Virus record (IMG/VR): IMGVR_UViG_2534682162_000002
Reading direction: 5' to 3' (one strand)
DNA: 5,288 nt
Origin: a virus
Taxonomy: Duplodnaviria > Heunggongvirae > Uroviricota > Caudoviricetes
Part shown: piece by piece, positions 1 to 5,288 of the stretch
How positions within the stretch are numbered: the stretch's first letter is position 1
Layout: every line of letters begins with the position of its first letter
Notes under the pieces: model-generated
The model's database searches: none
What the model was told of the DNA's origin: nothing
What the model saw: the letters and a program-made list of their open reading frames with translations, nothing else
Made by a program: the position numbers and the translations under genes

Positions 1-342
1 CCTGAAGGTGCCTGGCGGGTCACTGTTTTCCCACCACTCCGTCACGTTGATGAGATAGCCGAGCGGCTCCACCACACGCCGGATTGCGCCGATAGTGCCT
101 TTATGACAGTGGATGAAATAGGCATCGCGGATAACGGCGCGTTTTGTCGCTTCCGGCCACTTTTCATCCCACCTGTCGACCGAAAACGCCCACGCCAGCC
201 ACGGCAGCAGATTTGCCGGACAGGTATCCGGGTTCCACAGCTCACGAATACTGACCGGCGTTTTTTCAATTTCCGCACAGGCTTTTGCGGCGGCGACTTC
301 AAGCGGTGATGAGCCGGTCGGCAGCAGTCGCGAATCACTCAT
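1..342 (-). CDS. I: Baseplate assembly protein I, N-terminal 114 codons (3' end lies beyond the window start)
   Basis: Not in the ORF track because it has no in-window stop. Manual translation of the minus strand from ATG at 342..340 gives MSDSRLLPTGSSPLEVAAAKACAEIEKTPVSIRELWNPDTCPANLLPWLAWAFSVDRWDEKWPEATKRAVIRDAYFIHCHKGTIGAIRRVVEPLGYLINVTEWWENSDPPGTFR, open to position 1. This matches my recollection of P2 gpI and sits directly downstream of J as in P2. The start overlaps the J stop (ATGAGTGA). Confidence 0.85.
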   Translation of the reverse strand, partial: MSDSRLLPTGSSPLEVAAAKACAEIEKTPVSIRELWNPDTCPANLLPWLAWAFSVDRWDEKWPEATKRAVIRDAYFIHCHKGTIGAIRRVVEPLGYLINVTEWWENSDPPGTFR

Positions 343-1243
343 CCGAGCCTCCGGTCACGACGCGGTATTCTGTACAGAAAGACGCCTGCGTACTGTTGAG
401 CACAATGTCGGCCAGTGGTGCAGTCAGTTCGACACGCTGCACGCCTTCCACATGCAAGGCGGCATAAATGGCAGACAGACGGATGTCGCGCCCCAGCCGG
501 TGCTGTGCTGTGATGTACGCTTCCAGCTTTTTCACGGCGGCAGCGCGGATGGGTTCGCTTTCGGGACCAGGGTAAAGGTAAAGCGTGGCGTTTATCTGGT
601 ATTCAACAATGGCGGCAGACTGCACGGTCACGCGGTCGGCCACCGGCCTGACGTCCTCGCCATTAAGGGCGTTACGTACCACAGCCAGCAGGTCTTCGGA
701 TGCGACACCGTTATTTTCGCGGGACAGCACAGAGATGGTGACACAGGCCGGAGACGGACTGGTGACAGAGATATCCGCGACACGCCCGTCAGCACTGCGA
801 CCATGATACTGATAGGCTCCCACCGACCCGGCGACGCTTAAGCCCTCAAACGCCTGCTGAATACGCAGACGATAATCAGTGTCAGACTCCATCACTGCCG
901 GTGTCGGCGGAATGGTCGAATCATCTGCCGGGGTGATAATCAGGCGCGTGGTGTTGTAATTGGCACCAATCACATCAAGGTCATTACCGGCGGCACAGGC
1001 CAGCATTACCGCCCGTGCGGCCTCATTCACACGCTGACGCCAGATAAGCTCGCGATAAGCATTTTCCTCCAGCAGTTTGACGAGAGGCTCGGATTCCAGC
1101 GTCAGGGTACGGGCGACCGCCTCCTGCTGGTCTTCCGGGTAAAGGGAAATCAGTGTCGCCTTGCGTTCGGCAAGAATGGTTTCAAAGTCCAGCTCCTCAA
1201 CCACATCCGGTGCGGGTAGCTGGTTCAGGTCGATAATCGGCAT
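335..1243 (-). CDS. J: Baseplate assembly protein J (T4 gp6-like baseplate wedge component)
   Basis: 302-aa ORF in the track (MPIIDLNQLPAPDVVEELDFETILAERKA...). Length and position between W and I match P2 gpJ. Starts 4 nt after the W stop. Confidence 0.93.
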   Translation of the reverse strand: MPIIDLNQLPAPDVVEELDFETILAERKATLISLYPEDQQEAVARTLTLESEPLVKLLEENAYRELIWRQRVNEAARAVMLACAAGNDLDVIGANYNTTRLIITPADDSTIPPTPAVMESDTDYRLRIQQAFEGLSVAGSVGAYQYHGRSADGRVADISVTSPSPACVTISVLSRENNGVASEDLLAVVRNALNGEDVRPVADRVTVQSAAIVEYQINATLYLYPGPESEPIRAAAVKKLEAYITAQHRLGRDIRLSAIYAALHVEGVQRVELTAPLADIVLNSTQASFCTEYRVVTGGSDE

Positions 1244-1247
1244 GGTT

Positions 1248-1595
1248 TCAACTCACAGGGATGGTTAACGAAAGTGGCTGGCCGGTGTCGTTGTGCTGAC
1301 CGGTTAACGTGACCGTCATTCGCCCGTCAAAACTGCGCGCCGTGGTGACGGATGACAGGGTGACGCGGGGTTCCCATTTCAGTACCGCCATGTAACAGGC
1401 GACCTTAATCTGCAACTCAAGCGCCGGGGTCTGCGGCTGGTCAATCATTGACGCCAGCAACGAGCCGTAATCACGACGCATCACCCGTGAGCCGACCGGT
1501 GTGCGCAGGATATCGCCGATACTCTGGCTGATATGCTCAAGGTCAGTGACAGTCAGGCCATCACTGCGATTCATTCCGAGATAACGCGCTGTCAT
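1248..1595 (-). CDS. W: Baseplate wedge protein W (T4 gp25-like)
   Basis: 115-aa ORF (MTARYLGMNRSDGLTVTDLEHISQSIGDIL...). GGGAG Shine-Dalgarno about 10 nt upstream. ATGA start/stop overlap with V at 1592..1595. Size and position match P2 gpW. Confidence 0.93.
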   Translation of the reverse strand: MTARYLGMNRSDGLTVTDLEHISQSIGDILRTPVGSRVMRRDYGSLLASMIDQPQTPALELQIKVACYMAVLKWEPRVTLSSVTTARSFDGRMTVTLTGQHNDTGQPLSLTIPVS

Positions 1596-2227
1596 AGAGG
1601 ACTCCCGGTTGTGCCGCCGCTGTCGCCGGGATGTTTATGGGTATGCAGTACCTTACCGTTTGATGAGAGTTCACCGCCGGTGTGTTCAATGTTGCCGCGC
1701 ATCGTCCCGCCCTTCTGCACTTCCAGCGTGCCGGTAATCAGCTTGTTTGTGCAGACCACCTCCGGTGTGTCCAGGGTGACGCGGGTTGATGCTTTCACCA
1801 TGACCACCGGCACCGTGGCAGTAACAGAATCAGAAGCCGTCACGCTGGCCGTTTTAATTCCGCTTACCGTGAGTGCACTGGTTTCGGGTTCATACTCAAT
1901 CACCGCCCCGTCAGGGAAACGGATATGCAGGGCATCCGCCGACGCAGACGGCGCAGGGTTATCGCCGGAATAAATCCCCGGCAGAACGAACGCCGTGTCG
2001 AGTTCACCGCCAACGGCCAGAATCAGCACCTGTTCCCCCACGGAAGGTGCCCACCATGTGCGCGAACGCCCGGCGCGATGGGTCAGCCACTGAAGCCAGT
2101 CGGTGCACATGCCGCCGGTCTGCACACGGCAGCGACCGGCGTTAAGGTCGGTTTCGACGATAATGCCGGTGCGTATCATGTTGCGCAGTGCGCGCGCGAG
2201 TTCCTGAATATTTGCGAGAGTGTTCAT
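1592..2227 (-). CDS. V: Baseplate central spike protein V
   Basis: 211-aa ORF (MNTLANIQELARALRNMIRTGIIVETDLNAG...). First gene after the only intergenic gap, as for the first gene of the P2 V operon. C-terminal HTHKH motif at residues 195-199. No obvious Shine-Dalgarno upstream of the ATG. Confidence 0.93.
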   Translation of the reverse strand: MNTLANIQELARALRNMIRTGIIVETDLNAGRCRVQTGGMCTDWLQWLTHRAGRSRTWWAPSVGEQVLILAVGGELDTAFVLPGIYSGDNPAPSASADALHIRFPDGAVIEYEPETSALTVSGIKTASVTASDSVTATVPVVMVKASTRVTLDTPEVVCTNKLITGTLEVQKGGTMRGNIEHTGGELSSNGKVLHTHKHPGDSGGTTGSPL

Positions 2228-2339
2228 AACGGGAAGGATGCCGCCGGGTCATACCGGCGGCAATGTGACGATGAGGTGTCAGGAATGGCACAACTAACGG
2301 TCGAGGTGAGCCAGGATAATCTCTTCAATCATCTGCACA
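2228..2339 (-). promoter_or_regulatory. Candidate late promoter region for the V-W-J-I operon (PV-like, Ogr-type activator dependent); exact elements not resolved
   Basis: In P2 the V operon has its own activator-dependent late promoter upstream of V, overlapping the end of S. Two TGT/ACA-type dyads are visible on the minus strand: a perfect TGT-N10-ACA at 2277..2292 and an imperfect TGT-N12-AGA at 2322..2339 inside the 3' end of S. The remembered consensus is TGT-N12-ACA centred near -55. I cannot say which, if either, is functional. Confidence 0.35.
2239..2262. other. GC-rich perfect inverted repeat (9-bp stem TGCCGCCGG / CCGGCGGCA, 6-nt loop GTCATA); function unassigned
   Basis: Read directly from the sequence at 2239..2262. 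It lies in the S-V gap, 11 nt upstream of the V ATG on the transcribed (minus) strand, and is followed in that direction by the pyrimidine-rich stretch UCCUUCCCGUU. Confidence 0.6.
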
Positions 2340-2746
2340 TCCTCACCGGTAAAGCCGAGCAGAGGACGCGCCGGATAATCAATTTTCTTACCGTCTTTCC
2401 GGGTTTCTTCCGACAGACCGAACTGATGCACACTGGCGATTTTCGGCGACTTCCCGCCGTAAAATTCCATTGATGCCTGTTCCGGGCTGGCGCGGATATG
2501 CAAAAAACGACTGGTGATAAGTTTCGCAAACATTTTTCGCTTAACACGACCGGTCTTTTTTCTGGCGCTCTGCTGCTGGCGTGGCGCGTAGGGTGTGCCG
2601 TCCGGGGCTTTCTGTGCCATCACCCGACGCTGCTGACTCTGCCGCAGACGCTTCGCCAGTTCGGCACTCAGTCGTCGACGCCCTGACGGTGACAGCGACT
2701 CAATCAGTCCGGTCAGCCGGTCTTCAAAACGCTTAAACTCATTCAT
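2294..2746 (-). CDS. S: Tail completion protein S
   Basis: 150-aa ORF (MNEFKRFEDRLTGLIESLSPSGRRRLSAELAKRL...). Start overlaps the R stop (ATGAATGA). Last gene before the intergenic gap, consistent with the end of the P2 O operon. Confidence 0.92.
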   Translation of the reverse strand: MNEFKRFEDRLTGLIESLSPSGRRRLSAELAKRLRQSQQRRVMAQKAPDGTPYAPRQQQSARKKTGRVKRKMFAKLITSRFLHIRASPEQASMEFYGGKSPKIASVHQFGLSEETRKDGKKIDYPARPLLGFTGEDVQMIEEIILAHLDR

Positions 2747-3206
2747 CCCACTTGCTCACCAGTTCGCCATTGATATAAAGCTCCATCGGGCGGGTGACCG
2801 GCTCCGGCGGCGGAGGTTCCGGGATATTCTTCACATGCAGTGCGCCGTCAACCTCACTGACCAGCGTGCGCTCGGTCAGCATCAGGCTGATACTGATATC
2901 AAAGCTGCTGTCATTGTTGATGTCCGCATAAAACGTGAAGCCCTTTTTCTGGCCTTCGTCGGTGGTCATGATGTCGGGCTGATTTTCCCGCAGCCACGCC
3001 AGCACCGGCACGATGAGCAGGTCAAAATCACCGGTAAAGTCGGTCACAATGACATTGAGCGTGTAACGCTTTTCGAATGACAACGACGCCGCCAGCGTGG
3101 AGGCAATACTCCCGTTATCCACGAATATCCGCAGCATATCGGGGTTAGTTTTCAACACCGTGACGGCATCAGTCAGCGCCCTGCGCAGGCTGTCGGGTTT
3201 GAGCAT
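2739..3206 (-). CDS. R: Tail completion protein R
   Basis: 155-aa ORF (MLKPDSLRRALTDAVTVLKTNPDMLRIFVDNGS...). AGGA Shine-Dalgarno about 9 nt upstream of the ATG at 3204..3206. The 5' end is overlapped by the 3' end of lysC. Confidence 0.92.
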   Translation of the reverse strand: MLKPDSLRRALTDAVTVLKTNPDMLRIFVDNGSIASTLAASLSFEKRYTLNVIVTDFTGDFDLLIVPVLAWLRENQPDIMTTDEGQKKGFTFYADINNDSSFDISISLMLTERTLVSEVDGALHVKNIPEPPPPEPVTRPMELYINGELVSKWDE

Positions 3207-3459
3207 CGTTTTCGTCCTGACAGTGTTTAATCATTTTTACCTGGCTGGCACAGCGTGCCAGCGCGTTCTCAAGCTGCCGGATATCGGCACTTAAATCGCC
3301 GTTCGTCTCCGGGTCACTGCCCGGCATCGGGCAAAGACTCACTTTCGGGCAGGCGTTGGGGACAATCACTGGCGTCAGTGCAGGCCGGGCGCTGGTGCAA
3401 CCGGCGCACAGCATCAGGCAGGTCAGCACCGTACCAGCGGCGAAAATCTTCGTTTTCAT
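3169..3459 (-). CDS. lysC: LysC, Rz1-like outer-membrane spanin lipoprotein, embedded out of frame in lysB and extending into R
   Basis: 96-aa ORF (MKTKIFAAGTVLTCLMLCAGCTSARPALTPVIVPNACPKVSLCPMPGSDPE...). It has an N-terminal hydrophobic signal-like segment ending in a Cys-containing lipobox-like motif (LCAGC), then a Pro-rich region. It has its own GAGG Shine-Dalgarno about 10 nt upstream. It overlaps lysB by 146 nt and R by 38 nt. Confidence 0.8.
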   Translation of the reverse strand: MKTKIFAAGTVLTCLMLCAGCTSARPALTPVIVPNACPKVSLCPMPGSDPETNGDLSADIRQLENALARCASQVKMIKHCQDENDAQTRQPAQGAD

Positions 3460-3739
3460 TCAGTAACCTCGTGATGGTTTTCTCGCGCTGTGCTTCACGC
3501 TTCGCGGCGTTTTCCAGTTCCTGACGCAGTGCAACCTGCGCCAGCTCGTTTTTATCTGCCCTGGTGAGCGCAACATGAAACTGTTTTTTCAGCATGGTGA
3601 TGGTCATCTGCTGCCCGCTGGCGACATTGTTTGCCCTGTCCAGCGAGGCGCGCAGGCTGGCGTTTTCATGCTTCGCCAGAAACAGCCCCGCCACCGCCAG
3701 TGATAACAACACAACCAGCACAATCATCAGTTTTGACAT
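3314..3739 (-). CDS. lysB: LysB, Rz-like inner-membrane spanin
   Basis: 141-aa ORF (MSKLMIVLVVLLSLAVAGLFLAKHENASLRASL...). Single N-terminal transmembrane segment followed by a charged, coiled-coil-like periplasmic region (ELAQVALRQELENAAKREAQREK). Overlaps the lysA stop by 13 nt. Confidence 0.9.
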   Translation of the reverse strand: MSKLMIVLVVLLSLAVAGLFLAKHENASLRASLDRANNVASGQQMTITMLKKQFHVALTRADKNELAQVALRQELENAAKREAQREKTITRLLNENEDFRRWYGADLPDAVRRLHQRPACTDASDCPQRLPESESLPDAGQ

Positions 3740-4152
3740 GGTTCCCGCCCCTCAAAACGCTGACGGCAGGCCGTACGTATCAGCCGGAAGAACAGCGACG
3801 CCACGAGGTAAATCAGCGCAGTAAAAATCCACCCGGCAGCGACCAGCGAGATAAACGTCGCCACCATCACTACCAGAGCCACTGACCGCCTGCGCCACGG
3901 CACCGGCTGCAAAAACAGCGCCGTGACAATCTTCACGGCCAGCGATTCCGGCGGCAGCTCCCGCCCGTAGCGTTCCAGCACATACTCAGTGGCATACACG
4001 CCGACACCACCGGCAACCACACAGATAACCGTCACCAGAATCGCCCAGGCGGCGACAAAATTGACGGCCACGCTCTGCGGGTAAATCAGGGACAGTGCCA
4101 GCATCAGCGCCAGCGACACGTTCAGCATCAGTGAAAGGGATAATTTCTTCAT
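3727..4152 (-). CDS. lysA: LysA, polytopic membrane protein of the lysis cassette (proposed lysis-timing regulator or antiholin)
   Basis: 141-aa ORF with about four hydrophobic helices (MKKLSLSLMLNVSLALMLALSLIYP..., AAWAILVTVICVVAGGVGVY..., ALVVMVATFISLVAAGWIFTALIYLVASLFF). GGAG Shine-Dalgarno about 9 nt upstream. Lies between K and lysB as in P2. Confidence 0.88.
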   Translation of the reverse strand: MKKLSLSLMLNVSLALMLALSLIYPQSVAVNFVAAWAILVTVICVVAGGVGVYATEYVLERYGRELPPESLAVKIVTALFLQPVPWRRRSVALVVMVATFISLVAAGWIFTALIYLVASLFFRLIRTACRQRFEGREPCQN

Positions 4153-4166
4153 GGTATTTACTCCGT

Positions 4167-4664
4167 TTAAGCCGGTACGCCGCCGGCGGTACGCCAGACG
4201 GTGACCAGTTTTTCCAGTGAATGCTCACGCTGACCGTAACCGGCACCCGGCAGGGACGCCCAGATATTGCGACAGCGTGAAATGGCGCGCTCAATACGTC
4301 CCGCCCGGATGTCATCCAGTGCACCGCGTTCGCGGATCAACTGAATGGCGAGTCTGTCCTGTGACAACGGACTGAAATCCGGCAGGGCAAGCTGTTTGCG
4401 GTAATGCGGCCAGAACAGGTAAAGCTGCTGATAGCGACCGGAGGCCGTGGATTTTTCACCGCGACGGTTAAACACCTTCGCCGGTCGACCATGTGCGAAC
4501 GGGTGGTCACTGTAGTCGGTGAAGATTTCCGGCTTTCCGTCCAGTCCGGTGACTATCACGTCATAGCCCCGGTTTTTCGTCAGCGGATGATTCGCCGTCC
4601 CTTCGGACACGGCCAGCATGTCGAGAAAGGCGGCGATATTCTGATGCGTGTTAATTACCGGCAT
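4167..4664 (-). CDS. K: Endolysin (phage lysozyme/murein hydrolase) K
   Basis: 165-aa ORF (MPVINTHQNIAAFLDMLAVSEGTANHPLTKNRGYDVIVTG...). Directly downstream of the holin with a TAATG stop/start overlap. Size and position match P2 gpK. Confidence 0.92.
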   Translation of the reverse strand: MPVINTHQNIAAFLDMLAVSEGTANHPLTKNRGYDVIVTGLDGKPEIFTDYSDHPFAHGRPAKVFNRRGEKSTASGRYQQLYLFWPHYRKQLALPDFSPLSQDRLAIQLIRERGALDDIRAGRIERAISRCRNIWASLPGAGYGQREHSLEKLVTVWRTAGGVPA

Positions 4665-4945
4665 TACTGTTTCCCCCTGCCCTTAAAACGGCGCTGAATG
4701 GCAATCTCAATCACCTGATAACCGGCGATACCCAGCATGGAGCCGATGCCGCACACCGCAGGCAGCGACAGGTCAGGAAACTGCACCAGAACAACACCGG
4801 CAACCATCGATACAAAACCACCGAGCAACATGCGCCCGATAAACAGACGCGGGGTGATGGGTTCACCACCGGCAAGCACCTTGCCGACAACAATCAGCAC
4901 CCCAATCATGAAAAGCGACAGGACGCTTTTTTCTTCTGCTGTCAT
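4664..4945 (-). CDS. Y: Holin Y
   Basis: 93-aa ORF with three hydrophobic segments (VLSLFMIGVLIVVGKVLAGG, LLGGFVSMVAGVVLVQF, AVCGIGSMLGIAGYQVI) and a charged C-terminus (RRFKGRGKQ), a class I holin-like topology. Immediately upstream of the endolysin. Confidence 0.92.
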   Translation of the reverse strand: MTAEEKSVLSLFMIGVLIVVGKVLAGGEPITPRLFIGRMLLGGFVSMVAGVVLVQFPDLSLPAVCGIGSMLGIAGYQVIEIAIQRRFKGRGKQ

Positions 4946-4948
4946 GCG

Positions 4949-5152
4949 TTACTCCCACAGATTGACAGTTTCAGCCACGGGCGCGGTCTGAACGTCGGGC
5001 AGTTCGACGGCGGTGCCGTGTGGCAGCACCGCACCCAGTTCAGCCAGTCCCGGATTTGCGGCGAGCACGGTCTCAACCACCCCCTCAGTGCGCCCGTAAT
5101 ACCGGACACAAATGGCGTCGAGCGTGTCGCCCTGTAGCGCAAAGGTCTTCAT
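4949..5152 (-). CDS. X: Tail protein X (small LysM-like Phage_tail_X family protein)
   Basis: The track ORF 4949..5221 (90 aa) contains an internal Met giving the 67-aa product MKTFALQGDTLDAICVRYYGRTEGVVETVLAANPGLAELGAVLPHGTAVELPDVQTAPVAETVNLWE, which matches the P2 gpX size. That ATG (5150..5152) overlaps the L stop as TGATG. The longer form would overlap L by about 70 nt, so the shorter start is preferred. Confidence 0.85.
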   Translation of the reverse strand: MKTFALQGDTLDAICVRYYGRTEGVVETVLAANPGLAELGAVLPHGTAVELPDVQTAPVAETVNLWE

Positions 5153-5288
5153 CAGATTTGACTCACGATGCAGCGCGGCTTGTCCTGGATACGCGCCACC
5201 GCCCAGCGCATATCCCGCCACAGCTCATCAATGGTGCTGTCAATGCTGTCGGCCTTCTTGTCGCCTTTCGCACTGGCATCCACACCGC
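5152..5288 (-). CDS. L: Head completion/stabilisation protein L, C-terminal 45 codons (5' end lies beyond the window end)
   Basis: Manual translation of the minus strand from 5286 gives an open frame GVDASAKGDKKADSIDSTIDELWRDMRWAVARIQDKPRCIVSQI ending at TGA 5152..5154, which overlaps the X start. Position upstream of X matches the P2 order ...M-L-X-Y-K. The call rests on synteny and the open frame; I do not recall the P2 gpL sequence itself. Confidence 0.75.
   Translation of the reverse strand, partial: GVDASAKGDKKADSIDSTIDELWRDMRWAVARIQDKPRCIVSQI

Follow-up and report, generated by a model that had tools for sequence, protein, structure and literature searches.

A probable variant of the P2-type late promoter PV occupies the gap between genes S and V of a P2-like phage

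Late transcription of bacteriophage P2 is switched on by an activator that contacts the C-terminal domain of the RNA polymerase alpha subunit. Leaderless mRNAs are known from phages and transposons of Escherichia coli, among them the message of lambda cI transcribed from PRM and, as a textbook case, that of P2 gene V. In the P2 record (AF063097), the activator site of the promoter PV is annotated at 10239..10266 and the start of the V operon at 10308, i.e. on the first base of the V coding sequence. Downstream of gene S, P2 has first a putative terminator, next orf30 (786 bp, opposite strand), and only then the PV site; the orf30 locus is known as a variable region (PMC3091744). The other late promoters annotated in these phages, P2 PO/PP and PF, 186 pV/p12 and pJ, and P4 Psid, which depend on Ogr, B, or Delta, have TTGTG at −65 to −67 (relative to the annotated starts, −65 in P2 PO and −67 in PF), an A-T-N-G-C block about 30 nt further downstream, a weak −10 element, and no consensus −35 element. 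Their transcripts have leaders with ribosome-binding sites; for PO, +1 is at 3127 and the ATG of O at 3167. The activator site has been given, in a secondary statement, the consensus TGT-N12-ACA (PMC3931495), and its right half in these promoters is usually CCA at N12.

The window that we analyzed, i.e. the whole stretch of 5,288 nucleotides, is filled by the late region of a P2-like phage (Peduovirus) of the Wphi/L-413C type and reads on the minus strand. Over its full length it shows about 97% DNA identity to P2-like phages, with fiAA91-ss, Wphi, L-413C, and their relatives as the best matches. The minus-strand gene order is X, Y, K, lysA, lysB, lysC, R, S, V, W, J, and the start of I. Gene S (tail completion, 2294..2746 in the list of open reading frames), which matches gpS of Wphi, L-413C, and fiAA91-ss with 97% DNA identity, is the last gene of the O late operon and ends in a TAG stop codon at 2296..2294. 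Gene V (baseplate spike, 1592..2227 in the same list), whose product reaches 99.5% amino-acid identity with annotated gpV, heads the V-W-J-I late operon and has its ATG at 2227..2225. The 66 bp between the two genes (2293..2228), described in the initial annotation as the single non-coding gap, are the only sizeable one, the other intergenic gaps measuring 3, 14, and 4 nt when the open reading frames are mapped on the Wphi annotation. A scan of the window against Rfam returned one sub-threshold miRNA match, located elsewhere than in this gap.

We propose, with a probability of roughly 0.78, that the whole S-V gap is a P2-like late promoter PV, in a sequence variant unlike the PV mapped in P2. 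The gap sits directly upstream of the late morphogenetic operon V-W-J-I and contains, on the minus strand, an ordered set of candidate elements. The predicted site for the Ogr-type activator covers 2274..2294 and reads G-TTGT-GCCATTCCTGAC-ACCT, its first base, G2294, doubling as the third base of the S stop codon. The core, TGT-N12-ACC at 2292..2275, has one mismatch to TGT-N12-ACA, and its centre lies 56.5 nt upstream of the V ATG, the register of P2 PV. The right half-site is poor, with ACC instead of the expected ACA and a C at −48 where most lineages have A. A −35-like element, TTGCCG (2258..2263, −36 to −31), aligns with the ATAGC/ATGGC block of P2 PF, PV, and PO and of 186 pJ. After a spacer of 17 nt (2257..2241, −30 to −14) comes a −10-like element, CATCCT (2235..2240, −13 to −8), at the place where P2 PV has CAATCT. 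The predicted transcription start, derived from this geometry and from the P2 annotation, is position 2227, the A of the V ATG. TTGCCG-N17-CATCCT makes a weak core promoter that lacks a consensus −35 element, and a sigma-70 promoter scan of 1900..2700 found no consensus promoter, as would be expected if the promoter depends on an activator.

By analogy with P2, Ogr, a zinc-finger activator, would bind the partial dyad right after the S stop codon (TTGT-N12-ACCT, 2293..2274, centred at about −56) and would recruit sigma-70 RNA polymerase to the weak core (2263..2258 and 2240..2235). Transcription would then begin on the A of the V ATG, or one base earlier, and produce a leaderless V-W-J-I... 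message that could be translated independently of a Shine-Dalgarno sequence.

The initial annotation had also placed a late promoter with an Ogr-type operator between S and V, and had singled out two dyads, TGT-N10-ACA at 2277..2292 and, in the 3' end of S, TGT-N12-AGA at 2339..2322 (minus strand). Both dyads are present at these positions; taken as motifs, neither is significant, both kinds occurring at chance frequency. The window contains 26 matches to TGT-N12-ACA with at most one mismatch, against 24.2 expected, and a single TGT-N10-ACA, against 1.4 expected. Such motifs can thus acquire meaning only from their position and from comparison with other sequences, and since three overlapping one-mismatch N12 dyads occur in or beside the gap, the choice among them cannot be made on the motif alone. 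When position and comparison are considered, the expectation of PV inside the gap holds, on the grounds of the P2 PV register, the conserved blocks, and the top profile rank presented below, and the conserved TTGT register and the first rank likewise favor an operator there, as a predicted site. The left half of the N10 dyad is the anchor of the predicted operator, TTGT(G), right behind the S stop codon; read with N12 spacing, it gives the TGT-N12-ACC with which the dyad overlaps. A third one-mismatch dyad, TGA-N12-ACA at 2281..2264, was rejected, as it scores poorly and would put the start inside V.

A position weight matrix was built from annotated late promoters other than PV (P2 PO and PF, 186 pV and pJ, and P4 Psid). 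Minus-strand position 2293 ranked first among the approximately 10,500 positions of the window with profile lengths of 25, 45, and 66 nt. Its score was reached in 8 of 100 shuffled windows with the 25-nt profile, in 4 of 100 with the 45-nt profile, and in 1 of 100 with the 66-nt profile, so that the activator site alone, as captured by the 25-nt profile, barely exceeds the best chance match. A match of the site-only profile at minus-strand position 1456, inside W, was discarded; it has TGGC in place of TTGT and disappears in the longer models.

In order to compare the gap with equivalent regions, we collected 160 V-upstream sequences from 80 IMG/VR contigs, 80 species-representative genomes, and phage records (including 186, Fels-2, MHG7, Midge, and SEN1), and collapsed near-duplicates to 65 sequences. 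In 62 of these 65, TTGT starts 66 or 65 nt upstream of the V ATG (34 and 28 sequences, respectively, with 0–8 for any other position). The conserved blocks are GTTGT, a TTG 30 nt further on, GCAT.CT another 23 nt on, and the ATG 6 or 7 nt past the hexamer. The TTG is near-invariant at −36 to −34 (or −35 to −33), with 1.4–2.0 bits, and the GCAT.CT block reaches 1.1–2.0 bits across the lineages. The distance from promoter to ATG is constant to within 1 nt, the only variable interval being that between the −10 element and the ATG (6 or 7 nt). Two register classes can be distinguished, with the block 66 or 65 nt from the ATG and the end of the −10 element 7 or 6 nt from the A; both the window and P2 fall into the class with 7 nt. 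At the equivalent place, Fels-2 shows TGT-N12-ACA without any mismatch. Because the compared prophages are related, shared ancestry could be behind part of this conservation, but the sequences fall into about six families that are mutually unalignable outside the conserved blocks, which counters such an explanation. The gap is of the window type in 55 of 76 close IMG/VR relatives, of the P2 type in 18, and of other types in 3, with TTGT at −66 in every case. The exact 69-mer of the window is common to 10 IMG/VR loci; it has T at position 2281, inside the N12 spacer of the predicted activator site, whereas Wphi and most relatives have C (CCATTCCyGACACC), and the commonest C form is found in 29 loci.

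The promoter block stays with V at every locus, including those where S does not. Among 60 non-redundant V loci, the S homologue ends at most 100 nt from the V ATG in 11 and 0.8–1.06 kb upstream in 9, and it was not detected within the 1.2–1.5 kb upstream in the remaining 40. The insertion point of cargo is where the S stop codon meets GTTGT (2290..2296 in the window; around position 1135 in loci L092–L171), the point occupied in P2 by orf30. Insertion of cargo genes is precise, with the S stop codon on one side and the promoter block on the other.

Homology between P2 and the window stops at the S stop codon and returns with the ATG of V; the 66 bp that precede it are unrelated in sequence. 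P2 PV nevertheless heads the same operon, has TTGT exactly 66 nt before the V ATG, carries CAnnCT at −13 to −8, and has its annotated start on the ATG, as predicted for the window. It differs in being AT-rich, in having TAG instead of TTG at −36 and the right half-site at N11, and in the absence of a hairpin from its spacer; orf30 and a separate terminator also lie between S and the promoter in P2 and are missing from the window. Alignment with P2 PV, PO, and PF, the check suggested by the initial annotation, brings out the shared register; the site and the start predicted here differ from those that the annotation preferred. In its initial 9 nt, GTTGTGCCA, the window site is identical to the B site annotated for 186 pJ. 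Wphi, whose gap differs from that of the window by one base, encodes an Ogr identical to that of P2 in all 72 residues, suggesting that one activator serves both PV variants; the window itself, running from X to I, ends before the position of ogr.

An Ogr-dependent late promoter is a known kind of element, and the PV variant leaves the understanding of P2 late transcription unchanged. What is corrected are the details of operator, start site, and leader, and the allele is not the one mapped in P2: prophages of the commonest P2-like type, without orf30, would have as their PV an unrelated 66-mer with the same geometry. The combination of GTTGT at −67 to −63, TTG at −36, CATCCT at −13, and ATG at +1 offers a usable signature for PV and for the true V start in P2-like prophages.

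The spacer of the predicted promoter contains a GC-rich hairpin with a stem of 8–9 bp and a loop of 6 nt (2239..2262, minus strand; GCCGCCGG-tatgac-CCGGCGGC at 2261..2240). The fold of the S-V gap has a minimum free energy of −22.4 kcal/mol (z = −3.4); the stem itself is at about −19.5 kcal/mol. The hairpin occupies −35 to −12, within the spacer region between the −35-like and −10-like elements, and would accordingly lie upstream of the predicted start and be present as RNA only in transcripts reading through from S. A stable hairpin (−10 kcal/mol or better) is found in about half of the lineages (about 31 of 62) and is absent from the P2, 186, and Kosakonia types, which indicates that PV function does not need it; it would be dispensable for the promoter.

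Compatible with the promoter, and tentatively the most plausible role of this hairpin, though itself less likely than not, is that 2262..2239 forms a partial terminator of the O operon, or an insulator against any transcription from upstream, within the PV spacer, where polymerases arriving from there would halt just before the leaderless start. Like a Rho-independent terminator, it is a GC-rich stem-loop of 8–9 bp placed straight after the last gene of an operon, its stem is strong, and it is kept in about half of the lineages, some of them with AT-rich cargo upstream; P2, which lacks the hairpin, has instead a separate annotated terminator right after S. Unlike such a terminator, it sits in a promoter spacer and lacks a U tract, its 3' tail reading AUCCUUCCCGUU, for which reason the terminator scan did not call it. 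The formal pairing count exceeds its controls only modestly: pairing is found in 66.4% of cells versus 61.0% in shuffles (reached in 0 of 500), and the covariation score was matched in 2 of 500 shuffles. Wobble pairs on the sense strand are predominantly U-G, and a few pairs are changed on both sides (in L133, L163, and L171). However, the shuffle control for covariation is known to be lenient when sequences are related, and the covariation is weak to moderate, since the stem varies little in sequence over most of its length; we therefore make no claim of a proven RNA structure. Conservation of the stem could also have a reason at the DNA level, and the absence of the hairpin from 186, P2, and Kosakonia-type promoters counts against this role. 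That the hairpin acts as a functional RNA element, stopping read-through from the O operon or from cargo a few bases short of the leaderless start of V, is a slightly more doubtful proposition still. If true, V would be made solely from PV-initiated transcripts, and an overlapping terminator-promoter module would have been kept in about half of the enterobacterial P2-like lineages.

For the PV variant itself, the most likely transcription start is the V start codon (A2227), which would make the message leaderless. This position follows from its distance of 7 nt past the −10 hexamer and of 56.5 nt from the centre of the activator site, and from the start annotated in P2 AF063097. V lacks a Shine-Dalgarno sequence, as the initial annotation had remarked (upstream sequence ...ggcatccttcccgtt): no such sequence was found before V, the best anti-Shine-Dalgarno duplex reaching −5.0 kcal/mol at 12 nt from the start codon. 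V shows no coupling to S, and every other uncoupled gene of the window has a Shine-Dalgarno sequence. All 76 genome loci inspected have ATG as the start codon of V. The predicted promoter would explain the missing Shine-Dalgarno sequence, as a consequence of the leaderless mRNA, together with the invariant ATG and the promoter-to-ATG distance held within 1 nt. In these respects V resembles lambda cI expressed from PRM and P2 gene V, with a 5'-terminal AUG (predicted in the present case), no Shine-Dalgarno sequence, and strict retention of AUG. The same promoter could instead start a few bases upstream of the ATG and give a very short leader; a −10-to-A distance of 6 nt, as in the −65 class, would place the start at T2228. 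We consider this unlikely, as P2 has the same 7-nt distance with the start annotated on the A, and RNA polymerase generally favors a purine at the start.

Much less probable is that the gap contains no working promoter and serves as a spacer or attenuator, V being expressed by read-through of the O-operon transcript. The weak core elements would fit such an arrangement, and a hairpin without a U tract makes read-through from S likely. On the other hand, four blocks keep a fixed spacing in 62 of 65 lineages, including those in which S is not adjacent, the gap has the top score against independent late-promoter profiles, and P2 has a mapped PV in the same register; moreover, V on a polycistronic RNA would have neither a Shine-Dalgarno sequence nor coupling for its translation.

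The model preferred in the initial annotation, with the operator in the 3' end of S (TGT-N12-AGA, 2339..2322), a start near 2275, and a leader of about 48 nt including the hairpin, has the canonical N12 spacing with a single mismatch in its favor, but is hardly tenable: one-mismatch matches are at chance level, P2 S has the identical sequence about 0.95 kb from V with the annotated PV site elsewhere, the many lineages with cargo between S and V keep the conserved promoter block beside V, the known-late-promoter profiles rank the site only 24, 486, and 2164 (25-, 45-, and 66-nt models), no −10-like element was found by the scan where one is required, and a 48-nt leader without a Shine-Dalgarno sequence leaves the translation of V unexplained. 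We thus regard the S-internal dyad (2322..2339) as a chance match outside the promoter, and the evidence favors a start at A2227 (or T2228), with the hairpin upstream of it.

Beyond the PV variant of the window, several records of the comparison merit mention. The feature table of the Wphi record, inspected in full, holds CDS features only, and PV is not among them. In phage 186 (NC_001317), B-protein sites are annotated for p12/pV and pJ and none upstream of orf32, the V homologue; the sequence preceding orf32 (9660..9728) has TTGTG at −66, TTG at −36, CATTCT, and the ATG, i.e. the same architecture. Despite the identical Ogr, the upstream half of PF in Wphi (15734..15838), CTGTTGTTTCATCCACTGACCAG..., differs from that in P2 (17551..17655); TTGT, AAATAGC, and the −10 region are all that is retained. 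Activator sites in this group of phages thus appear to tolerate wholesale replacement around a few fixed bases. Finally, genome records titled Vagococcus sp. WN89Y (L095, L127), after a Firmicute, and Chryseobacterium sp. 18061 (L133), after a Bacteroidete, encode an enterobacterial-type P2 V with 78–87% amino-acid identity and show the same PV architecture; assembly contamination or mislabelling is the probable reason.

Follow-up and report, generated by a model that had tools for sequence, protein, structure and literature searches.

A perfect 9-bp, G/C-rich hairpin lies between the late genes S and V of a P2-like phage, and we put the probability at roughly 0.5 that it serves as an operon-end RNA hairpin, i.e. 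a weak terminator or pause site and/or a protector of the transcript's 3' end, that overlaps the core promoter of the next operon, pV. Elements of this type, terminator-like hairpins at an operon boundary, are familiar, and the gene organization is fairly ordinary for a phage; what sets this one apart is that its two arms fall on the -35 region and on the spacer next to the -10 of a promoter that is activator-dependent and probably leaderless. The window (the whole stretch of 5,288 nt that was analysed) is the late region of a P2-like (Peduovirus) phage, with its genes on the minus strand in the order X, Y, K, lysA, lysB/C, R, S, then V, W, J and I. It is 97% identical to Wphi, L-413C and fiAA91-ss, and lacks the orf30 insert that is present in P2. 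According to the P2 annotation, S is the last gene of the O operon. The features discussed below are as follows, with signed positions given relative to the V ATG:

1592..2227, minus strand: gene V, baseplate spike (ORF; Pfam PF04717 and PF18715)
2228..2238, minus strand: pyrimidine-rich tail TCCTTCCCGTT after the stem, with 3 T in its first 8 nt and no Shine-Dalgarno sequence
2235..2240, minus strand: putative -10-like hexamer CATCCT (-13 to -8), whose first two bases are the last two of the 3' arm
2239..2262, minus strand: GC-rich hairpin spanning -35 to -12 (exact arms, folding energy, kept in relatives); 5' arm TGCCGCCGG at 2262-2254, loop TATGAC at 2253-2248, 3' arm CCGGCGGCA at 2247-2239
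2258..2263, minus strand: putative -35-like hexamer TTGCCG (-36 to -31), placed by position only, overlapping the 5' arm
2275..2294, minus strand: putative late-activator site (Ogr/Delta/B type) GTTGTGCCATTCCTGACACC, placed by its position match to P2 sites
2294..2746, minus strand: gene S, tail completion and virion morphogenesis (ORF; Pfam PF05069, E = 6e-44; P2 annotation)

The identities that the first-pass annotation had given to S and V stand, PF05069 being found in the former and PF04717 plus PF18715 in the latter, and so does its description of the hairpin. Read on the plus strand, the element is TGCCGCCGG-GTCATA-CCGGCGGCA (arms 2239-2247 and 2254-2262), a perfect 9-bp inverted repeat as had been claimed: the 9-nt arms are 100% complementary around a 6-nt loop, and 8 of the 9 bp are G-C. 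Following the minus strand, 31 nt separate the S stop codon TAG (2296-2294) from the hairpin start at 2262, and a further 11 nt, TCCTTCCCGTT, separate its end at 2239 from the V ATG at 2227, which agrees with the spacings first reported (about 30 nt and 11 nt); 10 of these 11 nt are pyrimidines, matching the pyrimidine-rich stretch that had been described. The stem had been called very stable, and RNA folding bears this out: the predicted energy is -19.5 kcal/mol (z = -4.3), a value that none of 200 shuffles matches. The hairpin is found alike in the MFE and centroid structures when longer contexts are folded, and the entire 66-nt S-V spacer has a folding z of -3.4. Window-wide, a 9-bp repeat is unremarkable and the single-sequence statistics are modest: a perfect 9-bp inverted repeat with a loop of 3-12 nt occurs somewhere in 23% of dinucleotide shuffles of the 5.3-kb window, while the chance expectation within the 66-nt spacer is 0.004. 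Chance as an explanation of the hairpin is rejected on the comparative data given below, not on the single sequence. Two ORFs cross the hairpin, one of 182 aa antisense to V and S (1925-2473, plus strand) and a GTG-initiated one of 49 aa in the sense direction (2142-2291, minus strand); both are probably spurious.

The promoter that the hairpin overlaps can be located by comparison with P2, where record AF063097 annotates the pV activator site at 10239-10266 and has V-operon transcription begin at 10308, on the first base of the V coding sequence. Among the few leaderless E. coli genes, PMC4633059 cites Christie & Calendar 1985 for P2. When the window is aligned by its V ATG with the four P2 late promoters, taken at their annotated starts, its GTTGTG falls at -67 to -62, where the annotated activator sites of P2 pV, pF and pO have GTTGT(G). 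In the putative activator site GTTGTGCCATTCCTGACACC, the first base is the last one of the S stop codon. The activator dyad has been described as TGT-N12-ACA near -55, and the second half in the window reads ACC at N12 and ACA at N10; P2's own pV departs from the described form too, with CAA at N12. Downstream, TTGCCG and CATCCT are separated by a 17-bp spacer, and 7 nt follow CATCCT before the V ATG. Hexamers at matching distance from mapped P2 starts are CAATCT in pV and TAGCCT in pP. A weak putative core promoter, with a poor -35 and a partial -10, directly precedes the V-W-J-I late operon. A sigma-70 promoter scan reported no promoter anywhere in the window, TTGCCG-17-CATCCT being too weak for it, and no purine-rich motif that could serve as a Shine-Dalgarno sequence occurs at -18 to -4 before V. 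We predict from this layout that V transcription in this phage starts at the A of the ATG (2227) and yields a leaderless mRNA. Since the P2-like start geometry is kept, the hairpin would be promoter DNA at -35 to -12 and lie outside the V mRNA; because the predicted pV start is downstream of it, hairpin RNA would arise only from read-through of the upstream S/O-operon transcript. Neither the overlap with the pV core promoter nor the probable leaderless state of V was part of the first-pass annotation.

P2 pV, which is Ogr-dependent, resembles the window promoter in its flanking genes, in the 67 nt from GTTGT to ATG, in having no Shine-Dalgarno sequence and in placing a -10-like hexamer, CAATCT in P2 and CATCCT in the window, at 7 nt from the ATG. 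Unlike the window, it has no hairpin and no TTG at -35, and the arm sequences are present in none of the four P2 late promoters. The hairpin is not needed for pV, as shown by P2 pV doing without it. Across relatives the promoter layout is well kept: about 180 of 191 unique sequences have TTGT at -65/-66, GCATCCT is the dominant -10-like core, and an SD-like motif is absent from 164 of the 191. In the 108 unique window-type promoters, which align without gaps, the -35 TTG is nearly invariant and its distance to GGCAT is invariant. As an observation in its own right, V appears to be leaderless across the family and not only in P2, with a -10-like CATCCT 6-7 nt before the ATG and a fixed activator half-site. 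The phage 186 record (U32222, our locus L169) annotates B-dependent p12, pV and pJ, with none between O and orf32 (the V homologue); the O-orf32 spacer (L169 9660-9728) has the same layout, i.e. ATTGTGTG, TTGGCG, a spacer, CATTCT and ATG.

For the comparative analysis we assembled about 280 loci with V relatives of 70-100% protein identity, drawn from IMG/VR, from one genome per species and from annotated phages. The stem is kept across these related loci, with U.G pairs and some compensatory changes, so that the conservation proposed by the first-pass annotation as a check on the stem is indeed seen in P2-like phages. The arms are conserved and the 6-nt loop varies freely; a Klebsiella phage with diverged flanks, for example, has the same arms around a different loop. 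Of the two arms, the right varies much less. A first covariation test on 50 unique sequences gave values not above shuffles. With the 108 unique window-type promoters, three measures exceeded all 500 shuffles: cells paired (85.9% vs 83.5 +/- 0.4%), double-change cells (20 vs 9.5 +/- 2.6) and the covariation score (0.173 vs 0.149), although these are related sequences, for which the tool warns of false positives in just these three measures. Pair counts and pair-type counts in the same set were not above shuffles. One stem pair is C-G in 35, U.G in 41 and U-A in 12 of the 108 promoters, and the two loop-proximal pairs alternate between C-G and A-U; only on the sense (late-transcript) strand do the U.G intermediates form a pair. 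Double compensatory arm variants are TGCCGCTAA/CTAGCGGCA, TGCCGTCAT/CTGACGGCA, TGCCGCTCA/TGGGCGGCA and TGCCGTTC/GAACGGCA. The asymmetry between G.U and A.C was tried as a strand test, with U.G in 59 and C.A in 10 arm haplotypes at the four C-G positions; we give it no weight, since arm haplotypes are not independent of one another and the right arm varies less overall.

In other lineages the corresponding spacer, 66-69 nt long, contains different hairpins. The 186-type stem is GGAGCCGCGC-GAATTG-GCGCGGCTCC at about -48 to -23, with the -35 TTG in its loop; it shows one compensatory change from A-U to G-C and is followed by no T at all. As evidence the alignment of 186-type hairpins was set aside, having too little diversity and an internal C.A in its commonest variant. 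ENT90 and SEN4 carry hairpins of their own, and Kosakonia-type loci have a canonical terminator, CGGACA-GCTT-TGTCCG followed by TTTTT. In Kosakonia and its relatives (L096-L107 and L110; e.g. L101 446-1000) the gene that adjoins V upstream is a gpR homologue (PF06891) and not S, and in the spacer there is a perfect TGT-N12-ACA, with its right half formed by the stem of the canonical terminator. The presumed activator site of Fels-2 (L087, about 1127-1194) is an 8-bp perfect palindrome, TTGTGCCA-CTGC-TGGCACAA, again of the form TGT-N12-ACA, which would also form a hairpin in read-through RNA.

Insertion of non-essential genes ('morons') at the S-V junction is known (PMC6823313), and among our loci (L002-L299; window 2228-2293) the junction is a hot spot of very frequent insertion, some 280 loci falling into about 90 distinct clusters by upstream region. 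The contiguous S-hairpin-V junction occurs in 1024 of 5426 complete E. coli genomes. In P2 (AF063097) the entire spacer from the S stop to the V ATG has been swapped as one cassette, which brings together a terminator, an opposite-strand orf30 and a different, AT-rich pV. The P2 terminator of this cassette is bidirectional; 9397-9433 of AF063097, 30 nt after S, is annotated as 'putative rho-independent terminator for O operon'.

These insertions allow the hairpin to be compared with the direction of upstream transcription. We classed loci by what adjoins pV upstream (S, a co-directional insert or a divergent insert), counted unique promoters, and scored a hairpin as strong when 7 or more contiguous pairs, including 4 or more G-C pairs, lay within -56 to -6. 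The outcome was:

S adjacent: strong hairpin in 39/53
Co-directional insert: strong hairpin in 33/47
Divergent insert: strong hairpin in 11/54

Presence of the hairpin is associated with the upstream direction (Fisher OR 10, p = 1e-9), also when counted by distinct insert type (26/35 co-directional vs 10/38 divergent, p = 6e-5), and median composition-controlled fold z-scores over -55 to -5 are -2.95 for S-adjacent, -2.46 for co-directional and -0.6 for divergent loci. Ten of the 38 divergent-insert types still have a strong hairpin. Restricted to the window-type promoter family, the comparison shows a weak effect, with 56/71 co-directional vs 11/21 divergent (p = 0.025), and for co-directional inserts against divergent inserts p = 0.17. 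The global association arises largely because divergent inserts arrive with a different pV, the promoter being wholly different and AT-rich in 33 of the 54 divergent-insert loci; this AT-rich pV may be needed for the divergent promoter of the insert itself. Given the weak effect within the family, the strong global association should not be put down to relaxed selection alone. The orientation data are consistent with a role tied to incoming transcription and are not proof of one.

Of the properties of an intrinsic terminator, the element has a stable G/C-rich stem-loop and a place on the same strand downstream of the last gene of an operon. The U-tract 3' of the stem is missing: the tail TCCTTCCC has 3 T in 8, and a terminator scan that asks for at least 5 T in 8 did not list the hairpin. 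With the U-tract missing, the hairpin does not qualify as a canonical intrinsic terminator. Of the three roles suggested by the first-pass annotation, weak or partial termination of the O operon is the one that the evidence favours, albeit without the defining U-tract and without a place in the scan. Of 55 unique S-adjacent junctions, 5 have this stem with a tail of at least 5 T in 8. Over the first 60-100 nt after the stem, the C/G ratio is 1.8-1.9. Scanning for canonical terminators after S in the insert-carrying loci is uninformative, because P2's annotated terminator itself fails the T-run criterion, its T's lying inside the stem. A search of the window against Rfam 15 gave no relevant match, the sole hit being a chance miRNA match elsewhere (E = 0.39). 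The GenBank records of Wphi, L-413C, fiAA91-ss and 186 annotate no regulatory feature between S/O and V/orf32, and we found no paper on the hairpin in the accessible literature on P2-like late promoters, terminators, Ogr, orf30 and leaderless P2.

For termination, pausing, Rho action and 3' protection in this phage we infer the following sequence of events. RNA polymerase from pO would run past the S stop codon, and 31 nt after it the naked nascent RNA would fold into the 9-bp, almost all-G/C stem. The tail being UCCUUCCC and not a U-run, the hairpin would be at best a weak intrinsic terminator or a pause site. Polymerases that read through would enter V, where the AUG would be internal and have no ribosome-binding site. 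The downstream RNA of such transcripts is predicted to be untranslated, V having no Shine-Dalgarno sequence, and this C-rich read-through RNA, with its internal AUG out of reach of ribosomes, would likely be a Rho substrate for that reason. After Rho termination within V, the hairpin would form a stable 3' end that shields the O-operon mRNA from exonucleases. Either route would reduce traffic across pV. That promoter would use the same DNA, with TTGCCG as its -35, the 17-bp spacer, CATCCT as its -10 and a start at the A of the ATG, and its V mRNA would be leaderless and would not include the hairpin.

Besides P2 pV, three known arrangements are close to this one. The O-operon terminator of P2 is likewise a stable G/C-rich stem-loop on the transcribed strand that follows the last stop codon of the operon by about 30 nt; the window hairpin differs in having an unrelated sequence and no U-run (UCCUUCCC), and in overlapping the -35 and spacer of the next promoter. 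In phage 186, t45 with the B site and pJ (U32222 14058-14159) again sets an operon-end hairpin beside an activator-dependent late promoter, and the tail of t45 is pyrimidine-rich (TTCTTTCT) as in the window, though more T-rich (6 of 8). The order in 186 is terminator, activator site, promoter, and the core promoter is not overlapped, unlike in the window. t45 (L169 14055-14066) also shares the 12-mer ACCCGGCGGCAT with the 3' arm and flanking bases of the window hairpin (2249-2238), which could be coincidence or a shared module. Stem-loops that stabilize 3' ends, either of the REP type or trimmed back after Rho termination, are similar in being GC-rich, at an operon end and without a U-tract, with C-rich RNA after them. 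The window hairpin differs from these in not being a REP sequence and in matching no Rfam family.

Alternative explanations have to be weighed against an operon-end RNA hairpin. The arms might be kept purely as promoter DNA, i.e. as the -35 region (TTGCCGCC) and the sequence before the -10 (GGCGGCA|TCCT), with a complementarity that is incidental or hitch-hiking. Each arm does coincide in part with a predicted promoter element, and the distance from TTG to GGCAT is invariant; moreover, the pairing comes mostly from conservation of both arms and not from covariation (83.5% stays paired after shuffling), the 50-sequence covariation test was not significant, and the right arm is far more conserved than the left. 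However, the four P2 late promoters with annotated starts have neither arm and need no hairpin, and the conserved inner stem sits in the promoter spacer, which is normally free to vary, as the loop between the arms does. The double compensatory arm variants, together with the non-homologous hairpins that occupy the same spacer in other lineages, also argue against promoter function as the whole story, which we consider doubtful. A protein binding site was another suggestion of the first-pass annotation, and in its most specific form the 24-bp palindrome would be an operator at which a dimeric phage or host protein represses or times pV. A perfect palindrome over -35 to -12 is in the classic position for a repressor, and the spacing of the half-sites is invariant in the family. 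Against this stands the T.G (U.G in RNA) at one stem position in 41 of 108 unique relatives, which breaks the symmetry of the DNA and keeps the RNA pair, as well as the many arms that are shortened or asymmetric; in addition, 186-type and Kosakonia-type lineages have unrelated palindromes at shifted positions, the P2 pV lacks the site, and we know of no late-promoter repressor in P2-like phages. An operator is thus disfavoured, and we think it unlikely.

The remaining alternatives keep a role for the RNA. The hairpin had been suggested to stabilize V mRNA from its 5' end or to modulate V translation, which would call for a pV start upstream of it; it does lie 11 nt from the ATG, and the start in this phage type is a predicted one. 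The activator site, however, is fixed at -67 to -48 family-wide, whatever adjoins upstream, and a start upstream of the -35 would put it only about 20-30 nt away, as against about -55 in the annotated P2 promoters. There is no Shine-Dalgarno sequence between hairpin and ATG, the -10-like CATCCT is 6-7 nt before the ATG in the family, the V start of P2 is annotated at the ATG, and no sigma-70-like promoter was found in the window. With P2 V leaderless, the window geometry the same and the hairpin at -35 to -12, a 5'-UTR role seems very improbable to us, and the hairpin should not be labelled a 5'-UTR element in annotation. It could also be a processing site, at which RNase III or an RNase E-associated cut of read-through O-V transcripts separates the S and V cistrons or makes a V mRNA beginning with AUG. 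This would fit a stable stem in RNA that exists on read-through transcripts only, and a gene that, lacking a Shine-Dalgarno sequence, needs a 5'-terminal AUG. But at 9 bp the stem is short for RNase III, for which about 20 bp are usually required, and no sequence feature points to a cut exactly at the AUG, so we give processing just as slim a chance as the 5'-UTR role.

Returning to the operon-end hairpin, a stronger and more tentative version is that the 24 bp are a selected dual-coding module, serving in DNA as the -35 and spacer of pV and in RNA as a hairpin that ends or insulates the upstream operon; such a module would be kept under co-directional upstream transcription and lost or replaced with a divergent insert. 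We regard this as possible rather than probable. If it is true, translatable V RNAs, i.e. those with a 5'-terminal AUG, come from pV only. P2 V is a textbook leaderless E. coli mRNA, yet the mapped promoter comes from the atypical, orf30-carrying P2, and it is the window that shows the common arrangement. Should O-operon transcripts indeed be ended or insulated by the hairpin inside the pV core promoter, this would account for the separation of two late operons within 66 nt, and for the way in which a gene that needs a 5'-terminal AUG is guarded from useless read-through transcripts. It would be a simple case of one stretch of DNA acting as a promoter and, once transcribed, as a terminator-like structure.

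We also note two peculiarities of the window and of the locus set: (i) At 3244-3262, inside lysC and just upstream of R, the window has an 8-bp inverted repeat, GCTGGCAC / GTGCCAGC, with a 3-nt loop; by coordinate transfer this corresponds to the 'putative transcription attenuator; O operon' of P2 (AF063097 8399-8417). (ii) Enterobacterial P2-like prophage DNA was found in the assemblies of L092, L128 (Vagococcus sp. WN89Y) and L134 (Chryseobacterium sp. 18061), which are labelled Firmicute or Bacteroidete; V in these is 78-87% identical to that of the window, probably reflecting contamination or mislabelling.

Follow-up and report, generated by a model that had tools for sequence, protein, structure and literature searches.

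Spanin genes of the overlapped architecture have lysB and lysC of phage P2 as their named example (Kongari et al., 2018; Gill et al., 2012). The lysC start lies in the +1 frame inside lysB, and its stop codon lies out of frame inside R (Lynch, 2010). A stretch of 5,288 nucleotides from a virus of the Caudoviricetes (IMG/VR record IMGVR_UViG_2534682162_000002; hereafter, the window) carries an open reading frame placed in the same way, which the original prediction had read as an embedded spanin gene of the Rz1 type. Does this frame encode the outer-membrane subunit (o-spanin) of a two-component spanin, where does its translation start, and how strongly do the overlaps with its neighbours constrain its sequence?

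lysC within a P2-type lysis cassette

At the DNA level, the window shares 96-97% identity with P2, Wphi, and over 70 further Peduovirus records. Copies of about 98% identity are present in E. coli, and a match was obtained in 1,694 of 5,426 complete E. coli genomes. All genes of the window lie on the minus strand and together make up the P2 late region (Table 1). The candidate o-spanin gene adjoins lysB, which encodes the cognate inner-membrane subunit (i-spanin), and holin Y, endolysin K, and lysA lie upstream. LysB scored 167.4 bits against the equivalog model TIGR03495 phage_LysB (cut-off, 92.75) and was assigned to PHROG 89, an Rz-like spanin family; its translation has a hydrophobic N-terminal segment, MSKLMIVLVVLLSLAVAGLFLA. 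The product of R matched Pfam PF06891 P2_Phage_GpR (E = 1.3e-45) and PHROG 65 (tail terminator).

Table 1. Genes of the window and features of the lysC locus, in the order in which the minus strand is read.
Feature	Position	Strand	Description
X	4949-5152	(-)	
Y	4664-4945	(-)	Holin; PF04550
K	4167-4664	(-)	Endolysin
lysA	3727-4152	(-)	
lysB	3314..3739	(-)	Inner-membrane spanin subunit (Rz-like), partner of LysC; TIGR03495, PHROG 89
lysC Shine-Dalgarno sequence, GAGG	3467..3470	(-)	7 nt before the ATG; inside LysB Thr-Arg codons (ACG AGG)
lysC CDS	3169..3459	(-)	ATG at 3459; 96 codons plus TGA stop; outer-membrane spanin subunit (Rz1-like lipoprotein)
lysB/lysC dual-coding segment	3314..3459	(-)	146 nt; lysC +1 relative to lysB
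Predicted lipoprotein signal peptide	3400..3459	(-)	Residues 1-20 (MKTKIFAAGTVLTCLMLCAG); Lys2/Lys4 n-region, then hydrophobic core
Lipobox L-C-A-G-C	3397..3411	(-)	Residues 17-21; Cys21, predicted lipidated first mature residue; Thr22 at +2
lysC-only segment	3207..3313	(-)	107 nt, from the lysB stop to the R start; encodes NGDLSADI and most of the predicted long helix
Hairpin GCTGGCAC-GCT-GTGCCAGC	3244..3262	(-)	lysC codons 66-72; equivalent of the P2 'putative transcription attenuator'
lysC/R overlap	3169..3206	(-)	38 nt; R +1 relative to lysC; variable LysC C-terminal tail and R codons 1-13
R	2739..3206	(-)	Tail completion / tail terminator; PF06891, PHROG 65; first 38 nt common to lysC
S	2294-2746	(-)	
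V	1592-2227	(-)	
W	1248-1595	(-)	
J	335-1243	(-)	

The position of lysC, its 96 codons, the 107-nt stretch that it alone occupies, and the 38 nt inside R all agreed with the ORF coordinates, as originally predicted. Half of the gene (146 of 291 nt) lies inside lysB, and its end at 3169 is 145 nt beyond the lysB stop. P2 has the same 146/107/38 geometry (lysB, 7922-8347; lysC, 8202-8492; R, 8455-8922), and so has Wphi. These geometries, together with the family matches given below and the literature, bear out an overlapped arrangement of the Rz/Rz1 type. Two points of the original prediction were wrong. Its title called the gene embedded; lysC starts within lysB in the +1 frame, is not entirely contained in it, and continues past the lysB stop, so that 'overlapped', the word used in the prediction's own text, is the fitting term. 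It had also assigned LysB, LysC, and R to two frames. The offsets between the genes (3739 - 3459 = 280 and 3459 - 3206 = 253) are both 1 modulo 3, and the three genes therefore occupy all three forward frames, with a maximum of two frames per base anywhere across them. The overlaps of lysC are a compact-genome arrangement.

The arrangement was followed in 80 loci encoding LysC relatives, taken from one genome per bacterial species, in which lysB, lysC, and R were located by tblastn. With the window, P2, and Wphi, the set comprised 83 sequences; 79 were complete, and the other four were cut by a contig end or decayed. The frame relations (lysC +1 relative to lysB and R +1 relative to lysC) were constant in all 79 complete loci, which came from many Enterobacterales, and held down to 41% LysB identity and 58% LysC identity. 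The lengths of the lysB overlap, the lysC-only part, and the R overlap were 146/107/38 nt in 33 loci and 158/95/38 nt in 32, and the lysC/R overlap was 38 nt in 69 of the 79. The open frame, its start, and its frame relations are thus conserved in the related loci; a lack of such conservation was one of the two conditions under which the original prediction would have fallen.

The LysC protein is 96% identical to P2 LysC (NP_757382.1), with an equal length of 96 aa, and 95% identical to Wphi LysC (AAN28230.1). It scored 124.7 bits against the NCBIfam equivalog NF038368 P2_Rz1 (cut-off, 27), with residues 4-88 covering the whole 85-position model, and 61.9 bits against Pfam PF23793 'Rz1-like lysis system protein LysC' (cut-off, 27). 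It was further assigned to PHROG 456, a spanin family. The naming of the gene as a P2-like lysC encoding an Rz1-type o-spanin is upheld by this identity and by the two model scores above cut-off. We consider it nearly certain that the feature is lysC, the o-spanin gene of the two-component spanin in a P2-type prophage or phage (Peduovirus).

A structure model of LysC consisted of an extended Pro-rich segment (residues 22-54), a helix (residues 56-89; pLDDT about 75-90), and a disordered tail. A search of the PDB yielded no solved structure of a relative, the best match (E = 0.37) being irrelevant. In an alignment of 21 diverse LysC sequences, Cys21, Thr22, Cys37, Cys43, Cys70, and Cys80 were invariant; the last four are periplasmic and would be available for the disulfides of a homodimer. 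SpaninDB likewise counts four periplasmic cysteines in the P2-family o-spanin, and two in LysB.

The GenBank notes of P2 and Wphi describe LysC in other terms, namely 'regulation of lysis' and 'lysis control protein'. LysC might accordingly be mainly a regulator of lysis timing instead of a structural subunit of membrane fusion, and a passage of Gill et al. (2012) describing Markov (2004) relates that lysC missense alleles in the first prolines shift the timing of lysis in peptidoglycan-compromised cells. However, timing phenotypes of this kind can be reconciled with a spanin, and no separate regulator need be assumed to account for them. The domain layout, partner gene, lipobox, and cysteines of LysC are those of an o-spanin, and its present curated names are Rz1-like. 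A mainly regulatory LysC is very unlikely in our judgement; the pure regulator role is an older annotation, and it does not conflict with the spanin function that we prefer.

Predicted signal peptide, lipobox, and start codon

The predicted signal peptide of LysC (Table 1) has a mean Kyte-Doolittle hydropathy of 2.06 over residues 5-20. For the P2-family o-spanin, the SpaninDB supplement gives the Shine-Dalgarno sequence cacGAGGTtactta (GAGG), a 20-aa signal, the lipobox LCAG, and a mature N-terminus of CTS. Its signal, MKTKIFAAGMVLTCLMLCAG, is closely related to that of the window LysC and differs from it by one residue, and its curators accept LCAG/C as the lipobox.

The lipobox of the window LysC has Gly at -1, Ala at -2, and Cys at -3, the last of which is outside the [LVI], [ILMFTV], and PROSITE sets. 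Published lipobox patterns were scored on 140 unique members of the LysC family. The PROSITE-type pattern matched 11 members, and the DOLOP and CPT patterns matched 3 each. LCAGC was the most frequent form (100 sequences), followed by LCVGC (14), LCAAC (8), and LSAGC (8). Cys occupied position -3 in about 91% of the 140 sequences; the canonical Leu was found there in only three (T/L-L-S-G-C). The non-canonical -3 position, pointed out in the original prediction, is therefore a trait of the whole family. At +2, Thr was present in 139 of 139 unique LysC members and in the window; being Thr and not Asp, this residue agrees with sorting to the outer membrane. LysC is predicted to be cleaved after its signal and lipidated at Cys21.

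The residue at -3 is coupled to the LysB reading. LysC codon 18 takes its first two bases from a LysB Val codon (GTN); its third base opens a LysB Arg codon (CGN). Where LysB has Val-Arg, LysC codon 18 must therefore be TNC, which encodes Phe, Ser, Tyr, or Cys. Loci with Val-Arg at this site always had Cys (TGC) or Ser (TCC) at -3 of LysC, and never Phe or Tyr. Three loci with Ile-Ile or Ala-Ile at the site had the canonical Leu-Ser-Gly-Cys in LysC. The odd -3 residue appears to be caused by the lysB overlap, on the strength of a co-occurrence whose direction is not proven. Because of the Val-Arg coupling, the consensus Leu is unreachable for LysC by single steps. L-C-A-G/C may even be a deliberately sub-optimal substrate of Lgt/LspA that would limit or delay the o-spanin in the outer membrane, a dual-coding-dependent brake on premature lysis. 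This idea draws on the codon coupling and the near-exclusive Cys or Ser at -3, which have no bearing on processing kinetics, and we hold it to be improbable.

On the minus strand, the sequence leading into lysC reads C-GAGG-TTACTGA-ATG. The gene thus has its own GAGG inside lysB, as predicted. The in-frame TGA directly before the ATG means that the lysC ORF cannot begin further upstream in the window. An ATG opened lysC at the corresponding position in 77 of 79 loci, a GTG took its place in another, and the one remaining locus started two codons later. Among the loci with a LysB Arg codon within the Shine-Dalgarno sequence, that codon was AGG or AGA in 75 of 75, versus only 10% AGR at other lysB Arg codons. 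The lysC Shine-Dalgarno sequence is an additional synonymous constraint on lysB and accounts for the retention of the rare Arg codon.

RefSeq/PGAP records routinely place the start of lysC 15 codons later, at Met16 (ATG at 3414), as in E. coli NZ_CP025913, where lysC is 3169-3414 in window coordinates. On this annotation, lysC would be a real gene for an 81-aa protein with an MLCAGC N-terminus and no usable signal peptide. Many NCBI entries for LysC are indeed 81 aa long and begin with MLCAGC, and the Pfam PF23793 alignment of LysC begins only at residue 16. Against such a start, Met16 lies five residues ahead of the invariant Cys21, with neither an n-region nor an h-region for export. It lacks a preceding Shine-Dalgarno-like sequence, and some homologues have Thr, Leu, or Ile in its place. 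The upstream ATG, whose conservation is given above, is preceded at the right distance by GAGG or AAGG. The NCBIfam model aligns LysC from residue 4, ahead of Met16, and the 96-aa form is that used in P2's own record and in SpaninDB. A start at Met16 is highly improbable and was rejected on signal-peptide logic and on the conservation of the upstream start codon and Shine-Dalgarno sequence. The later start removes the signal peptide of LysC, so automated lipoprotein or spanin screens of the RefSeq/PGAP records can be expected to miss the protein.

Selection on single- and dual-coding segments

For 25 dereplicated loci of the 146/107/38 class, pS and pN/pS were obtained as Nei-Gojobori counts from an ungapped alignment that was inspected by eye (Table 2). 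In a GC-rich window full of long spurious alternative-frame and antisense ORFs, the length of an ORF is not evidence.

Table 2. Synonymous divergence and pN/pS in 25 dereplicated loci, by segment and reading frame.
Segment and frame	pS	pN/pS
LysB, 48 codons upstream of the overlap	0.58	0.48
lysB/lysC overlap, LysB frame	0.28	0.51
lysB/lysC overlap, LysC frame	0.28	0.50
LysC unique part	0.60	0.25
lysC/R overlap, LysC frame	0.24	1.12
lysC/R overlap, R frame	0.58	0.29
R codons 13-112	0.56	0.36

The six frames of the lysC-only stretch were compared. The lysC frame was open in 25 of 25 loci, with a pN/pS of 0.25; the other five frames had pN/pS values of 0.46-2.1 and stops in 12 to 25 of the 25 loci. 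Nucleotide diversity at codon positions 1, 2, and 3 of the lysC frame was 0.215, 0.108, and 0.417, an ordinary coding signature in which the third position exceeds the first about 2 times and the second about 4 times. The NGDLSADI motif encoded in this stretch was invariant at the protein level. Purifying selection therefore acts on lysC, which is a real gene.

In the lysB/lysC overlap, pS was halved in both frames (about 0.28 versus about 0.58 in the single-coding flanks), pN was about 0.14 in both, and the diversity of codon positions was flattened. The halved pS is the expected mark of dual coding, and both proteins are constrained. In the lysC/R overlap, variability was greatest at lysC codon position 1, which is R codon position 3, and LysC residues 85-96 were the most variable of the protein. 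With a neutral LysC frame and an ordinary R frame (Table 2), the last 12 LysC codons form a read-through tail on which no constraint was detectable at the protein level, and the sequence of this overlap is set by R alone. The original prediction had expected strong constraint throughout, from three proteins on one segment of DNA. This holds at the lysB end; at the R end it was overstated.

The lysC-only stretch also contains the equivalent of an element annotated in P2 as a 'putative transcription attenuator' (Table 1). The hairpin does form, with 8 bp and -16.4 kcal/mol, and its fold was not significant against shuffled sequences (z = -1.15). No U tract follows it, the next bases being CAGGUAAAAAUG, and a terminator scan did not pick it up. 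Of 51 distinct variants, only 2 had all 8 pairs, and these were of the Escherichia P2 type. The hairpin is probably not a conserved element, and a functional conserved attenuator at this site was rejected on the missing U tract, the insignificant fold, and the loss of pairing outside the Escherichia P2 clade. Across the whole window, Rfam gave zero matches, and the repeats in and around lysC were only short ones at chance level. The reading of lysC as a chance open frame over a 107-bp non-coding regulatory spacer between lysB and R, which could point to this annotated hairpin and to the frequency of long alternative-frame ORFs in the window, was rejected on the six-frame pN/pS, the open-frame counts, and the codon-position diversity, with the invariant NGDLSADI and the failings of the hairpin also against it, and its probability is close to nil.

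Proposed role in lysis and comparison with known spanins

Translation of lysC starts within lysB in the +1 frame, with the ATG at 3459, and is driven by the GAGG that the LysB Thr-Arg codons contain. The 20-residue signal peptide would direct LysC through Sec, after which Cys21 would be lipidated and the signal removed by signal peptidase II. With Thr at +2, the Lol system would be expected to carry LysC to the inner leaflet of the outer membrane. The mature protein of 76 residues contains the four invariant cysteines, and in the structure model its Pro-rich extended linker is followed by a long C-terminal helix. LysB is anchored in the inner membrane, and LysC would bind its periplasmic C-terminal part; LysC would also form homodimers stabilised by disulfides. 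Once the K endolysin has removed the peptidoglycan, LysB-LysC complexes would accomplish the last step of lysis, the fusion or disruption of the two membranes. For lipidation, sorting, complex formation, and membrane fusion, this scheme follows the Rz/Rz1 paradigm and published work on P2. P2 lysB and lysC reportedly complement lambda Rz/Rz1 mutants.

In every respect that the original prediction raised, the lysC described here is already known. What the present analysis adds is illustrative only: the halved pS in the lysB overlap, the neutral LysC tail, the AGR codon of the Shine-Dalgarno sequence, the coupling of LysB Val-Arg to the lipobox, and the PGAP start. The scientific weight is small; this is the paradigm overlapped spanin pair, and the present copy belongs to a set of more than 1,600 near-identical ones that prophages carry in complete E. 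coli genomes. The locus does illustrate cleanly how dual coding shapes sequence: it halves synonymous divergence, keeps a rare Arg codon for the Shine-Dalgarno sequence, and appears to dictate a lipobox residue.

LysC resembles lambda Rz1 in being a predicted outer-membrane lipoprotein, in its +1 frame inside the i-spanin gene, in its proline-rich composition, and in its proposed role in the last step of lysis. It differs in that Rz1 is wholly within Rz (embedded), whereas lysC continues past the lysB stop into R (overlapped). Mature LysC is also larger and has a long predicted helix and four cysteines. Among the family models, those of the LysC type alone matched, and no sequence-family relationship between LysC and lambda Rz1 was detected.

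The LysC-like o-spanins of Fels-2 and of the Burkholderia phages KS14 and KL3 share with the window the overlapped lysB/lysC arrangement, the stop inside R, an equal domain order, and similar GDL/NDEL and Cys motifs. In KS14 and KL3, the overlap with R is only about 8 bp. The lipobox of Fels-2 (TLSGC) and that of KS14 (MLCAC) are canonical or of another form, in contrast to LCAGC in the window.

The closest counterparts are P2 and Wphi LysC, with which the window LysC shares its 96-aa length, the +1 start in lysB, the segments of 146, 107, and 38 nt, the GAGG, the LCAGC lipobox, and four periplasmic cysteines. Only a few substitutions set it apart, such as Arg25 and Leu28 in place of Pro25 and Pro28 of P2. 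These two changes are silent in the overlapping LysB frame, and the alleles are found in other natural sequences too.

Dual coding across lysB, lysC and R

The stretch shared by lysB and lysC encodes the C-terminal 48 residues of LysB in one frame; in the other, it encodes the signal peptide of LysC plus its proline-rich linker. Both periplasmic cysteines of LysB (...RPAC...SDC...) are located in this dual-coded part, as are its best-conserved motifs, NENE.FRRWY, LPDAVRRLH, and LPDAG. LysC is more conserved overall than LysB in most loci (71% vs 48% in L020, one of the collected loci). P2 LysC has Pro25 and Pro28, whereas LysC of the window has Arg25 and Leu28. Neither change alters the LysB residue encoded in the overlapping frame (CCC>CCG and ACC>ACT), and large sequence clusters contain the Arg25 allele and also the Pro25 allele. 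Where the peptidoglycan is compromised, lysC missense alleles affecting the first prolines are reported to shift lysis timing.

At the other end, the position equivalent to the lysC stop was examined in L003-L082, the collected loci with LysC relatives (one genome per bacterial species). The stop position is constant in 69 of the 79 complete loci, including the window, P2, and Wphi, and the codon itself differs (TGA, TAA, or TAG). Its first base is the last base of R codon 12, and its other two bases open R codon 13. In the 69 loci, the third base of codon 12 is always T, regardless of the R amino acid, and codon 13 at the stop encodes Asp or Asn. Where the stop is lost, LysC extends to 104-106 aa. 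Weak selection at a synonymous site of R may hold the position constant, or phylogenetic inertia alone may be the reason.

Features discussed in this part, with positions in the window
Feature	Position	Strand	Remark
S-V spacer	2228-2293		66 bp only
lysC stop	3169-3171	minus	inside R
Hairpin GCTGGCAC-GCT-GTGCCAGC	3244-3262	minus	inside lysC
LysB C-terminal 48 residues	3314-3459	minus	dual-coded with lysC
LysC residues 25-28	3376-3387	minus	Arg25, Leu28
lysA	3727-4152	minus	141 aa, hydrophobic

Start, name, and host assignments in database records

In E. coli NZ_CP025913, the lysC annotated by RefSeq/PGAP begins at Met16 and encodes 81 aa (MLCAGC...; 3169-3414 in window positions and in L083, minus strand, vs 3169-3459 for the 96-codon ORF). 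This 81-aa form makes up dozens of NCBI LysC clusters. Since a start at Met16 removes both the n-region and the h-region of the signal peptide, no lipoprotein or spanin screen would pick such records up.

LysA is named 'endolysin' in PHROG 162 and RefSeq phage records and 'DNZ54_00345 family protein' by PGAP; a Pfam search gave no match. In the P2 literature, LysA has four transmembrane segments and is viewed as a putative antiholin. The name 'endolysin' seems to have been carried over from other annotation.

P2-type lysB-lysC-R loci typical of Enterobacterales were also found in assemblies named as Gram-positive or Bacteroidota organisms: Vagococcus sp. WN89Y (L006 and L065), Chryseobacterium sp. 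18061 (L039), Kocuria sabuli (L067), and a Sporobacter termitidis MAG (L049). The most likely explanation is contig contamination or mis-binning rather than a true extension of host range.

Putative transcription signals compared with P2 and Wphi

The hairpin inside lysC is the counterpart of the 'putative transcription attenuator' of the P2 O operon. A U tract is absent 3' of it, its fold is non-significant (z = -1.15), and it is lost beyond the Escherichia P2 clade; hence, the P2 attenuator annotation has no comparative support.

A terminator-like site was looked for in the S-V spacer, and none was found. S-V spacing is likewise short in Wphi. In P2, this position holds orf30, which is non-essential and is encoded on the other strand; the pV activator site and a putative terminator are there too.
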